This document shows, piece by piece, positions 1 through 64,000 of a stretch of 64,000 bases of DNA (positions within the stretch are counted from its first letter, which is position 1; every line of letters begins with the position of its first letter). The stretch covers positions 35,736 through 99,735 of the forward strand of contig JAEESS010000001.1 in the NCBI GenBank assembly GCA_016286445.1, given 5' to 3'. The translations under genes were made by a program, and so were the position numbers. A model generated the notes under the pieces. It did no database searches. It was not told where the DNA came from and saw only the letters and a list, made by a program, of their open reading frames with translations. Source of the DNA: Bacillota bacterium (GTDB taxonomy: Bacteria; Bacillota; Clostridia; Christensenellales; CAG-138).

Positions 1-22
1 AGATATCATTCGGTTCCGATTT

Positions 23-99
23 CTGGGTGTAGCGCAGTTTGGTAGCGTGCTTGAATGGGGTTCAAGAGGCCGAGAGTTCAAATCTCTCCACCCAGACCA
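23..99 (+). tRNA. tRNA-Pro(GGG)
   Basis: Cloverleaf: acceptor CTGGGTG/CACCCAG, anticodon stem CTTGA/TCAAG with loop ATGGGGT (anticodon GGG), T-arm GAGAG-TTCAAAT-CTCTC, encoded CCA. Confidence 0.96.
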
Positions 100-104
100 T
101 ACCG

Positions 105-138
105 ATACCGCAGGCAGTTTCGCCTGCGGTATTTGTTT
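105..138 (+). terminator. Intrinsic terminator after tRNA-Pro
   Basis: ATACCGCAGGC/GCCTGCGGTAT stem followed by T-rich tract. Confidence 0.7.
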
Positions 139-248
139 GCACCGAAACGGGACAGGCAAAGCATTATATATGATTTTTTCTTGCATAATTTGTAGATTCG
201 ACAATCATTTCGTGATAGAATACAGAAAAAAAGAATCGGGAGGCAATT

Positions 249-1634
249 ATGGAACGAACCGTTGCATGGAACACCTACAACAAGACCGAGCTCAGAAAGC
301 TCGAAACCGTTTCAAAAGAGTACCGCGCATTTCTGGATGCAGGCAAAACGGAACGCGAATGCGTGATCGGCGCGATCGAACGCGCAAAAGCGGCAGGCTA
401 CCGCGATCTGAAAGAGATCCTCGCGGGAAACGGCAAGCTGAAAGCGGGCGATCGTGTTTATGCGGACTGCATGGGAAAAGCGATCATGCTGTTCATCATC
501 GGCAAAAAGCCGATGGAGAAAGGATTCAATATCATCGGTGCGCACATCGATTCGCCGCGCATGGATCTGAAGCAGAATCCGCTCTATGAAGACACGGGGC
601 TTGCTTATCTGGATACGCATTATTACGGCGGCATCAAAAAATATCAGTGGGTCACGATTCCGCTTGCGCTGCACGGCGTCGTTGCAAAGAAGGACGGAAC
701 GCTTGTCAACGTTGTGATCGGCGAGGACGAGAACGATCCGGTCGTCGGCATTTCCGATCTTCTGATCCATCTGTCCGCCGAGCAGATGCAGAAGAAAGCG
801 GCAGAAGTGATCGGCGGCGAAGACCTGAACGTCATCATCGGCGGATTGCCTCTGAAAGACGAAGAGAAAGAGCCTGTCAAGGCGAATATGCTGAAGATCC
901 TCAAGGATAAATACGGCATGGAGGAAGAGGACTTCCTTTCCGCGGAGATCGAGGTCGTTCCTGCGGGCAAGTCGCGCGAGCTCGGTCTGGATCGCAGCAT
1001 GATTCTGGGTTACGGTCACGACGACCGCGTCTGCGCGTTTGCGCAGATCAAGGCGATGATGGACATCAAGAATACGCCGGACATGACCTGCTGCTGCATT
1101 CTTGCCGACAAGGAAGAAATCGGCTCCGTCGGCGCGACCGGCATGCACGCGAAATACTTCGAGAACACGGTTGCGGAGATCATGAATCTGATCGGCGACT
1201 ATTCCGAGCTGAAACTTCGCCGCGCAATGACGAATGCGCATATGCTGTCCTGCGACGTCAGCGCCGGGTACGATCCCAACTTTGCGGGCGTATTTGAAAA
1301 GAAAAACAGCGCGTTCCTCGGCAGGGGCGTCTGCTTCAACAAATATACCGGCGCGCGCGGCAAGAGCGGCTCCAACGATGCGAATGCCGAGTATATGGCG
1401 AAGCTCCGCAAATGGATGGAGGACGCAAAGGTCAATTATCAGACCGCAGAGCTCGGCAGAGTCGATGCGGGCGGCGGCGGAACGATCGCCTATATCTGTG
1501 CGGAATACGGCATGGAAGTCATCGACAGCGGCGTTGCCGTCCTTTCGATGCATGCGCCGTGGGAGATCATCTCCAAAGCGGACCTGTATGAGGCATTCAA
1601 AGCATACCGTGCATTCCTTTTGAAGGCGGAATAA
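249..1634 (+). CDS. M18 family aminopeptidase
   Basis: AHIDSPRMDLK, THYYGGIKKYQW, GHDDRVC, DKEEIGS, LSMHAPWE motifs; GGGAGG RBS. Confidence 0.93.
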   Translation: MERTVAWNTYNKTELRKLETVSKEYRAFLDAGKTERECVIGAIERAKAAGYRDLKEILAGNGKLKAGDRVYADCMGKAIMLFIIGKKPMEKGFNIIGAHIDSPRMDLKQNPLYEDTGLAYLDTHYYGGIKKYQWVTIPLALHGVVAKKDGTLVNVVIGEDENDPVVGISDLLIHLSAEQMQKKAAEVIGGEDLNVIIGGLPLKDEEKEPVKANMLKILKDKYGMEEEDFLSAEIEVVPAGKSRELGLDRSMILGYGHDDRVCAFAQIKAMMDIKNTPDMTCCCILADKEEIGSVGATGMHAKYFENTVAEIMNLIGDYSELKLRRAMTNAHMLSCDVSAGYDPNFAGVFEKKNSAFLGRGVCFNKYTGARGKSGSNDANAEYMAKLRKWMEDAKVNYQTAELGRVDAGGGGTIAYICAEYGMEVIDSGVAVLSMHAPWEIISKADLYEAFKAYRAFLLKAE

Positions 1635-1653
1635 TCGGACGATTCGGAACATG

Positions 1654-1680
1654 CCGGGGGAGCGATCCCCCGGTTTTTTT
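1654..1680 (+). terminator. Intrinsic terminator
   Basis: CCGGGGGA-gcga-TCCCCCGG followed by T8. Confidence 0.85.
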
Positions 1681-1722
1681 GCGCAGTGGACAAGTCGGCG
1701 GAAATGATGTATACTATCATAA

Positions 1723-3396
1723 ATGAGGATGTATAGGATGCAGCATACGATACGAAGGACAATTGCATTATGGACAGCGGCTGTTTTTCTGCTCGGGTTC
1801 GGAACTGCATGCGGAACCGATCCGTCGGAGCAAGCCGCACAAACGCCGACGCCCGCAGCGCAGATAATCAGCTCCGCCGCGCCGATTGAGGATACGGTCG
1901 TGTCTGCAAAGGAAACGGAAACACCGGCTGCGGATGATATCATCGCAACGCCGACGCCGACGAGTACGCCTGAACCGACCGATACGCCGGCGCCGACGCC
2001 GACTGCGACGCCGGTCCCGAATCCGTATGTGGGCGTTTGGACGATCGAGGACATGCCGTTCTCTTTGGAGCTGCGCGACGACAATACATATCTGATCACG
2101 GTTTCCGATCGGGAACGGGAAGGCGCTTACACGTTCGGTACGAACTCCGTCACGCTTACCGGCGCGAACGGCGATTCCGTTGAGCTGCATTATTATTCCA
2201 AGGCGGATACGCTGAAGATCGACGATTTTAAGCTGATCCGCGACGATCTTGTCTTTTTCTATGATATCAGCTGCATTCCCGTATCGTTTCAAAATGAAAA
2301 TGACGATGTAGCGGTGACCGTTCGCGGGTCTGTCGTTAAAGCGGAAGCCAAAAACGGGAAACAGATCCGATCCTATTGCTTTACGGGCGCGGGACTCACG
2401 CCGCCGGAACAATCAAGAGACTGGTTTGATACGGATGACCGCGGAGAAGATCTGAATCGGGTCCGGGTGTTCAAATACGACGGCGCCTATACCCTGTGGA
2501 CGATCGATACAGACGGGGAACCGCTCACACCGATCGAGGTGACAGTTGCATCGGGCACTCGGTATACGATCGGGTCGGAAGGGATCGATTTCCTGCGAAA
2601 ACCGCTCAGAGCATTCCTTCGCGAAAGAGATACCGGCACGGATGAATTGAACCGTTCCATGTGCCGGGAAGTACTCGCAGCGGGGCTGTACACGCGCGCA
2701 GGCGCAGTGACGGCGGGCGTGTCGCTTCTTTCGGCTCTGTCAAAGTACGGTTATTCCGTCGGGCGGCAGGAGAACGGAACCTATCAGGCGGCACAGGAAT
2801 GGGGCGTGAACCCGCTGTGGGGGTATGAACTGTCCGCCCCGGAAGCGGATGAGGATGAGGAAGAGGAAGAAGCGGCTGAAGAAGAATCCGACCTTATCGT
2901 CACCTCCGAGTTTTATGCCGGACTTGGGAGCGCCGCAAGTATCATTTGGGCATACAGACAGGCGGGACTCAACTTATGCGCCGACGTGTATACACCGATC
3001 ACCGCGCTCGGCGAGCGGGAGGATGTTCACGACAACAGGATCGACGCGGATCGTGCCGAATCCGGGGATATCCTTGAAAACGACGGAGAATACGGCATGG
3101 TCGTCGATCGTCTTGATCAAAATGGTGACGGTGCGGACGATGCGTATCTTCTGTACGAAATGGGCAAAGAACTGCTGACCGTGCAGATTCTGCCGTTCAA
3201 ACAAGCGCAGGCGTGGACAGCATATTCCATGGATGCGTTCTTCGACGGCAGGGGAAGAAACGTTGACCGCATCATTTACTGGGAAAACACGTTTCAAATC
3301 CCGAAGGAAGAGCTGCCGCTGTATGTGCTGGAAACGATCGATTCGGAAGAGACGCAGCTGAACTTCATGCAATTGATCGGGAAGCTCGGCTTCTGA
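1723..3396 (+). CDS. Lipoprotein with Pro/Thr linker and degenerate NlpC/P60-like C-terminal region (start 1723 or 1738)
   Basis: Signal peptide with lipobox FGTAC, TPTPT/PEPT repeats, acidic run, GLGSAASIIWAYRQAGLN and GDIL..DGEYGMVV segments; TGGACA-17-TATACT promoter upstream. Confidence 0.7.
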   Translation: MRMYRMQHTIRRTIALWTAAVFLLGFGTACGTDPSEQAAQTPTPAAQIISSAAPIEDTVVSAKETETPAADDIIATPTPTSTPEPTDTPAPTPTATPVPNPYVGVWTIEDMPFSLELRDDNTYLITVSDREREGAYTFGTNSVTLTGANGDSVELHYYSKADTLKIDDFKLIRDDLVFFYDISCIPVSFQNENDDVAVTVRGSVVKAEAKNGKQIRSYCFTGAGLTPPEQSRDWFDTDDRGEDLNRVRVFKYDGAYTLWTIDTDGEPLTPIEVTVASGTRYTIGSEGIDFLRKPLRAFLRERDTGTDELNRSMCREVLAAGLYTRAGAVTAGVSLLSALSKYGYSVGRQENGTYQAAQEWGVNPLWGYELSAPEADEDEEEEEAAEEESDLIVTSEFYAGLGSAASIIWAYRQAGLNLCADVYTPITALGEREDVHDNRIDADRAESGDILENDGEYGMVVDRLDQNGDGADDAYLLYEMGKELLTVQILPFKQAQAWTAYSMDAFFDGRGRNVDRIIYWENTFQIPKEELPLYVLETIDSEETQLNFMQLIGKLGF

Positions 3397-3509
3397 AAAC
3401 ACAAACGCGGGGCTTTTGCATGGCATAGGTGTATGGAAAAGCAAAACGAATCGGGCTTGCATGATGCGTCCGATTGAGATATAATAAAACAAAAAACGGA
3501 GGTGCAGAT

Positions 3510-3920
3510 TTGATTCAGCTCATTTTCGGCGAAAAAGGATCGGGGAAGACCAAGAAGATTCTCGAAATTGCCAATCAGGCTGCGGAGCAGGCGAAGGGAA
3601 GCGTAGTGTTTATCGATGAAGACGAACGGTACATGTTCGATCTCAATCTGTCCGTTCGATTTATCAACGCAACGGAATATGCTTTGTCCGGACCGAAGAT
3701 GTTTTACGGTTTCCTTTGCGGGATCGCCGCATCGGATCATGACCTGGAGTGTATCGTGATCGACAGCTTTATGCATTTGATTCATCACGATCTTGAATCG
3801 CTGAAGAAAATGTTCGACTGTATGGAAGAGTTCTCGAATGCGCACGGGATCAAGCTGGTCATATCCCTTTCCTGCGCGCCGGAGCAGCTTCCCGATTTTC
3901 TGAAAGCGTACATTGCATAA
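3510..3920 (+). CDS. Small conserved clostridial P-loop protein of unknown function
   Basis: TTG start after GGAGG; GEKGSGKT Walker A, IVIDSF Walker-B-like. Confidence 0.8.
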   Translation: MIQLIFGEKGSGKTKKILEIANQAAEQAKGSVVFIDEDERYMFDLNLSVRFINATEYALSGPKMFYGFLCGIAASDHDLECIVIDSFMHLIHHDLESLKKMFDCMEEFSNAHGIKLVISLSCAPEQLPDFLKAYIA

Positions 3921-3943
3921 CGAAAACGACGACACGGAACTCT

Positions 3944-3984
3944 GAGCTGTGATGGGGAAGGGATCCTGCATCACAGCTCTTTTT
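3944..3984 (+). terminator. Intrinsic terminator
   Basis: GAGCTGTGATG/CATCACAGCTC stem followed by T run. Confidence 0.7.
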
Positions 3985-4007
3985 ACACAAAGAGGATCAG
4001 CAATACT

Positions 4008-5249
4008 ATGGAACAAGTCAATCTTACCCAAGCTGCGGAAACAAAACGAAAAACACAAAAATCCGGAAAGCATCTGCTTTTGGGATGCGCCTTTTTGCTT
4101 GCGGTCATCCTTACGGCAAGCATTGCCTTCGCGGCAGCGTGGTTCGCAGCCAAAGCGAAGTATTCCTCCGGGAACGGACACCTGGTCGAATCGATCCGTC
4201 AGGCGAGGGAAATCATTCACGACAATTTCTTCTACTACGACGAAGAACAGGAAAAAGACCTTGCCGACGCGGCGCTGAAGGCGATCGCTTCGGCGACCGG
4301 CGATCTGTACGCGGAATACTACACCAAAGAAGAATACGACGAACTGATAAAGCAGAATCAGCGAACATTTGTCGGCGTCGGCATTCTGACACAGATCAAC
4401 GAAGACGGAGTCGTCCAGATCCTCGACGTCTACGACGATACGCCCGCAAGCGAAGCCGGTCTTCTGCCCGGAGATATCCTGCTGGAGATCAACGGCGTCG
4501 CGTTTGACGGCGTGATGACGCTTTCCGAGTTTCTCGACAATGTCTGTGCGGAGGACGGAGCATCCAACTCTTTCGTGATAGGACGCGGAGAAGAAAAGCT
4601 GTCCTTCGACATCATCGTTCGCGAAGTACATACGCCGGCGGTCAGCTCCCGCATGCTCACGGATTCGATCGGATACATCCATGTACTGTCGTTCCACGGC
4701 ACCTGCGTCGACGAAACCAAGGAAGCCATGAAAACCCTGCGTGAAGCCGGCATGCAGACGCTCGTGCTGGATCTGAGAGACAATCTCGGCGGTTCTTTGT
4801 ACGACGCGGTGGATATTGCCGATATCTTTCTTCCGAAGAATTATATCGTGACGACGCTCCGCGCAAGAGACGGCAAGGTCGTGGAGTATAAAACGCACGA
4901 TGCAGGGACCGATATCCGGATGGCGCTTCTGGTGAACGGGTATTCCGCGTCTGCAAGCGAGCTTGTCGCAGGCGCGCTGAAGGATCACGGAGCGGCATAT
5001 CTGATCGGTACGAAAACATACGGAAAGGGCATTGTGCAAAGCTTCTACGAGATCCCCGAAACCAAGGGCTGGATCAAGATCACAACGGACGCCTATTATA
5101 CGCCGAACGGCGTTTGCGTACAGGACGAGGGGATCACGCCGGACTTGAATGTAGAGCTTTCCGAAGAGGCAAAGAAGTATTCGATCGATTATATCCCGTT
5201 TGAGCTGGATACACAGCTGCAGGCGGCAATTGCATATTTGGAGGATTGA
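4008..5249 (+). CDS. S41 C-terminal processing peptidase (CtpA/Prc family) with PDZ domain
   Basis: N-terminal TM, FVGVGI PDZ loop, LDLRDNLGG, SASASE, TYGKGIVQ. Confidence 0.93.
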   Translation: MEQVNLTQAAETKRKTQKSGKHLLLGCAFLLAVILTASIAFAAAWFAAKAKYSSGNGHLVESIRQAREIIHDNFFYYDEEQEKDLADAALKAIASATGDLYAEYYTKEEYDELIKQNQRTFVGVGILTQINEDGVVQILDVYDDTPASEAGLLPGDILLEINGVAFDGVMTLSEFLDNVCAEDGASNSFVIGRGEEKLSFDIIVREVHTPAVSSRMLTDSIGYIHVLSFHGTCVDETKEAMKTLREAGMQTLVLDLRDNLGGSLYDAVDIADIFLPKNYIVTTLRARDGKVVEYKTHDAGTDIRMALLVNGYSASASELVAGALKDHGAAYLIGTKTYGKGIVQSFYEIPETKGWIKITTDAYYTPNGVCVQDEGITPDLNVELSEEAKKYSIDYIPFELDTQLQAAIAYLED

Positions 5250-5251
5250 TG

Positions 5252-6505
5252 ATGAAACAGAAGAATTACTATATTCTCGATGAATCGCTGTATCCGTCCG
5301 GGCAGGACAAAATCGAATGGGTGCGGCGCAATATGGCGCTTTTGAACGGGATCGAAAAACAGTTCCGAAAAGAGCAGCCGTTCAAGGGGATGCGGATCGC
5401 CTTGTCGGTCCATCTGGAAGCAAAGACTGCGTATCTGTGCGAGGTTCTGAAGGCGGGCGGCGCGGAGATGTATGTCACCGGCAGCAATCCGCTCTCCACG
5501 CAGGACGACGTTGCGGCGGCGCTCGTGAAAGAAGGCATGTCCGTATTCGCCGTGCACGGAGTATCTGCCGATGTATATGAAGAATGTCTCGAAAACGTCC
5601 TTTCTGCGGAGCCTGATCTGATCATCGACGACGGGGGAGACCTCGTTTCCATGCTGCATACAAAGCTTCCGCACCTGATTCCGAAGATCCGCGGCGGCTG
5701 CGAGGAAACCACAACCGGCATCCATCGTCTGTTTGCCATGCAGAGAGACGGATCGCTCCGTTTTCCAATGTTTGACGTCAACGACGCGCAGTGCAAGCAT
5801 TTGTTTGATAACCGGTACGGAACGGGACAGTCCGTGTTCGACGGCATCGATCGAACGACCAACCTGATCGTTGCGGGAAAGACCGTCGTCGTCGCAGGCT
5901 ACGGATGGTGCGGAAAAGGCGTTGCGATGCGTGCAAAGGGGCTCGGCGCACGCGTGATCGTGACAGAGATCGATTCGGTCAAGGCGATCGAAGCGGTCAT
6001 GGACGGATTCACCGTCATGCGCATGGCGGACGCGGCAAAGCTCGGCGATGTATTCGTTACCGTTACCGGCATGCGTGACGTCATCACCGAAGCGCATATG
6101 AAACAAATGAAAAACGGCGTTCTGCTCTGCAATGCGGGACATTTCGACGTCGAGATCGATGTCGCGCGGCTTAAGGAGATCGCAGTCGAATCGCGGCAGA
6201 TGAAGCCGAACATCATGGGATACCGGCTGGAGAACGGAAATTGGCTGTATCTCCTTGCGGAAGGACGGCTTGTGAACCTTGCATCCAGCGACGGACATCC
6301 GGCGGAGATCATGGATATGAGCTTTGCGATCCAGGCGCTTTGCGCAAGAGAACTTGCCGTAAATCCGCCGAAGGAAGCGCGTGTGTACGCGGTCCCGGAC
6401 GAGATCGATGCGTTCGTAGCGCATGAAAAGCTGAAGGGTATCGGCGCGGAAGTGGATGTTTTGACCGATATTCAAAAAGAATATGCAAATTCTTGGAAAG
6501 TTTAG
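5252..6505 (+). CDS. ahcY: Adenosylhomocysteinase
   Basis: SNPLSTQDDVAAAL, DDGGDL, EETTTG, KHLFDNRYGTGQS, GYGWCGKG, AEGRLVNL, GHPAEIMDMSFA. Confidence 0.96.
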   Translation: MKQKNYYILDESLYPSGQDKIEWVRRNMALLNGIEKQFRKEQPFKGMRIALSVHLEAKTAYLCEVLKAGGAEMYVTGSNPLSTQDDVAAALVKEGMSVFAVHGVSADVYEECLENVLSAEPDLIIDDGGDLVSMLHTKLPHLIPKIRGGCEETTTGIHRLFAMQRDGSLRFPMFDVNDAQCKHLFDNRYGTGQSVFDGIDRTTNLIVAGKTVVVAGYGWCGKGVAMRAKGLGARVIVTEIDSVKAIEAVMDGFTVMRMADAAKLGDVFVTVTGMRDVITEAHMKQMKNGVLLCNAGHFDVEIDVARLKEIAVESRQMKPNIMGYRLENGNWLYLLAEGRLVNLASSDGHPAEIMDMSFAIQALCARELAVNPPKEARVYAVPDEIDAFVAHEKLKGIGAEVDVLTDIQKEYANSWKV

Positions 6506-6609
6506 GTTTACAGATTCACTTTTTTGTGTTATAGTTAATTGATTAAATTGGGTTAATCCGTGTAAACGGATTCAATTTTCACCACCAAATTCCAACAGGG
6601 GGAACACAA

Positions 6610-8667
6610 ATGAAACTCTACACCGCGAATGAGATTCGCAACATCGGCGTCTTCGGACACGGCGGCGAGGGCAAAACGACCTTGACGGAGGCCATGCTTT
6701 ACAATGCAGGTCTCGTTGATCGTTTCCCGAACAATGCACCCACGACGGACTTTGACCCGGAAGAGGTCAAGCGTTCCATCTCCATCAACATGGCGCTTGC
6801 GCCCTTGGAATGGAAGAACACCAAGATCAACCTGATCGACGCACCGGGCTTCTTTGATTTTTACGGCGAAGTGGCAGCGGCAATGGCGCTTTGCGATGCG
6901 GCGCTCGTCGTGATCAGCGCGGTATCAGGTCCTGCAGTCGGCGCGGAAAAGACCATGGCAATGTGCAAAGAACAGCACAAAGCCCGCATGATGGTCATCA
7001 ACCAGATGGACCGTGACAATGCAAACTTTGAAAAGACCATGCAGGCCGTGAACGAGAAGTTCGGCGTGAACGTCGTTCCGATCCAGCTTCCGATCATGGA
7101 AGGCGGCGTGTTCAAGGGCTATGTCGATATCGTCAACATGAATGCAAAAATGTTTGACGGCAAGGGCGAAAAGGAAGTCGCGATCCCCGGCAATCTCGAA
7201 GCGGAAGCACAGGAGCTCTATGAGAAGCTCACCGAGGCGGCAGCCGAAGCCGACGAGGATCTCATGATGGAATACCTGGAGACGATGGAGCTTTCCCGCG
7301 AACAGATCCTCATGGGTCTTTCAAAGGGTGTTCTGGACGGCGACATCACGCCCGTCTGCTGCACGTCCGCGCTCAACAATATCGGCGTTACCACGCTGTT
7401 GGAGTACATTCTCCATTATCTGCCCACGGCTGCGGATGCGAAGCTTCCGAAGGCGTATAAGAACGGCGAAGAGATCGAGCTTACGAGAGACGGCAAGATG
7501 GTTTGCCACATCTACAAGACGGTCAACGACCAGTTCGGCAAGTACAGCATCGTGAAGGTCCATCGCGGCACGCTGGACGGCGGCGTTGCGCTTTACAATG
7601 CGAGCCAGGAAAAGAACGAAAAGCCCACGGCGCCCGTGATGCTGCGCGGCAAAAAGTCCATTGCGGTCGATAAGCTGAACGCTGGCGATATCGGCGCGAT
7701 CCCGAAGCTGCAGATCTCCAACACGAACGATACGCTCTGCGACGCGTCCGACCCGGTCACGATCGAGAAGATCGTCTTCCCGGAGCCGTGCATCAGCCTC
7801 GCGGTCACCGCAAAGAAGCAGGGTGAAGAGGACAAGGTCATCGGCGGTCTCAACAAGCTCCTCGAAGAGGACCCGACCATTGCGATCGAAAAGAACGCGG
7901 AAACCGGCGACGTCCTACTGAAGGGTCTCGGCGAGATGCACCTCGATGTTACCTGCGCAAAGATTCGCAACAAGAGCAACGTCGAAGCACAGCTCTCCGA
8001 TCCGCGCATTCCGTACCGTGAGACGATCCGTGCAACGGCGGAAGCGGAAGGCAAACACAAGAAGCAGTCCGGCGGCAGCGGTCAGTTCGGTGTTGTTCAG
8101 ATGCGGTTCGAGCCGGCGCCCGAAGGCGTTGATTTCGAGTTTGTCAATGCGATCGTCGGCGGCGTTGTTCCGAAGGAATACATCCCGGCAGTCGAAAAGG
8201 GGCTGCGCGAAGCCATGCTTCACGGCGTGCTTGCGGGCTATCCGATGGTCGGCATCAAAGCGACGCTGTATGACGGCAAGTATCACCCCGTCGATTCCAA
8301 GGAAGTCGCGTTCAAGAGCGCAGCAAGACTGTCCTATAAGGCAGCCTGCGTCAAGGCGAATCCCGCGCTGACCGAGCCGATCTACACCTACTACATCTGG
8401 GTCCCGAACGATAACGTCGGCGACATCATGGGCGACCTCAGCCGTCGCCGCGGCAGAATGCTCGGCATGACGCCTTCTAACGGCGGCACCGAGATCGTCG
8501 CGGAAGCGCCGCTTTCCGAGATGTTCAAGTATGCGACCGACCTGCGCTCCATGACGCAGGCGCGCGGTTCTTTCCGCAGCGAGTTCACCCGCTATGAGGA
8601 TGTTCCCACCGAGCAGGCGAAGAAGATCATCGAGCAGGCAAAGCGCGAGGACGAGGACGAAGAATAA
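6610..8667 (+). CDS. Elongation factor G paralog (EF-G2-like), outside the str operon
   Basis: GHGGEGKTT, DAPGFFDF, GLGEMHLD, HKKQSGGSGQFG, YHPVDS, LRSMTQARG; non-canonical G2 (RSISI) and G4 (NQMD). Confidence 0.92.
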   Translation: MKLYTANEIRNIGVFGHGGEGKTTLTEAMLYNAGLVDRFPNNAPTTDFDPEEVKRSISINMALAPLEWKNTKINLIDAPGFFDFYGEVAAAMALCDAALVVISAVSGPAVGAEKTMAMCKEQHKARMMVINQMDRDNANFEKTMQAVNEKFGVNVVPIQLPIMEGGVFKGYVDIVNMNAKMFDGKGEKEVAIPGNLEAEAQELYEKLTEAAAEADEDLMMEYLETMELSREQILMGLSKGVLDGDITPVCCTSALNNIGVTTLLEYILHYLPTAADAKLPKAYKNGEEIELTRDGKMVCHIYKTVNDQFGKYSIVKVHRGTLDGGVALYNASQEKNEKPTAPVMLRGKKSIAVDKLNAGDIGAIPKLQISNTNDTLCDASDPVTIEKIVFPEPCISLAVTAKKQGEEDKVIGGLNKLLEEDPTIAIEKNAETGDVLLKGLGEMHLDVTCAKIRNKSNVEAQLSDPRIPYRETIRATAEAEGKHKKQSGGSGQFGVVQMRFEPAPEGVDFEFVNAIVGGVVPKEYIPAVEKGLREAMLHGVLAGYPMVGIKATLYDGKYHPVDSKEVAFKSAARLSYKAACVKANPALTEPIYTYYIWVPNDNVGDIMGDLSRRRGRMLGMTPSNGGTEIVAEAPLSEMFKYATDLRSMTQARGSFRSEFTRYEDVPTEQAKKIIEQAKREDEDEE

Positions 8668-8680
8668 TTCCGAAGGGATA

Positions 8681-8710
8681 CGGGAGCGCATCGTGCGCTC
8701 CCGGTTTTTT
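8681..8710 (+). terminator. Intrinsic terminator after EF-G paralog
   Basis: CGGGAGCGCA-tcg-TGCGCTCCCG then T6. Confidence 0.85.
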
Positions 8711-8712
8711 AT

Positions 8713-9234
8713 ATGGAAAAGCAGTTTACTTGCAGCAAAAATGCGCTGAAGAAAGCGCACATCACCTGTCTGTTCTATTCAATCGGGCTGCCCTTCATTG
8801 CCGTACTGTTTGTTCTTCCGTTTTTCTGGGGCGAACAGAAGAGGTTTTCATGGCATATCATCATCTATGTTTTGCTCGCGGCACTTTTCATTTATCAGGG
8901 ATACCGTTCCTTTCGCGTACTGCGTTCATTGCATCAGTCGCTGTGCCGGACAGACGGTGTAACTGTTTCGGGGATCCATACAAAAGATCCGTTTCAAAAA
9001 GGCATTCCGTTTCAGATCGACAAAACAGAAATTACCAACGTGAAAGAAACGATTGCGGCAACAGTCAAAAAAGAGGACATGGACTATCATCCGCGGACGC
9101 TGCACCGTGCGCCGTTTGAATCGCCGGAGCTTCGCGGATACCGGTCAACCATCATAGAGACCGGGAACGCTTCTTATTTGCTTTTCGGGATCGAACTGAC
9201 AGAAGAATTCAAAAATGCTCTGAAACCTGAATAA
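8713..9234 (+). CDS. Hypothetical membrane protein (2 TM)
   Basis: 173 aa ORF with two hydrophobic segments; no recognisable motif, no clear RBS. Confidence 0.6.
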   Translation: MEKQFTCSKNALKKAHITCLFYSIGLPFIAVLFVLPFFWGEQKRFSWHIIIYVLLAALFIYQGYRSFRVLRSLHQSLCRTDGVTVSGIHTKDPFQKGIPFQIDKTEITNVKETIAATVKKEDMDYHPRTLHRAPFESPELRGYRSTIIETGNASYLLFGIELTEEFKNALKPE

Positions 9235-9242
9235 TACAAAAG

Positions 9243-9265
9243 AAACCGGCGGAAACCGCCGGTTA
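9243..9265. repeat. Left copy of 23 bp direct repeat (terminator hairpin; putative target-site duplication)
   Basis: AAACCGGCGGAAACCGCCGGTTA identical to 11053-11075. Confidence 0.95.
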
Positions 9266-9453
9266 CAGCGTGTCAATAAAACTTTTGACACGCTGAGCAG
9301 GCTGTTGGGAAGGAGGGCAGAAGAGCTATTCTCTAAAGGGTGGTTTTAAACCGCTACTACAGAATAGCTGCGAGATAATCTTTCTGCGGCAAATGAATGA
9401 TAGCAGCTATCGGAAAGGAGCTTTTTTCTCGGCAAGTAAAAAACAAAAAAACG

Positions 9454-9553
9454 TGTCATTCTGAGCTGCAAGGCGAAGAATCTTTGAACGCAAGATCGAA
9501 TACATCATAGTTTCACGCTGAGATCCTTCCTCGCTTCGCTCCTCAGGATGACA
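9454..9553. repeat. REP-like palindromic element (GTCATTCTGAG...CTCAGGATGAC type)
   Basis: TGTCATTCTGAG..GCGAAGAATCT arm and AGATCCTTC..CTCAGGATGACA arm in inverted orientation. Confidence 0.75.
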
Positions 9554-9795
9554 TCCCTTTTTTTCTGGAAGGGCGCACTTACTCACCACCGACACCGTCG
9601 GCGGTGATACTCTCCTGCGTCGGGACGTGCGTACACAACAGCGGTTTCTATTTCCAGTACACAATCAACGGGGTTAGGGTGTCCCCTAAAGCAAAAGCTG
9701 AGGCGGTTCAACCTCGGCTTTCGGCATTTGGAACACAAATGTCTTGCTTGCTGTTCTGTTCGACAAAAAAGTGTATAGCAAAACAAGGTCAATTA

Positions 9796-9824
9796 TTGAA
9801 AAACAAACCATTCTATGATAAGAT
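9796..9824 (+). promoter_or_regulatory. sigma-A promoter with extended -10
   Basis: TTGAAA-17bp-TAAGAT preceded by TGn; predicted +1 about 9831. Confidence 0.75.
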
Positions 9825-9830
9825 AGCAAT

Positions 9831-9998
9831 GCTACACGACTATACTGTCTTTGTTCAGGAAGGTGCGTTTTTGCCTCGGCAAAAACGCAACCTCCTGATT
9901 TGGCATCTATCTTGAATTGAGACAGTCAAAGTTGTGTAGCGACAAGCGGAGTTATGAATTTTTCGGTGTGTAGCTCCCTTGGGGCTACACACTTTTTT
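9831..9998 (+). ncRNA. Structured leader RNA / candidate attenuator or small RNA ending in an intrinsic terminator
   Basis: Nested stems 9831-9841/9930-9940, 9844-9851/9919-9926, 9855-9874/9879-9898; terminator 9966-9977/9981-9992 plus T6; alternative pairing 9948-9956/9969-9977. Confidence 0.6.
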
Positions 9999-10017
9999 AT
10001 TTGGGGAGGAACAGACA

Positions 10018-10686
10018 ATGAAAAAAGCAATTACAATTCTACTATCGCTCCTAATGATGCTTTCCGTTGCCGCTTGTGGTAGAGGTCAATCGGCACCCAA
10101 ACCTATAGCTATAGCAACCGAAGTACCAGCAACAACCGAACCCACGCCTAAGCCAACAACTGAACCCACTCCAATTCCTACCCCTGAACCGTATTGGAGT
10201 ATTGATTACTATCTTGATGACTATGGCGATAAGACAGATGAAGCATATGTAATGGGGAAATTTGATGGCACTTTCAGCAATACTGCGACTACCAATTCAG
10301 ATTTAACCGTTCTGTTTTTTTATAGCCCCAACGAATGCAGTATTCGTCTGCTCGAATACGATTCTATTAAAGCTAATTTCCCAACAGGCAAATATGCTTT
10401 CATTCAGTTTAAGATCGACAATGACGAGTATAAGATTGATATGAACGTCCCTAACTTAGGCGAAGATTTATATTTATATGCTTTACCTAAAGGTATGTTT
10501 ATATCTGCACACGAACTAGAAAAACAACAGAAAAAGCGCGATAAATGTGATGTACTAGTAAATGCACTGAAAGAAGGCAAGCAGATCAAATGCGTTATTA
10601 AAAACGATTATGCAAGCGCTTACTACTTTACTTTAGAAGGAGAAGGATTCAACGACAAGTTAATTACAGCCTTTGAAAAAAACTAG
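10018..10686 (+). CDS. AT-rich hypothetical lipoprotein (cargo of the insertion)
   Basis: GGGGAGGA RBS, MKK signal peptide with LSVAAC lipobox, TEPTP repeats; 19/60 GC in line 10441-10500 versus 33/60 in a host-gene line (1261-1320). Confidence 0.85.
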   Translation: MKKAITILLSLLMMLSVAACGRGQSAPKPIAIATEVPATTEPTPKPTTEPTPIPTPEPYWSIDYYLDDYGDKTDEAYVMGKFDGTFSNTATTNSDLTVLFFYSPNECSIRLLEYDSIKANFPTGKYAFIQFKIDNDEYKIDMNVPNLGEDLYLYALPKGMFISAHELEKQQKKRDKCDVLVNALKEGKQIKCVIKNDYASAYYFTLEGEGFNDKLITAFEKN

Positions 10687-10820
10687 AAATATAGTTTCGA
10701 AACTATGTGTGAATAATCGATCTACTAATTGTTAGAATAATAAAGAGTAATCGACATATGACATCTCCTTAATTAAGGATATTATAATACAGGTATTATA
10801 GAACTCAACTGGAGTATTAC

Positions 10821-10854
10821 AAAAAGCACAGCCGACCAAAGCCGACTGTGCTTT
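10821..10854 (-). terminator. Intrinsic (probably bidirectional) terminator inside the insertion
   Basis: AAAGCACAG...CTGTGCTTT stem with A5/T3 flanks. Confidence 0.7.
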
Positions 10855-11052
10855 GAAAATCCCCCTTGACAAAGTGCCTTTGAATCCATGTTTTCGCGAC
10901 GGAGCTATACTATAGTATGCGACTGAGCGGAAATATGGATAGTTTGCGGAGAGATAATGAAAAGAAAAGGCGCCATATGCGCCTTTTCTTCCGACAAGTA
11001 TTCCTTTATAAATTCTTGCCGCAAACGGTCTGGCCCCTTTTACGACAGTCTG

Positions 11053-11075
11053 AAACCGGCGGAAACCGCCGGTTA
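11053..11075. repeat. Right copy of 23 bp direct repeat; uvrC terminator including its stop codon
   Basis: Identical to 9243-9265; TTA at 11073-11075 is the uvrC TAA. Confidence 0.95.
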
Positions 11076-12893
11076 TTTTTTATCGGGGTGAAAGTATCGA
11101 AAAACAGATTGAGCAGATGCAGTCGTCATTCCTTTCACTGCCGCAAGATCCTCTAAGCTTGCCGCTTTGATCGCATCCGCGGTCAGAAAAGCATCGAACA
11201 ATGCGCGTTTGCGTTTCTCGCCGACGCCTTCGATGCTGTCGAGAATCGAATACAAAGCGCTCTTGCTCCGGAGATTTCGATGATAGGAGATCGCAAACCG
11301 ATGCGCTTCGTCGCGCAGACGTTCAATCAGATGCAGCGGAGCGCTGTTTCTCGGAAGAAGGATCGGGTCGTCTTGTTCAGGAAGATAGATGATCTCGTCG
11401 GATTCGGCGAGCGCACAGATCGGGATGTGCGAAAGATTCAGTTCCGTGAGTACGGAGACGCCGACGGCAAGCTGCGTTTTGCCTCCGTCAAGCACGATCA
11501 GATCGGGGAGCTCTCCGTCTCCGGACAGCCTTCGGGTCAGCACTTCCTGCATGGCGATCAGATCGTCGCCGCCCGCATCGGAACGGATCCGAAAATGCCG
11601 GTATGCGGTTTTATCCGGCTTGCCGTCGCGAAACACAACCATGGACGCGACCGTATTGGTTCCCATCAGGTGGGAATTGTCGAAGCATTCGATACGGGAG
11701 GGGATCTCATCCAAACCGAGAATACCGGAAAGTTCCGCAAGCGCGCCCTCGCCTCGTTCCCATTCGCGTGTACGGATTCGGTCGTTTTTCTCGAGGAGCG
11801 CTTTACAGTTCTGCTTTGCCATATCGGTCAGCTGATGCTTCACGCCGCGCTGCGGCACATTGACGGACACCTTTTTGCGCCTGCGTTCGCAGAGCCATGC
11901 TTCGATCTCCGGCATATCCGTGCACGATTCGGCAAGCAAAACCAGGGGCGGGATCTCGATGCCGTCCTGTCCGTAATACTGGAGAAGGAATGCGTGCAGC
12001 CATTCGGACGGAGCGTCGTCGCCGTCGCCCTCCAGCGGAAATGCATGTGTTCCGATCACCTTGCCGCCGCGTACGAACAGCGCAAAGACCATACGGGCGT
12101 CATTGAGCGAATCGACTGCAAAGACGTCCGCTGCAAGCTCGCTGGCGTTGATCGCGACCTGCTTTTCCCGCAGTGCCGAAACGGCTTTTATTTTATCCCG
12201 CAGCAAAGCAGCCCGTTCAAAATCGAGCGCATCGGAAGCTTCCTGCATTTTTTGCGTCAGATAGGGAATCAGATCGCCGCTCTTGCCGTTCAAAAGCCGG
12301 ATTGCTTCGTTGAGGTACGCATGGTATTCTGCTCGTGTGATCCTGCCGCTGCAGGGCGCGCAGCACTTGCCGACGTGGTGCAGAAGACAGGGACGCTCGC
12401 CACGCGCCTGCATATGTGCGATATTCTTTTTGCAGTGCCGCAGCGGAACCAGATCGTATACAAGCCGAAGCTCCTCCTGCACGGAAGGACCGACGATGTA
12501 CGGTCCGAGATAGGTCGCGCCGTCCGGTTTGACGCGCCGCACGATCTCGATCCGGGGAAAGTCCTGCTTAAGATCGATCCGGAAGTACGGAAAATGCTTA
12601 TCATCCTTCAAAAGGATATTGTACTTCGGCATGAACTCCTTGATGAGATTGCTTTCGAGCGACAGGGCTTCGGTCTCGCTGTGCACCTCGATCGTTTCAA
12701 AATCGGCGATGTGCGAAACCATCGCCCGGACCTTCGGCGAATGGTTTTTGGAAGACTGAAAGTATTGCCGGACACGGTTTTTGAGGATCTTCGCCTTTCC
12801 GACGTAGATCACCGTGCCGGTATCGTCAAGCATTTTATAAACGCCCGGTTTCTCCGGAAGCAGAGCGATTTTGTCTTCCAGTATGCTGTTCAT
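11073..12893 (-). CDS. uvrC: Excinuclease ABC subunit C
   Basis: PGVYKM..IYVGKAKILKNRVRQYF GIY-YIG, LDFERAALLRD, RIECFDNSH, RDEAHRFAI, HhH. Confidence 0.97.
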   Translation of the reverse strand: MNSILEDKIALLPEKPGVYKMLDDTGTVIYVGKAKILKNRVRQYFQSSKNHSPKVRAMVSHIADFETIEVHSETEALSLESNLIKEFMPKYNILLKDDKHFPYFRIDLKQDFPRIEIVRRVKPDGATYLGPYIVGPSVQEELRLVYDLVPLRHCKKNIAHMQARGERPCLLHHVGKCCAPCSGRITRAEYHAYLNEAIRLLNGKSGDLIPYLTQKMQEASDALDFERAALLRDKIKAVSALREKQVAINASELAADVFAVDSLNDARMVFALFVRGGKVIGTHAFPLEGDGDDAPSEWLHAFLLQYYGQDGIEIPPLVLLAESCTDMPEIEAWLCERRRKKVSVNVPQRGVKHQLTDMAKQNCKALLEKNDRIRTREWERGEGALAELSGILGLDEIPSRIECFDNSHLMGTNTVASMVVFRDGKPDKTAYRHFRIRSDAGGDDLIAMQEVLTRRLSGDGELPDLIVLDGGKTQLAVGVSVLTELNLSHIPICALAESDEIIYLPEQDDPILLPRNSAPLHLIERLRDEAHRFAISYHRNLRSKSALYSILDSIEGVGEKRKRALFDAFLTADAIKAASLEDLAAVKGMTTASAQSVFRYFHPDKK

Positions 12894-13465
12894 GTGCGGT
12901 CTTCCCTGATCGCCTGCGCTTTCAAAAGCATTTCATACAACACCGGCGCAGGCAGTCCGACGACGTTGAAATAATTGCCCTCGATCGATTCCACAAATAC
13001 GCAGCCCAAGCCCTGCACGCCGTAGGATCCGGCTTTATCCAAAGGCTCGCCGGTCGAGACATACCAACGGATCTCCGTTTCGCTCATCGGACGGAAGCGG
13101 ACCTTCGCGGTCGAATAACGGACGTCGGCATAACCCGTTTTGAGAACGGCGAGACCGGTATAGACGGTGTGCTGTCGTCCCTGCATACGGGTTAGCGTAC
13201 GGACGGCGTCGTCGGGCGATTTCGGTTTTCCGATGAGTTCGCCGTTCAATTCGACGATCGTATCCGCGCCGATCACGCAGGCGTCCGGGTGCATACGCAG
13301 GGCAAAGGAAGCCTTTTGCTTTGCAAGATGCATCACGGTTCCCGGAATCGAAAGACCGTCCGGGATCTGTTCCGGCTCGGTGCAGACTTCTGTTTGATAG
13401 GTCAGCCCCATGAAATGCATGATCTCATGACGGCGCGGCGACTGCGATGCAAGGATCAGTTCCAT
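12890..13465 (-). CDS. maf: Maf family nucleotide pyrophosphatase
   Basis: LILASQSPRR, IGADTIV, GKP, DKAGSYGVQG, NVVGLP. Confidence 0.93.
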   Translation of the reverse strand: MELILASQSPRRHEIMHFMGLTYQTEVCTEPEQIPDGLSIPGTVMHLAKQKASFALRMHPDACVIGADTIVELNGELIGKPKSPDDAVRTLTRMQGRQHTVYTGLAVLKTGYADVRYSTAKVRFRPMSETEIRWYVSTGEPLDKAGSYGVQGLGCVFVESIEGNYFNVVGLPAPVLYEMLLKAQAIREDRT

Positions 13466-14220
13466 GTTCCCTCCCATAAAAGACCGACGGGACAATGGTC
13501 GCTCCCGAAAACACTGCTGTAAATGATCGCGTCCCGGATCCGATCCCGGTCCTGTTCGCGAACCAGGAAATAGTCGATCCGCCATCCGGCATTGTGTTCA
13601 CGCGCCCGGAAACGATAGCTCCACCACGAATAAGCGCCCGTGAGATCCGGATACTTCACGCGGAACGTATCCAGAAAACCGGCGTCCAACAGCGATCCGA
13701 ACATTGCGCGCTCCTCATCGGAGAATCCGGCGTTTCCTCGATTGGGTCCGGGATTTTTCAGATCGATTTCCCGATGCGCAACATTCAGATCGCCACAGTA
13801 AATAACAGGACCGTTCTTTGCAAGATCGGAAAGATACCTTCGGATCGCCGTTTCAAAATCGGTACGGAAATCAAGACGCCTGAGACCTTCCTGCGCGTTC
13901 GGCGCATATGCGGTCACAAACGTGAAGGCGGGGTAGAACAGCGTAATGGTTCGTCCTTCATCGTCAAAACGCGCATCGCCGATGCCGAAGCGAACATCCT
14001 TTGGTTTCTGCTTCGTGAATACCGCGGTGCCGGAATATCCCTTTTTCTGCGCACTGAACAGATACGATTCATATCCGTCCGGCGCATAGGTAAGCTGTTC
14101 CGGCTGCAGTTTGGTTTCTTGCAGGGCGATGATATCCGGAGATTCCGCACGAAGAAAATCGTCGAATCCTTTTTCGAGACAGGCTCGCAGCCCGTTCACA
14201 TTCCAACTGATCAGTTTCAT
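13456..14220 (-). CDS. xth: Exodeoxyribonuclease III
   Basis: SWNVNGLRA, LQETK, GYSGTA, CGDLNVAH, GWRIDYFL, SDHCPV. Confidence 0.95.
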   Translation of the reverse strand: MKLISWNVNGLRACLEKGFDDFLRAESPDIIALQETKLQPEQLTYAPDGYESYLFSAQKKGYSGTAVFTKQKPKDVRFGIGDARFDDEGRTITLFYPAFTFVTAYAPNAQEGLRRLDFRTDFETAIRRYLSDLAKNGPVIYCGDLNVAHREIDLKNPGPNRGNAGFSDEERAMFGSLLDAGFLDTFRVKYPDLTGAYSWWSYRFRAREHNAGWRIDYFLVREQDRDRIRDAIIYSSVFGSDHCPVGLLWEGTWN

Positions 14221-14226
14221 GACTGT

Positions 14227-14295
14227 ATTATATATTTAAAAAACCGTGTTGACAAGTAGGAAGATCAATGTTAGCATATCTGTATCATATGAAAC
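14227..14295. promoter_or_regulatory. Overlapping divergent sigma-A promoters plus palindromic operator
   Basis: Minus: TTGTCA-17-TATAAT 6 nt before xth ATG; plus: TTGACA(14249)-17-TAGCAT; GTATCATATGAAAC near-palindrome at 14282-14295. Confidence 0.7.
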
Positions 14296-14309
14296 GGAAT
14301 AAGCGATAA

Positions 14310-14975
14310 ATGAGTACGATAGCAGATGCGGAACGATATGCGCGCCAATTGAAGGGAACGGTATTGTTCCGGGAAGTGCCGGAAGATCGGGTCCGGAAAT
14401 GGCTGTATCAATCAAATGTTTCGATCGCAGAATATGATGCAGGCGAATATCTGTATCATAAAAACGACAGAACCAATCGGATCGGGATTCTGCTCCGCGG
14501 AAGCGCGGAGGTGAATCGTGAAAGCCGCGACGGGAAGATGCATATGAGCACGCTGAAGCGGAACGACTTGTTCGGCGCAGCCTCGATCTGCGGGGAAAAC
14601 ACGGCGTATGTGACGGATATCCGCGCCAAGGAACGTACGCGCGTTCTGATCATCCCGGAGAATGAGATGCTCGATCTGCTGTCCTCCGATCAAACGGTCC
14701 TCAGGAACTATCTGTCTTACCTGAACGGAAGGATCCGTTTTTTGAACAAGCGGCTCGACGCATTTTCCAAGAACTCCGTCGCCGCACGCATCATGACGTT
14801 CTTCGCTGCCGAGGCGGACGGGAACGCATATCATGTCAAAAGCTTTACAAAGCTTTCCGAATCTCTTTGCGTCAGCCGCGCAACGCTGTACCGTGCGCTT
14901 GACACACTGGAGGATGAACATAGAATCCGCAGAAACGGAAAAGAAATAGAACTGTTGGAGGAATATGAACCATGA
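14310..14975 (+). CDS. Crp/Fnr family transcriptional regulator
   Basis: cNMP-binding fold (IGILLRG, DLFGAAS) and C-terminal HTH LSESLCVSRATLYRAL. Confidence 0.9.
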   Translation: MSTIADAERYARQLKGTVLFREVPEDRVRKWLYQSNVSIAEYDAGEYLYHKNDRTNRIGILLRGSAEVNRESRDGKMHMSTLKRNDLFGAASICGENTAYVTDIRAKERTRVLIIPENEMLDLLSSDQTVLRNYLSYLNGRIRFLNKRLDAFSKNSVAARIMTFFAAEADGNAYHVKSFTKLSESLCVSRATLYRALDTLEDEHRIRRNGKEIELLEEYEP

Positions 14976-15946
14976 AAAAGATCATTGTGATTTGTCTCTC
15001 GTTGTTGATGATGGCATCCGTCGCCGCTTGCGCCGGGACACAGCAGAATGCGGAACAGCCTCAGACGCCGGCGGAACCCGTGCGCGTCGCAGCGCTTGCC
15101 GGTCCGACCGGCATGGGTCTTGCCTATATGATGCAGGACATGCAGGACCGCTACAGCGTTGAACTGTTCACAGCGCCGGATCAGGTCACGGCAAAGATCG
15201 TAAACGGCGAAGTCGATATCGCAGCCGTTCCGATCAACCTTGCTTCCGTGCTGTATAAAAAGACCGAAGGAAAGATCAATGTGATCGCGATCAACACCCT
15301 CGGCGTACTGTATGTGCTCGAAAACGGCGATACGATCCACAGCGTTGCCGATCTCGCGGGAAAGACCGTTTGGTCGACCGGCGAAGGCAGCACGCCGGAA
15401 TACATTCTGAACTACCTGCTTGCGGAAAACGGGCTGACCGATTCCGTCAAGGTGGAATACCTTGCCGATAATGCCGAACTGATCGCAAAGCTCGGTGACG
15501 GCTCAGCCGAGGTCGCCTTGCTTCCGGAACCGCACGTTTCGATTGCATCGGCACAGAATGAGAACGTTCGCGTTGCGCTGAAGGTCAACGATCTTTGGAA
15601 CGAGAAGAACGATACACAGCTTGTACAGGGCGTCTATATCGTTCGTACGGATTATCTTGCAGAGCATAAGGATCAGGTCGACGCGTTTCTGAAGGATGCG
15701 GCGGACTCTGCAAATAAAGTCGTGACCGACGAGAACGCACCTGCCGTTGTGGTGGCGCAGGGCATTATCGGAAAGGAACCGATCGCAAAGCGTGCGATTC
15801 CGAACTGCAACATCACGCTGATCACCGGCGCACAGATGAAAGCGAGTGTATCCGCCATGCTGAAGGTCCTGTTCGATACAAACCCGAAATCGATCGGAGG
15901 CGCTATGCCCGGCGACGATTTCTACTATGCGGCAGATCCTTCGTAA
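14972..15946 (+). CDS. ABC transporter substrate-binding lipoprotein (NitT/TauT/SsuA type)
   Basis: SVAAC lipobox, GPTGMG, INTLGVLY, STPEY, ALLPEP. Confidence 0.9.
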   Translation: MKKIIVICLSLLMMASVAACAGTQQNAEQPQTPAEPVRVAALAGPTGMGLAYMMQDMQDRYSVELFTAPDQVTAKIVNGEVDIAAVPINLASVLYKKTEGKINVIAINTLGVLYVLENGDTIHSVADLAGKTVWSTGEGSTPEYILNYLLAENGLTDSVKVEYLADNAELIAKLGDGSAEVALLPEPHVSIASAQNENVRVALKVNDLWNEKNDTQLVQGVYIVRTDYLAEHKDQVDAFLKDAADSANKVVTDENAPAVVVAQGIIGKEPIAKRAIPNCNITLITGAQMKASVSAMLKVLFDTNPKSIGGAMPGDDFYYAADPS

Positions 15947-16679
15947 AGCAATTAGAATCTGCGTTCCGATCGCAGTATACATTCTTGTTTGGCAGCTGCT
16001 GTCGATGCTTGTCGGCAGCAGGCTGCTTCTTTTGCCTTCGCCGATTGATACGCTGAAGTCGATCAAGGAGATCGTTCTTTCGGTGTCCGGATGGCGCTCG
16101 ATCGGAATGACGGTTCTTCGGATCCTTTGCGGATACCTGCTCGGCTGCGGAACAGGCGTCATATTGGCAGTTCTGACAGCGCATTTCCGCGCATGCGACT
16201 GGCTTTTGAAACCGCTTCGTTCTCTGATCAAGACCACGCCGATCACGTCGTTTGCGCTGATTCTGCTCGTTTCGGTCGTATCCGGCATGGTGCCGGTCAT
16301 TGTGGCGATGATCGTTGTTGTGCCGATGATCTGGCAAACAACGGAGGAAACGATCAAAAATCGCAGCGTCCAGCTTTCAGAGATGTCGCAGATCTATCTG
16401 ACGCCGTGGAAAAAACTGCGGTATGTTTCGCTGCCGCAAATCCTTCCGCATTTTTTCGCAAGCGCATCAACGGCGCTCGGATTTGCGTGGAAGGCTGTGA
16501 TCACGGCAGAGATCCTTGCGCTGCCGAAATTCGGTATCGGCAGGCAAATGCAGTTTCATAAGATCCATGTGGAGATTCCGGAGCTGTTCGCGTGGACGCT
16601 GCTCGTCATCCTGCTGTCCGTGCTGCTGGAAAGCATCATCCGGTTTTTGCTGAGAAAGGCAGGGCAGAGATATGATTGA
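15927..16679 (+). CDS. ABC transporter permease (NitT/TauT type)
   Basis: Multiple TM segments, LLPSP, GFAWKAVITAEIL. Confidence 0.9.
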   Translation: MRQILRKAIRICVPIAVYILVWQLLSMLVGSRLLLLPSPIDTLKSIKEIVLSVSGWRSIGMTVLRILCGYLLGCGTGVILAVLTAHFRACDWLLKPLRSLIKTTPITSFALILLVSVVSGMVPVIVAMIVVVPMIWQTTEETIKNRSVQLSEMSQIYLTPWKKLRYVSLPQILPHFFASASTALGFAWKAVITAEILALPKFGIGRQMQFHKIHVEIPELFAWTLLVILLSVLLESIIRFLLRKAGQRYD

Positions 16680-17223
16680 AATCAGAGATCTGTCCGTAAA
16701 ACTCGGCGATAAACAAGTGTTTTCAAACTATTCCGTATCGATTCCGGACAGCGGGATCGTGCTCCTGTCGGGAGAATCCGGGATCGGCAAAACAACGCTG
16801 CTGCGCATTCTGTGCCGGCTTTTAAAACCGGACGGGGGAACGATTGCGGGAACGGACCGGCGAAAGATTTCCGTCGTTTTCCAGGAGCCGCGTCTTTTGG
16901 ACCGTTTGACCGCGCTTGAAAATGTTGCGCTCGTTTCGGACCGCATGACGGCGGAAAAGCTTTTGCGTTCGCTGAATATGGAAAACGAGCTGCATGTCAA
17001 AGCCGGCGCACTTTCCGGCGGGCAGAAGCAGCGTGTTTCGCTTGCGCGTGCCTTTGCGTTTTCCGACGATGTCGTCCTTTTGGACGAGCCCTTTACGGGG
17101 TTGGATGAAGAAAACAAGGGGAAAGCGGCGCAGCTTATTCGTACCGCCCGGCTTGCCGTTGTTGTTTCTCATGATCCGGCAGACGCCGATCTGCTATCTG
17201 TCGACGAAAAAATTCAGCTTTGA
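16672..17223 (+). CDS. ABC transporter ATP-binding protein
   Basis: GESGIGKTT, VFQEPRL, LSGGQKQR, LLDEPF. Confidence 0.92.
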   Translation: MIEIRDLSVKLGDKQVFSNYSVSIPDSGIVLLSGESGIGKTTLLRILCRLLKPDGGTIAGTDRRKISVVFQEPRLLDRLTALENVALVSDRMTAEKLLRSLNMENELHVKAGALSGGQKQRVSLARAFAFSDDVVLLDEPFTGLDEENKGKAAQLIRTARLAVVVSHDPADADLLSVDEKIQL

Positions 17224-17283
17224 CTTGCACTTTTTTCGCATATGTGGTATGATACCATATCAATATTATGCGGAGGAATGCAT

Positions 17284-18222
17284 ATGGGCATTGTTGTTCG
17301 TGATAAGAAGTTCCCGTCGGCTACGGGAATCTGCGACGTGCGCTACCGTATCTGGACGCCGGACGAGCCGCGCGCATGCGTACAGATCATTCACGGCATG
17401 GCGGAGCACATCGAACGGTATCATGATTTTGCCATGTATCTTGCCGAAAACGGTTTTCTGGTATTCGGTATGGACCTTCCCGGTCACGGCAAATCGGTCG
17501 GAAAGGATCAGCCGCTTGGCTATTTCGGAGAAAAAGACGGCTGGGACAACCTCATAAAAGACAACAAAACCATGCATGACGCAGTCATGAAGGATCATCC
17601 CTCCATGGCATGCATTCTCTTCGGCCATTCGATGGGCAGCTTCCTTGCAAGAACGTATGCCGGTCGGATGGGCGTTGATTTTGATGCGTTCATTTTCTCG
17701 GGGACAGCAGGCGCAAATCCTGCGCTTGCAATCGCCAAGATGATGGCAAAAAGCGCGATCAAAAAGGGCAAGGGCAATCAGCCGAACGAAAAGCTGAACA
17801 AGCTCGGGTTCGGCGGATACAATAAAAAGTTCAAGGATCCGAGAACGGAATTTGACTGGCTCTCCCGCGACACGGCGAATGTCGATCGCTATATTGAAGA
17901 TCCGCTTTGCGGCTTTGTGTTTACGTCCTGCGCATTCTATGATCTGTTTACGGGACTGGGCGAGGTCTCCAATCTGAACTGGGCGAAACGCGTTCCGAAC
18001 CGTCCGATCTTCCTGCTTGCCGGTTCCAACGATCCCGTAGGCAATATGGGAAAAGGCGTCAAACAGGTCAATCAGTGGCTTTTGAAGAGCGGTCATACAG
18101 TCACGATGAAGCTGTATCCGGAAGGACGGCATGAAATGCTGAACGAAACGAACCGCAAGGAAGTATACGGCGACGTTCTTTTGTTCATCGAATCGGTCTG
18201 TGCCGCCGGAGAAAAAGAATGA
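17284..18222 (+). CDS. Alpha/beta hydrolase (lysophospholipase-like)
   Basis: HGMAEH, DLPGHG, GHSMGS nucleophile elbow, RHEMLNE. Confidence 0.9.
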   Translation: MGIVVRDKKFPSATGICDVRYRIWTPDEPRACVQIIHGMAEHIERYHDFAMYLAENGFLVFGMDLPGHGKSVGKDQPLGYFGEKDGWDNLIKDNKTMHDAVMKDHPSMACILFGHSMGSFLARTYAGRMGVDFDAFIFSGTAGANPALAIAKMMAKSAIKKGKGNQPNEKLNKLGFGGYNKKFKDPRTEFDWLSRDTANVDRYIEDPLCGFVFTSCAFYDLFTGLGEVSNLNWAKRVPNRPIFLLAGSNDPVGNMGKGVKQVNQWLLKSGHTVTMKLYPEGRHEMLNETNRKEVYGDVLLFIESVCAAGEKE

Positions 18223-18884
18223 GCGTTCTGATATACCGCGATGAAAAAACCGTCGGCGTATGCGCGGCGACGATCATCGCAGCACAAATCCTGACCGATT
18301 CATACTGCACGGTCGGCGTAGATTATCATGAAACGCTGCTGCCGGTCTTTGAATCCTTGTCCGCCATGACAGAAAACGGGCTGCTTGCCTGGAACGATAC
18401 AAAGGTTTATCAGCTGTTTGAGTTTCTGCCGGACGAAACCGGCGAACAGCGGATCGCAAACCTGCTCGGCAAAGCGTTGTTTGCGAAAACCGATATCAGC
18501 GAAAAGCAGTATATCGTTCCGTTCTCTTCCGACTGTCCGCCGGAGCAGACCGCGCAGCTGTTTGAAGAAGCGATCCTGAACGACGGAGGACTGGACATCG
18601 CGCTGGTTGCTGTGCGTCATGACGGCGCTTTGCTGATGAATCAGAGCGCGGACCGCGATCCTGCGGCGCATGTTGAAACGATCGACGGCGATTCCTTCCT
18701 GACGGCGGGACTCAACGTGCTGATGCAGTGCAAGCATCCGATCGTTGTCGCAACGGGGCGAAACGTTTCCGGCGCGGTGAAGGCGATGCTGAAGGGCAGC
18801 CTTTCGGAAACGCCGCTTGCGGCGCTGCGTCTCCATCCCGGAGCAACCTTTATTATAGATGAAGAAGCGGCAGATTTGCTGTGA
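18219..18884 (+). CDS. Glucosamine-6-phosphate deaminase (NagB)-like protein, degenerate active site
   Basis: Overall NagB-like layout (GGLDIALV, LRLHPGATFIIDEEAA) but catalytic motifs altered. Confidence 0.7.
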   Translation: MSVLIYRDEKTVGVCAATIIAAQILTDSYCTVGVDYHETLLPVFESLSAMTENGLLAWNDTKVYQLFEFLPDETGEQRIANLLGKALFAKTDISEKQYIVPFSSDCPPEQTAQLFEEAILNDGGLDIALVAVRHDGALLMNQSADRDPAAHVETIDGDSFLTAGLNVLMQCKHPIVVATGRNVSGAVKAMLKGSLSETPLAALRLHPGATFIIDEEAADLL

Positions 18885-18923
18885 GCTTTGTAACGATTTT
18901 GATTTGAATTAGGAGGAAAACAT

Positions 18924-19664
18924 ATGTCCGGACATTCCAAATGGGCAAACATCAAGAACAAAAAAGAAAAAACCGACGCACAAAAGGGTAAAATATTTAC
19001 GAAGATCGGTCGTGAGATCGCCATCGCCGTAAAAGAAGGCGGCGGCGCCGACCCGGCGAACAACTCCAAGCTGCGCGACGTCATCGCAAAAGCAAAAGCT
19101 GCCAACATGCCGAACGACAATATTTCCCGCTCTATCAAGAAAGCAAGCGGCGACGGCAACAGCGTAGACTATGAAGAGGTCGTATACGAAGGCTACGGTC
19201 CGGGCAACATTGCCGTGATCGTTAACGTTCTGACCGACAACCGCAACCGTATTGCGGCAGAGATGCGGCACATCTTCTCCAAGAGCGGCGGCAACATGGG
19301 CGCTTCCGGCTCCGTTGCATGGATGTTCGATAAAAAGGGCTTGCTGGTCATCGAGCGTACGGCGCTCATGGATGAGGACGAAGTCATGATGCAGGCACTC
19401 GACGCAGGCGCTGACGACTTTGTCGCGCAGGACGACGTGTTTGAGGTTTACACCTCTCCCGCAGATTTCTCTTCCGTTCGCGAGGGACTGGAAGGACTCG
19501 GTTACACGTTCCTTTCCGCGGAGATCGGTCAGATCCCGAAGAACACCACGAACATTACCGATCCGGAAACGATCGAGAAGATCGAACGGTTCCTGGAACG
19601 GATGGATGATAACGACGATGTTCAGGAAGTCTTCCACAACGGCGTTTGGGAAGAGAAAGAATAA
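18924..19664 (+). CDS. YebC/PmpR family protein
   Basis: MSGHSKWANIK, YEGYGP, LTDNRNR, DDVQEVFHN. Confidence 0.96.
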   Translation: MSGHSKWANIKNKKEKTDAQKGKIFTKIGREIAIAVKEGGGADPANNSKLRDVIAKAKAANMPNDNISRSIKKASGDGNSVDYEEVVYEGYGPGNIAVIVNVLTDNRNRIAAEMRHIFSKSGGNMGASGSVAWMFDKKGLLVIERTALMDEDEVMMQALDAGADDFVAQDDVFEVYTSPADFSSVREGLEGLGYTFLSAEIGQIPKNTTNITDPETIEKIERFLERMDDNDDVQEVFHNGVWEEKE

Positions 19665-19714
19665 TATCGGATCGCAAGCAATAAACATTAAGGAATAAAA
19701 AAGGAGGATCTATC

Positions 19715-20071
19715 ATGGCGATTTCTGTCGTGAATGAAATGGGAACCGTTTCCGTTTCGGAGGATCTGATTGCAACGATTGCCGGGTATGCCGCGGTTGA
19801 AAATTACGGCATTGTCGGAATGTGCGCAAGAAGCGCAGGCGATGCGATCGTTGAATTGTTCGGAAAAGAAAATCTGCAGAAGGGCGTTCTGGTTGAAAAG
19901 ATCGGCGAGAACGAGGTAGACATTACTCTGCATGTCGCGCTTCAGTACGGCGTCAGCCTTCCTGCGGTATCACAGAACACAAAGCAAAACGTACGGTATC
20001 GGATAGAGGATATGACCGGAGTTACTGTTCGCTGCGTGAATATCTTTGTGGAAAGTATTCGCGTTCAGTAA
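19715..20071 (+). CDS. Asp23/Gls24 family protein (YloU-like)
   Basis: IATIAGYAAVENYGIVGM; upstream of DAK2 gene as in other Firmicutes. Confidence 0.9.
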   Translation: MAISVVNEMGTVSVSEDLIATIAGYAAVENYGIVGMCARSAGDAIVELFGKENLQKGVLVEKIGENEVDITLHVALQYGVSLPAVSQNTKQNVRYRIEDMTGVTVRCVNIFVESIRVQ

Positions 20072-20094
20072 GCGGATTTCGGAGGGTTTGAGCA

Positions 20095-21750
20095 TTGAAC
20101 ATACTGAGCATCAAAGGCTCGCTGCTGCGTGATTTGTTTCTCGGCGGCGCTGCCAATCTTGAAAAAAACAAAGCGTATATTGATTCGCTGAACGTATTTC
20201 CCGTTCCGGACGGCGACACCGGAACCAATATGTCCATGACCATGCAGGGCGCGGTAAAGGACCTTCGCGCCATGCCGGACTCCGTTACGGTTGGCGAAGT
20301 CATGGATGCGGTCGCGCTCGGTGCGCTGAAAAACGCACGCGGCAATTCGGGCGTTATCCTTTCGCAGCTTTTCCGCGGGTACCAGCAGGTCTGCAAGGGA
20401 CAAACGGAAATCGATATCACAATGCTTGCGGAAGCGCTTGAAACAGGCACCAATAAAGCATATAAAGCTGTTCTTCGTCCGAAGGAAGGCACGATTCTGA
20501 CCGTTTCGCGCATGATTTCCCAGGATGCGATCGCATTCATCAAAAAGAAACCGAACGTCTCCCTTGAAGACTTTATGGATCATATCCTGACGGTCGGACA
20601 AGAAGCGCTTGACAATACGCCGAACCTTCTTCCTGTTCTCAAGGAGGCAGGCGTGGTCGACAGCGGCGGATACGGACTTTTGACCGTATATCGCGGCTTC
20701 AAAGCGGTTTTGATGGGCGAAGAGCTTCCGGACGTTGAAGAAGAGCCCGAAGCGGAACCGATGGACGTCCAGGAAGAAGGTGCAAATCTCGATCATTTCT
20801 CCACGGAAGACATCGAGTTCGGATACTGCACGGAATTCTTTATCGTGCGGTTGATCGACAGCTTTTCCGAGGATGATCTGCAGAAGCTGCGCGATCATCT
20901 TCTGAAGGTCGGCGATTCCGTCGTCGTTGCTGCCGGAGACGATTTTGTCAAGGTACATGTGCATTCGAACTGCCCCGGCAAGATCCTGCAGTTTGCGATG
21001 CGGTACGGCGAACTGGATCGCATGAAAATCGAAAACATGCGTGAACAGAACCGTCAGCTGTTAGAACAGAAAAAGCGCAACGAAAAGGAATACGGGCTCA
21101 TTGCGGTCAGCGCAGGCGACGGGATCGACGAAATTTTCCGCAACTTCTCGGTGGACCGTATTATTTCCGGCGGACAGACCATGAACCCGAGCATCGATAC
21201 GATCGTCAATGCCGTCGGACAGTGCAACGCGAGAAACGTGTTTGTTCTGCCGAACAACTCCAACATCATTCTTGCGGCGCAGCAGGCGCAGAATCTGTGC
21301 TCCTGCAATGTCATCGTCCTGCCGACCAAGACGATCCCGCAGGGCATCGCGGCGGCGATGGCGTTCAATCCGGATCTTTCACTCGATGAAAACCGGGAAA
21401 ATATGCAGGACGCGGTGAATGAGATCGTTTCCGGCGCCGTTACCTATGCGATCCGCGAAACGCATTATAACGGCAATGACATCAAGGAAGGCGACATGAT
21501 CGGGCTTGTCGATAACGATATTGCCGCTGTTTCTGCAAGCGTGAACGAAACCGTCGAGAAGATCATCTGCAAGATGATCGAGAAACGCGGTATCGAGGAT
21601 CCGATCGTGAATCTGTATTTCGGCGATGCAGTCGAAGAGGATGACGCGATCGCGCTTTCGGAGCATCTGCAGGAGCAGTTTGAAGACGCGGAGTTCATCG
21701 TTGCGAGAGGCGGACAGCCGCTGTACTACTATTATCTTTCTGTTGAATGA
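20095..21750 (+). CDS. DAK2-domain fatty acid kinase subunit (FakA/YloV family)
   Basis: LNVFPVPDGDTGTNM, ARGNSGVILSQ, PKEGTILTV, GYCTEF, GGQTMNPS, GGQPLYYY. Confidence 0.95.
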   Translation: MNILSIKGSLLRDLFLGGAANLEKNKAYIDSLNVFPVPDGDTGTNMSMTMQGAVKDLRAMPDSVTVGEVMDAVALGALKNARGNSGVILSQLFRGYQQVCKGQTEIDITMLAEALETGTNKAYKAVLRPKEGTILTVSRMISQDAIAFIKKKPNVSLEDFMDHILTVGQEALDNTPNLLPVLKEAGVVDSGGYGLLTVYRGFKAVLMGEELPDVEEEPEAEPMDVQEEGANLDHFSTEDIEFGYCTEFFIVRLIDSFSEDDLQKLRDHLLKVGDSVVVAAGDDFVKVHVHSNCPGKILQFAMRYGELDRMKIENMREQNRQLLEQKKRNEKEYGLIAVSAGDGIDEIFRNFSVDRIISGGQTMNPSIDTIVNAVGQCNARNVFVLPNNSNIILAAQQAQNLCSCNVIVLPTKTIPQGIAAAMAFNPDLSLDENRENMQDAVNEIVSGAVTYAIRETHYNGNDIKEGDMIGLVDNDIAAVSASVNETVEKIICKMIEKRGIEDPIVNLYFGDAVEEDDAIALSEHLQEQFEDAEFIVARGGQPLYYYYLSVE

Positions 21751-21757
21751 CGGATAC

Positions 21758-21781
21758 AAGCCGCCGGATGGCGGCTTTTTT
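21758..21781 (+). terminator. Intrinsic terminator directly before recG start
   Basis: AAGCCGCC-ggat-GGCGGCTT then T run; ATG at 21784. Confidence 0.75.
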
Positions 21782-21783
21782 GT

Positions 21784-23769
21784 ATGGAATTGATTGACCT
21801 GAAGGGCGTCGGCCCCAAACGCGCCGCTCTGTTTTCGGAACTCGGCATACGAACGCCGGAAGACCTTCTGACGTTTTATCCGCGGGAATATCTTGATTAT
21901 TCCGCAATCACGCCGATCGCAAACGCCGAAGACGGAGAACGCGTTTCCATCCGTGTAACAGCACAGGCAGATCCAACCGTGTACTATTTCAAGGGGAAAT
22001 ACATGGTTTCGATTCGTGTTGCCGATGCAAGCGGGAAAGCATCTCTTAAATGGATCAATCAGCCGTATCGCGCCAATCAGTTTCACGCCGGCGACGTCAT
22101 TTATGCAAATGCCATCGCATCCAAAAAGCACGGTACCGTTTTCTATAATCCGCAAATCAGTCGAGCTGAAGCCGGAATCATTCCCGTCTACGAATCCGTA
22201 AAAGGATTGACGCAGCCGCTCATCCGTGAATCGGTCAAGGAAATCCTGCAGCGCTGTACCGTACCGGAAACGCTTCCGGAAGAGTGGATCGAGCGATATC
22301 GGCTGATCCCGTTTGACGAAGCGTTGCGCGAAGTCCATTTTCCGTCGTCTGCGGATCTGCTGAATCAGGCGAAGCGCAGGATTTCCTTTGAAGAGGCTTT
22401 TCTGTATTTTACGGCGATCCGTGCTTCTAAAGCCGATCGGAACATGAAAAACGGGTTCGCATTCCGCACGGATAACCTGCTTGAAAGCTTTTTGTCAACC
22501 GTTCCGTTCGCACCGACGGACGCTCAACTTCGCACGATGCACGAGATCGAATCCGATATGCGATCCGACCGTTCCATGAATCGCCTCATCCAGGGAGACG
22601 TCGGAAGCGGCAAAACGCTCGTTGCGGAATATGCGCTGTTCATTGCCGAACAAAACGGCAGACAGGGCGTTATGCTTGCGCCGACGGAGCTGCTTGCGGA
22701 ACAGCATTTTCGGACCATGCGAAGACGTTTCCCGGATGCATGCCTGTATGTCGGCGGCATGCCCGCAAAAGAAAAAAAGCATGCGCTGGAACGCATTGCA
22801 AGCGGAGAAGCCAAAATTGTGATCGGCACGCATGCGCTGCTGTCCGATACGGTCCGATTCCGTCATCTCGGGCTGGTCGTGACCGATGAACAGCATCGTT
22901 TCGGCGTTATGCAGCGTGCGAAAATCGAAATGAAAGGCATGAGACCGGACGTCCTTGTCATGTCTGCGACGCCGATCCCGCGGACGCTTGCGCTCTTGCT
23001 GTATGCGGATCTGGATTTGTCCATCATCGACAGATTGCCGCCGGGAAGACAGCCGATCAAAACGCATTACGTTCCCCAGACAAAACGAAACGACCTATAC
23101 CGACATCTTGCGGAGAATGCAAAAAACGGCGAACGTGCCTATGTTGTCTGTCCGCTGATCGAGCCAACGGAAGGGTATGAGGGACTTTCTCTTCAGGAAC
23201 TGCATGAGGAACTCAAAACGCGGCTGCAGGATACGCTGATCGGGATCCTGCACGGGCAGATGTCGGACGCAGAGAAACAACATGCTATGGAAGCGTTTCG
23301 GAACGGATCGGTTCCGATCCTGATTTCAACGACTGTCGTGGAGGTCGGCGTTGACGTGCCGGAGGCGACGTCCATGGTGATCGAAGGCGCCGATCATTTC
23401 GGGCTTGCGACGCTGCATCAGCTGCGCGGAAGAGTGGGCAGGGGAGATCGGCAGTCGCACTGCTATTTGCTTGCAAAAAAGATGACCGAACACGCAAAAC
23501 AAAGGATCGAGGCAATGCTGGAGAGCACCGACGGTTTTGCGATTGCGCAGATGGACCTGGAAATGCGCGGAAGCGGAGACTTGTTCGGCGTTCGTCAGAG
23601 CGGAGACAGCGAAATGAACGGGATCCTTTCCAGCTGCACCGTTGAAATCATCGAAGCGGCGTCCTCGGCGGCGAACGACGTATTTACGCTGCCGACGCTG
23701 CAGTACAACACGCTTCTGGAAAAAGCAAGGGAGCGGTATCGCACGTTGAATCAGGTTGCGCACAATTGA
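21784..23769 (+). CDS. recG: ATP-dependent DNA helicase RecG
   Basis: MNRLIQGDVGSGKT, APTELLAEQH, DEQHRFG, MSATPIPRTL, LHQLRGRVGRG. Confidence 0.97.
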   Translation: MELIDLKGVGPKRAALFSELGIRTPEDLLTFYPREYLDYSAITPIANAEDGERVSIRVTAQADPTVYYFKGKYMVSIRVADASGKASLKWINQPYRANQFHAGDVIYANAIASKKHGTVFYNPQISRAEAGIIPVYESVKGLTQPLIRESVKEILQRCTVPETLPEEWIERYRLIPFDEALREVHFPSSADLLNQAKRRISFEEAFLYFTAIRASKADRNMKNGFAFRTDNLLESFLSTVPFAPTDAQLRTMHEIESDMRSDRSMNRLIQGDVGSGKTLVAEYALFIAEQNGRQGVMLAPTELLAEQHFRTMRRRFPDACLYVGGMPAKEKKHALERIASGEAKIVIGTHALLSDTVRFRHLGLVVTDEQHRFGVMQRAKIEMKGMRPDVLVMSATPIPRTLALLLYADLDLSIIDRLPPGRQPIKTHYVPQTKRNDLYRHLAENAKNGERAYVVCPLIEPTEGYEGLSLQELHEELKTRLQDTLIGILHGQMSDAEKQHAMEAFRNGSVPILISTTVVEVGVDVPEATSMVIEGADHFGLATLHQLRGRVGRGDRQSHCYLLAKKMTEHAKQRIEAMLESTDGFAIAQMDLEMRGSGDLFGVRQSGDSEMNGILSSCTVEIIEAASSAANDVFTLPTLQYNTLLEKARERYRTLNQVAHN

Positions 23770-23813
23770 TAAAATCGCCGGGATCGGCGATTTTATCTGC
23801 TTGCTTTTTTGTT

Positions 23814-24026
23814 TTATCTCATCATGGACGAGGACCCGTTCATGTTGTTCTGCGCGTACGAGATCATACGCTTGACCATCTCGCCGCCGACCGAACCCGC
23901 TTCGCGCGAGGTCAGATCGCCGTTGTAGCCCTGTTTCAGATCCACATTCAGGGAGTTGGCAACTTCATACTTGAAATTCTGAAGCGCCTGCTTGCTTTCG
24001 GGAACCAATGCTCCGTTTCTGCTCAT
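23814..24026 (-). CDS. Alpha/beta-type small acid-soluble spore protein
   Basis: KYEVANSL..GDLTSREAGSVGGEMVKRMI. Confidence 0.95.
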   Translation of the reverse strand: MSRNGALVPESKQALQNFKYEVANSLNVDLKQGYNGDLTSREAGSVGGEMVKRMISYAQNNMNGSSSMMR

Positions 24027-24044
24027 GGTTTGTTCTCCTTTCGT

Positions 24045-24242
24045 TTAGTGAAGATTCTTTTCCGCGTACGAAATCATACGCTTGACCATTTCACCGCCGA
24101 TGCTGCCCGCTTCGCGCGAGGTCAGATCGCCGTTATAACCCGGCTTCAGATCGATATTCAAAGAGGATGCTACTTCGCTCTTGAAAGACTGCAGCTTGCT
24201 CTTGGAATCGGAAGACGTATTGTTATTGCTGTTGCGTGCCAT
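24045..24242 (-). CDS. Alpha/beta-type small acid-soluble spore protein (tandem paralog)
   Basis: KSEVASSL..GDLTSREAGSIGGEMVKRMI; GGAGGTG RBS. Confidence 0.95.
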   Translation of the reverse strand: MARNSNNNTSSDSKSKLQSFKSEVASSLNIDLKPGYNGDLTSREAGSIGGEMVKRMISYAEKNLH

Positions 24243-24394
24243 GTATTTCACCTCCTGTCAGCTTTGATGCTCTTAATTTCTGCAAAGTTCGCAGAATTAT
24301 GAACGGAAAAATCTGTATCTGCGATTCGGAAATCTTGCTTGATTGATGATTCGATGTGTAGTATAATAGATTGAAAATTTATGGAGAATTTAAG

Positions 24395-25804
24395 ATGAAC
24401 AACACGAATTTTGTATCGGAATCGGAGCTTTCGAGACAGAGAGACATGGCATTGACACTTGCGAAAGAGATCGTTCCGCGAAAACTGACATTTTTTGTGG
24501 AAACATTCGGCTGTCAGATGAACGTTCGTGACAGCGAGACGATCAAGGGCTGGCTTTCGCTGATCGGATATACGCAATGCGAAAGCAAGGAGCATGCGGA
24601 TTTTGTTTTGTTCAATACCTGCTGTGTCCGCGAACACGCGGAAAAGCGGCTGATGGGCAATATCGGCGCACTGAAGGAGCTGAAAGACGCAAACCCGGGA
24701 CTGATCATTGCAATCTGCGGCTGCATGATGCAGCAGGAAGGAATGGCAAAAAAGCTTCTGAAGCGATTTCCGCACGTCAGCCTGATTTTCGGAACAAATG
24801 CGCTGCATCGTTTTCCGGAAATGCTGAATGCCGTTCTGAACGGTGAGCGAATTGCGATGACGGATCGCGCCGGCGACGCGATCGCGGAGGGGCTTCCGAA
24901 ACTGCGCGACAATCAGCGCAGCGCGTTTGTCAATATCATGTACGGATGCGACAATTACTGCTCCTACTGCATCGTGCCGTATGTTCGCGGACATGAGCGT
25001 TCCCGCATGCCGGAGGATATCCGATCCGAAATCGTTTCGCTCGTCGAAACGGGCATTACGGAGATCACACTGCTCGGACAGAATGTCAATTCTTACGGAA
25101 ACGACGGATCAACGGGCATGCGGTTCGCAGAGCTTTTGCGCTATGTATCGGACGTACCGGGATTGAAGCGGATCCGGTTTATGTCGTCCCATCCGAAGGA
25201 TCTGAACGAGGACGTCATGCAGGCGATTGCGACGCTTCCGAATGTCTGCCATCATGTGCATCTTCCGGTACAGTCCGGCAATAGCGAGATTCTGCGTCGG
25301 ATGAACCGGAAATACACGCGCGAGCATTATCTGTCCATCATAGAGAATCTTCGGAAGCTGGTTCCGGACATTGAATTTACGACGGACATTATCGTGGGAT
25401 TTCCCGGTGAAACGGAAGAAGCGTTTCGGGATACGCTTTCCTTGGTCGAGGAGGTCGGTTTTGCGGCGGCATTCACGTTTGCATATTCTCCGAGACAGGG
25501 AACGGTCGCAGCAAGGATGGAGGATCAGATCCCGGAGCCGGTCAAAAAACAGCGGCTGCAGGCGCTGAACGAACTGCAGGCGCGAAAAACGGTTGAGAAT
25601 AACGAAAAATACATCGGACATGTCGGAGAGGTGCTTGTAGAAGGATACGACGAGCGCGGGGAAGAAACGCTGCTGTACGGAAAATACCAGAATTTCAAAA
25701 TGGTGTATTTCCCGGGATGCAGGGAGCTTCTCAACCGATATGTCACGGTAAAAGTCACAAAGTCCAGCAAAAATTCATTATTGGGAGAAATGATCGATGC
25801 ATGA
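24395..25804 (+). CDS. miaB: tRNA-2-methylthio-N6-dimethylallyladenosine synthase
   Basis: TFGCQMN, NTCCVRE, GCDNYCSYCIVP radical SAM motif, TRAM domain. Confidence 0.96.
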   Translation: MNNTNFVSESELSRQRDMALTLAKEIVPRKLTFFVETFGCQMNVRDSETIKGWLSLIGYTQCESKEHADFVLFNTCCVREHAEKRLMGNIGALKELKDANPGLIIAICGCMMQQEGMAKKLLKRFPHVSLIFGTNALHRFPEMLNAVLNGERIAMTDRAGDAIAEGLPKLRDNQRSAFVNIMYGCDNYCSYCIVPYVRGHERSRMPEDIRSEIVSLVETGITEITLLGQNVNSYGNDGSTGMRFAELLRYVSDVPGLKRIRFMSSHPKDLNEDVMQAIATLPNVCHHVHLPVQSGNSEILRRMNRKYTREHYLSIIENLRKLVPDIEFTTDIIVGFPGETEEAFRDTLSLVEEVGFAAAFTFAYSPRQGTVAARMEDQIPEPVKKQRLQALNELQARKTVENNEKYIGHVGEVLVEGYDERGEETLLYGKYQNFKMVYFPGCRELLNRYVTVKVTKSSKNSLLGEMIDA

Positions 25805-26129
25805 ATTGAAAACCTATTTGGAACTGAGCGAAAAGGTCAAGGCGGACAAAGCCTTGATGGAACTGATCGATGCATATCAGTCCGAAACTAAACAACTGAT
25901 GGATCTTCTGCAGAATCCCGATTATGACGCGCAGGAAGCGATCCGCTTGACCAACGACGTAGAGTATATGTCGGGGCAGATCTCTGCAAACAAGCTCTAC
26001 CGTGAATTTATCGGCGCAAAGGATGCGCTCGACAAGGCGCTTCGCGAGAAAGTGATCATGTCCATGCCTTGCGACTGCAACTGCAGCACATGCAAACAGG
26101 AATGTGAATCCCGGGAGGATCATCAATGA
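25797..26129 (+). CDS. YlbF/YmcA (RicAFT-type) regulator
   Basis: Helical 110 aa protein between miaB and mutS with C-terminal CDCNCSTC. Confidence 0.7.
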   Translation: MHELKTYLELSEKVKADKALMELIDAYQSETKQLMDLLQNPDYDAQEAIRLTNDVEYMSGQISANKLYREFIGAKDALDKALREKVIMSMPCDCNCSTCKQECESREDHQ

Positions 26130-28720
26130 ACGAATTGACGCCGATGATGCGCCAATATATGGAAGTGAAGCAGCAGTATCCGGACTGCTTCCTGTTCTAC
26201 CGTCTCGGCGATTTTTACGAGATGTTCTTTGACGACGCTGTTGAAGGGTCAAAGATCCTCGAACTGACGCTGACGGGACGCGACTGCGGATTGGAGGAAC
26301 GCGCGCCGATGTGCGGCGTTCCGTATCATGCGGTCGATACCTATGTCAATAAAATGATCTCGCTCGGTCACAAGGTTGCAATCTGCGAACAGATGGAAGA
26401 TCCTGCGCTCGCAAAGGGACTTGTGACGCGATCGGTCACGCGCGTGATTACGCCCGGTACCGTGATCGAGGAGAAGATGCTCGACGGGGCAAAGAACAAC
26501 TATATCTTTTCGCTGAACTTTGCGCCGAACGGGATCGGATACGCATATTCGGATATTTCGACGGGGATTTTTTACGCATGCGAGCTGTACGGCTCGAACG
26601 CGCAGACAAGCCTGTTTGACGAACTGACGCGACTTTCTCCGTCGGAGATCATTGCGAACGAACTGCTGTACGAGCAGGATTATCTGTGCAAAAGGATCCG
26701 TTCCGGATATTATCTCGAAAAGCTTCCGAACGTGCGGTTCCATCCGGAACAGGCGGAAACGCGTCTCAAAAAGCACTTTTCGGTTGCGTCCTTGAAAGGG
26801 TATGGGCTTGAAGGAAAAACGCTTGCGATCGGCGCGGCGGGAGCGCTGCTTTCATATCTTGAAGAAACGCAGAAAAACGCGCTTTCCCATATCCATTCGA
26901 TCCGGCTTCTGAATCGATCGGAATACATGCAGCTGGATGCATCCACACGAAGAAATCTGGAGCTGACCCAGCCGCTGCAGTTCAACGGAAGCAGAAAGAG
27001 CACGCTTCTGTATCTGCTCGATGCAACGAAGACCAGCATGGGCGCGCGTATGCTGCGAAACTGGATCGACTGCCCGCTGCAGACGAAGAACAGCATCGTT
27101 TATCGCTTGAACGCGGTCGACACGTTTGTGCGCGATCTGCGTACGCGGAAGATGCTCGGCGAATATCTCGGCTCGGTCTACGATATTGAGCGTCTGACGA
27201 GCAAGATCGCATACGGAACGATCAACGGACGCGACTGTATCGCATTGATGAACTCGCTTCGCCAGATCACGCCGATTACGATGCTTTTGTGCGGCATCCC
27301 GACAGAGGCGATCGATACGATTGTCAACGAGCTCGATCCTATGGACGACGTGATCGGCCTCATTGACGCAGCGATCGATCCGAATCCGCCCGTCAACATC
27401 AAGGACGGCGGATTGATCCGCAAAGGATACAACGCCGAAGTCGATGAGCTGAGAGCTATTTCCGGGGACAGTCAGGGGATGCTGGAAAGCGTCGCGGCAC
27501 GCGAACGGGAAGCGACGGGAATCAAAACGCTGCGCATCGGGTATAACCGCGTTTTCGGCTATTATATCGAGGTAACGAAATCCCTGACGGCAAACGTTCC
27601 GTACTACTATGAACGCAAACAGACGCTTGCGAATGCCGAGCGCTATGTGACGCCGGAGCTCAAAGAACTCGAAAAGAAGATCCTAAGCGCTACGGATCGG
27701 CTTCTGGAGTTGGAAACCGAGTTGTTCCGCGGCGTTCGCGAAGCGCTGCTCGCCTGTACGGAACGTCTTCAGAAGAACGCCGTTCTGCTTGCGCGGCTGG
27801 ACGTTTTCCGTTCGCTTGCCGAAATCGCAGTATCCAACCGTTATGTCATGCCGAAGATAGCGGACACATCGATCATTCGTATCGTCAACGGACGTCATCC
27901 GATTGTGGAGCGTACGATGAAGAACGGATTCATTCCGAACGACGTGAACCTCGATCTCGACAAAAACCGTCTGCTGATCGTAACCGGTCCGAATATGGCA
28001 GGGAAATCGACGTACATGCGCCAGGTCGCGCTGATCACGCTGATGGCGCACATCGGCTCGTTTGTGCCTGCGGATGAAGCGGAGATCGGTATTGTGGATC
28101 GGATCTTTACGCGCATCGGGGCAAGCGACGATCTTTCTTCCGGACAAAGCACGTTCATGGTCGAAATGAGCGAGATGGCGAACATCATCAACAACGCCAC
28201 AAAAGACAGCCTTTTGATCCTGGATGAGATCGGACGCGGCACGAGCACGTTTGACGGGCTGTCTATCGCATGGGCAGTGCTTGAGCACATTGCCAATCCG
28301 ATCCTTTGCGGCGCAAAAACGCTGTTTGCGACGCATTATCACGAGCTTACCGAGCTCGAAGGCAAGCTTGAAGGTGTGGTCAATTACCGCATCACAGTCA
28401 AGGAGATCGGCGACGACGTGCTGTTCCTGCGAAAAATCGTCAAGGGATCGGCGGACAAGAGCTTTGGCATTCAGGTAGCTAAGCTTGCCGGACTTCCGGA
28501 ATCGGTGATCGGACGCGCAAAAGAGATTCTCGGAGAGCTGGAGCAATCGGATTTGCTTGTTCGCGATACAAAAGAGCCGGCGGCGTCGCAGACGTCTCCG
28601 GAATCCAAAGTCGAGCGGTCGATTCTGAATGACCTTAAAAAGCTTGATCTTGAGCATATGACGCCTATCGAAGCATTTATGAAGCTGCACTCCTATACGG
28701 ATGCACTGAAAGGAGAATGA
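26126..28720 (+). CDS. mutS: DNA mismatch repair protein MutS
   Basis: TPMMRQY, GDFYEMF, TGPNMAGKSTYMRQ, DEIGRGTST, FATHYHEL. Confidence 0.98.
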   Translation: MNELTPMMRQYMEVKQQYPDCFLFYRLGDFYEMFFDDAVEGSKILELTLTGRDCGLEERAPMCGVPYHAVDTYVNKMISLGHKVAICEQMEDPALAKGLVTRSVTRVITPGTVIEEKMLDGAKNNYIFSLNFAPNGIGYAYSDISTGIFYACELYGSNAQTSLFDELTRLSPSEIIANELLYEQDYLCKRIRSGYYLEKLPNVRFHPEQAETRLKKHFSVASLKGYGLEGKTLAIGAAGALLSYLEETQKNALSHIHSIRLLNRSEYMQLDASTRRNLELTQPLQFNGSRKSTLLYLLDATKTSMGARMLRNWIDCPLQTKNSIVYRLNAVDTFVRDLRTRKMLGEYLGSVYDIERLTSKIAYGTINGRDCIALMNSLRQITPITMLLCGIPTEAIDTIVNELDPMDDVIGLIDAAIDPNPPVNIKDGGLIRKGYNAEVDELRAISGDSQGMLESVAAREREATGIKTLRIGYNRVFGYYIEVTKSLTANVPYYYERKQTLANAERYVTPELKELEKKILSATDRLLELETELFRGVREALLACTERLQKNAVLLARLDVFRSLAEIAVSNRYVMPKIADTSIIRIVNGRHPIVERTMKNGFIPNDVNLDLDKNRLLIVTGPNMAGKSTYMRQVALITLMAHIGSFVPADEAEIGIVDRIFTRIGASDDLSSGQSTFMVEMSEMANIINNATKDSLLILDEIGRGTSTFDGLSIAWAVLEHIANPILCGAKTLFATHYHELTELEGKLEGVVNYRITVKEIGDDVLFLRKIVKGSADKSFGIQVAKLAGLPESVIGRAKEILGELEQSDLLVRDTKEPAASQTSPESKVERSILNDLKKLDLEHMTPIEAFMKLHSYTDALKGE

Positions 28721-28723
28721 TCC

Positions 28724-30550
28724 ATGGCGATCATCCGTGTATTAAAACCGCAGGTAGCGAATCAGATCGCGGCAGGGGAGGTCGTGGAACGCCCTTCGTC
28801 TGTTGTGAAAGAACTTGTGGAGAACGCGATCGACGCAGGCGCGACCGCGATAACCGTTCGGATTGAGAACGGGGGAATGCGCAGCATCGTCGTGACCGAC
28901 AACGGGTGCGGTATTGCAAGGGAGGACTGCAGAAACGCGTTTTTGCGCCATGCAACCAGCAAGATCTCGACGGCTGACGATCTTTCCCGCGTGATGACGC
29001 TCGGCTTCCGGGGAGAAGCGCTTGCTTCCATTGCTTCCGTTTCCCGCGTTACGATGACGACGCGTCCGAAGGACGCGGAAGTCGGAACGCAGCTGATCGT
29101 CGACAACGGCACGATCGAGAGCGAGGAGGACAGTCCCTGCGTTTTCGGTACGACGTTTGCGGTCGAGGCGTTGTTTGCCTCCGTGCCGGCAAGGTTGAAA
29201 TTCTTGAAGTCCGCGCGCACTGAAGCGGGATATATCGGCGATTACATCGGAAAGATGATCCTCGCGCGGCCGGAGATTTCCTTCCGATATGAATCCGACG
29301 GCAAAACAGTCTATGAAACATACGGCGACGGGAACCTTTTGAACGCCGTCTTTTGCGTGTACGGAGCGACAGTTGCGGACAAGCTTGTTCCGGTCGAATA
29401 CGACAACGGCTACTGCAAGCTTACCGGATACTTGGGATTGCCGGAGATCTCCAGAAACAATCGAAGCTTCCAGACGCTGTTCATCAACGGACGTTCCATA
29501 CGTTCGCCGCTCGTTTCCGCGGCAGTAGCGCAGGCGTACGATACCAGGCTGATGATCGGCAGATTTCCGTTCTTTGTTCTGAATCTGAAGCTTGCGCCGC
29601 AGGAGGTCGATGTAAACGTGCATCCGACGAAGGCGGAGGTACGGTTTGCCGACGAGAACCGGATCTTTACGTCGGTTTCGGCAGCCTGCAAGCTTGCGCT
29701 CGGTGCGACGGAGAAGCATGTGGAATCCGCGCTGGATCAGATCGTTCCGAAACAGCCGGGGTTCCCCGAAGAACCTGCTGCGGTTCAGAAGCCGATCCAG
29801 GCGCCGCGCATTGATTTTCACGATTATTCCGCAAAAAACAGCGCTTATACATTCCGGGAAAGCAGCTTCAACACCTTCCGGGAAAAGACGATGGGCGACA
29901 GCGTTCCGAGCTTTACGGTACGGACGGATCCGATCAAACCTGCGGAAAAGGAAACGGCAGGATCTCCGCTGTTTTCCGATGCGGATGCGGAAACGATCGG
30001 CTGTGTCTTTCAAACATACTGGATCGTTACCCGCGATCAGAACATGTTTCTGATCGATCAGCACGCAGCGCATGAACGGAAGCTGTATGATGAATTGTCT
30101 GCGCGCAAAACGGAACTGTCGTCGCAGACGCTGCTTGTTGCGAGAGAGATCCGTCTGACGCCTTCGGAGTTTTCCGTTTGGGAAGCGAACGAAGAACAGA
30201 TTACCGAGCTTGGATTCGGGCTGACGCGATCGGGCGCAACTGCATTGACGCTCAGCGAAGTCCCCGTTCTGAACGGGCAAATGCTCGGGGAGCCGTATCT
30301 GCATGCCGTTTTGTCGATTCTCGGTGAATGCGGCAAAGACGTAAAGCGGGAGCTCATCAAGGAACGTATGATGCAGACGGCATGCAAGCATGCGATCAAG
30401 GGCGGGGAAGCGATCACAAAAGAGGAGATCAAGGACCTTCTTGAATCATTTTTAAGCGGTAAAGTACCTCTGACCTGCCCGCACGGCCGTCCCGTGATTG
30501 TACGGATTACGAAATCGGAACTGGAAAAAATGTTCCGAAGGATCGTATGA
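28724..30550 (+). CDS. mutL: DNA mismatch repair endonuclease MutL
   Basis: IAAGEVVERP, GFRGEAL, DVNVHPTK, DQHAAHER, CPHGRP. Confidence 0.98.
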   Translation: MAIIRVLKPQVANQIAAGEVVERPSSVVKELVENAIDAGATAITVRIENGGMRSIVVTDNGCGIAREDCRNAFLRHATSKISTADDLSRVMTLGFRGEALASIASVSRVTMTTRPKDAEVGTQLIVDNGTIESEEDSPCVFGTTFAVEALFASVPARLKFLKSARTEAGYIGDYIGKMILARPEISFRYESDGKTVYETYGDGNLLNAVFCVYGATVADKLVPVEYDNGYCKLTGYLGLPEISRNNRSFQTLFINGRSIRSPLVSAAVAQAYDTRLMIGRFPFFVLNLKLAPQEVDVNVHPTKAEVRFADENRIFTSVSAACKLALGATEKHVESALDQIVPKQPGFPEEPAAVQKPIQAPRIDFHDYSAKNSAYTFRESSFNTFREKTMGDSVPSFTVRTDPIKPAEKETAGSPLFSDADAETIGCVFQTYWIVTRDQNMFLIDQHAAHERKLYDELSARKTELSSQTLLVAREIRLTPSEFSVWEANEEQITELGFGLTRSGATALTLSEVPVLNGQMLGEPYLHAVLSILGECGKDVKRELIKERMMQTACKHAIKGGEAITKEEIKDLLESFLSGKVPLTCPHGRPVIVRITKSELEKMFRRIV

Positions 30551-31488
30551 AGCCGACTGTTCTGTGCATCGTCGGACCCACCGCGTGCGGAAAGACCGCG
30601 CTGTCCGTGGCACTCGCGAAGAGAACGGGAGGGGAGATCGTCTCCGCCGACGCCGTGGCGGTCTATCGCGGACTGGACATCGGATCGGCTAAGCCGACGG
30701 AGGAAGAACGAGAGGACGTTCCGCATCATATGATCGACTGCGCCGATGTGACGGACGACAGCTTTACGGTATCGACGTTCCGTACGCTTGCACGGGAGGC
30801 GATCGATTCGATCCTGTCGCGCGGCAAACTGCCGATCGTTGTCGGCGGCAGCGGACTGTATCTCGATGCAATCTTTTCCGATATGCGCTTCTCAGCGCCT
30901 TCAGATCCCGCGATTCGGGCAAAGCAGGAGAATGCATACGAAAACGATCGAAACGGGCTGTTTGAGACACTGAGAGCCGCAGATCCGATTACGGCGGCAC
31001 GGCTTCATCCGAACGATAAGAAACGCATCGTTCGCGCGCTTGAGGTGCTGGAAATCACGGGGAAGCCGTTCTCTTCACTGAACCGTGCGTTTGAAACTGC
31101 GCAGAAAGAGGACGAAACATATCGGGTCATACGGGTTGGATTGAATACGGACCGAAAAAAGCTGTATCAAAGGATCGAAGCGCGAGTGGACAGCATGATC
31201 GAACGCGGACTGCGTGAAGAAGCGTTCTCCTTTTTTGAACGCGGTCTGACGCCCGAAAACTGCCGTGCGCTGCAGTCGATCGGATATGCGCAGCTGTATG
31301 ACGTATATCTCGGTACGCAAACGATGGAAAGCGCGGCGGAGCAGATCAAGCTCGATACAAAACATTTCGCGAAGAGACAGATTACCTGGTTCAAGCGAAA
31401 TACAAATACGATTTGGTTTGATCCGACCGTTCTTTCCGCGGATACGATCATCCAAAATATAACGGAGCGCATCAATGGAAATCAATGA
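30547..31488 (+). CDS. miaA: tRNA dimethylallyltransferase
   Basis: GPTACGKT, DIGSAKP, VGGSGLY, HPNDKKRIVRALE, AKRQITWF. Confidence 0.96.
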   Translation: MKPTVLCIVGPTACGKTALSVALAKRTGGEIVSADAVAVYRGLDIGSAKPTEEEREDVPHHMIDCADVTDDSFTVSTFRTLAREAIDSILSRGKLPIVVGGSGLYLDAIFSDMRFSAPSDPAIRAKQENAYENDRNGLFETLRAADPITAARLHPNDKKRIVRALEVLEITGKPFSSLNRAFETAQKEDETYRVIRVGLNTDRKKLYQRIEARVDSMIERGLREEAFSFFERGLTPENCRALQSIGYAQLYDVYLGTQTMESAAEQIKLDTKHFAKRQITWFKRNTNTIWFDPTVLSADTIIQNITERINGNQ

Positions 31489-32710
31489 AATGATCAAAGC
31501 GGCAGAGGAACGCTCTGCAAATGCTTTTAAAAGATCGGAGAAGATCGCTTTGCTTTGTCAGGAGCGTGTTTTGAATGCGTTTCAGACGCACAGGATCTCA
31601 GCAAGGCATTTTGCGCCGACGGAGGGATATGGATACGACGACATCGGACGCGACGCTTTGGACGATGTGTTTGCAGATGCGCTGAATGCGGACGCGGCGC
31701 TGGTTCGTCCGCAGATCGCGAACGGAACGCACGCCATCTTTCTGGCACTGTCCGGTACACTGGAACCGAACGACACCGTTCTGTCGCTGACCGGAACGCC
31801 GTACGACACGCTTGAAAGCGCAGTCGGGCTGAACGGTGATCTTCCGAACGCGCTTTCACGGTTCGGGATCCGTTTTCATTCGGTACCGCTCTTGGAGAAC
31901 GGTATTGATTTTGCATGCGCAAAGAAGGAACTGCAGAGCGATCCGACGATCAAAATGGTCTATCTGCAGCGTTCGAGAGGGTATGCATGGCGCGATGCGC
32001 TTTCCATTGCAAAAATCCGGGAGGCAATCGCGTTTGTACGGTCGATTCGGAGCGATGTAATTGTATTTGCGGATAACTGCTACGGCGAGTTTACGGAGGA
32101 AGTTGAACCGACGGCGGTCGGCGCGGATCTGATCGCAGGCAGCCTCATCAAAAACTGCGGCGGAGGCATCGCGCCCACGGGAGGATACATTGCGGGCAGA
32201 AAGGACCTGATCGAAGCGGTCTCGTTCCGGCAGACGGTTCCCGGCTGCGGAAAGGAGATCGGCTCTTATGCGGCGTCCTACCGTCCGTTCTACCAAGGGC
32301 TGTTTATGGCGCCGCATACCGTTGCGCAGTGCCAAAAAAGCGCGATCCTGTTTTCGGCACTGTTTGAAATGCTCGGGCTGAAGACGCTTCCGCATGTTGA
32401 CGACGCAAGGAGCGATATCATTCAATCGGTGATGTTCCGCACAAAGGAAGAGATGATCGCCTTCATGCAGGCGGTGCAGGGGGCGGCGCCGATCGACAGC
32501 TATGTCGTTCCGGAACCCTGGGATATGCCGGGGTACGCCGATCCGGTAATCATGGCGGCAGGAACGTTTGTGCAGGGCGCAACGACGGAGCTTTCCGCGG
32601 ACGGTCCGATCCGTCCGCCGTATACGGCGTATCTGCAGGGGGCGTTGACGTATGAACACGCCGTGCTTGCGGCAAGAAGCGTATTAAAAGCGTTAATAGC
32701 TGCGCATTAA
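31475..32710 (+). CDS. Methionine gamma-lyase family / aluminium resistance protein (YnbB-like)
   Basis: GYGYDDIGRD, LQRSRGY, DNCYGEF, AGSLIKNCGGG, IMAAGTFVQGAT. Confidence 0.92.
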   Translation: MEINEMIKAAEERSANAFKRSEKIALLCQERVLNAFQTHRISARHFAPTEGYGYDDIGRDALDDVFADALNADAALVRPQIANGTHAIFLALSGTLEPNDTVLSLTGTPYDTLESAVGLNGDLPNALSRFGIRFHSVPLLENGIDFACAKKELQSDPTIKMVYLQRSRGYAWRDALSIAKIREAIAFVRSIRSDVIVFADNCYGEFTEEVEPTAVGADLIAGSLIKNCGGGIAPTGGYIAGRKDLIEAVSFRQTVPGCGKEIGSYAASYRPFYQGLFMAPHTVAQCQKSAILFSALFEMLGLKTLPHVDDARSDIIQSVMFRTKEEMIAFMQAVQGAAPIDSYVVPEPWDMPGYADPVIMAAGTFVQGATTELSADGPIRPPYTAYLQGALTYEHAVLAARSVLKALIAAH

Positions 32711-33304
32711 GCCGGTCACACAACCGAGAATTTCGACGGCGTCGGCAGTATAAAACATCGGAGAAAAGGCTTCGTTTTCCGGACGAAGCTCGATCTCTTT
32801 TCCTTTTTGGAAAAAACGTTTTACGGTTACTTCGCCGTCGTTAACGCGGGCGACGACGATATCGCCGTCCTGAGGGGGAGTGCCGGTTTCGACAACGATG
32901 ATGTCACGATCGCATATCCCGGCGTTTTTCATGCTTTCGCCGTCGATGCGCAGCAGAAAGGCGTCACTGCGAAGTCCGTGCAGCAGCATCGAGGGAACGG
33001 GGAAGCAGTCCTCGCGGTTTTCGTGGGCAAGAATCGGAACGCCGGCGGCAACCTTGCCGAGCAGCGGAAGAGACGTTATTTTTGCGTGAGAGGCGTCGGA
33101 AACGATGTATGCGCGTTTCTTGTTCGGATCGGAAGCAAGAAGTCCCTCCTCCGACAGCATGCGCAGATACCGATGCACGGAGGCGGGGGAAGTCAGACCG
33201 ATGCCGTCGCAGATTTCACGGACGGTTGGCGGATATCCGTTGCGTTCGGTTTCGGAAAGAATGAATTGATAGATCTTTTCTTTTGCCCCGTCGATTTTTT
33301 TCAT
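32693..33304 (-). CDS. lexA: SOS repressor LexA
   Basis: GYPPTVREI HTH, LGKVAAGVP cleavage site, GESM serine, TVKRF lysine. Confidence 0.96.
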   Translation of the reverse strand: MKKIDGAKEKIYQFILSETERNGYPPTVREICDGIGLTSPASVHRYLRMLSEEGLLASDPNKKRAYIVSDASHAKITSLPLLGKVAAGVPILAHENREDCFPVPSMLLHGLRSDAFLLRIDGESMKNAGICDRDIIVVETGTPPQDGDIVVARVNDGEVTVKRFFQKGKEIELRPENEAFSPMFYTADAVEILGCVTGLMRSY

Positions 33305-33322
33305 ACGATCACCTCTGATGCA

Positions 33323-33362
33323 AGTATAACAGAAGATGATCCAAAATGCAAACAAATGTTCG
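33323..33362 (-). promoter_or_regulatory. lexA promoter with SOS (Cheo) box
   Basis: CGAACATTTGTTTG at 33349-33362 overlapping TTGCAT-17-TATACT. Confidence 0.85.
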
Positions 33363-33371
33363 CAAAAGACG

Positions 33372-34472
33372 CTATTTTTCTGAATCAGTCGAAAAATCTG
33401 CAGGAAATTCGGGCGTGTTTTCGCGTAATTTGATGTATTTTGCAGCTTCATGGCTTTTTTCTTCGGTCATGGCGGCATAATGCTTTCGCGTGGTATTGAC
33501 GTCCTTGTGACCGAGCACATCCGCAACCAGGTAGATATCGCCGCTCTCCTGATACAGCATCGTACCGTAGGTGCTGCGAAGCTTATGCGGCGTGATCTTT
33601 TTGAGCGGCGTGGAGATCTTGGCATATTTTTTTACAAGATTTTCAACGGCGCGCGGCGTGATTCGTTTGCGCTGCATGGAAAGAAAGAAGGCGGTTTCGT
33701 GCCCGGGAAAGGGGATGACCGTCTTGCGCTCTTCAAGATATTCCAGAAGAGCCTGCGCCACTTCCGGACCGAACGCAAGCGTCATCTGATTGCCGCCTTT
33801 GCGCGTAACGATAAATTCGTTCTTGGAAAAGTCGATGTCATCGAGATCAATCCCGACAAGCTCGGAGATACGGATTCCGGTTCCGAGAAACAGGGAGAGG
33901 ATTGCCACATCGCGGAGCTTCGTCGCATCATGGTAGCGTCGCTGCGCCGTCGTCATGCCGCTTCCTTGCTCGACCGTGTCCAAAAGATCGGCAACTTCGT
34001 TCGCTTCCAGACGGATAATCGCCTTTTCGTGCAGCTTCGGCGTATCGACCAATGCGGCACAGTTCGTTTGAATCAGTGATTTTTTGTATAAAAACTTAAA
34101 TAACGATCGTATAGCTGATAATTTACGGGATTTTGCGCGTTCGTTGTTTTCGACAAGCTTTTGACCGTCCTGTGTTTCTTCCCGATACAAAGAGATGTAT
34201 TCGAGATACAGCTCGATATCAAGGGAGGAGAGGAGCTCCATATCGGAAAGCTTGAGCTGCTTCGGAAGCTTTCCGCTGAAGCGTTCGATCTCACCGGAAG
34301 TCAGAAACCGAAAGAACTTCCGAAGATCGACTGCGTAACCGTAGCGCGTCAGGACTGACGTGGTCGGCTCGACAGCCCGGAAATACAGCGCGCAGAAATC
34401 CGGCAGCTCGGAAAGGATATTCCGGAAACGCGATGTGTAATCCAGCTTTTTTTGCATCTGATAATCGCTCAT
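33372..34472 (-). CDS. Tyrosine recombinase, XerS-like
   Basis: GTGIRISEL, VTRKGG, TPHKLRST, LGHKDVNTT..HY catalytic R-K-H-R-H-Y set; long N-terminal extension (LPDFCALYF) as in XerS. Confidence 0.9.
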   Translation of the reverse strand: MSDYQMQKKLDYTSRFRNILSELPDFCALYFRAVEPTTSVLTRYGYAVDLRKFFRFLTSGEIERFSGKLPKQLKLSDMELLSSLDIELYLEYISLYREETQDGQKLVENNERAKSRKLSAIRSLFKFLYKKSLIQTNCAALVDTPKLHEKAIIRLEANEVADLLDTVEQGSGMTTAQRRYHDATKLRDVAILSLFLGTGIRISELVGIDLDDIDFSKNEFIVTRKGGNQMTLAFGPEVAQALLEYLEERKTVIPFPGHETAFFLSMQRKRITPRAVENLVKKYAKISTPLKKITPHKLRSTYGTMLYQESGDIYLVADVLGHKDVNTTRKHYAAMTEEKSHEAAKYIKLRENTPEFPADFSTDSEK

Positions 34473-34525
34473 AAAAGCCTCCGAAACGGTAAGGGACAGA
34501 ATTTTACTTCTGCGGTTATTGTAAC

Positions 34526-34563
34526 ACAACTATTCGTTAAAGACAAGTTTAACGAATAGTTGT
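34526..34563. other. Candidate dif-like recombination site overlapping the recombinase promoter
   Basis: Perfect inverted repeat ACAACTATTCGTTAAA-GACAAG-TTTAACGAATAGTTGT; minus-strand TTGTCT-17-TACAAT promoter overlaps it. Confidence 0.7.
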
Positions 34564-34606
34564 TTACAAAAATGACATGAATCCGGCAAATTTCAGCGTC
34601 GACATG

Positions 34607-34642
34607 AAAAAACTCCGGACTTTTCGGCGAAATCCGGAGTTT
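34607..34642 (-). terminator. Intrinsic terminator after rnhA
   Basis: AAACTCCGGA/TCCGGAGTTT stem with A run on + strand. Confidence 0.75.
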
Positions 34643-34647
34643 GGGCT

Positions 34648-35103
34648 TTATGCTTCTTCCTGTGATTGAATCAGTTTTTTGATTGCATCTCGTGCAAGTT
34701 TATCGCAGCGATTGTTTTCTTCATTGTCCGCGTGACCTTTGACTTTGTAAAATGTGACCGTATGCTTTGCGCACAGTTTGTCAAGTTCTTCCCAAAGATC
34801 TTTGTTTTCGACGTCGTGACGGTTAGCTGTTTTCCAGCCGTTTATTCGCCAGTTTTTCAGCCAGCCTTTTTCAAACGCATTGCACAGATATGCGCTGTCC
34901 GTGTACAGATCGACTGCGCAGATCCTTTTCAGCATGCGCAGCGCTTCGATCGCCGCAGTCAGCTCCATGCGGTTATTCGTCGTTTCGGAGGCGTTTCCGC
35001 TGCATTCCTTACGGTGCCTGCCGTAGATCAGCACACAGCCCCAGCCGCCGGGTCCGGGATTATGGGAACATGCGCCGTCTGTGTAAATCGTTACCCGATC
35101 CAT
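34648..35103 (-). CDS. rnhA: Ribonuclease HI
   Basis: YTDGACSHNPGPGGWG, TTNNRMEL, TDSAY, VKGHAD..NNRCD. Confidence 0.96.
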   Translation of the reverse strand: MDRVTIYTDGACSHNPGPGGWGCVLIYGRHRKECSGNASETTNNRMELTAAIEALRMLKRICAVDLYTDSAYLCNAFEKGWLKNWRINGWKTANRHDVENKDLWEELDKLCAKHTVTFYKVKGHADNEENNRCDKLARDAIKKLIQSQEEA

Positions 35104-35109
35104 TTGTCC

Positions 35110-36006
35110 TCATTTCCGATCAAAAAATAATATATAATCTATAATGACGGATAATTGCAGATGCTTCAGTTCGCCTGAAATCATCTCCGTATTCATCGTA
35201 TCATGTTCGCCCAAAAAAGTCGATATGTTTTTCACATATTTTTGCAGCAGATCCTTCACGACGGCAAGATCGGCGGTATTGATCTGTTCCATTTCCTTGA
35301 GACTTTCTGTGCATAAGTTCTGTTTTGCCTGCAGTTCTTTCCGTAAATCGGCGTCATTGAGTTCGCCTTTATCGAACGAAAGACAGACGGCGCAAAGCTC
35401 GGAAGGAATCCCGTTCAGCGTTTTAACAGCCTTTGTTACGACGTCAACCGCCTTTTTATCGCCATTCAGCGTGATCTTTAAAGCGTTGCTCTCCGTAATG
35501 TACGGCGTCGCTTCAAATCCGTCCGACCGCACCTGTGACTGGACTTTGATCAAGCTGGATTCGTCGGTATATGCTGCGGCAAACACTCTGAAAACAGATC
35601 CGTCGTGAAACAACGTCCCGCCGGCTCCCATCCGTCGGATCTCATCGGCGTGCTCACCGGCGGCGTCCTCCTTCGTAAACGTACCCATCTGCAGAATATA
35701 AAACGGGACTTCTTCGATCACGATCACTTCATGCGACTGCTCGGACGGCTTCGGTTCCGGAGATGCGGACGATTGCCGTTCTTCCTGCTGTTTCAATGCG
35801 GAGACGATGCTTGTATCGTCGGTCGTTTCATGCACGCATGACAGCAGCGGCGTAATCACATGCTCCGACAGATAACTGCCGAGCGGCGACAGCGCTATGA
35901 TCCCCGCAATCAGAACGATCGATGCGATTACAAATACGACGGCGCCGATCCGTCCGGAACCGGTTCCGGATGCGGATCTTGAAACGGAATGATGCTTATG
36001 TTCCAT
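35110..36006 (-). CDS. Membrane-anchored SPOR-like domain protein
   Basis: N-terminal TM; YILQMGTF..FRVFAAAY SPOR-like pattern. Confidence 0.7.
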   Translation of the reverse strand: MEHKHHSVSRSASGTGSGRIGAVVFVIASIVLIAGIIALSPLGSYLSEHVITPLLSCVHETTDDTSIVSALKQQEERQSSASPEPKPSEQSHEVIVIEEVPFYILQMGTFTKEDAAGEHADEIRRMGAGGTLFHDGSVFRVFAAAYTDESSLIKVQSQVRSDGFEATPYITESNALKITLNGDKKAVDVVTKAVKTLNGIPSELCAVCLSFDKGELNDADLRKELQAKQNLCTESLKEMEQINTADLAVVKDLLQKYVKNISTFLGEHDTMNTEMISGELKHLQLSVIIDYILFFDRK

Positions 36007-36070
36007 AAAAATGAACCTCCCTGTGTTGTTATCAAAACGTACGCAGAGAGGTTCGTATATATGCGCGTTT

Positions 36071-37900
36071 TTATGATTTCTGTTCCTGCTCTCGCATGTC
36101 CGGCGAAACAATCACATCCGGAACGGAAGACAGCGGAATCGCGTTGCTGACATATTTTTTCAGCGTAAAGCGGAAACAGGTCCACTTCCCTTCCTCGCTG
36201 TCCGCTTCGATCTGTTCTTCCAGCTGATCCATGATCTTCTTGGCAATGGAAAGCCCCAGACCGGTACCGCCGTCCTTGCGGGAGGCGTCGACTTTATAGA
36301 ACCGCTCAAACACGCGTGACAGGTTTTCTTTGGAAATACCGATGCCGTCGTCCCACACGCTGATCACAACCTCATGGATCTCATCTACTGCCAGAAGCCG
36401 GATCGTGCTTTTTGCGTAGCGAAGCGCGTTGTCGATCAAGATCACAAGCACCTGTTCGATCCTGTCGCGGTCGCTCAGAACGGCGGGAAGCGATTCTTCC
36501 GTTTCGATCTCGATGCGGATACTGCGTTTGTTCGCTTCCGTCTGGAAGCTTTGCGACACTTCCTCAAGCAGTTCGTTGACGTCGAACATGGTCATTTCCA
36601 TCGTCTCCGTACCGGACTGTAGTCTGGAAAGCTGCAGCATATCCGTAATCAGACGGGAAAGACGCTCGACTTCGCGCAGCATGATCGCATAATACTGCTT
36701 TTGTTTCTCGGGATCCTTTATCATACCGTCCGAAAGCGGCTCCAAAAGCCCGCGCAGGGACGTCAGAGGCGTACGCAGTTCATGACTGATATTCGCAACA
36801 TATTCGTTCCGCATGCGCTCAAGCTTTTCAATATCGGTCGCATCCTTGAACAATCCGACCGCGCCGATACAGCCTTCCGAATCGGACAGGACCGGAACGA
36901 CGGAGATCCAAAGCACGCGTTCGCCCGGAAGATTGTAATGAAACATGCGCGGCTCTTCGGAATCTACGACGCTTTCAAACGCTTCCCAGATCGAACGATC
37001 CGGGACAAGATCCATTGTAGAGTGCACATCGACCGCACCGAACATTTTCATCAGCGCGGGGTTGTAATGCGTCAGCTCCCCTTGCTTGTTGATGGCGGCA
37101 ACGCCGTCGCTGAAGCTGGACAGAATATAGCCGAGCTGCCTTTTCTCATTTTCAAGCTGTCGGATCGTGGAAGAAAGCGCACTGCTCATGTTATTGAGCG
37201 TTCTTGCAAACAATCCGAGCTCTCCCGGATAGTCATCCTTTGCACGAACGTCATAATTTCCTTTTGAAAGCTGCTTTGCGACTTTTGTCATTTCATTGAT
37301 CGGATGCAGCATCTGATTGACCGCAAAATAGGAAGTCAGAATGAGAAGCGGCAAAAGCAGAAGCGAAACCAGCCAAAGAGAGCGGGACAGTTTCGCGAAA
37401 GCGACATTGATGTGATTGATCTCGCGGATCAGAACGAAGCTGCCGATATAGACCGTCTCGTTGATGTACAACGGTCTGCCGACGCAGATCGCATGGACCT
37501 TTTTCAGCACCTTGTAGTCATCGGATCGGATCGACTCGCCGGATGAAAGACGGTCGTGCAGCGTCATCAGCTGATCCCCATCCGGCATCTCCTTCATGTT
37601 GGAATACACATCCGTGCCGTCTGCGGCATTCTGTACAAACAGAATATAGGAGACCTCTTTGGAGGTCGATATAACGTCAAGATAACCCTTCAAAGAGGTC
37701 CTCGGGACTTCCTGCCCGTCGGAAAAGGAAAACAAACCCTGCAGGCTGTCGGCGGTCTCGTTGAGCGATTTGCGCTCAAGCTCTACATAGGTCTTTTTGC
37801 CGAAGTATGTGTATGCGAGAACAAGAACGACGTTTCCGATGATGAGCAGGACAATGCAGATCAGAAACGCCCTGCGAAAGACTTCACCTCTGCGCTTCAT
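36071..37900 (-). CDS. Sensor histidine kinase (HAMP, PAS, HisKA, HATPase)
   Basis: Two TM, NISHELRTPL, ILIDNALRY, DDGIGI, FERFYKVD, GTGLGLSI. Confidence 0.95.
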   Translation of the reverse strand: MKRRGEVFRRAFLICIVLLIIGNVVLVLAYTYFGKKTYVELERKSLNETADSLQGLFSFSDGQEVPRTSLKGYLDVISTSKEVSYILFVQNAADGTDVYSNMKEMPDGDQLMTLHDRLSSGESIRSDDYKVLKKVHAICVGRPLYINETVYIGSFVLIREINHINVAFAKLSRSLWLVSLLLLPLLILTSYFAVNQMLHPINEMTKVAKQLSKGNYDVRAKDDYPGELGLFARTLNNMSSALSSTIRQLENEKRQLGYILSSFSDGVAAINKQGELTHYNPALMKMFGAVDVHSTMDLVPDRSIWEAFESVVDSEEPRMFHYNLPGERVLWISVVPVLSDSEGCIGAVGLFKDATDIEKLERMRNEYVANISHELRTPLTSLRGLLEPLSDGMIKDPEKQKQYYAIMLREVERLSRLITDMLQLSRLQSGTETMEMTMFDVNELLEEVSQSFQTEANKRSIRIEIETEESLPAVLSDRDRIEQVLVILIDNALRYAKSTIRLLAVDEIHEVVISVWDDGIGISKENLSRVFERFYKVDASRKDGGTGLGLSIAKKIMDQLEEQIEADSEEGKWTCFRFTLKKYVSNAIPLSSVPDVIVSPDMREQEQKS

Positions 37901-37906
37901 AAACGG

Positions 37907-38596
37907 TTATGCGTTTTCAAGCTCGAACTTGTAGCCGACGCCGTAGATCGTTTTGATGCTCCAGCCGAGTCCTTCGGAGTCCAGCTTTGCGCGAAGACGC
38001 TTGATATGCGTATCGACCGTACGCGTTTCGCCGGCAAAGTCGTATCCCCATACACGCGAAAGCAGCGTGTCGCGCGTGAACACCTGTCCGGGATTCGACG
38101 CAAGCATATACAAAATCTCGATCTCCTTGGGCGTGCAAATGATGTGCTCGCCGCGCAGCGTGACGGAATAGCTGTTCAGATCGATCGTGAGTCCGTTATA
38201 GCTGATGATGTTCGGGTCGGCAGACTGTTCCTTGGATTCCACGCGGCGCAGAATTGCCTTTACACGCGCAACGACTTCGCGCGGGCTGAAGGGTTTGACG
38301 ATATAATCGTCGGCGCCGAGTTCCAGACCGAGGATCCGATCGATCTCCTCCCCCTTTGCCGTCAGCATAACGATCGGAAGAGTCGAAGATTTGCGGATCT
38401 CGCGGCAGACTTCGATACCGGACTTTTTCGGCATCATAATATCCAGGATCATCAGAGAAACGGAGCTGTCCGCCTTCTTGAGACCCTCTTCCCCGTCATA
38501 TGCGTCAAGGACCGTATAGCCCTCTGCTTCAAAATAGAGACGAAGCGATTCGTGAACGACCGGTTCGTCGTCGCAGATCAGAATCGTGACTGCCAT
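37907..38596 (-). CDS. OmpR/PhoB family response regulator
   Basis: ICDDE, LDIMMP, MLTAK, GADDYIVKPF, RTVDTHIKRLR, GVGYK. Confidence 0.96.
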   Translation of the reverse strand: MAVTILICDDEPVVHESLRLYFEAEGYTVLDAYDGEEGLKKADSSVSLMILDIMMPKKSGIEVCREIRKSSTLPIVMLTAKGEEIDRILGLELGADDYIVKPFSPREVVARVKAILRRVESKEQSADPNIISYNGLTIDLNSYSVTLRGEHIICTPKEIEILYMLASNPGQVFTRDTLLSRVWGYDFAGETRTVDTHIKRLRAKLDSEGLGWSIKTIYGVGYKFELENA

Positions 38597-38696
38597 TTGA
38601 AATACCTCCTGTTTCATTGTTATCATTATAGCAATCCAAATGAAGAAGGCAAGCTTTTTTGAAAAAGTTTGCCTTGGTTTCACCTCATGTCCATAA

Positions 38697-41381
38697 TTAC
38701 GGCTCTGCGACCAAACGATTGTACTCCGCCAGCAGCGCATCGTATGCGACATGATAATCGTCCGAATTGGACGCTTGACGCATCTGTTCGATCAGATCGT
38801 TCAGACGGATTGCCGTTTCATCCGAAACAGCGTCGTCTTCGGACAAAAGCGCTTCCACGGATTGAATCAGACTCTCCCCCTTTTCCTTCAGCGATTCAAA
38901 GGAGGAATCGACTGTGCATACAGGGAACTCCGCAATAAACTGAGGAACGCTGCGATCGGTGCGGACCCAGGTATCGCCGAACAGCTTATCCAGGATCTGA
39001 TCGTCGAGATCATAGAATTGATTTCCGGGACGCAGAAGCACATAGGTTTTCTGCTCGATGTTGTCCGGATCGCAGTATTTTCCGGCAACGAGACCGGACT
39101 CCTTGCAGATCGAAAGCGTTGCGTGCATGTCGCACGGCTCGGTCGGGACGCTTGCGTAGCTGAACCAATCCGTGACGGCTTTGTATTTGTTGAACGCCTT
39201 TTGAGAATTGCGATAGTGGGCGCATGCGTCCGTTTCAAGCTTGCCCGAAATCGGACATACCGTTCGCTGCAAGAGCCCGAGCGTCGCTTCGTTCTCGCCG
39301 ATGATCGGATTGCTCTCCTCTCCTTCCATCAGCTTCGTCATAAAGAGATTCCACAGTACGGCGGCAAACTTTCCGCCGCTTGCGTTTGTTTCGAGCTTAT
39401 TCACGGGATAGTCGTGCCCGATCCATACAACGGCAGTATACTTGCATGTCATGCCGGCAAAGAATACGCTGGCGTAGTCGGAGTTTGTGCCGGTCTTGCC
39501 CGCAACCTCATATCCTTCGATCCTTGCGCTCTTTCCGGTACCGGTTTCGACGGCATTTTTCAAAAGATCGACCAAAAGATACGGCGTGGAAGCATCGCGG
39601 TACACTCTCGTCTCCCCGCCGCGGATCATATCTGCGCTGAGGATGACGTTTCCGGCATTATCGGTCACCTTGGTGAACGAAAGCGGTTCATTGTAGTATC
39701 CGCCGTTTGCGATCGCGGCGTATGCGGCGCACATCTGGAGCGGCGTAATACCGCTTGTACCGAGCGCAAGTCCCGGACCGTCCTTGTTCAGCTGAGTCTC
39801 TGGAATGCCGAGCCGCTGCATGTATTCGACGGACTGATCGACGCCGACGTATCTGGAGAACAGCAGGCGAGCGGCGACAACGTTCAAAGACTGCGCAAGA
39901 CCGTACCGCAGCGTTACGGGGCCGTAATGGCTCTTGCCGAGACCGCCTTCCGGATACCCCTTTTCTCCGCCCCATCCGGGGATCGCGCCTTCCGTATTGG
40001 CGATGACCGTTGCGGGAGACGCGCCGTTATCGAGCGCGGGTCCGTAAATGCTGAGGGGCTTGATCGAGGAACCGACTTCAACATAGCTCTGCGTTGCGCG
40101 GTTCAGTCCCCTTCGGATCGAAGGTTCATGCCTGCCGCCGATGATTGCGCGGATCTCTCCCGTATACTGATCCATCACGACGGCTGCCGCCTGCGGCTCG
40201 ATGGTTTCGATTGTGATGCTGTCGGAGATTGTTTCGGTGATGGTCTCCTGCGTAGAATCCGCAAGCTTCGGATATCCGTCCCAGCCGGCAAGCTCGTTCT
40301 GTACCGTTTCCTGAACATGCGGATCCAGCGTCGTATAGATGCGGTATCCGCCGGTTCTGAGCTTATTCTCGTAGATCTGGCGGTTTTGGGAATTGTTGAT
40401 CACATGGTCCTGCTCCATCCAGTGCGTAATAACGTCCTCGATGCAGTATTCCACAAAATACGCGTGTTCGTACATACGCGAGTTTTCGGAGAACTGATTG
40501 ATATGCACGTCCTCGTTCAGCGCGGAAAGATACTGCTCGCGTGTGATCTTGTCGTTTTCGTACATACGGGACAGAACCGTGTTGGTTCTGGCGACGGTAT
40601 ATTTTTCGTAAGCGTCTTCGTCTCTTCCGTAGTATTCCCAATAGTAGTTCAGACGTGGATTATACCGGTACGGATTCTGCGTCAGTCCCGCAATCATGGC
40701 GCATTCGCGAATGCTCAGCTCGTTCAGATCCTTGCTGAAATAATCCTTCGCCGCGGTTTTGACGCCGTAGTTCGATCCGCCGAGGTAAATATCGTTCAGA
40801 TACGCTTCAAGGATCGCGTCTTTTTCCATGATTTTTTCGCACTGCAGCGCAAGGAAGGCCTCCTGTACCTTTCGCTTATAGGTGCGCTCCGCGCCGAGGA
40901 CCTTGTTCTTGATCAACTGCTGCGTGATCGTGCTGCCGCCGGAGGAATTGCTGTTTCCGAGAATTTCAAGCGCTGCAGAGAACAGACGTTTGAAATCGAC
41001 GCCGCTGTGCTTGTAAAAACGAACGTCCTCAACGGAGATAAATGCGTTCCGCAGCATTTCCGGAATCTCCTCGAGATCCACCCAGTCGCGGTATTCGATC
41101 GCGGTGATCGACATCAGCTCGTTACCGTTGACATCATAGAGATACGAGGTACGGTCGCTCTTAGTCAGCTGCGCAAGATCAAAGACAGGCGTCGTTTCGA
41201 TGTATGCTTTCAGTACGCCGTAAACAAGTCCTGCGCCTGCCATGCCGACGATCAGAACCGCAACAAGCAGCAGCTTTAAGGATAAAAACAGGACATCCAA
41301 AGCAAACGGCGTCTTGCCGCTGCTCTTTGTGAAGAACGAATCTCTTCCCATATGAACACGTTTTACAGGTTTCTTATCCAT
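38697..41381 (-). CDS. Class A penicillin-binding protein (PBP1A family)
   Basis: EDVRFYKHSGVD, GSTITQQLIKN, RKVQE transglycosylase motifs; SSIK, SLN, KTG transpeptidase motifs. Confidence 0.95.
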   Translation of the reverse strand: MDKKPVKRVHMGRDSFFTKSSGKTPFALDVLFLSLKLLLVAVLIVGMAGAGLVYGVLKAYIETTPVFDLAQLTKSDRTSYLYDVNGNELMSITAIEYRDWVDLEEIPEMLRNAFISVEDVRFYKHSGVDFKRLFSAALEILGNSNSSGGSTITQQLIKNKVLGAERTYKRKVQEAFLALQCEKIMEKDAILEAYLNDIYLGGSNYGVKTAAKDYFSKDLNELSIRECAMIAGLTQNPYRYNPRLNYYWEYYGRDEDAYEKYTVARTNTVLSRMYENDKITREQYLSALNEDVHINQFSENSRMYEHAYFVEYCIEDVITHWMEQDHVINNSQNRQIYENKLRTGGYRIYTTLDPHVQETVQNELAGWDGYPKLADSTQETITETISDSITIETIEPQAAAVVMDQYTGEIRAIIGGRHEPSIRRGLNRATQSYVEVGSSIKPLSIYGPALDNGASPATVIANTEGAIPGWGGEKGYPEGGLGKSHYGPVTLRYGLAQSLNVVAARLLFSRYVGVDQSVEYMQRLGIPETQLNKDGPGLALGTSGITPLQMCAAYAAIANGGYYNEPLSFTKVTDNAGNVILSADMIRGGETRVYRDASTPYLLVDLLKNAVETGTGKSARIEGYEVAGKTGTNSDYASVFFAGMTCKYTAVVWIGHDYPVNKLETNASGGKFAAVLWNLFMTKLMEGEESNPIIGENEATLGLLQRTVCPISGKLETDACAHYRNSQKAFNKYKAVTDWFSYASVPTEPCDMHATLSICKESGLVAGKYCDPDNIEQKTYVLLRPGNQFYDLDDQILDKLFGDTWVRTDRSVPQFIAEFPVCTVDSSFESLKEKGESLIQSVEALLSEDDAVSDETAIRLNDLIEQMRQASNSDDYHVAYDALLAEYNRLVAEP

Positions 41382-41505
41382 GCGATCAGTATACCATACT
41401 TTTGCCGATTTGAAGATGTTTTTTGTTTTATTCACAAAAATAACACCTTCCGATGAAAAAAACACTTGCCTTTTTCGTCGCTTTGCCGTATAATAAGCTT
41501 CGCTC

Positions 41506-41582
41506 GGGGCTTTAGCGAAGTTGGCTATCGCGCTACACTGGCAGTGTAGAGATCAGGGGTTCGAATCCCCTAAGCTCCACCA
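41506..41582 (+). tRNA. tRNA-Ala(GGC)
   Basis: Acceptor GGGGCTT/AAGCTCC with G3:U70, anticodon loop CTGGCAG, T-arm AGGGG-TTCGAAT-CCCCT, CCA; TATAAT upstream and terminator downstream. Confidence 0.96.
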
Positions 41583-41622
41583 CAGCAGCCAAAACCGGCT
41601 GCTTTTTTGATGCAAAGGAATC

Positions 41623-42126
41623 TCAGAGCGGCTGCACAGCGGTATTGCAATAACGCAGGAATCGAAAAGCAACGTCGTTTTCAACCTGCTTTTCCCCGAC
41701 GTCCCGCAGCACCCAATTCGGCATTCGATTCAGATCCGGGAAAAACCGGTCCGCGTGATCGTCGATATAAGTCAGCGTTACGAGCGCTTCGGAGCAATAA
41801 GGAAGCAGCAGGCGGTAGATCTGTTCTCCTCCGCATACAAACACCGTTTCGGGATCGCGGCAGGAAAGGATGTCTTTCAGCTCCGTGGGATCGTGCGCGA
41901 TAACGGCGCCTTCCGCACGGAAAGCCGGATCCCGTGTCAGGATGATATTCTCCCGGTTTGGAAGCGGTTTGCCGTTTGGAAACGTTTCCAGCGTTTTTCT
42001 GCCGATGATGACCGTGTTGCCGGTCGTCAGCGCGCGGAAACGACGCATATCGGAACGGATACGCACCAAAAGACGGTTTTCGCTTCCGATCCCCCACCGG
42101 GGATTCACATTGACTACAGCTCGCAT
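41623..42126 (-). CDS. folA: Dihydrofolate reductase
   Basis: WGIG..DMRRFR, IIGRKTLE, PLPNRENIILT, VCGGEQIY, ADRFFP. Confidence 0.95.
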   Translation of the reverse strand: MRAVVNVNPRWGIGSENRLLVRIRSDMRRFRALTTGNTVIIGRKTLETFPNGKPLPNRENIILTRDPAFRAEGAVIAHDPTELKDILSCRDPETVFVCGGEQIYRLLLPYCSEALVTLTYIDDHADRFFPDLNRMPNWVLRDVGEKQVENDVAFRFLRYCNTAVQPL

Positions 42127-42130
42127 GCTT

Positions 42131-42961
42131 TTATACCGCCACGGGGATCTTGTCCTCAAACGGATGATACCGGTAATCCTCAACCTTGAAGCTCTTTGTC
42201 GTAAACCCGTAAAAATCTTTGACGTCCGGATCAATGGAGAATGAGGGCGCGTCGTACGGTTCGAGCGCGATCATTTTCCGCACCATCTCTACATGACGGT
42301 CATAGATGTGACAGTCTGCAATGACGTGTACAAGCTCGCCGGGTTCCAGACCGGATACCTGCGCAAACATGTGGACCAGCGCGGCGTACTGTACGACGTT
42401 CCAGTTGTTTGCGGTCAGCATATCCTGAGAACGCTGATTCAGGATCGCGTTCAGCTTGTTTCCGGATACATTGAACGTCATGCTGTATGCGCAAGGATAC
42501 AGATGCATTTCGTGCAGGTCTTCAAAATTGTACAGATTCGTGAGGATCCTGCGGCTTGCGGGATCATGCTTGAGAAGATACAGAACGCGGTCGACCTGAT
42601 CGAAGGTTCCCTCCGGATACGAATGCTTTTGTGCAAGCTGATACCCGTAAGCCTTGCCGATCGAGCCGGTTTCATCCGCCCAGCTGTCCCAGATATGGCT
42701 TCCAAGATCATGTACGTTGTTAGACTTCTTCTGCCAGATCCAAAGAAGCTCGTCAATACAGGACTTCCAGTAGGTGCGCCGCAGGGTCATGATCGGGAAT
42801 TCTTTGGAAAGGTCGTAACGGTTGACGATCCCGAACAGCTTGATCGTGTGCGCGGGCGTTCCGTCTTCCCATCTCGGACGGACATCGCGGTCGGTGTCCC
42901 AGACGCCTTCGTTCAGGATCCGCTTGCAGTTTTCTATGTAGACAGTGTCTGCGTAACTCAT
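42131..42961 (-). CDS. thyA: Thymidylate synthase
   Basis: IWDSWAD, AYGYQ, PASRRI, LYPCA, NQRSQD, HIYDRH. Confidence 0.96.
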   Translation of the reverse strand: MSYADTVYIENCKRILNEGVWDTDRDVRPRWEDGTPAHTIKLFGIVNRYDLSKEFPIMTLRRTYWKSCIDELLWIWQKKSNNVHDLGSHIWDSWADETGSIGKAYGYQLAQKHSYPEGTFDQVDRVLYLLKHDPASRRILTNLYNFEDLHEMHLYPCAYSMTFNVSGNKLNAILNQRSQDMLTANNWNVVQYAALVHMFAQVSGLEPGELVHVIADCHIYDRHVEMVRKMIALEPYDAPSFSIDPDVKDFYGFTTKSFKVEDYRYHPFEDKIPVAV

Positions 42962-43022
42962 CAAAAAACCTCCGGGCTATGATACGGTATTATATCACAA
43001 TCGGAGATTTACGCAAGAATTA

Positions 43023-43490
43023 TCAGGTTTTTGTTATAAAAACATGTGTGCATTTTGAGCACGTCACACGGATCTTTCCCTTATGCCGCGGCGCGCGGAT
43101 CATTTGCCTGCACTGCGGACAGCGAAAGTACTTGAATGTTTTGCGATCCTTCCAGCGCTGCTTCAGCGAAGCAAATCTGCGTTCGCATTTCTGTACACGG
43201 TACAGATACCGCGTGTTTTCTTTCTGACGCTTTGCAACGTTCCTCGAAAACACACGGAAGATCCACAGCCCCATCAATAAAAGTCCGATCCCGTATGTCA
43301 CATAATACAGAATGCGAAACACAAGCGCTCCCGTCGGCGCCGCATGCCTAAGACAAATGACGGAAATAAAAGTAAACAGGATCGCAACAATAAGACAGCC
43401 GAAGCTGAGCTTGTTCAAACACTTTGCAAGCGCGTCGACACCGTTGCGTCCCTGCATGAACCGATACAAACGTTCACGAAACCGCATCAC
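43023..43490 (-). CDS. Membrane protein with C-terminal zinc ribbon
   Basis: RFMQGRNGVD start, 2 TM, CPQC...CSKC. Confidence 0.8.
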   Translation of the reverse strand: MMRFRERLYRFMQGRNGVDALAKCLNKLSFGCLIVAILFTFISVICLRHAAPTGALVFRILYYVTYGIGLLLMGLWIFRVFSRNVAKRQKENTRYLYRVQKCERRFASLKQRWKDRKTFKYFRCPQCRQMIRAPRHKGKIRVTCSKCTHVFITKT

Positions 43491-44051
43491 TCATTCTCCT
43501 CTCAAAACAGTTTCCGAAATGACATAAGGGTTCGCCTCCGAACTCTCCGATCCGAAAAGCGGATAATAGCAGGTATAGAGACATCCGTTAACGACACACC
43601 TTGCGAACAGAAAGACCATTAAGAAGGAAAGGATCAAAAACAGGATCCGAACGCTGCGGAACCGGTAGGTATTCGCGCGCTTCTGACTGCTTTCTTCAAA
43701 AATCGATCCCCAGCCGAAGGGCGGCTCGTTTGTATCGTTGTTCTGCCCGCCGGTGTAGGAACCGCCGTAATACCCCTGCCCGGTCCGATGGTAGTTCTGC
43801 CACGGATCCGCGCCGTAGGTATACTGCTGATACGCCTGCCTTTTGGATTCGTTCCGATAAGCTTCCCGCTTTTCGGCGGTTTTGATCTGATCGTACGCGA
43901 CGTTGACGTCGTTCATCTTTGCCGCGGCGGAATGGTCTCCGGGATTCAGGTCGGGATGGTACTGCTTGGCAAGTCTGCGATACGCAGCGCGGATTTCTTC
44001 ATCCGTTGCGTTTTCGGAGACGCCGAGCACCGTATACGGATTCTTCGCCAT
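43491..44051 (-). CDS. J-domain (DnaJ-like) membrane protein
   Basis: NPYTVLGV..AYRRLAKQYHPDLN; C-terminal TM. Confidence 0.9.
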   Translation of the reverse strand: MAKNPYTVLGVSENATDEEIRAAYRRLAKQYHPDLNPGDHSAAAKMNDVNVAYDQIKTAEKREAYRNESKRQAYQQYTYGADPWQNYHRTGQGYYGGSYTGGQNNDTNEPPFGWGSIFEESSQKRANTYRFRSVRILFLILSFLMVFLFARCVVNGCLYTCYYPLFGSESSEANPYVISETVLRGE

Positions 44052-44244
44052 CGAAACCGATCCCCTTCCTGTTGATTTCCTGTTTATGTTAACCAATTTT
44101 CACGGGTTCGTCAATGCAGTTCACAAGATTGTTGCATTTTATGCACGTTTCGGTTGATATTTGATGACTTTACAGGGTGAAATCGGTTATTCAAATTGAC
44201 ATGTGCTTGATCTCATGGTATAATTTTATAAGGAGGAGATTACG

Positions 44245-45105
44245 ATGAATCCAGTAAAATTGATTGCAGACAGCTCCTGCGATATCGGTCCGGAGCTTGC
44301 CGAACGATACAATGTGGATTTTGTTCACATTCATGTCCGTATCAACGGAAACGAGTATCTTGACGGCGTTAATATTTCCTATAAAGAAATCTACGATAAC
44401 TACGAACAGAATCGCACGCTGCCAAGCACCTGCGCGATGAATATTGACGAATACGCAGCCGTATTCCGTCCGTACATCGAAGCGGGTTATGACATCGTAC
44501 ACGTTTCTCTCGGAAGCGGACTTTCCTCTACCTGTTCCAACGCGCGGCTTGCCGGCGAGTTGTTCGATCCCGGCAGAGTATATGTGATCGACTCAAAGAG
44601 CCTCTCCACCGGAAGCGGACATATCGTATGCGAATGCGGCGAACGCATACGGAAAGGAATGAGCGCAAAGCAGGTCTATGAAGAGGTTGTACCGATCACG
44701 GACAAGGTCAGCGCATCCTTTATTTTGGATGATCTGAAATACCTGCATGCGGGCGGACGCTGCTCCGGCCTTGCGCAGTTCGGCGCTTCGCTGATGAATA
44801 TCAAGCCCTGCATCGTGGTTCGCAACGAGCTGTTCGGTTCGATGACCGTCGGCAAAAAATACATGGGCTCCTACAAGAGAAGCGCGCTGAAGTATGTCGA
44901 AAACATGATCAAAGACCGCACGGATATCGTTCTTGATCGCTGCTTCATCACCCACTCCGGTTCCGACCCCGAAGTGCTTCAGGCGATGAAGGAGCTTGCG
45001 ATGCAGCTGCAGCCGTTTAAGGAGATTCATATTACACAGGCAAGCGCAACAATCTGCGCGCACTGCGGTCCGAACACGACAGGCATTCTCTTTATCACAA
45101 AATGA
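44245..45105 (+). CDS. DegV family fatty-acid binding protein
   Basis: IADSSCD, SGLSST, IDSKSLSTG, GGRCS, NIKP, AHCGPNT. Confidence 0.94.
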   Translation: MNPVKLIADSSCDIGPELAERYNVDFVHIHVRINGNEYLDGVNISYKEIYDNYEQNRTLPSTCAMNIDEYAAVFRPYIEAGYDIVHVSLGSGLSSTCSNARLAGELFDPGRVYVIDSKSLSTGSGHIVCECGERIRKGMSAKQVYEEVVPITDKVSASFILDDLKYLHAGGRCSGLAQFGASLMNIKPCIVVRNELFGSMTVGKKYMGSYKRSALKYVENMIKDRTDIVLDRCFITHSGSDPEVLQAMKELAMQLQPFKEIHITQASATICAHCGPNTTGILFITK

Positions 45106-47471
45106 TCAAGGCAATTCTATTTACTGCATTGTTTGCGATCTCGGGGATCATAATCTCCGAGGTCGTGTTTGCAAAACACAAGTTTCCGAACCGTATCTGG
45201 CTCGGACTCGCGCTCGGGCTATTGATGCTGACGTGGCTCCCCTCCCTGTTTGCTTTGGCTGTCGGGTTTACGGTCGCTGCGCAGATTCTTGCGGCATCAA
45301 CGGCAGTGATCAGCGCCGCCGCCTGTACCGTTGTTTTGCTGGCTCGCAGAAAGCACGGCAGAAAAAACGTATATCGGATCGGAAAGGATTGGACGTTTTT
45401 GATTCTTGCGCTGCCGATCCTTGCGCTTTGCTGTGTGCTTCTAAATACGCATGTGCTGTATCGCCATGCGGACGGCAGCCTTTGGGTCGGGCAGGTCACA
45501 TACGGCGATCTTGCGATGCATCTCGGGTTTATCACAAGCATTGCGGAACAAACGCAGTTTCCGCCGCAGTACAGCATTTTTCCGGGACATGCGCTGAATT
45601 ATCCGTTTTTGTGCGAAACATCGGGAGCATCCCTGTTTCAGCTCGGCGCGACTGCCCGGCAGGCTTATATCCTTTCCGCAGTTTACGCGTTTGTGCTCGT
45701 TGTATTCGGTGTATTCCGCTTCTTTGAACAATGGCTGAAGCGCCGTCCGCGCGCAGTTCTGGCAACGATTCTGTTCTTCTTCGGCGGTGGCTTCGGATTC
45801 TTTTACTTCTTCGATCTGGCGAAAACCGGAGGACTGCTCCCCTCTCTGCTCGGGAACAACGGACAGACCGTGTCGCAGATGCTGCTGGACGGATTCTATC
45901 TGACGCCGACCAATATTCCGGCGCTCGGTCTTCGATGGGTCAATCCGATCGTGGATATGCTGATTCCGCAGCGCGCTACACTGTTCGGATGGGCGTTCCT
46001 GTTCCCCTGCCTGTATCTGCTGCATGGATTTGCATTTGAGAAAAAACGGGAAAACATTCTTCCGCTCGGCGTGATCGCGGGGCTGATGCCGCTTATTCAT
46101 ACGCATTCCTTCCTTGCGCTCGGCATCGTCAGCGCAGTCTACTGCATTACGGATCTGATCACGGTTCGGTTTGAAAAAAAACGTTTGATCGGTTGGGGAC
46201 TGTACGCCGTGACTGCGTGCCTGATCGCAGCGCCGCAGCTCGTTCTGTTCACGTTCCGCCAAACGGCGGAAAGCGGGATGGTCCGGTTCCATCTGAACTG
46301 GGCGAACGAGGCGGATTCGTATCTGTGGTTCTATATCAAAAATCTCGGATGGATCTTCCTGCTTGCGCCGATAGCGTTTTTGATCCTTCCCAAAAGGGAC
46401 AAGAAGATCTACGCAGGCGCGCTGCTGATTTTTGTCATCGCGGAACTGATTGAGTTTCAGCCCAACGATTATGACAACAACAAGCTGCTGTTTGTCTGGT
46501 ACGCGTTCACATGCGGTCTTGTATCAAAAGCGCTCACAGTGATCGGAAAGCGCGTGTCAAATACGGTTCGCCGTGCATACAAGCCAGAAGATCGGTTCAG
46601 AACGAACGAGATCTGCATTGCCTGCATCACCGGTGCGTTTCTCCTGTATTTCTTGTTCAAGCTGGCGTTTGATGCGGAAAACGGCGTTATGCTGCGTCCG
46701 GGAACGGCGCTGACGCTGTTCTTCTCCTCCGGCTTGCTCTTTACATTCTGCATGTTCGCGATCGGGAACGCGCATGCCGATCGGAAAAACGGACTTCGGA
46801 TCCTCGCGCCGCTCGTGTTATCCGTATGGATGATGACGCTGCTGTTTGTCGTCTGGATCCTGGAATACCGCAGCGGCGAGTATGCATTCGGCAAATTCCA
46901 TGCAATGCTCGCTTCCGTCCTCTGTCTGCTGTCGCTGATCCTCTTTGCCTGGGGCATGGTTTCGGACGCTGCCTTCGCGCATACAAAGACGCGATTTTCC
47001 GGCGCATCCGCTGCGCTTGCCATCGGAACGTTCGTGCTCCTGTTTTCCATGACAGCTTCGTCTGTGATGACTATCATCCGGGAATGCAGAAGCGAATATC
47101 AGGTATACACAAAAAACGAAGCGGAGCTTTCCGAACAGATTCATGACGCGACCTCGCCGGATGATGTGATCCTTGCGAACAGCTATCACTGGAACCTCAT
47201 CACGCCGCTGACAGGACGCAGTATCGTAACAGGCACGGGAACGTTTTTGTATTATCATGGGATCGACACCTCTGAGCGTGAGATGCATGTAGCCGAAATG
47301 TACGAGCATCCCGCCGACAACACAGAGCTGTTCAGACAGTACGGCATACGGTACGTCCTGATCTCCAATGCCGAACGCGGCAGTTACGAGATCGATTATG
47401 CATACTTCAATTCGCATGGAGAGATTGCCGCCCAAAATGATTCGGGCGTGCTGTATCGGATTGATCCGTGA
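45102..47471 (+). CDS. Large polytopic membrane protein, possibly GT-C fold glycosyltransferase
   Basis: Many TM helices, YGDLAMH, YPFL, C-terminal soluble domain (LTGRSIV, YGIRYVLI). Confidence 0.65.
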   Translation: MIKAILFTALFAISGIIISEVVFAKHKFPNRIWLGLALGLLMLTWLPSLFALAVGFTVAAQILAASTAVISAAACTVVLLARRKHGRKNVYRIGKDWTFLILALPILALCCVLLNTHVLYRHADGSLWVGQVTYGDLAMHLGFITSIAEQTQFPPQYSIFPGHALNYPFLCETSGASLFQLGATARQAYILSAVYAFVLVVFGVFRFFEQWLKRRPRAVLATILFFFGGGFGFFYFFDLAKTGGLLPSLLGNNGQTVSQMLLDGFYLTPTNIPALGLRWVNPIVDMLIPQRATLFGWAFLFPCLYLLHGFAFEKKRENILPLGVIAGLMPLIHTHSFLALGIVSAVYCITDLITVRFEKKRLIGWGLYAVTACLIAAPQLVLFTFRQTAESGMVRFHLNWANEADSYLWFYIKNLGWIFLLAPIAFLILPKRDKKIYAGALLIFVIAELIEFQPNDYDNNKLLFVWYAFTCGLVSKALTVIGKRVSNTVRRAYKPEDRFRTNEICIACITGAFLLYFLFKLAFDAENGVMLRPGTALTLFFSSGLLFTFCMFAIGNAHADRKNGLRILAPLVLSVWMMTLLFVVWILEYRSGEYAFGKFHAMLASVLCLLSLILFAWGMVSDAAFAHTKTRFSGASAALAIGTFVLLFSMTASSVMTIIRECRSEYQVYTKNEAELSEQIHDATSPDDVILANSYHWNLITPLTGRSIVTGTGTFLYYHGIDTSEREMHVAEMYEHPADNTELFRQYGIRYVLISNAERGSYEIDYAYFNSHGEIAAQNDSGVLYRIDP

Positions 47472-47481
47472 TTCCGAAACA

Positions 47482-47515
47482 AAAGAGCGGTCGGATGCTG
47501 TTCCGACCGCTTTTT
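47482..47515. terminator. Bidirectional terminator between convergent genes
   Basis: AGCGGTCGGA/TCCGACCGCT stem with A and T flanks. Confidence 0.75.
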
Positions 47516-47533
47516 GCTGTTGATGATCATTCT

Positions 47534-48685
47534 TTATAGCGAACACTGATGGGACAGATACATCTGATACCCGAGCATTCCCACCTCGACAGCTGCGGCG
47601 ACCTTTGCCGCACAGGAAGGCTTTGCACCGTCACAGACGATACACGGCGCGGCGGCGACGGCATTTTCATACGTCGACAGAATCGCGGATTCGTCACCGC
47701 CCAAAAGATAGGCGATCCCGGCGCCGGCAGCGCAGCCAGCGCCGATCACTCCGCAGGAAGAAGGCGTTTGTTCCGAACCGTATCTTTGATAAACCGCAAG
47801 AAGATCCGAAAGAATCAGAGCTCGGTACAAACGATCCTTGTCGATGCCGTGATGTTTTGCAAAGCAAATGACGGGCACGGAAGCGGCAATACCCTTGCTT
47901 GCCGACCCGCATAGACCGGCGACCGGCAAATCGCATCCGCTCATGCGCGCGTCGCAGCCGGCGGCGGCATAGGCTTTCGCCGTTGTTTTCGGATCGGAAG
48001 GATGCTCCTTAAGTAAGAGCTTTCCGATGTTCATCCCGTAATCGTTCCGAAGTCCTTCGGCAGAGACCGCCGAATTATACTCGATCTGCAGATCGAGAAG
48101 ATCCCGCACACCGGAAAGATCCGCATTTTCTGCGAATACAAGGATATCGTGTGGATTCAGACAGGATCGATCCGGGGCGCTGTCGTCGGACTGCACGGCG
48201 ATCGGACGCTTCAAAAGCGGTTCGCCGTTTTTCATGATCTCAACAATATTGGAATGACCGTTTGCAATTACGACGCGGGTATAGGATGTTCTTGCATAGA
48301 GCGTCACACTGATATAGAGCGGACAGTCCGTTTCCGCACAGGATACGTCGATATTGACCAATTCCATAAAGCGGACGATAGCGGTGCGCTGTTCCTCGGA
48401 AAGCGCGTCGATCGCATGAACGCCTTTCTCGGCGTCCCCGCATACGATCCCAGCCGCTACCGCAGCACAAATGCCTTTGAGACCGTTCGTGTTCGGAACT
48501 ACAACGCTCTTTGCGTTCTTCAGAATCTCCGCGCTGACGGAAACCGTCGCGGCGGTCGGCTGCATGCCGAGGACCTGATGCGCTTTGGCGGCACAGAACG
48601 CAATGGAGATCGGCTCCGTACAGCCGGACGCAGGCGTGATCTCCTCCCGGAGGATCTTGGTGTATATCTCTTGAAAGGGTTCCAT
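47534..48685 (-). CDS. Serine dehydratase alpha-like / cysteine desulfidase (YhaM/CdsB family), divergent
   Basis: PASGCTEPISIA, KNAKSVVVP, DARMSGC, CDGAKPSCAAK. Confidence 0.8.
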   Translation of the reverse strand: MEPFQEIYTKILREEITPASGCTEPISIAFCAAKAHQVLGMQPTAATVSVSAEILKNAKSVVVPNTNGLKGICAAVAAGIVCGDAEKGVHAIDALSEEQRTAIVRFMELVNIDVSCAETDCPLYISVTLYARTSYTRVVIANGHSNIVEIMKNGEPLLKRPIAVQSDDSAPDRSCLNPHDILVFAENADLSGVRDLLDLQIEYNSAVSAEGLRNDYGMNIGKLLLKEHPSDPKTTAKAYAAAGCDARMSGCDLPVAGLCGSASKGIAASVPVICFAKHHGIDKDRLYRALILSDLLAVYQRYGSEQTPSSCGVIGAGCAAGAGIAYLLGGDESAILSTYENAVAAAPCIVCDGAKPSCAAKVAAAVEVGMLGYQMYLSHQCSL

Positions 48686-48712
48686 AGTTCTCCCCTGTCC
48701 TGTCCGTAAAAA

Positions 48713-49055
48713 TGACGGTGAGCAAGCCGTAAGCCGAGTTCTGTCTAAGGACGATCATCTATCTAGACGATCCGTTGCCGGACCGTTCAAGCGATTATCA
48801 AGAGCGTAGCGGGCAGCTATTGAATGCTCTCATTCCAATCTTGCACCGAGTGGGGTTTACAGAACGGACAAGTCGCCATGCCGTTGGTGAGCTCTTACCT
48901 CGCCTTTCCATCCTTACCCGAAAAACGGGCGGTATCTCTCTGTTGCACTATCCTTGAAGTCGCCTTCACCGGGCGTTACCCGGCACTCTGCCCTGTGGTG
49001 CTCGGACTTTCCTCACCTCAAAATGAGCCGCGATCGTCTGTCTTACTCACCGTCA
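48713..49055 (-). ncRNA. rnpB: RNase P RNA, bacterial type A
   Basis: GAGGAAAGTCCGAGC, AGTGCAACAGAGAG, GGTAAGAGC, ACAGAACTCGGCTTAC conserved motifs; ends pair (TGACGGTGAG/CTCACCGTCA). Confidence 0.96.
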
Positions 49056-49059
49056 AATG

Positions 49060-49782
49060 TTATTCGTTATCCGCGTACAGAAGTCTTCCGCAGTTTTCGC
49101 ACTCGATGATCATGTCGTCGCCCACAAGCCGCCGGATCGCAAGACTTGGGAGCGACATATTGCAGCCGCTGCATTTACCACCGCGCACCTCAACGACCGG
49201 CGTTCCGTAATGCTGACGGACACGTTTGTAACGCACCATCAGCGAAGGATTGACCTTCTTTTCCAGCTCCGCCATCTTGCGGTCCGCTGCAAGAAGATCG
49301 ATCGACGCGTCATCCTTTTCTTTCTGGCATACAACCTTCAGCTGGTCATATTCTTTCTTTGCCTTTGAACCCTGCTGACGCGTCTTCTGAAACTCCGCAA
49401 CCGATTCATCGAGCGAACGGAACAGCTGCTTGATTTCTTTTTCGAGATTGTTTGCCTCGCGCTGAAGCTTTTCGATATCGTGACGGAACTCCGTCATCTC
49501 TTCGGAGGTGCATTCCTCGTCGCCCTTCAGCGTTTCAAACTCGGACGATTCAAGATCCAAACGGTCCAAAAGCGCGGCATACTGCGCGTTTTGACGGGCA
49601 AGCGCAGCATTGAACGACTCAATATCCTCATTCAGCTTGTTCAGCGTTGCCTGCTGCTGTTTGATAAACTTTGCAAGCTTGTTCAGCTTTACGCGGTTTG
49701 CCGTTGTGCGGATGTCGTTTTCGATCTGCTGTTTTTCGAGATCTGCGTCCTGATACGCAAGCAATGCGATCGGTCTACTCAT
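49060..49782 (-). CDS. Coiled-coil protein with C4 zinc ribbon (CT398/DUF164-like)
   Basis: Long coiled coil then CSGCNMSLP...CENCGRLLY. Confidence 0.9.
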   Translation of the reverse strand: MSRPIALLAYQDADLEKQQIENDIRTTANRVKLNKLAKFIKQQQATLNKLNEDIESFNAALARQNAQYAALLDRLDLESSEFETLKGDEECTSEEMTEFRHDIEKLQREANNLEKEIKQLFRSLDESVAEFQKTRQQGSKAKKEYDQLKVVCQKEKDDASIDLLAADRKMAELEKKVNPSLMVRYKRVRQHYGTPVVEVRGGKCSGCNMSLPSLAIRRLVGDDMIIECENCGRLLYADNE

Positions 49783-49795
49783 GTCTGTATCCTCC

Positions 49796-50560
49796 TTAAA
49801 GACTGCGCAAAGGAGCACAGCCTATATGTGTTAAATCATATTGTACATCATTTGTGCCGCTCTGTAAACGGGAAATTAACGGTTTCAGCACAGGAAATTC
49901 CGTTTCATAATGTCCCATGATGCAGCAGCAGAGTCCGAGATGCTCCGCAAGAAGCGCCTCGTGGTGTTTCATTTCCCCTGTAACAAAGACGTCGCAGCCG
50001 GCGCTTGCCGCAAACGCCGCGTCGCTGCCGCCCGCGCCGCCGATCACGGCGACGGTTTTGACGATCCGATCCGGATCGCCGACGTACCGACCGCGCGTAT
50101 GAAGAACTTTTTCACAGAATGCGGCAAATGCGCGAAACGGCATCGGCTCGGACAGTGTACCGATCCTGCCGAGTTCGTCGGGAGGCAGTTTGCTGACGTT
50201 TTCAAGCGCAAGAAGACCGGCAAGCACATCGTTTACGCCGCCGTCCGCTGCGTCAAGGTTGGTATGCGCGGCGAAGTGTCCGATCCCGTGCCGGATCAGC
50301 AGATACGCAGCAGCTGTTTCGTTCCATATCGGAGAGATGGATTTTACGGGCTCAAAGAAAATCGGATGGTGCGTCAGAACAAGGTCATATCCCCCATCGA
50401 CTGCTTCCTGCGCAACGGGAACGGTAAGGTCCAGCGCCGTAAGTACTTTGCGGATTTCATCGTGATCGGGCTCAATTAAAAGCCCGACGTTGTCGAACGA
50501 CATGGCAAGCGCCTTCGGAGCGATAGACTCCATCAATTCACAAAACGCATTGAGCTTCAT
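49796..50560 (-). CDS. Nif3-like dinuclear metal protein
   Basis: DNVGLL, THHPIFF, AHTNLD, GGAG, TGEMKHH, GHYETE. Confidence 0.94.
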   Translation of the reverse strand: MKLNAFCELMESIAPKALAMSFDNVGLLIEPDHDEIRKVLTALDLTVPVAQEAVDGGYDLVLTHHPIFFEPVKSISPIWNETAAAYLLIRHGIGHFAAHTNLDAADGGVNDVLAGLLALENVSKLPPDELGRIGTLSEPMPFRAFAAFCEKVLHTRGRYVGDPDRIVKTVAVIGGAGGSDAAFAASAGCDVFVTGEMKHHEALLAEHLGLCCCIMGHYETEFPVLKPLISRLQSGTNDVQYDLTHIGCAPLRSL

Positions 50561-50572
50561 AGAGATCTCCTG

Positions 50573-52544
<1,972 letters not shown>

Positions 52545-52609
52545 ACAATCGCCTCCTTCTGAAGGCATTATACCACGAAGGAGGCGATTTTGAAAGAACT
52601 ATTTTCGCA

Positions 52610-52810
52610 TTACATTGCGGTGCATCCGCAGGGACGGTTCTGATTGCCGCAGCCGCAGCCGCATCCGTTGTCGCCGCAGAAGCGGGAGAGCAGAAGCAGC
52701 CAGATGAGCGTATCGCAGGAGATGCCGCCCATACCGTTTTCACCGTCGCCGATGAGGAGCAGCAGAACGAGCAGCCAGGTCAGATTGGTGCCGCCGAGAT
52801 TGTTGAACAT
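52610..52810 (-). CDS. Small hydrophobic Cys/Gly-rich protein, probably sporulation-associated
   Basis: GGAGG RBS; two WLL(V)LLL segments; CGCGCG tail; mother-cell-type -10 CATACAATA upstream. Confidence 0.7.
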   Translation of the reverse strand: MFNNLGGTNLTWLLVLLLLIGDGENGMGGISCDTLIWLLLLSRFCGDNGCGCGCGNQNRPCGCTAM

Positions 52811-52860
52811 TGTATGGTTCCTCCGTTCATGATGATTCGACGTGTTTTTCGTCGTTACAG

Positions 52861-52890
52861 TATTGTATGAGGTTTGCCTGCAATTGGTTC
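52861..52890 (-). promoter_or_regulatory. Putative sigma-K/sigma-E promoter
   Basis: GAACC-16bp-CATACAATA on minus strand. Confidence 0.5.
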
Positions 52891-52974
52891 CGAATGGATG
52901 CGCAATTTATGAAACGGCTTGACAAAAGGTCCCGTTCGCATGATAATAACAAGGATTAAACGAAGGAGATCATT

Positions 52975-54372
52975 ATGGAACAGAACGCATATTCAATGGA
53001 TAAGATCGTCGTGCTCTGCAAGAATCGCGGGTTTATCTTCGCGGGGTCGGAGATCTACGGCGGACTCAGCAACACCTGGGATTACGGCCCTCTGGGCGTT
53101 GAACTCAAAAACAACGTTAAAAAAGCATGGTGGAAGAAATTCGTTCAGGAAAGCCCCTATAACGTAGGCCTTGACGCCGCGATCCTGATGAACAGCGAAA
53201 CATGGAAAGCATCCGGTCATCTCGGCGGCTTTTCCGATCCGCTGATGGACTGCCGTGAGTGCAAGGAACGCTTCCGTGCAGACAAGCTGATCGAGGATTG
53301 GTCTTCGGACAACGGGTTTACGCTGGATAAGCCGATCGACGCCTTTACCCAGGCAGAGATGAAGGCATTTATCGAGGAGCATCAGATCCCCTGCCCCACC
53401 TGCGGCAAACATAACTTTACCGATATCCGTCAGTTCAATCTGATGTTCAAAACATTCCAGGGCGTGACCGAGGATGCAAAGAACACGGTCTACCTCCGTC
53501 CCGAAACGGCGCAGGGCATCTTCGTCAATTTTGCCAACGTACAGCGCACGACGCGCAAAAAGCTGCCGTTCGGCATCGGACAGATCGGCAAGAGCTTCCG
53601 CAACGAGATCACGCCGGGCAACTTTATTTTCCGCGTACGCGAATTTGAACAGATGGAACTGGAGTTCTTCTGCGAACCGGGCACCGATCTCGAATGGTTC
53701 GATTACTGGCGCAGCTATTGCCGCAAGTTCCTGCTCTCGATCGGCATCAAAGAAGAAAATCTCAGGCTCCGCGATCACGATCCGGACGAGCTCGTGTTCT
53801 ATTCCAAGGCGACGACGGACTTCGAGTTCAGATTCCCGTTCGGCTGGGGCGAGCTTTGGGGCGTTGCAGACCGCACCGACTATGATCTCACGCAGCATCA
53901 GAACGCGTCCGGCAAGGATCTGACCTACTACAATGCAGAAAAGAACGAACGCTATATTCCCTACGTCATCGAACCGTCGCTCGGCGTTGAGCGTACCGTG
54001 CTTGCTGTGCTCTGCAACGCATATGAAGAGCAAACGCTTGAAAACAACGATGTTCGTACCGTACTGCATCTGCATCCGGCGCTTGCGCCGTTCAAAGCCG
54101 CCGTGCTTCCGCTGTCCAAGAAGCTTTCCGCACAGGCAAACGAGGTCTATATGGATCTTCTGAAGCACTTCTCCGTCGATTTCGACGAGACCGGCTCGAT
54201 CGGCAAGCGTTACCGCAGAGAGGACGAGATCGGCACACCGCTGTGCATCACCTACGATTTCGACTCGGAAAACGATCACTGCGTGACGGTGCGAGACCGC
54301 GATACCATGGAACAGGTACGGCTTCCGATCACGGAGCTCAAAGCCTATATCGAACAGCGTCTGGACTTTTAA
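52975..54372 (+). CDS. glyQS: Glycine--tRNA ligase (alpha2, GlyRS-1 type)
   Basis: [67 protein letters not shown]. Confidence 0.97.
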
Positions 54373-54381
54373 CGACAACCT

Positions 54382-54406
54382 GCCTCCGGCGATCCGGAGG
54401 CTTTTT
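54382..54406 (+). terminator. Terminator after glyQS containing the recD2 RBS
   Basis: GCCTCCGG-cgat-CCGGAGGC then T5; ATG at 54410. Confidence 0.8.
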
Positions 54407-54409
54407 GCA

Positions 54410-56614
54410 ATGGAACTGAACGGCACGGTACAATCCATCATCTATCGGAACGCGTCGAACGGCTATACCGTTCTGTCGCTGCTTTGCGATGACGAAAAAA
54501 CAACGGTCACCTGCGTCGGCACGCTTCCGCTCATCAATGCGGGCGATACCGTCTGCGTCACCGGGCAAACAACGTACCATCCGAAGTTCGGAAGTCAGTT
54601 CAAAGCCGAATCCTGTGAACGCAGAGCGCCGTCCAGCAATTCCGCGATCATCAAGTATCTGGAAAGCGGCGTGGTGCGCGGCGTAGGACCCGTGATGGCG
54701 AGGGCGATCGTCGCTGCCTTCGGCATGGATACGCTTGACGTTTTGGAAAACGAGCCGGAACGTCTGATCGAGGTGCCCGGGATCGGACCGAAGAAAGCGA
54801 AGATGATCTCGGATTCGTTCCGTGAAAAGAAATTGTTCCGCGATGTGCTTTTGAGCCTGGAGCCTTACGGCGTTACCGTCGGACAGGCTTACAAGATGAT
54901 GCAGACATACGGCGAGCTGTGCCTTGCAAAGGTGCAGGAGAATCCGTATCAGCTGATCGATGATATCGACGGGATCGGCTTTTTGACTGCGGACCGCATT
55001 GCCACGCATGTCGCCGGATTCGAGCAGGATTCGCTTGCACGGCTGATGGCGGGGATTCGCTATTGTCTCCGGCAGGCGCGCGACGAACACGGCGATATGT
55101 TTCTGGAGTACGCAATGCTTTTGGAACGCGCATCTGCCATCCTCGGCGCTTCTGCCGATCGGATCGAAGAAACGATCGAATGGATGGAAAGCGGCAGCGA
55201 TCTTCTGCGCTGTGAGATCGGCGAAAAGGACGCTGTCTATCTGCCCTATCTTTATAAGTGCGAGGACTATATCGCAAAGAAGCTGCTGCAGCTGAACGTT
55301 CCGCCGGTCTACGAGACCTGGGATCTGAATCGCTGGCAGAAGCGCGTCGGGATGGAGCTTTCGGAAGAACAGCAGAAGGCGGTTGCGCTTGCGCTTACTA
55401 ACGGCGTATCGATCATTACGGGCGGTCCCGGCACAGGCAAAACGACGATCATTCGCTGCATCATCGATCTGATGCAGGAACAGGGTTACGCTGCTGCGCT
55501 TGCCGCGCCGACGGGACGCGCCGCCAAGCGCATGACCGAAGCGACCGGGAACGAAGCGAAAACGATCCACCGTCTGCTCGAGTTTATTCCCGGCGAAGGT
55601 TTTCAGCGCAACCGGGATAATCCTTTGGTTGCAGATATGGTCATCGTGGATGAAATGTCGATGGTCGACGCGCCGCTGATGTATGCGCTTCTGCAGGCGC
55701 TGACAAAGGGAACGCGGCTCGTTCTGGTCGGCGATCGCGATCAGCTTCCGCCGGTCGGTTGCGGCAACGTATTTGCCGATCTGCTTGATTCGGAAGTCAT
55801 GCCGTATTACCGCTTGACGGAGATCTTCCGGCAGGCGCAGCGGTCCAATATCGTGCGAAGCGCGCATCTCATCAACAACGGAAGAATGCCGCTGCTCGTC
55901 GATCATGATTCCGACTTCATTTTTGAAGAGATCCCCGGCGTCGATCGGATCCGGGATCGTCTTGTCAATCTGATTCAAAGCGAATCGTCACGTCTCGGCA
56001 CAAGCGATCCGCTGATGGACATTCAGGTGCTCGTTCCGATGAAGACCGGTCCGCTCGGCGTGATCGAGCTCAACCGGCTTTTGCAGAGCGTATGCAATCC
56101 CCCGTCTCCGTACAAGATCGAGCAGACCTGTGGAAATACGCTGTTCCGGGAAGGCGACAAGATCATGCAGATCCGGAACAACTATAAGGTCGAATGGAAG
56201 AAAACGCTTCATAACGGCAGCTTTGAAGAAGGCGCCGGCGTCTTTAACGGCGATCTCGGGACCGTTCTTCGGATCGATCCTCGTGAAAAGTATGCCGTCA
56301 TCGCATTTGACGACGGGCGGACTGCGGAGTATGCATTTGCGCAGCTTGAAGAGATCGATCTTGCGTACTGCATCACGATCCACAAGAGCCAGGGCTCGGA
56401 GTTTCAGACGGTGCTTCTGCCCCTTGCGGGCGGACCGATGCCGCTCCTTACGAGAAACCTTCTGTACACCGCCGTTACCAGGGCGAAACGGATGGTATAC
56501 GGCATCGGAAGAAGCGAAACGATCGCAAGAATGGTTCGCAACGCATCAAAGAATGAACGCAATACCGGATTAAAGGAACGGCTGATCGAATATGAAGCTC
56601 TCGGAGCAAATTAA
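54410..56614 (+). CDS. recD2: RecD2 family helicase
   Basis: HPKFGSQF, HhH repeats, TGGPGTGKTT, APTGRAAKR, DEMSM, GDRDQLP, TIHKSQGSEF, LYTAVTRAK. Confidence 0.95.
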   Translation: MELNGTVQSIIYRNASNGYTVLSLLCDDEKTTVTCVGTLPLINAGDTVCVTGQTTYHPKFGSQFKAESCERRAPSSNSAIIKYLESGVVRGVGPVMARAIVAAFGMDTLDVLENEPERLIEVPGIGPKKAKMISDSFREKKLFRDVLLSLEPYGVTVGQAYKMMQTYGELCLAKVQENPYQLIDDIDGIGFLTADRIATHVAGFEQDSLARLMAGIRYCLRQARDEHGDMFLEYAMLLERASAILGASADRIEETIEWMESGSDLLRCEIGEKDAVYLPYLYKCEDYIAKKLLQLNVPPVYETWDLNRWQKRVGMELSEEQQKAVALALTNGVSIITGGPGTGKTTIIRCIIDLMQEQGYAAALAAPTGRAAKRMTEATGNEAKTIHRLLEFIPGEGFQRNRDNPLVADMVIVDEMSMVDAPLMYALLQALTKGTRLVLVGDRDQLPPVGCGNVFADLLDSEVMPYYRLTEIFRQAQRSNIVRSAHLINNGRMPLLVDHDSDFIFEEIPGVDRIRDRLVNLIQSESSRLGTSDPLMDIQVLVPMKTGPLGVIELNRLLQSVCNPPSPYKIEQTCGNTLFREGDKIMQIRNNYKVEWKKTLHNGSFEEGAGVFNGDLGTVLRIDPREKYAVIAFDDGRTAEYAFAQLEEIDLAYCITIHKSQGSEFQTVLLPLAGGPMPLLTRNLLYTAVTRAKRMVYGIGRSETIARMVRNASKNERNTGLKERLIEYEALGAN

Positions 56615-57251
56615 AAACGGACTGAACTTTTTCGCCGACGCGCTCACGCCGGGACCGTACCAGTGCTATCTGTGCGGTGAAGAGGATCTGATCGGCGACG
56701 ACGGACTATGCGACGAATGCCGGAAAAAACTGAAATACTGTCCGAATCCGACATGTCTTGCGCCGCTGGACGGGATCGCCGTCGGTTTGCAGTACAGCGA
56801 AGAGCTCGCTTCGGCGATTATGCGGTTCAAAAAGGGCGGACAGAAGGAATACGCGGGATTTTTCGCGCAGTATCTGTCCGTGCCGCAGGAATGGCATGCG
56901 GATATGCTTGTCCCCGTTCCGATGCATCCGCTGAAGAAATGGATGCGTGAGTTTAATCATACGGAACTTCTGTCATCCTATCTGAGCCATGCGACCGGTA
57001 TACCGTACTCAATGAATCTTCTGTTTAAAATAAAGCGTACCTCTGAACAGAAAATGCTGACCGATCCGAAAGACCGCCGCCGGAATATCCGCGGAAGCTT
57101 TGCCTGCGATCCGCTCGTGAAAGGCATGCGGATCGTTTTGGTCGACGACGTATTCACGACCGGCGCGACCGTTTATGAGTGCGCCAAGGTGCTGAAACGC
57201 GCAGGCGCACAAAAGGTCTATCTTTCTGCGGTGACGTCTCCGAACCGCTGA
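56592..57251 (+). CDS. ComF family protein
   Basis: CYLC..CDEC zinc motif, VPVP, LVDDVFTTGAT PRTase motif. Confidence 0.92.
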   Translation: MKLSEQIKNGLNFFADALTPGPYQCYLCGEEDLIGDDGLCDECRKKLKYCPNPTCLAPLDGIAVGLQYSEELASAIMRFKKGGQKEYAGFFAQYLSVPQEWHADMLVPVPMHPLKKWMREFNHTELLSSYLSHATGIPYSMNLLFKIKRTSEQKMLTDPKDRRRNIRGSFACDPLVKGMRIVLVDDVFTTGATVYECAKVLKRAGAQKVYLSAVTSPNR

Positions 57252-57496
57252 CGCAGGCTCGCATATTTGTCGTGCGTCGCCTTCCCGCCGCGCAAATGCC
57301 GCTCGGCTTTGTTCGTGTTCAGAACGTCGCGAACACTTTTGTACAGCACCGGATTGATCGACTGCAGCCGTTCCGTCACGTCCTTATGGACCGTGCTTTT
57401 CCCGATGCACAAAGCTTTTGCCGCATCTCGGACGGTCGCTTTATGTTCAACGATATAGGATGCTTCCTGAGAAACGCGATCTTCGTACCAGTTCAA
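57218..57496 (-). CDS. spoIIID: Stage III sporulation regulator SpoIIID
   Basis: ATVRDAAK..KSTVHKDVTERL..NKAERHLRGGKAT. Confidence 0.95.
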   Translation of the reverse strand: MNWYEDRVSQEASYIVEHKATVRDAAKALCIGKSTVHKDVTERLQSINPVLYKSVRDVLNTNKAERHLRGGKATHDKYASLRQRFGDVTAER

Positions 57497-57524
57497 GAAA
57501 ATACCCCCATTTGCTTATTGGTAA

Positions 57525-57553
57525 AGCATATGAGGGCGTTTTTCTTTTATGTC
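57525..57553 (-). promoter_or_regulatory. Putative sigma-E promoter of spoIIID
   Basis: GACATAA...CATATGCT on minus strand; spacing slightly short of consensus. Confidence 0.45.
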
Positions 57554-57557
57554 ATTG

Positions 57558-58358
57558 TCAGAAGGATTCGATGTTGATCGCCTTGATCGGTCCGTTCGGC
57601 AGATTCTTGAGATGTTCGGTATCGAACCGCTTGAAGCCGGTCTCGCGATCGCTGAAGCAGTATTCCACAAAATTGTCGGAAATGTTGTTCGGAAGCGAGA
57701 TCGTTTTTGCGACCACCTCGGAAAGTGCCACGCCGATATTGATCAGATGCACATCGGGAAGCGTTTTTTGGATCACATTGGAAAGGAACGGATAGTGCGT
57801 ACAGCCGAGGATCAGCGTATCGATATCCGTGTTGCGGATCGGAGAAAGATACCGTTCGACTGTCATCTGCGTGATCGGATCGTCCTCGCGGAATCCGTTC
57901 TCGATCAGCGGAACAAACAGCGGACAGCCGATCCCGGAGACGTTGAGATTCGGATACTGATGATTGATATAGTCGGAATACGCCTGGCTGTGGACCGTCG
58001 CTTCGGTGCCGATCACGCAGATATGATTGCTTTCGGTCAGCTTTGCCGCAGCGTCGCAGGCAGGCTCAATCACGCCGACGATCGGGATCGTGAACTTCTT
58101 CTTAAGCTCCGGAAGCGCGATCGCGCTGACGGTGCCGCAAGCGACGACGATCGCCTCCACGCCCTTTGACAGCAGGAAACGTACGTCCTGTTCGGCGTAG
58201 CGAATGATCGTTTCCGGCGTACGGGATCCGTACGGCACGCGAGCCGTGTCGCCGAAATACACGATGGATAATCCTTTGTTGGCAGAGCAAATCGCGTCCA
58301 GAACGGTCAGACCGCCCAGACCGCTGTCGAATACGCCGATTCGTTTGAATGTGTTCAT
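57558..58358 (-). CDS. murI: Glutamate racemase
   Basis: GVFDSGLGGLTV, GDTARVPYG, VACGT, ILGCTHYP. Confidence 0.95.
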   Translation of the reverse strand: MNTFKRIGVFDSGLGGLTVLDAICSANKGLSIVYFGDTARVPYGSRTPETIIRYAEQDVRFLLSKGVEAIVVACGTVSAIALPELKKKFTIPIVGVIEPACDAAAKLTESNHICVIGTEATVHSQAYSDYINHQYPNLNVSGIGCPLFVPLIENGFREDDPITQMTVERYLSPIRNTDIDTLILGCTHYPFLSNVIQKTLPDVHLINIGVALSEVVAKTISLPNNISDNFVEYCFSDRETGFKRFDTEHLKNLPNGPIKAINIESF

Positions 58359-58475
58359 AACGCCTCTTCCTTGGTTGTTTTCGGTATTCTACCACGTTTT
58401 CCTCATTCTTGCAACATCGTATGACGCCGTATTCCAAAAATGCGGAGGGAGCGGATCATACCGCTCCCCCGTTTC

Positions 58476-58712
58476 TTATTCGTTTCGCAGCAATTCCCTG
58501 TATCCCGTTCCGTCCGCTTCATACACCGCTTCCACATCCGCGTCCAGTTCGGAAAGATTCGGATCGGAAGCGGAATACATCACGCATGTTCCGCAGCTGG
58601 AAGACAGTACGCGCGGGACCGGCGCAAGCTTTGACGGGATCGCTTTTTTTCGCAGCGCGCGGTCGCTCATCAGCGCTGCGGCATGCGTGTAAAACGTGGC
58701 GATATAATTCAT
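58476..58712 (-). CDS. DUF3343-like protein (selenium/sulfur cluster)
   Basis: ATFYTHAAAL..LAPVPRVLSSSCGTC; start overlaps TusA-like stop. Confidence 0.8.
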   Translation of the reverse strand: MNYIATFYTHAAALMSDRALRKKAIPSKLAPVPRVLSSSCGTCVMYSASDPNLSELDADVEAVYEADGTGYRELLRNE

Positions 58713-58912
58713 TTTGCAAGCGTCATCTGATACTCGCCGTCGGTCTCCTCGACCTTGACGGTATAGTGCTGCGATGCGGCAAAACGAGTGATGTTGCCGA
58801 CAGCGGTCATGTTGTCCACAAGCACCGAAAGCGTTTTCGGCTGATTCTTTTTGACTTCGCGCTGTACCATCAGCACGGGCATCGGACAGCTCAAACCTCT
58901 TGCATCGATCAT
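58709..58912 (-). CDS. TusA/YedF family sulfur(selenium) carrier
   Basis: MIDARGLSCPMPV; GGAGG RBS. Confidence 0.92.
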   Translation of the reverse strand: MIDARGLSCPMPVLMVQREVKKNQPKTLSVLVDNMTAVGNITRFAASQHYTVKVEETDGEYQMTLAK

Positions 58913-58914
58913 GT

Positions 58915-59997
58915 TTATGCCCTCCTTTTTGTGTGGAATACGGACAGTGCCGCAAGAATGATGAAGCCGGCGATCAACACCCAAAGCACAGGACCTGCGC
59001 CGATGCCTTTCGGACTGGACGCAAGACCGAAGTTGTGGGAAACGGCAGCGCCTGCGATGAAGCCGAATACGGTGACGGCGGAATCGCTGTTGCCTTCGCC
59101 TGCAAGGATCAACTGACGCAGCGGGCATCCGCCGAGCAGAACGCTTCCCCAGCCGACAAGGACCATACCGAGGAAATTGAAAATACCGTCGGTATGCGCA
59201 ACGGGCTGATCCGCAAGTCCGAATTTGAAGTTGTGCGTGATGAGATTGCCGATGACGACCGCAAAGATGATCGCGAGGAATCCGTAGATCAGATGGAAGT
59301 CCTTGAACAGAACGACGTCACGCACGCCGCCCGCCATGCAAAGGCGGGAACGCTGACACAGCGCGCCGATCACGAGCGCGATCAGAAGCGCGGCATACCA
59401 GGGAGCGCGCATGCTGCCGGGACCTTCCGTACTCTTTGCAAACAGCTCCGGGATCAGTGAAAGCACAAACAGTACGGCGAGCAGGATCGGGAAAAGCAGC
59501 CCTTCCAAGGCATTCTGTTTATATGCGCGGTTCAGTGTGAAGCCGAAACGCAGCGGGAATGTACCGATCACAATACCGACGACAAAGCCGAGCAGACCGA
59601 CGAGCGCATTGACGTCGCCGCCGCCGATGCGGATGACCATGCGAAGCGGACACCCCAAAAATACGAGCGCGCCGATCATCACGAGCATACCGAGCAAAAA
59701 GCGTGTAAACGGCGAAGAGCCGCCCTGCGGTTTCCACTCCTTTTTGATCATGGACATAATCATTGCGCCGAGCACAAGACCGACGATTTCGGGACGGAAA
59801 TACTGTACATTGGCTGCCGAGTGAAGCTTCAGAGAACCGGCGATATCGCGCTCAAAGCACGCGATGCAGAACCCCATGTTTTTCGGATTGCCGAGCGCAG
59901 TCAGTATGACCGCAGCTGCGCCGACAAGCAGACCGGTCAGGATCACGAGCCAGTTCCGCTGCACAAAACCCGCAAACCCCTTCTTTTCGTTTTCCAT
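58915..59997 (-). CDS. YedE family putative selenium/sulfur transporter
   Basis: GNPKNMGFCIACFERD, LGCPLRM, QRSRLCMAGG, GGCPLRQL. Confidence 0.92.
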   Translation of the reverse strand: MENEKKGFAGFVQRNWLVILTGLLVGAAAVILTALGNPKNMGFCIACFERDIAGSLKLHSAANVQYFRPEIVGLVLGAMIMSMIKKEWKPQGGSSPFTRFLLGMLVMIGALVFLGCPLRMVIRIGGGDVNALVGLLGFVVGIVIGTFPLRFGFTLNRAYKQNALEGLLFPILLAVLFVLSLIPELFAKSTEGPGSMRAPWYAALLIALVIGALCQRSRLCMAGGVRDVVLFKDFHLIYGFLAIIFAVVIGNLITHNFKFGLADQPVAHTDGIFNFLGMVLVGWGSVLLGGCPLRQLILAGEGNSDSAVTVFGFIAGAAVSHNFGLASSPKGIGAGPVLWVLIAGFIILAALSVFHTKRRA

Positions 59998-60096
59998 TGT
60001 TTTTCCTCCTTTGCGCGCTATTCCCTTGCGTGAATAACGATCTGATGGTATAATAACATATATAAGCGTTATTTGCAAGCGAGGATAACGAATTGT

Positions 60097-61221
60097 ATGA
60101 AAATAATCTATATGGACAATGCAGCGACAAGCTTTCCGAAAGCGGACGGCGTTTCCGATGCGATGAAGCGCTTTTTGGATGAAGAATGCACGAATGTCGG
60201 ACGCGGAAGTTATTTGCGGGCGCAGGATGCAGGACTGTCCGTGATCGAAACGCGGGAACGTATCCGCGATCTGTTCGACTGCCCGGACGCAAAGCATGTG
60301 ATCTTTACGGGAGGCATGACGGTCTCACTGAATGCGGTCATCAAGGGGTACGTTCGACGCGGCGACTGCGTACTGGTTTCTTCCTTTGAGCATAATTCTG
60401 TCATCCGTCCGCTGGTCCAGATCGGCGCGGAGATCGTTCGGATCCCCGCAAACGAGAAAGGCGTATCCGATCTTAACAGACTGTCGGAGGATCTTTCGCC
60501 CTTTCGGCTGTGTGTTCATACCTTTGCATCCAACGTCAGCGGGATGATCCAGCCTGTCGAAGAGCTTGCCGTTCGACTGCGGCGTGCGGGCGTTCCGCTT
60601 TGTATCGACGCTGCGCAGACGGCAGGTCATTTTCCTTTTTCGATGCAAAGGATCGGAGCGGACGCGGTCTGCATGCCCGCGCATAAGGGACTGCTCGGCC
60701 CGCAGGGGCTCGGCATTCTTTGTCTGACGCCGACGTTTGCGGATCGGCTCGATCCTTTGATCTCCGGCGGCACCGGATCGGTTTCGGACAGCGAACGGAT
60801 CCCGAACTTCTATCCGGATCGGCTGGAAGCGGGCACGCTGAATCTGCCGGGTATCATCGGATTGAAGGCGGCGCTTGAACAGGCGGATTTCAAGGCGCGG
60901 CGCGCTCATGAGGTCGTTCTGATCGCGCGTTTTCTGCATGCGATCGAGGATATGCCGCATATCAGGCTCCTCGGTTATCCGGAAGCGGATCGCCGCGTAG
61001 GCGTCATCTCTCTGGATTTTCTAAGAAGAGACAACGGAGAGATATCCTATCGCCTTGAAAACGAATACGGCATTCTGACACGCTGCGGATTGCACTGCGC
61101 GCCGGATGCGCACCGTGCGTTCGGAACATTTCCGAAGGGCACGGTCCGGTTCAGCTTCTCTCCGGCAACGACGAAAGAAGAGGTTGACAGTGCCGTCGAG
61201 GCGATCACGGCACTGAGTTAA
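60097..61221 (+). CDS. Class V PLP aminotransferase (cysteine desulfurase / selenocysteine lyase family)
   Basis: [47 protein letters not shown]. Confidence 0.92.
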
Positions 61222-61331
61222 AATATATAATTAACACAGCGCCGTTTCGGGCGCTTTTTTCTTGCAGGAAAACGGGAATCGTTGTATAATCATTGCATAT
61301 CGATCATTCAAAAAATCGAAGGAGGAAGAAT

Positions 61332-62375
61332 ATGAAACAGATTCAAGTAGCACTTTGGGGATTCGGTGCAATGGGCAGCGGTATCGCAAAAGTCCTGCTG
61401 ACCAAAAAAGGCGTTGAGATCACCGGCGTTTGCGATATCCATCCGGATCGCGTCGGCAAGAGCATCTATGAGCTGCTCGGTGTGGAGCGCGGCGACCGCA
61501 ATGACGTGAAGGTCATCGGCGACATCGACGCAGCGCTCAATCCGAAGCCCGATCTCTGCATTCTTGCAACCGATTCGTTCACCAAGAAGGCTTATCCGAA
61601 AATCTGCCATCTGATCGAAAAGGGCGTTAACGTCATCTCCACTGCCGAAGAAATGAGCTATCCGCGTGCGCAGAACCCCGAGCTCGCGGACAAGATGGAC
61701 GCGCTTGCAAAGGGCGCGGGCGTTTCCGTTCTCGGCACGGGCATCAACCCGGGTTTGATGATGGACCTTCTCGCGATCTGTCTGTCTGGCTGCATGACGG
61801 ACGTCGAGCATGTGCTGTGCAAGCGCGTGAACTCCCTCTCCCCCTTCGGTCCTGCCGTTATGGAGGAACAGGGCGTCGGTCTGACCGTGGAGCAGTTCGA
61901 GGAAGGCTGCAAGAACGGCACGCTGGCGGGTCACGTCGGCTTTGCGGAGTCCGTCGGCATGATCGGCGAAGCGCTCGGCTTTGAGATCGATCGCTTTGAA
62001 CAGCAGATGAAGCCGATCGTGACGACCGTTGACCGCAAGTCCCCCTACGGCTTTGCGAAAGCTGGCGACGTCGCGGGCGTCAACATGACCGGTCAGGGCT
62101 ATATCGGCGACAAGGTCATGATCGACATGATCCATCCGCAGCAGATCGAGCCGGAGCTTGAAGGCACCTACACCGGCGATTACATCACGCTGACCGGCAC
62201 GCCGAACGTCAACATGCAGATCAAGCCGGAGGTCAACGGCGGCATCGGCACGATCGCCATGTGCGTCAACATGATCCCGCACGTTCTTAATGCGACCCCG
62301 GGTCTCAAGACGATGATCGATCTGCCCGTACCGCATGCGATCATGGGCGATATGCGCAATTATCTGAATAAATAA
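61332..62375 (+). CDS. ord: 2,4-diaminopentanoate dehydrogenase
   Basis: WGFGAMGSG, STAEEM, GTGINPG, RVNSLSPFG, GHVGF; precedes ortA/ortB. Confidence 0.92.
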   Translation: MKQIQVALWGFGAMGSGIAKVLLTKKGVEITGVCDIHPDRVGKSIYELLGVERGDRNDVKVIGDIDAALNPKPDLCILATDSFTKKAYPKICHLIEKGVNVISTAEEMSYPRAQNPELADKMDALAKGAGVSVLGTGINPGLMMDLLAICLSGCMTDVEHVLCKRVNSLSPFGPAVMEEQGVGLTVEQFEEGCKNGTLAGHVGFAESVGMIGEALGFEIDRFEQQMKPIVTTVDRKSPYGFAKAGDVAGVNMTGQGYIGDKVMIDMIHPQQIEPELEGTYTGDYITLTGTPNVNMQIKPEVNGGIGTIAMCVNMIPHVLNATPGLKTMIDLPVPHAIMGDMRNYLNK

Positions 62376-62385
62376 GGAGTGTATC

Positions 62386-62694
62386 ATGGCAAAGAAAAAC
62401 GACTGGGTACAGATCCATATCGACGTTCTGAAGCCCGAAGAACGCGCGACGAACATCCCCGAGGATACGCGTCACGTTCCGCTTGAAATGTGGGTCAAGG
62501 GACATCTTGTCAACGAAGAAGCAGAGATCGGCGATACCGTTACGGTCGTCACCAAGACGGGACGCATCGTTGAAGGCACGATGTGCGCCGTCAATCCCTC
62601 CTTTAAGCATAACTTCGGCGATTATGTACCGGAGCTCGATCAGATCGAAGAGACCGTAAAAACCATTCTGTTCGGAGGTAGAAACAATGCTTGA
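62386..62694 (+). CDS. ortA: 2-amino-4-oxopentanoate thiolase alpha subunit
   Basis: WVQIH..ERA..PEDT..VPLEMWVKG..HNFG. Confidence 0.93.
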   Translation: MAKKNDWVQIHIDVLKPEERATNIPEDTRHVPLEMWVKGHLVNEEAEIGDTVTVVTKTGRIVEGTMCAVNPSFKHNFGDYVPELDQIEETVKTILFGGRNNA

Positions 62695-64000
62695 CAACAG
62701 CTATACAGCCGTCATGGCGCGCAAAAACGAGATCATGAAGCGTGCCGTCGGAATGGACTACGATCTCTTTGAAAGCGGCTCCATTGCGTTCGATTACGAA
62801 GCGATGATGGCGGCGACCGGCTACACGCTCGACGCCGTCCGCAAGATCCAGACCGAGGAGTTTCAGATCGGAAACACGCCGATCTATGAGCTTAAAAATC
62901 TCACCGCGCTTGCGCGTGCCTGCGCGCCCGAAGGCATGGGCGCCCGTATCTTCGTTAAAGACGAAGCGTCCAACCTGTCCGGCAGCTTCAAAGTCCGCCG
63001 CGCGGCAACCAGCATCTATCAGGCGCGAAAGATGGGCTATAAGGGCGTCATCTCCGCAACGTCGGGCAACTACGGCGCGGCGGTCGCCGCATGCGCCGCA
63101 AAAGCGGGCTTAAAGTGCATCGTTGTCCAGGAATGCTTCGATTCCAAGGGCGTCGGTCAGCCGGAGATCATTGAAAAAGCGAGAAAGTGCGAAGCGCTCG
63201 GCGCGGAAGTCGTTCAGCTGACGGTCGGTCCGGAGCTGTTCTATATGTTCCTCCGCATGCTCGAAGAGACCGGATATTTCAACGCGTCGCTCTATACGCC
63301 GTTCGGCATTGCGGGCGTCGAAACGCTCGGTTACGAGATCGCGCAGCAGTGCAGGCTGACGCTCGGCAGAGATCCCGATACGGTCGTCTGCACCAACGCG
63401 GGCGGCGGCAATCTGACCGGTACCGCGCGCGGTCTTCTGAAGGCGGGCTGCAAAGCCGAAGTTGTCGCGGCGAGCGTCAACCTTTCCGGTCTGCATATGG
63501 CGAGCGACCACCAGTTCAATCTGAAATCGTTCACGACCGGTCACACCGGTTTCGGCATGCCGTTCTCGACCTGGCCGGACCGCAGCGACGTTCCGAGAAG
63601 CGCGGCAAGACCGCTTCGCTACATGGATCGTTATGTGACCGTCAATCAGGGCGAGGTCTTCTATACCACCGAAATGCTTGCGGCGCTCGAAGGCATGGAA
63701 AAGGGTCCTGCGGGCAATACGTCCCTTGCGGCTGCGTTCGCGCTTTCGCAGACGATGCCGAAGGACAAGATCATCGTTGTACAGGAGACCGAGTATACCG
63801 GCGCGGGCAAGCATGTCAACGCGCAGCTGAGCTTTGCGCGCTCGAATGGAATCGACATTCACTTCGGCAATCCCGAAGAGGAAGTCCCGGGAAAGAGCAT
63901 CATTCTCCCCTCCCATCCGTCGATGATCAAAGCGCGTCCTGCGGACATGACGCATCTCCGCACTTCGCTGATTCACAATGCGATTAAGATGACCGGTAAG
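62687..64000 (+). CDS. ortB: 2-amino-4-oxopentanoate thiolase beta subunit (runs off window end; not in ORF track)
   Basis: ATG 62687 after GGAGG; translates MLDNSYTAVMARKNEIMK..IGNTP..KDEASNLSGSFKVRRA..ATSGNYGAAVA, PLP fold-type II. Confidence 0.92.
   Translation, partial: MLDNSYTAVMARKNEIMKRAVGMDYDLFESGSIAFDYEAMMAATGYTLDAVRKIQTEEFQIGNTPIYELKNLTALARACAPEGMGARIFVKDEASNLSGSFKVRRAATSIYQARKMGYKGVISATSGNYGAAVAACAAKAGLKCIVVQECFDSKGVGQPEIIEKARKCEALGAEVVQLTVGPELFYMFLRMLEETGYFNASLYTPFGIAGVETLGYEIAQQCRLTLGRDPDTVVCTNAGGGNLTGTARGLLKAGCKAEVVAASVNLSGLHMASDHQFNLKSFTTGHTGFGMPFSTWPDRSDVPRSAARPLRYMDRYVTVNQGEVFYTTEMLAALEGMEKGPAGNTSLAAAFALSQTMPKDKIIVVQETEYTGAGKHVNAQLSFARSNGIDIHFGNPEEEVPGKSIILPSHPSMIKARPADMTHLRTSLIHNAIKMTGK

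What the first reader, a model, noticed from the sequence alone, without database searches (positions are those of the whole stretch)
9796..10020. Riboswitch-like structured leader with terminator/antiterminator switch upstream of the cargo lipoprotein
Seen: promoter TTGAAA-17-TAAGAT puts +1 at about 9831, the first base of an 11 bp stem (GCTACACGACT/AGTTGTGTAGC) that closes a 110 nt nested structure (ACTGTCTT/GAGACAGT; TCAGGAAGGTGCGTTTTTGC-CTCG-GCAAAAACGCAACCTCCTGA). A strong terminator (GTGTGTAGCTCC/GGGGCTACACAC-T6) follows, 19 nt before the ATG. Its 5' arm can instead pair with GGAGTTATG (9948-9956) or with the transcript's 5' GCTACAC; the GCTACAC/GTGTAGC word occurs four times. Inference: conditional attenuation by a ligand, protein or antisense RNA, or a stand-alone ~165 nt sRNA. 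I cannot assign it to a known family.
Basis: partly seen in the sequence, partly recalled or inferred. Interest (0 to 1): 0.75.

Follow-up and report, generated by a model that had tools for sequence, protein, structure and literature searches.

The report
Unclassified terminator-switch leader RNA family
This is a real, conserved leader RNA found in many uncultured gut Clostridia that most likely decides, through competing hairpins, whether transcription stops before a varied set of mostly surface and small accessory protein genes; what triggers it is unknown.

Summary
Window 9796-10020 has a sigma-70-type promoter, an RNA starting about 9830/9831 that folds into a long hairpin (z = -7.8), a strong intrinsic terminator, then the RBS and ATG of a lipoprotein gene.

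It is one member of a large family that matches nothing in Rfam 15. A strict pattern found at least 119 stretches in species-representative genomes, mostly uncultured gut and rumen Clostridia. A covariance model hit 13 of 151 genomes of the family and 14 of 151 of the order, often 2-4 copies per genome. The own genome has a second copy.

Covariation supports P1, P1b, P2 and the terminator. Two further conserved pairings make it a switch. The linker (CAAnCGGAG) pairs with the terminator apex, acting as antiterminator. The same linker (GGAGnnnUGCGUUUUU) pairs with the 3' arm of the apical hairpin, acting as anti-antiterminator.

Downstream genes are very diverse: BspA-type LRR proteins, lipoproteins, zinc-ribbon membrane proteins, AMP-ligases and tiny proteins. 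No regulator gene recurs nearby, and few unpaired bases are conserved.

The trigger is unknown. The anti-antiterminator helix cannot form in cis while the long hairpin stands, so the hairpin must be opened or leader RNAs must pair in trans.

Earlier notes of this scan describe what seems to be the same family in other genomes.

The parts
9796..9824 (+). Promoter: -35 TTGAAA (9796-9801), 17-nt spacer, TG-extended -10 TAAGAT (9819-9824)
   Evidence: Consensus scan. In the family, 105 of 109 copies with enough upstream DNA have a -10 TAnnnT placed 3-9 nt before the RNA core; 90 also have a -35 and 86 a TG extension.
9831..9841 (+). P1 5' strand (GCUACACGACU), at or within 1 nt of the inferred first transcribed base
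   Evidence: Folds with 9930-9940. In A6 the 8 P1 pairs are 98% paired, and the fourth pair is G-C 29, U-A 20, C-G 15, A-U 4. The transcription start is inferred from promoter spacing, not mapped.
9844..9851 (+). P1a 5' strand (ACUGUCUU), pairs with 9919-9926
   Evidence: This part of the helix varies in sequence and keeps pairing among 7 relatives; across all helices 19 of 54 predicted pairs have double changes.
9855..9898 (+). Apical hairpin P2 (arms 9855-9874 and 9879-9898, loop CUCG)
   Evidence: P2 core pairs are 82.8% paired, and 6 of 10 pairs show changes on both sides.
9881..9895 (+). Segment A (AAAAACGCAACCUCC): 3' arm of P2, also complementary to the linker
   Evidence: A:L has 15 pairs, 89.7% paired against 37-63% in slid controls; 9 pairs have double changes against 4.3 in shuffles, 0 of 500. 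In this copy the linker reads GAA where the family has GCG, so its A:L helix is weakened.
9919..9940 (+). 3' strands of P1a (9919-9926) and P1 (9930-9940)
9943..9964 (+). Linker L (CAAGCGGAGUUAUGAAUUUUUC). Positions 9943-9951 are the antiterminator strand; 9948-9963 are the part complementary to segment A
   Evidence: Read.
9966..9998 (+). Intrinsic terminator (arms 9966-9977 and 9981-9992, loop CUU, U6 at 9993-9998). Its apex 9974-9981 (CUCCCUUG) is the 3' partner of the antiterminator
   Evidence: The terminator helix is 96.5% paired, and 8 of 9 pairs have double changes.
10003..10686 (+). RBS GGGGAGG (10003-10009) and the controlled gene (ATG 10018, stop included at 10686): a 222-aa protein with a lipoprotein-type signal peptide (MKKAITILLSLLMMLSVAAC)
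   Evidence: No Pfam family. The lipoprotein reading comes from the sequence by eye.
9242..9265 (.). First copy of a perfect 24-nt direct repeat (a terminator hairpin). The second copy lies at 11052-11075. Together they bracket the 1.8-kb segment that holds the leader and its gene
   Evidence: A contig of run X3 joins 9307 to 10882 and so lacks the leader and gene (one contig, likeness threshold 90, a hint only).
11052..11075 (.). Second copy of the 24-nt direct repeat

Best explanation
Window 9796-10017 is the promoter and 5' leader of the lipoprotein gene at 10018-10686. It is a member of a widespread, so far unclassified family of cis-acting transcription-attenuation leaders of gut Clostridia.

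Shown by sequence comparison:
- The RNA starts at the base of a long rod-like hairpin (P1, P1a/P1b, apical P2).
- A conserved linker L follows, then an intrinsic terminator T, then at once the RBS of the controlled gene.
- L has two conserved alternative partners. Its 5' part (CAAnCGGAGnn) pairs with the apex of T (distal 5' arm, loop and first bases of the 3' arm). That pairing is an antiterminator (AT).
- Its 3' part (GGAGnnnUGCGUUUUU) pairs with segment A, the 3' arm of P2 plus a CUCC. That pairing is an anti-antiterminator.

Inferred logic, a four-segment scheme like the trp or pyr attenuators:
- With P2 closed, L is free. It captures the terminator apex as soon as the apex is made, and transcription reads through.
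- With L held by A, the terminator forms and transcription stops.

The A:L helix cannot form within one molecule while the rod stands. The input must therefore be something that opens or prevents the rod (a protein or an RNA), or an A segment supplied in trans by another leader RNA. The input is not identified.

In this copy A:L is weakened and P2 is unusually long, so this copy may lean towards the AT/T decision alone.
For: FAMILY
- blastn hits in 7 of 61 genomes, own included.
- Model R1 hits 13 of 151 genomes of the family in 6 of 50 genera, with up to 4 copies per genome and a second copy in the own genome at G000:C77:9736-9888.
- R1 hits 14 of 151 genomes of the order in 11 of 96 genera.
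All 80 loci fetched have an R1 hit at the pattern site, and 7 loci hold a second copy.

CIS-REGULATORY ANATOMY
- 105 of 109 copies have a -10 box 3-9 nt before the core.
- 87 of 110 distinct copies have an RBS-preceded same-strand ORF starting within 100 nt after the core.

HELICES
- P1, P1b, P2 and T together: 88.8% of cells paired against 29-62% in slid controls. 25 of 33 pairs have double changes, and 0 of 500 shuffles reach this.
- A:L: 89.7% paired against 37-63% slid; 9 of 15 pairs have double changes, 0 of 500 shuffles.
- Copies not selected by my pattern carry compensated A:L variants, read from the table: GAAG with CUUC (L033), GAAU with GUUC (L035), AUGUAUUUUU with AAAAAUACAU (L082_1498), and the variant in L025.

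DUPLEX ENERGIES (n = 104 distinct copies)
- A:L: cognate -16.6, non-cognate -15.0, shuffled -5.7 kcal/mol; 0 of 2000 permutations as low.
- AT: cognate -13.3, non-cognate -11.1, shuffled -6.7 kcal/mol; 0 of 2000.
- GUUUG-loop terminators go with CAAAC, CAAAU or CAAGC linkers; UUCG-loop terminators go with CAAUC.

FOLDING SURVEY (n = 105)
- Transcripts cut just before the terminator's 3' arm is complete form the AT (6 or more pairs) in 100 of 105.
- At full length the MFE holds T in 63 and AT in 42, so the two are nearly balanced.
Against: - No transcript data. No RNA run holds the stretch, so the start, the terminated product and any regulation are all inferred.
- Column-by-column, the AT pairs are conserved (77.6% paired against 17-48% slid) but show no covariation above shuffles (364 of 500 shuffles reach the observed percentage). 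The permutation signal for AT may rest on two sub-classes that are related by descent.
- In 50 of the 70 rows of A6 (those from the scan loci, most though not all chosen by the pattern) my search pattern fixed GGAG, GCGTTTTT and TGTG..GC. Conservation of those columns is partly by selection.
- A:L appears in the MFE of only 1 of 105 copies. A nested fold that contains A:L costs a median of +20.5 kcal/mol relative to the rod. The proposed OFF state therefore needs an unidentified helper, or pairing in trans.
- In this window's own copy the MFE already has the terminator formed, and A:L is weak. This copy might terminate or read through constitutively.
- Related sequences are not independent, so the shuffle tests overstate significance.
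Confidence: 0.7

Rival explanations
1. Leader RNAs act on each other in trans. The rigid rod presents segment A at its tip, partly in a bulge or loop. Accumulated terminated leaders (about 165 nt) pair through A with the linker of nascent transcripts, from the same or sister copies. This blocks the antiterminator and forces termination. The result is RNA-level negative feedback, like countertranscript-driven attenuation of plasmids pT181 and pIP501, except that the 'antisense' sequence lies within the sense RNA itself.
For: - A:L is conserved and compensated, yet it is topologically shut out in cis while the rod stands. Only about 7 nt link the base of a rod of about 25-30 bp to L, and the nested alternative costs a median of +20.5 kcal/mol.
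- Parts of A are exposed: CUCC sits in a bulge in the small class, and the A-run sits in the apical loop in the large class.
- Copies are often multiple per genome or tandem.
- Non-cognate A:L duplexes are nearly as stable as cognate ones, -15.0 against -16.6 kcal/mol.
- The terminated product would have a 5' hairpin and a 3' terminator, the build of a stable small RNA.
Against: - Nothing tested it directly.
- Within one genome (G161) the copies carry different matched toeholds: GGAG/CUCC, GAAG/CUUC, GAAU/GUUC. That fits self-pairing, or strictly self-directed feedback, as well as it fits trans action.
- The steric argument is my own estimate, not a model.
- No precedent known to me for such self-targeting leaders.
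Confidence: 0.15
2. A classical riboswitch: the rod with its internal loops and the P2 junction binds a small molecule, for example a signalling nucleotide given the surface-protein regulon, and this shifts the balance between P2 and A:L or between AT and T.
For: - It has the typical riboswitch layout: a structured domain, then an antiterminator and a terminator, then the RBS.
- It occurs in several copies and in tandem, in front of unrelated genes.
- No regulator gene recurs next to it: the 72 upstream neighbours scanned are all unrelated.
- The surface-protein bias resembles the regulons of c-di-GMP riboswitches (from my own knowledge).
Against: - Very few conserved unpaired nucleotides. Apart from AUA in one internal loop, a G closing the P2 loop and the CUCC-U-rich bulge, the conserved bases are explained by the competing helices.
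- The shape is a rod, not a multi-helix junction.
- The expression platform (linker and terminator) is conserved in sequence across families, which is unusual for riboswitches.
- The controlled genes include no transporter or biosynthesis theme that would point to a ligand.
- No match to any Rfam riboswitch.
Confidence: 0.1
3. A stand-alone small RNA gene of about 165 nt whose downstream genes are incidental, or a constitutive promoter, 5' stabiliser and leaky terminator cassette that merely sets a low expression level for acquired genes, with no switching.
For: - It has its own promoter and a strong terminator.
- In 63 of 105 copies the full-length MFE holds the terminator.
- Some copies have no nearby ORF: 5 of 110 have none called and 18 have one more than 100 nt away. 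Some copies are tandem with no gene between them.
- The units sit as single-gene insertions between housekeeping genes.
Against: - 87 of 110 copies are followed within 100 nt by an RBS and a same-strand ORF.
- The AT and A:L complementarities are conserved well beyond slid and shuffled controls. A mere stabiliser or a plain small RNA would not need them.
- AT forms in 100 of 105 truncated transcripts.
Confidence: 0.05

Closest known systems
Multi-hairpin transcription attenuators of Firmicutes and enterobacteria (B. subtilis pyr leaders with PyrR; trp-type attenuators with segments 1:2, 2:3, 3:4)
   Same: It has an intrinsic terminator just before the gene and an antiterminator that overlaps the terminator. 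It also has a further upstream helix that competes for the antiterminator strand, acting as an anti-antiterminator. The decision is made during transcription.
   Different: It has no leader peptide: the ATG at 9829 is not conserved, and the start-like triplet after GGAG lies only 0-2 nt from it. No PyrR-type binding loop was recognised and no Rfam PyrR hit was found. No regulator gene lies nearby. The anti-antiterminator partner sits at the tip of a long rod that starts at +1. The controlled genes are a diverse accessory set, not one pathway.
Riboswitch and T-box expression platforms (terminator/antiterminator), Rfam RF00230 and others
   Same: The layout is a structured 5' domain, a switching linker and terminator, then the RBS. 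It occurs in several copies and in tandem in front of different genes.
   Different: No Rfam family matches. I recognised no T-box sequence or specifier features. There are few conserved unpaired bases. The linker and terminator are conserved in sequence. No metabolic theme appears among the genes.
Countertranscript-driven attenuation of plasmid replication genes (pT181 repC, pIP501/pAMbeta1 repR); from my own knowledge
   Same: An RNA that pairs with a segment of the nascent leader keeps the 'pre-emptor' (antiterminator) from forming, so that a terminator forms. Recognition starts at exposed loop or bulge bases on a long, bulged stem.
   Different: In those systems a separate antisense RNA is made from the opposite strand. 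Here the complementary segment lies in the same sense RNA, no antisense promoter was sought or found, and the units are chromosomal accessory genes.

Membership tests
Any Rfam 15 family (4227 models) | Covariance-model match at or near the gathering score | tested here: not met
   At E<=10 on window 9000-11000 the only matches overlapping the leader are mir-5350 (27 bits, cut-off 90) on the P2 palindrome and CRISPR-DR34 (17.8 bits, cut-off 35) on the terminator. 15 homologous loci at E<=1 gave nothing at the motif. The whole window at gathering score gave only RNase P and 2 tRNAs.
T-box leader (RF00230) | Stem I with specifier loop and K-turn, the conserved T-box sequence in the antiterminator bulge, and aminoacyl-tRNA-related downstream genes | tested here: not met
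   No RF00230 hit. The downstream genes are surface or unknown proteins, not aminoacyl-tRNA synthetase or amino-acid genes. Motif features were judged by eye only.
Classical riboswitch (small-molecule sensing) | Direct, selective ligand binding by a conserved aptamer pocket | not testable with these tools
   Only indirect evidence exists: few conserved unpaired bases and no ligand-suggesting gene theme.
Terminator/antiterminator transcription attenuator (functional kind) | An intrinsic terminator directly upstream of the controlled ORF | tested here: met
   A hairpin plus U-run was found in 105 of the 106 distinct copies that passed the segment-A anchor step; the one miss is cut by a contig end. 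4 further copies of the 110 lacked the A anchor and were not tested. The helix is 96.5% paired, and 8 of 9 pairs have double changes.
Terminator/antiterminator transcription attenuator (functional kind) | A conserved alternative helix that is mutually exclusive with the terminator | tested here: met
   The L 5' part pairs with the terminator apex: 77.6% paired against 17-48% slid. Cognate duplexes are -13.3 against -6.7 kcal/mol shuffled, 0 of 2000 permutations. The helix is present in the MFE of 100 of 105 truncated transcripts. Column covariation alone is not significant.
Terminator/antiterminator transcription attenuator (functional kind) | Condition-dependent termination or read-through | not testable with these tools
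   No RNA holder was listed and only contigs could be laid.
Leader-peptide (ribosome-mediated) attenuator | A conserved short ORF with an RBS in the leader | tested here: not met
   The ATG at 9829 is not conserved in relatives. The NUG after GGAG lies 0-2 nt from it, and no conserved frame was seen (by eye).

The most novel reading that the evidence does not exclude
The leaders form a self-referential RNA circuit. The long rod exists to hold the anti-linker segment A away from the RNA's own linker, so a nascent leader can be switched to termination only by the A segment of other, already finished leader RNAs. This would be concentration-dependent, sense-RNA feedback that caps the expression of mobile surface and accessory gene cassettes in gut Clostridia. 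It would be a new mode of attenuation control, with no protein or metabolite sensor.
Probability: 0.15. Interest if true: 0.85.

Novelty: new variant of a known kind. Interest (0 to 1): 0.66.

Why it matters
Oscillospiraceae, Acutalibacteraceae, Christensenellaceae and their relatives are abundant, mostly uncultured gut bacteria about whose gene control little is known. A single conserved leader, present in several copies per genome, stands in front of BspA-type LRR proteins, S-layer-homology proteins, lipoproteins and many tiny unknown proteins. It would define a regulon for the cell surface and accessory genome of these organisms.

The RNA has three conserved, mutually exclusive helices and matches no curated family. 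It is a ready-made test case for finding a new effector (protein, RNA or ligand) of transcription attenuation.

The units also look like single-gene cassettes that differ between strains. The leader may therefore travel with, or be recruited to, newly acquired genes.

Tried and rejected
- Repeat or MITE: rejected. The 231-nt stretch is single-copy by blastn in the own genome, and G-U pairs in the helices fit an RNA of this strand.
- Leader peptide: rejected.
P1-5':T-5' is only slightly better for cognates (-6.9 against -6.2 kcal/mol). P1-3':T-3' shows no cognate effect (1759 of 2000 permutations as low).
- Recurrent neighbouring regulator. I scanned 72 of 91 upstream ORFs; the 19 left out were shorter than about 130 aa or duplicates. 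They are unrelated, mostly housekeeping genes.
- Extra A-like or L-like sites in the own genome. Counts were near the reversed-pattern control: 23 against 13, and 11 against 7.
- Expression data. No RNA holder was listed. Only contigs could be laid, and they show no starts or ends.
- Literature. Four full-text searches listed no paper on this motif. In PMC8040213 I read only passages. A search of its supplements for three motif strings found nothing, but files 7 and 8 were not searched, so the family may be among its 3161 unnamed candidates.
- K-turn or loop-E reading of the P1/P1a internal loop: not supported by eye.
- Tools not used: the metagenome-contig scan, protein structure tools and the complex predictor.
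Full report
OBSERVATION.
- Promoter: TTGAAA (9796-9801), 17 nt, TG-extended TAAGAT (9819-9824).
- P1: an 11-bp helix, 9831-9841 with 9930-9940.
- P1a: 9844-9851 with 9919-9926.
- P2: a 20-bp apical hairpin, 9855-9874 with 9879-9898.
- Terminator: 9966-9992 plus U6 at 9993-9998.
- The ATG is at 10018, 19 nt after the U-run.

The RNA 9831-10020 folds at -80.3 kcal/mol, z = -7.8 against 200 dinucleotide shuffles. GCTACAC or its complement occurs four times within 9831-9990 and 8 times in the whole window, where 2.76 are expected.

SURROUNDINGS.
- The neighbours are housekeeping genes: an EF-G paralogue at 6610-8667, an unknown 173-aa ORF at 8713-9234, and UvrC at 11073-12893 on the minus strand.
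- The controlled ORF, 10018-10686, has no Pfam family. It begins with a lipoprotein-type signal peptide (read by eye).
- A perfect 24-nt direct repeat, itself a terminator hairpin, lies at 9242-9265 and at 11052-11075 and brackets the segment.
- One metagenome contig joins 9307 to 10882 and so lacks the leader and gene (a single contig, a hint only).
- 'Cargo' is therefore fair in the sense of a strain-variable single-gene insertion. No mobility gene is present.

NOT A KNOWN FAMILY. Rfam 15 gave nothing relevant in three searches: E<=10 on 9000-11000, E<=1 on 15 homologous loci, and gathering score on the whole window.

A LARGE FAMILY.
- blastn found relatives in 7 of 61 genomes, own included.
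- Their alignment showed a conserved promoter, P1, P2, linker and terminator in front of different genes.
- RNAalifold on 7 sequences gave 54 pairs, 19 of them with compensatory changes.
- Model R1 hit 13 of 151 genomes of the family in 6 of 50 genera. There were up to 4 copies per genome and a second copy in the own genome, G000:C77:9736-9888.
- R1 hit 14 of 151 genomes of the order in 11 of 96 genera. These are lower bounds, because the filters were strict and the model was built from 7 close sequences.
The records are almost all titled as uncultured gut or rumen Clostridia: Oscillospiraceae, Acutalibacteraceae, Christensenellaceae, Ruminococcus, Eubacteriales.
- All 80 loci fetched carry an R1 hit at the site, and 7 carry a second copy close by.
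- There are two size classes, with cores of about 130 nt and about 180 nt. The larger has an extra hairpin.
- Of 110 distinct copies, 105 of the 109 with enough upstream DNA have a -10 box 3-9 nt before the core (90 with a -35, 86 TG-extended). 87 of 110 are followed within 100 nt by an RBS and a same-strand ORF.

HELICES. The counts use A6, a MAFFT alignment of 70 small-class RNAs. 20 come from genome searches and 50 from the scan loci, most of those chosen by the pattern and a few being second copies in the same loci.
- P1, P1b, P2 and the terminator: 88.8% of cells paired against 29-62% when partners are slid. 25 of 33 pairs have changes on both sides, and no shuffle of 500 reaches this.
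- The fourth pair of P1 alone is G-C 29, U-A 20, C-G 15, A-U 4.

TWO FURTHER PAIRINGS.

(1) Segment A and the linker.
- Segment A (AAAAACGCAnnCUCC, window 9881-9895) is the 3' arm of P2. It is also complementary to the linker's GGAGnnnUGCGUUUUU.
- 15 pairs are 89.7% paired against 37-63% slid. 9 pairs have double changes against 4.3 in shuffles, 0 of 500.
- Copies not chosen by my pattern show compensated variants: GAAG/CUUC in L033, GAAU/GUUC in L035, AUGUAUUUUU/AAAAAUACAU in L082_1498, and the variant in L025 (table).
- P2's 5' arm and the linker can differ from each other while both match A (L025). The complementarity is therefore not just a repeated motif.

(2) The linker and the terminator apex.
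- The linker's 5' part (CAAnCGGAGnn, window 9943-9951) is complementary to the terminator apex (window 9974-9981).
- Terminators with a GUUUG loop go with CAAAC, CAAAU or CAAGC linkers. Those with a UUCG loop go with CAAUC.

Duplex energies on 104 distinct copies:
- A:L: cognate -16.6, non-cognate -15.0, shuffled -5.7 kcal/mol.
- AT: cognate -13.3, non-cognate -11.1, shuffled -6.7 kcal/mol.
- For both, 0 of 2000 permutations reach the cognate mean.

Against the AT reading, the column count shows 77.6% paired (17-48% slid) but no covariation above shuffles (364 of 500). In addition, kinship inflates all of these tests.

HOW IT LIKELY WORKS.
- Folding 105 copies: transcripts that end just before the terminator's 3' arm is complete form the antiterminator in 100 of 105.
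- At full length the MFE holds the terminator in 63 and the antiterminator in 42, so the two are nearly balanced.
- By default a free linker should therefore capture the apex first and allow read-through. Termination needs the linker to be held, and A is the conserved candidate for holding it.
- Yet A:L is in the MFE of only 1 of 105 copies. A nested fold containing it costs a median of +20.5 kcal/mol (quartiles 16.8-23.4) relative to the rod.
- As a pseudoknot it would need about 7 nt to span a rod of about 25-30 bp (my estimate).
- Hence either a factor opens the rod or keeps it from forming, or A is supplied in trans by another leader RNA.
- The evidence does not decide between these. I rank a yet unknown protein or RNA effector acting on a cis attenuator first, trans action of leader RNAs second, and a small-molecule riboswitch third. 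The riboswitch is ranked low because few unpaired bases are conserved, the shape is a rod, and the expression platform is conserved in sequence.
- In the window's own copy the linker reads GAA for GCG, which weakens A:L, and P2 is extra long. The MFE has the terminator formed.

REGULON.
- I scanned 91 of 105 downstream ORFs. The 14 left out were duplicates from tandem leaders, near-identical proteins, ORFs far away, or ORFs under 50 aa.
- 49 of the 91 have no Pfam family.
- The rest include BspA-type LRR_5 (10), LRR_4 (2), AMP-binding (4), acyltransferase (2), SLH and Listeria-Bacteroides repeats (3), zinc ribbons (3), HTH/RHH/MazE-type small proteins, Rho_N (2, one of them below the curated cut-off), radical SAM, M23, SH3, ricin-type lectin and others.
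- 55 of 105 have an N-terminal hydrophobic run, and 29 are complete ORFs of 100 aa or fewer.
- The upstream neighbours (72 scanned) are unrelated genes.

- The pairing of the terminator's 5' arm with the transcript's 5' end is weak family-wide: -6.9 against -6.2 kcal/mol for non-cognates. Its mirror, P1-3' with T-3', shows no cognate effect.

EARLIER NOTES AND PRINT.
- Notes of this scan describe, in six other genomes, an unclassified promoter, rod hairpin and terminator-switch leader of gut Clostridia in front of surface or small accessory genes. It is very likely the same family.
- I could not compare sequences: a look-up by sequence found none. These are unchecked AI notes, not independent support.
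- Four literature searches listed nothing on the motif. A catalogue of 3161 candidate RNAs from human microbiomes (PMC8040213; passages read, supplements partly searched) may or may not contain it.

VERDICT. This is a real, conserved, multi-copy attenuator leader of a family absent from Rfam. The mechanism is resolved to the level of three competing helices, and the input signal is unknown.

Noticed in passing
window 9242-9265 and 11052-11075: A perfect 24-nt direct repeat (GAAACCGGCGGAAACCGCCGGTTA, a terminator hairpin) brackets a 1.8-kb non-core segment that holds the leader and lipoprotein gene. A contig of run X3 joins 9307 to 10882, with 12 other letters between, and so lacks the unit.
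   Followed up: partly
window 9558-9750: A non-coding element of about 190 nt just upstream of the leader has further copies in the own genome: C18:12544-12731 at 89%, plus C48 and C56. Metagenome contigs pile up at 9518-9591 with many loose ends. No Rfam match. Its nature is unknown.
   Followed up: partly
G000:C77:9736-9888 (locus L032 1501-1653): A second, divergent copy of the leader lies in the same genome, in front of an AMP-binding (adenylate-forming) enzyme gene. The same gene family follows the leader in L008, L015 and L070.
   Followed up: partly
loci L101, L110, L049, L099 (ORFs after the leader): A recurrent family of helical proteins of about 55-70 aa with no Pfam match (for example MENELYKKMYLHLFNAVTDAI...) is among the commonest genes behind the leader.
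   Followed up: no
loci L115, L082, L110, L054, L068, L067, L047: Two leaders lie within a few hundred bases of each other. In L115 the second promoter starts right after the first terminator, with no gene between.
   Followed up: partly
loci L039, L052, L054, L060 and others (large class): The 180-nt class carries an extra hairpin (GGGGAUAUUAUACCC) followed by a U-run inside the 5' half of the rod. It looks like a weak internal terminator or pause site.
   Followed up: no
window 48715-49049 (-), 23-96 (+), 41506-41579 (+): RNase P RNA (class A) and two tRNA genes.
   Followed up: no

Follow-up and report, generated by a model that had tools for sequence, protein, structure and literature searches.

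The window, that is, the whole stretch of 64,000 nucleotides that was analysed, carries a perfect palindrome directly upstream of an XerS-like tyrosine recombinase gene, and we believe that this palindrome is very probably the chromosome dimer resolution (dif) site of a one-recombinase Xer system in which the adjacent gene encodes the recombinase. A preliminary description of this DNA had proposed the same function, and the uniqueness, conservation and terminus position of the site and the XerS kinship of the protein are all in its favour. The dif reading is well supported by these points together with the geometry of the site, the symmetric changes of its arms, the catalytic residues of the protein and the likeness, by eye, of the arms to difSL. 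In the mechanism proposed here, each identical arm would be bound by one recombinase monomer, two sites on a dimeric chromosome would be brought together at the septum, probably by FtsK, and strand exchange by the four bound monomers, at either edge of the 6-bp spacer and by way of a Holliday junction, would turn the dimer into monomer chromosomes. We infer that the recombinase binds and cleaves the site and that FtsK controls it; the window's own assembly (G000, a MAG of 2.65 Mb in 109 contigs with 82% completeness) encodes an FtsK gamma domain (102.7 bits) in an open frame of 941 codons. With two identical arms, nothing but the asymmetric spacer, as in loxP, or an outside factor could decide which strands are exchanged first. 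Its full symmetry makes the site a natural case in which to study how a lone recombinase puts the exchange of strands in order.

The palindromic site and its locus

The recombinase gene (33372-34472, minus strand, 366 aa) was identified as an ORF and by profile matches, and a ribosome-binding site GGAGGC can be read before its ATG at 34477-34482 on the same strand. The candidate dif site occupies 34526-34563, with arms at 34526-34541 and 34548-34563 and the spacer at 34542-34547. The two 16-nt arms are inverted repeats with 100% complementarity, both in the sequence and in the output of the repeat finder, as expected from the 16-6-16 palindrome described earlier, and the proposed extension of the arms to about 22 nt with one bulge can also be read from the sequence, the bulged nucleotide being the C at 34525. 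The 6-nt spacer is asymmetric, GACAAG on the plus strand and CTTGTC in the orientation of the gene, in which the whole site reads ACAACTATTCGTTAAA-CTTGTC-TTTAACGAATAGTTGT. The palindrome does lie upstream of the recombinase ATG as described, and the gap between them, given before as 54 bp, was counted as 53 nt.

A 16-6-16 palindrome exceeds the chance expectation. With a half-site weight matrix the site scored 57.6 and the runner-up 11.4 among the 2.65 million positions of the G000 assembly, in which the arm sequence occurs a single time. The remaining perfect palindromes of similar size in this assembly are terminator-like, because their G+C-rich stems are flanked by A and T runs. On contig C1, close to another integrase, a half-site with a score of 9.5 falls at the 3' end of a small ORF ending in TAA and was dismissed as a chance match. 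A terminator or RNA hairpin reading of the host copy was also rejected, because the stem is rich in A+T and without a T run behind it, and the palindrome stands upstream of the predicted transcription start.

The neighbours of the module are housekeeping genes. One flank holds rnhA, an ORF with a SPOR domain and a histidine kinase; the other holds lexA, a Met_gamma_lyase-family gene, miaA and two large ORFs, which are putative mutL and mutS genes named from size and order alone. The terminator hairpin of the upstream rnhA (34610-34642, minus strand; repeat finder and promoter scan) parts the rnhA transcript from the site and the promoter, and lexA (32693-33304, minus strand), directly downstream of the recombinase gene, has its own promoter (33323-33352) and a GAAC-N4-GTTT box (33347-33364). 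No second copy of the site, excisionase or cargo was seen near the site and the gene, in line with the earlier statement that excisionase, cargo and att duplication are absent from the vicinity.

The predicted sigma-70-type promoter of the recombinase gene (34518-34546, minus strand) has its -35 hexamer TTGTCT inside the spacer and, after 17 nt, a TG-extended -10 hexamer TACAAT just past the gene-proximal arm. A promoter scan run independently returned it across the spacer and the gene-proximal arm, exactly the overlap with the palindrome that had been pointed out before. Loci of the same genus keep a -10-like hexamer at a fixed distance past the arm, while G040 and G045 have their likely -35 and -10 just downstream of the site; the overlap is kept in the genus and in some sister genera but not across the order. 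From this overlap alone it may be supposed that the recombinase bound to the site represses its own promoter, a possibility to which we give somewhat less than even weight. Since the overlap is absent in G040 and G045, autorepression is plausible in the genus but is not a conserved property.

The palindrome might also be an operator and nothing else, through which a transcription factor that binds as a dimer, be it the recombinase acting only to repress or a different protein of the host, controls the recombinase-lexA region; the true recombination site would then lie elsewhere, and the phage copies described below would be operators read by the same host factor. Its position across the predicted promoter agrees with this, and a fixed 6-bp spacer of free sequence between conserved arms suits a dimeric DNA-binding protein as well. 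We regard this explanation as improbable, as the overlap with the promoter is not conserved, no other conserved candidate site was seen beside the recombinase gene in the loci compared, and the local LexA box is not within the arms. A LexA operator as such was rejected too: the arms do hold AAC-N5-GTT, the spacing of which is wrong compared with the local GAAC-N4-GTTT box.

Conservation of the module and its kinship with XerS

In 53 of 61 related genomes, among them 36 of the 38 of high quality, the recombinase gene had a match of high score, in most cases just one. Of 30 loci from relatives, 28 had the site at most 200 nt in front of the orthologue in a plain palindrome search, so that the palindrome is indeed conserved beside orthologues, as the first reading implied; of the other two loci, L024 has the site 255 nt upstream and L028 has an imperfect version. 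The arms change in step (ACATCT/AGATGT, CTCTTCG/CGAAGAG, ACATTGCG/CGCAATGT), and matched changes on both arms keep the symmetry in L014, L017, L026 and L027. The core common to the order is AACTAT-n-CG-nn-AAA, 6 nt, TTT-nn-CG-n-ATAGTT, and the spacer is stable within lineages and differs between them (CTTGTC, CACAAG, TACAAG, CACAGC). A strict pattern of the site was found in 35 of the 61 relatives, with one copy in 34 of them and two in one, and a reversed control pattern in none of the 61; together with the unique arm in G000, this agrees with the single copy that was foreseen. The matrix scan found the site upstream of the gene in 34 of 35 loci from relatives, and in the 35th, from G041, the site is 1.26 kb upstream of the gene, just beyond the locus edge. 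When these 35 loci were combined with 80 from named GenBank records, the best matrix match was above the G000 background and at most 800 nt upstream of the gene in 93 of the 115, a test that is independent only for the remaining loci, because the matrix was built from 54 of the 115. The Lachnospiraceae sites returned by the matrix scan have unequal arms.

A module of gene and site could be the integrase and attachment site of a mobile element or its remnant. It resembles integration modules, a likeness that Le Bourgeois et al. drew for xerS/difSL together with the speculation that streptococci acquired the system (PMC1914069, in the part available), and similar sites occur on phages. Against such an origin, the gene is present once per genome at high score in the 53 of 61 relatives, its phylogeny follows taxonomy, lexA is directly downstream in 44 of the 115 loci, the module has a constant position opposite dnaA, and second site, direct repeat, excisionase and cargo were all missing around it. 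We therefore consider a mobile element highly improbable.

The protein has a Phage_integrase domain match of 109.5 bits, and the catalytic residues R201, K225, H296, R299, H322 and Y332 are invariant in 14 orthologues. Its best NCBIfam match is XerS, full-length, with 196.3 bits (residues 9-347 aligned to 3-356 of the 360 model positions), but it failed the 267-bit cut-off of the XerS equivalog NF003462 (193.4 bits in the genome search). It also failed the models of the canonical pair with its 28-bp dif, XerC TIGR02224 (160.9 bits vs a cut-off of 335) and XerD TIGR02225 (146.4 bits vs 329.6), and the XerA model, with 153 bits, fell between XerC (161) and XerD (146). Among solved structures, E. 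coli XerD (5e-21) and archaeal XerA were nearest, and XerH (PDB 5jjv, E=1.4e-7) was weaker than both. A profile built from the 14 orthologues gave 470-609 bits to members of the clade, 138-148 to XerS-model-positive proteins and 103-113 to XerD-model-positive proteins.

In a maximum-likelihood tree of 54 proteins (a 'quick' method, with long-branch warnings), the clostridial clade had an SH-aLRT of 99 and joined the XerS-model-positive clade at 99, apart from XerD and XerC, so the phylogeny came out as the preliminary description would have it. The XerS references in this tree are model-positive proteins from genomes of 5.6-7.3 Mb, not streptococcal XerS, and the three reference genomes checked all have a strong XerD-model match too, two of them over the cut-off. 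The clostridial protein has the motifs TRKG and HKLR in common with the XerS-positive proteins and not with XerD, and XerS-model-positive proteins carry extra insertions relative to it. Of the XerS-like traits listed earlier, VTRKGG, TPHKLR and the length of 366 aa are present in the protein, which failed the equivalog cut-off and belongs to a distinct and much larger clostridial clade. The protein is closest to XerS yet lies in a large separate clostridial clade. The XerS-model-positive genes L182-L185 were considered as a bridge between the two types of site and rejected, as inspection by eye of the 220 nt before these genes showed no related palindrome.

Studies have described single-recombinase Xer systems in streptococci and lactococci, epsilon-proteobacteria, archaea and Legionellales, as far as the available parts of this literature go. 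For example, excerpts of a 2022 paper on Legionellales (PMC9765430) name XerS and XerH as the bacterial single-recombinase systems, and a 2017 review, likewise available in part, also covers archaeal XerA. Kono 2011, by its accessible portion, predicted XerCD-type dif sites in 97 of 100 Firmicutes with XerCD orthologues. An XerS-like/dif module in Clostridia was not found in the accessible parts of PMC1914069, PMC2965235, PMC3025954, PMC2731167, PMC5357621, PMC8136486, PMC8138268 and PMC9765430, and the supplementary predictions of Kono 2011 may include Clostridia.

The closest known system is XerS/difSL of Streptococcus and Lactococcus (Le Bourgeois 2007, PMC1914069; Nolivos 2010, PMC2965235; both as excerpted). 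Like XerS/difSL, the clostridial system would have a single recombinase of about 360 aa. In both, the site stands in a conserved stretch directly before the gene, forms one genetic module with it at the replication terminus and consists of inverted arms on either side of a short centre; the clostridial protein has XerS as its best full-length family match, and TRKG and HKLR are common to both. They differ in that the clostridial protein scores 196 bits vs the cut-off of 267, forms its own clade and is without several insertions of the XerS-model-positive proteins. The lineage is also different, being Clostridia (Christensenellales, Oscillospiraceae, Lachnospiraceae and others by record titles) and not Streptococcaceae, and in the window's genus the promoter is built into the site. 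The clostridial module is a variant of the XerS/difSL kind and is not a member under NCBI's rule.

The arms can be compared with the minimal lactococcal difSL, printed by Nolivos et al. as ATCTTTCCGAAAAACTGTAATTTTCTTGACA, the left half of which, judging by their variants in which a half is missing, comprises the first 13 nt, ATCTTTCCGAAAA(A) (PMC2965235, in the part available). When difSL is read as 14 + 6 + 11, its left arm ATCTTTCCGAAAAA matches the window arm AACTATTCGTTAAA by eye at 9 of 14 positions, and the Lachnospiraceae variant arm ATCTTTTGGAAAAA, which is the reverse complement of the arm in L155, L163 and L164, at 12 of 14. This by-eye comparison, which fits the protein tree, suggests that the clostridial site and difSL may share ancestry, and that streptococcal XerS/difSL may be an offshoot of, or a sister to, a wider clostridial family. 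The site had not been recognised as any described dif, but it is not unlike the known ones, as its arms by eye resemble the left half of difSL. As that is the half to which XerS binds, the likeness argues against a purely operator function of the palindrome. Counting against the dif reading itself, the arms here are perfect repeats of 14-16 bp, whereas those of difSL are unequal and imperfect, and the excerpts of PMC2965235 hold that the unequal affinity of the difSL arms, with preferential binding of the left one, is thought to matter.

The other known single-recombinase systems are more distant. XerL/dif of Legionellales has, by the excerpts of PMC9765430, a single recombinase, long uninterrupted inverted repeats at the terminus and a site exploited by mobile elements, all of which would hold here too; its recombinase lineage is unrelated, and in L. 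pneumophila xerL is more than 400 kb from dif, in contrast to the adjacent clostridial gene and site. In XerH/difH of Helicobacter and Campylobacter, too, one recombinase of comparable size is linked genetically to a palindrome close to the skew peak (PMC2731167, in the part available), but the similarity to XerH (PDB 5jjv/5jk0) is weak, at E=1.4e-7 vs 5e-21 for E. coli XerD.

At least 594 stretches matched when one genome of each species was scanned, and the titles of the records behind the best 80 name Christensenella, Oscillospiraceae, Lachnospiraceae (Blautia, Dorea, Mediterraneibacter, Hungatella and others), Caldicoprobacterales and Defluviitaleaceae. When the class was sampled evenly, a match at E<=1e-60 was present in 61 of 251 genomes, 35 of them at >=400 bits and 26 at 220-260 bits, and whole families were either positive or negative for the recombinase. 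The module would add a large part of the Clostridia to the single-recombinase Xer systems, including by record titles the common gut groups Christensenellaceae, Oscillospiraceae and Lachnospiraceae. A compact host recombinase with a palindromic site of 34-38 bp and a free spacer would also be a possible genetic tool for gut anaerobes that are hard to engineer.

As for a canonical XerCD pair elsewhere in the genome, which the preliminary description had named as a contrary finding, the XerD model was over its cut-off in only 2 of the 61 relatives from the window's order (5 more reached 220-280 bits), and G000, at its 82% completeness, gave no XerD-model match at E<=1e-25 beyond this protein; a canonical XerCD pair may still lie in the part of the genome that this MAG lacks, which counts against the dif reading. 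In G058 (95% complete), the recombinase is the sole full-length Phage_integrase match, without a second full-length tyrosine recombinase. Across the class, where 152 of the 251 genomes have an XerD-model match at E<=1e-65, the XerS-like gene and XerD are negatively associated. A strict either/or distribution was rejected and the two systems are not strictly exclusive, because, among the 35 genomes whose orthologue scores strongly, 12 gave an XerD-model match at this threshold as well, 7 of these over the cut-off.

These 12 genomes, in some of which (G531, G479, G521 and G041) the XerD-model match is 20-35 kb away, would fit a system of two recombinases, in which the XerS-like protein pairs with an XerD-like partner, at least where the arms became unequal, as in Lachnospiraceae. 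The scarcity of XerD in the window's order and the single full-length recombinase of G058 speak against such a pair, which we hold to be very improbable. One binding specificity is enough at the window's site, because its arms are identical.

Position of the module on the chromosome

The position of the module relative to the origin was taken from five single-contig genomes with an orthologue (G045, G040, G061, G531 and G593), and GC skew was sampled in the four other than G061. The gene was 48-53% of the chromosome away from dnaA in all five, and a local skew switch lay 0.3-2.6 kb from the site in all four sampled. Hence the expected place of the site at the skew switch was recovered, opposite dnaA, in the complete relatives. 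In G045 (2,422,126 bp), with dnaA at 1,254,057 and the gene at 24,207-25,217 (51% from dnaA), twenty 20-kb skew samples lay below zero between about 25.6 kb and dnaA and above zero on the opposite half, the sign changed only at these two points, and the local cumulative maximum was at 25,634, about 0.3 kb from the site. In G040 (2,560,186 bp; dnaA at 910,801, gene at 2,269,467, 53%), which adjoins Christensenella in the tree, the skew flips at dnaA and the cumulative maximum, at 2,269,332, was about 1.3 kb from the site. The local skew maximum was 2.6 kb from the site in G531 (3,132,933 bp; dnaA at 1,015,606, gene at 2,528,262, 48%) and 1.3 kb from it in G593 (2,449,552 bp; dnaA at 1,391,672, gene at 115,594, 52%). 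In G061 (3,703,795 bp; dnaA at 3,240,346), the gene is at about 1.42 Mb, 49% from dnaA; the record of this genome is labelled as a Christensenellaceae MAG chromosome. Relative to the replichores, the module occurs in both orientations.

On the window's own contig, the local cumulative skew maximum between 40 and 90 kb was at C31:70,420, about 120 nt from the site, and the contig-wide maximum was at 125,195, not at the site. This contig alone is ambiguous on the terminus, because its skew turns positive again at 90-125 kb. The presence of the module at the skew switch in every complete genome with sampled skew is a further argument against a mere operator and in favour of the dif reading, and the module gives a simple terminus marker for draft genomes and MAGs.

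Copies of the site in viral genomes

The core pattern matches at least 118 IMG/VR contigs, and we estimate that far fewer than one match would arise by chance for 24 specified positions. Eighty viral loci were examined among these matches: none had an XerS-like ORF (>=350 bits) within 900 nt of the site, 5 had a weak tyrosine recombinase match near it, and 75 had no ORF of >=100 aa spanning it. In 29 of the 80, the site was 1-281 nt past the stop codon of one small-ORF family, whose members match small-terminase PHROGs weakly, and in 11 it was 5-33 nt past a second, unrelated small-ORF family. In the 20 of these loci that were mapped closely, the next genes on the same strand were commonly ORFs of about 470-650 aa. 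We take the viral site to stand usually just after a predicted small terminase gene. The 80 loci have 42 different spacers, no more than 2 of the loci sharing theirs with a host site; kept arms with varied spacers would be expected if the arms bind the protein and the spacer need only match that of its partner. Because two unrelated neighbour families share identical arms, a common factor, most simply the host recombinase, would read the arms, and not the terminase of each phage.

Cre/loxP of phage P1 has perfectly symmetric arms, an asymmetric spacer and one recombinase, and in P1 loxP lies near pac. The viral copies may adjoin the small terminase gene as loxP adjoins pac. By this analogy we tentatively suggest, as a minority possibility worth stating, that tailed phages of these Clostridia borrow the host XerS-like enzyme in a Cre/loxP-like manner, with recombinase-less dif arms and a private spacer placed after the small terminase gene. 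Cre is phage-encoded; the phages here carry the site only and would have to borrow the host enzyme. The phage site would then adjoin the start of headful packaging, the host enzyme would circularise terminally redundant incoming phage DNA or resolve phage multimers, and the mismatched private spacer would prevent crossing over with chromosomal dif.

The main alternative for the viral copies is a host transcription factor that reads the same arms. That all 80 viral loci examined have the arms without an XerS-like gene near the site favours an operator, and the placing of the phage copies behind a stop codon, between terS and terL and where no promoter logic is evident, argues against it. It may also be observed, as a point that counts against the dif reading, that viral copies lacking a recombinase could mean that another protein reads the arms.

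The phage-borne copies are the part most worth follow-up: if functional, they would represent a novel use of host Xer by tailed phages, and 34526-34563 would be, if the borrowing proposed above is true, the reference copy of a recognition sequence common to a bacterial order and its virome. A prophage copy was found in G007, a genome of the same genus, where a second site with the spacer TTGCTC lies inside a prophage-like region; a blastn search of GenBank phages with the prophage terS-plus-site region gave no match. The order in this region is a GP3_package small terminase (41 bits), the site, the large terminase and a P22-like portal.

Copies of the site in viruses and a prophage

The same arms were found on at least 118 viral contigs in IMG/VR, and the 80 viral loci examined (L206-L285) carried 42 distinct spacers. 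A XerS-like gene, sought as an ORF of at least 350 bits within 900 nt, was close to the site in none of these 80 loci. Half of them (40 of 80) had the site shortly past the stop codon of a small-terminase-like ORF, and these ORFs belonged to two unrelated families. A prophage-like region in a genome of the window's genus (G007:C7:15001-35000, locus L336) had the gene order terS, site, terL and portal, with the site at position 10,732 of the locus.

An intermediate recombinase and proteins passing the XerS cut-off

A 327-aa relative (L188, G198:C19) branched between the clostridial clade and XerS. Upstream of its gene lies CAACTATGCGCTAAA-TATCAA-TTTAATACAGAGTTG, the window's site in an imperfect form. 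Recombinases of similarly intermediate score (220-260 bits) were present in 26 of the 251 class genomes.

Four proteins exceeded the XerS equivalog cut-off, with 382-385 bits (L182-L185, from G083, G247, G361 and G211); their host genomes belong to another family and measure 5.6-7.3 Mb. Visual inspection of the 220 nt preceding these four genes revealed no palindrome related to the site. XerD was above its cut-off in two of the three genomes checked and just under it (307 bits) in the third. A paralogue situated nearby (L189) is missing catalytic residues.

Neighboring genes and GC skew

The lexA gene was on the same strand and directly 3' of the recombinase gene in 44 of the 115 related loci, and within approximately 1 kb of it in 6 further loci. 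In five Lachnospiraceae loci, lexA was upstream on the opposite strand. The window lexA region (32693-33364, minus strand) has its own promoter and a GAAC-N4-GTTT box. The SOS regulator may thus far only tentatively be tied to dimer resolution, as a possible link.

In several genomes having both genes, the XerD-model gene was just 20-35 kb from the XerS-like gene and therefore also near the terminus (G531:C1:2508682-2509509, G479:C1:152409, G041:C1:970080 and G521:C11:95969).

On the window's contig (C31), partly past the window's end, GC skew is positive again at approximately 90-125 kb and negative beyond 125 kb, so that the cumulative curve peaks a second time, and higher, at 125,195. Possible causes are an inversion, local effects of gene strand or a misassembly.
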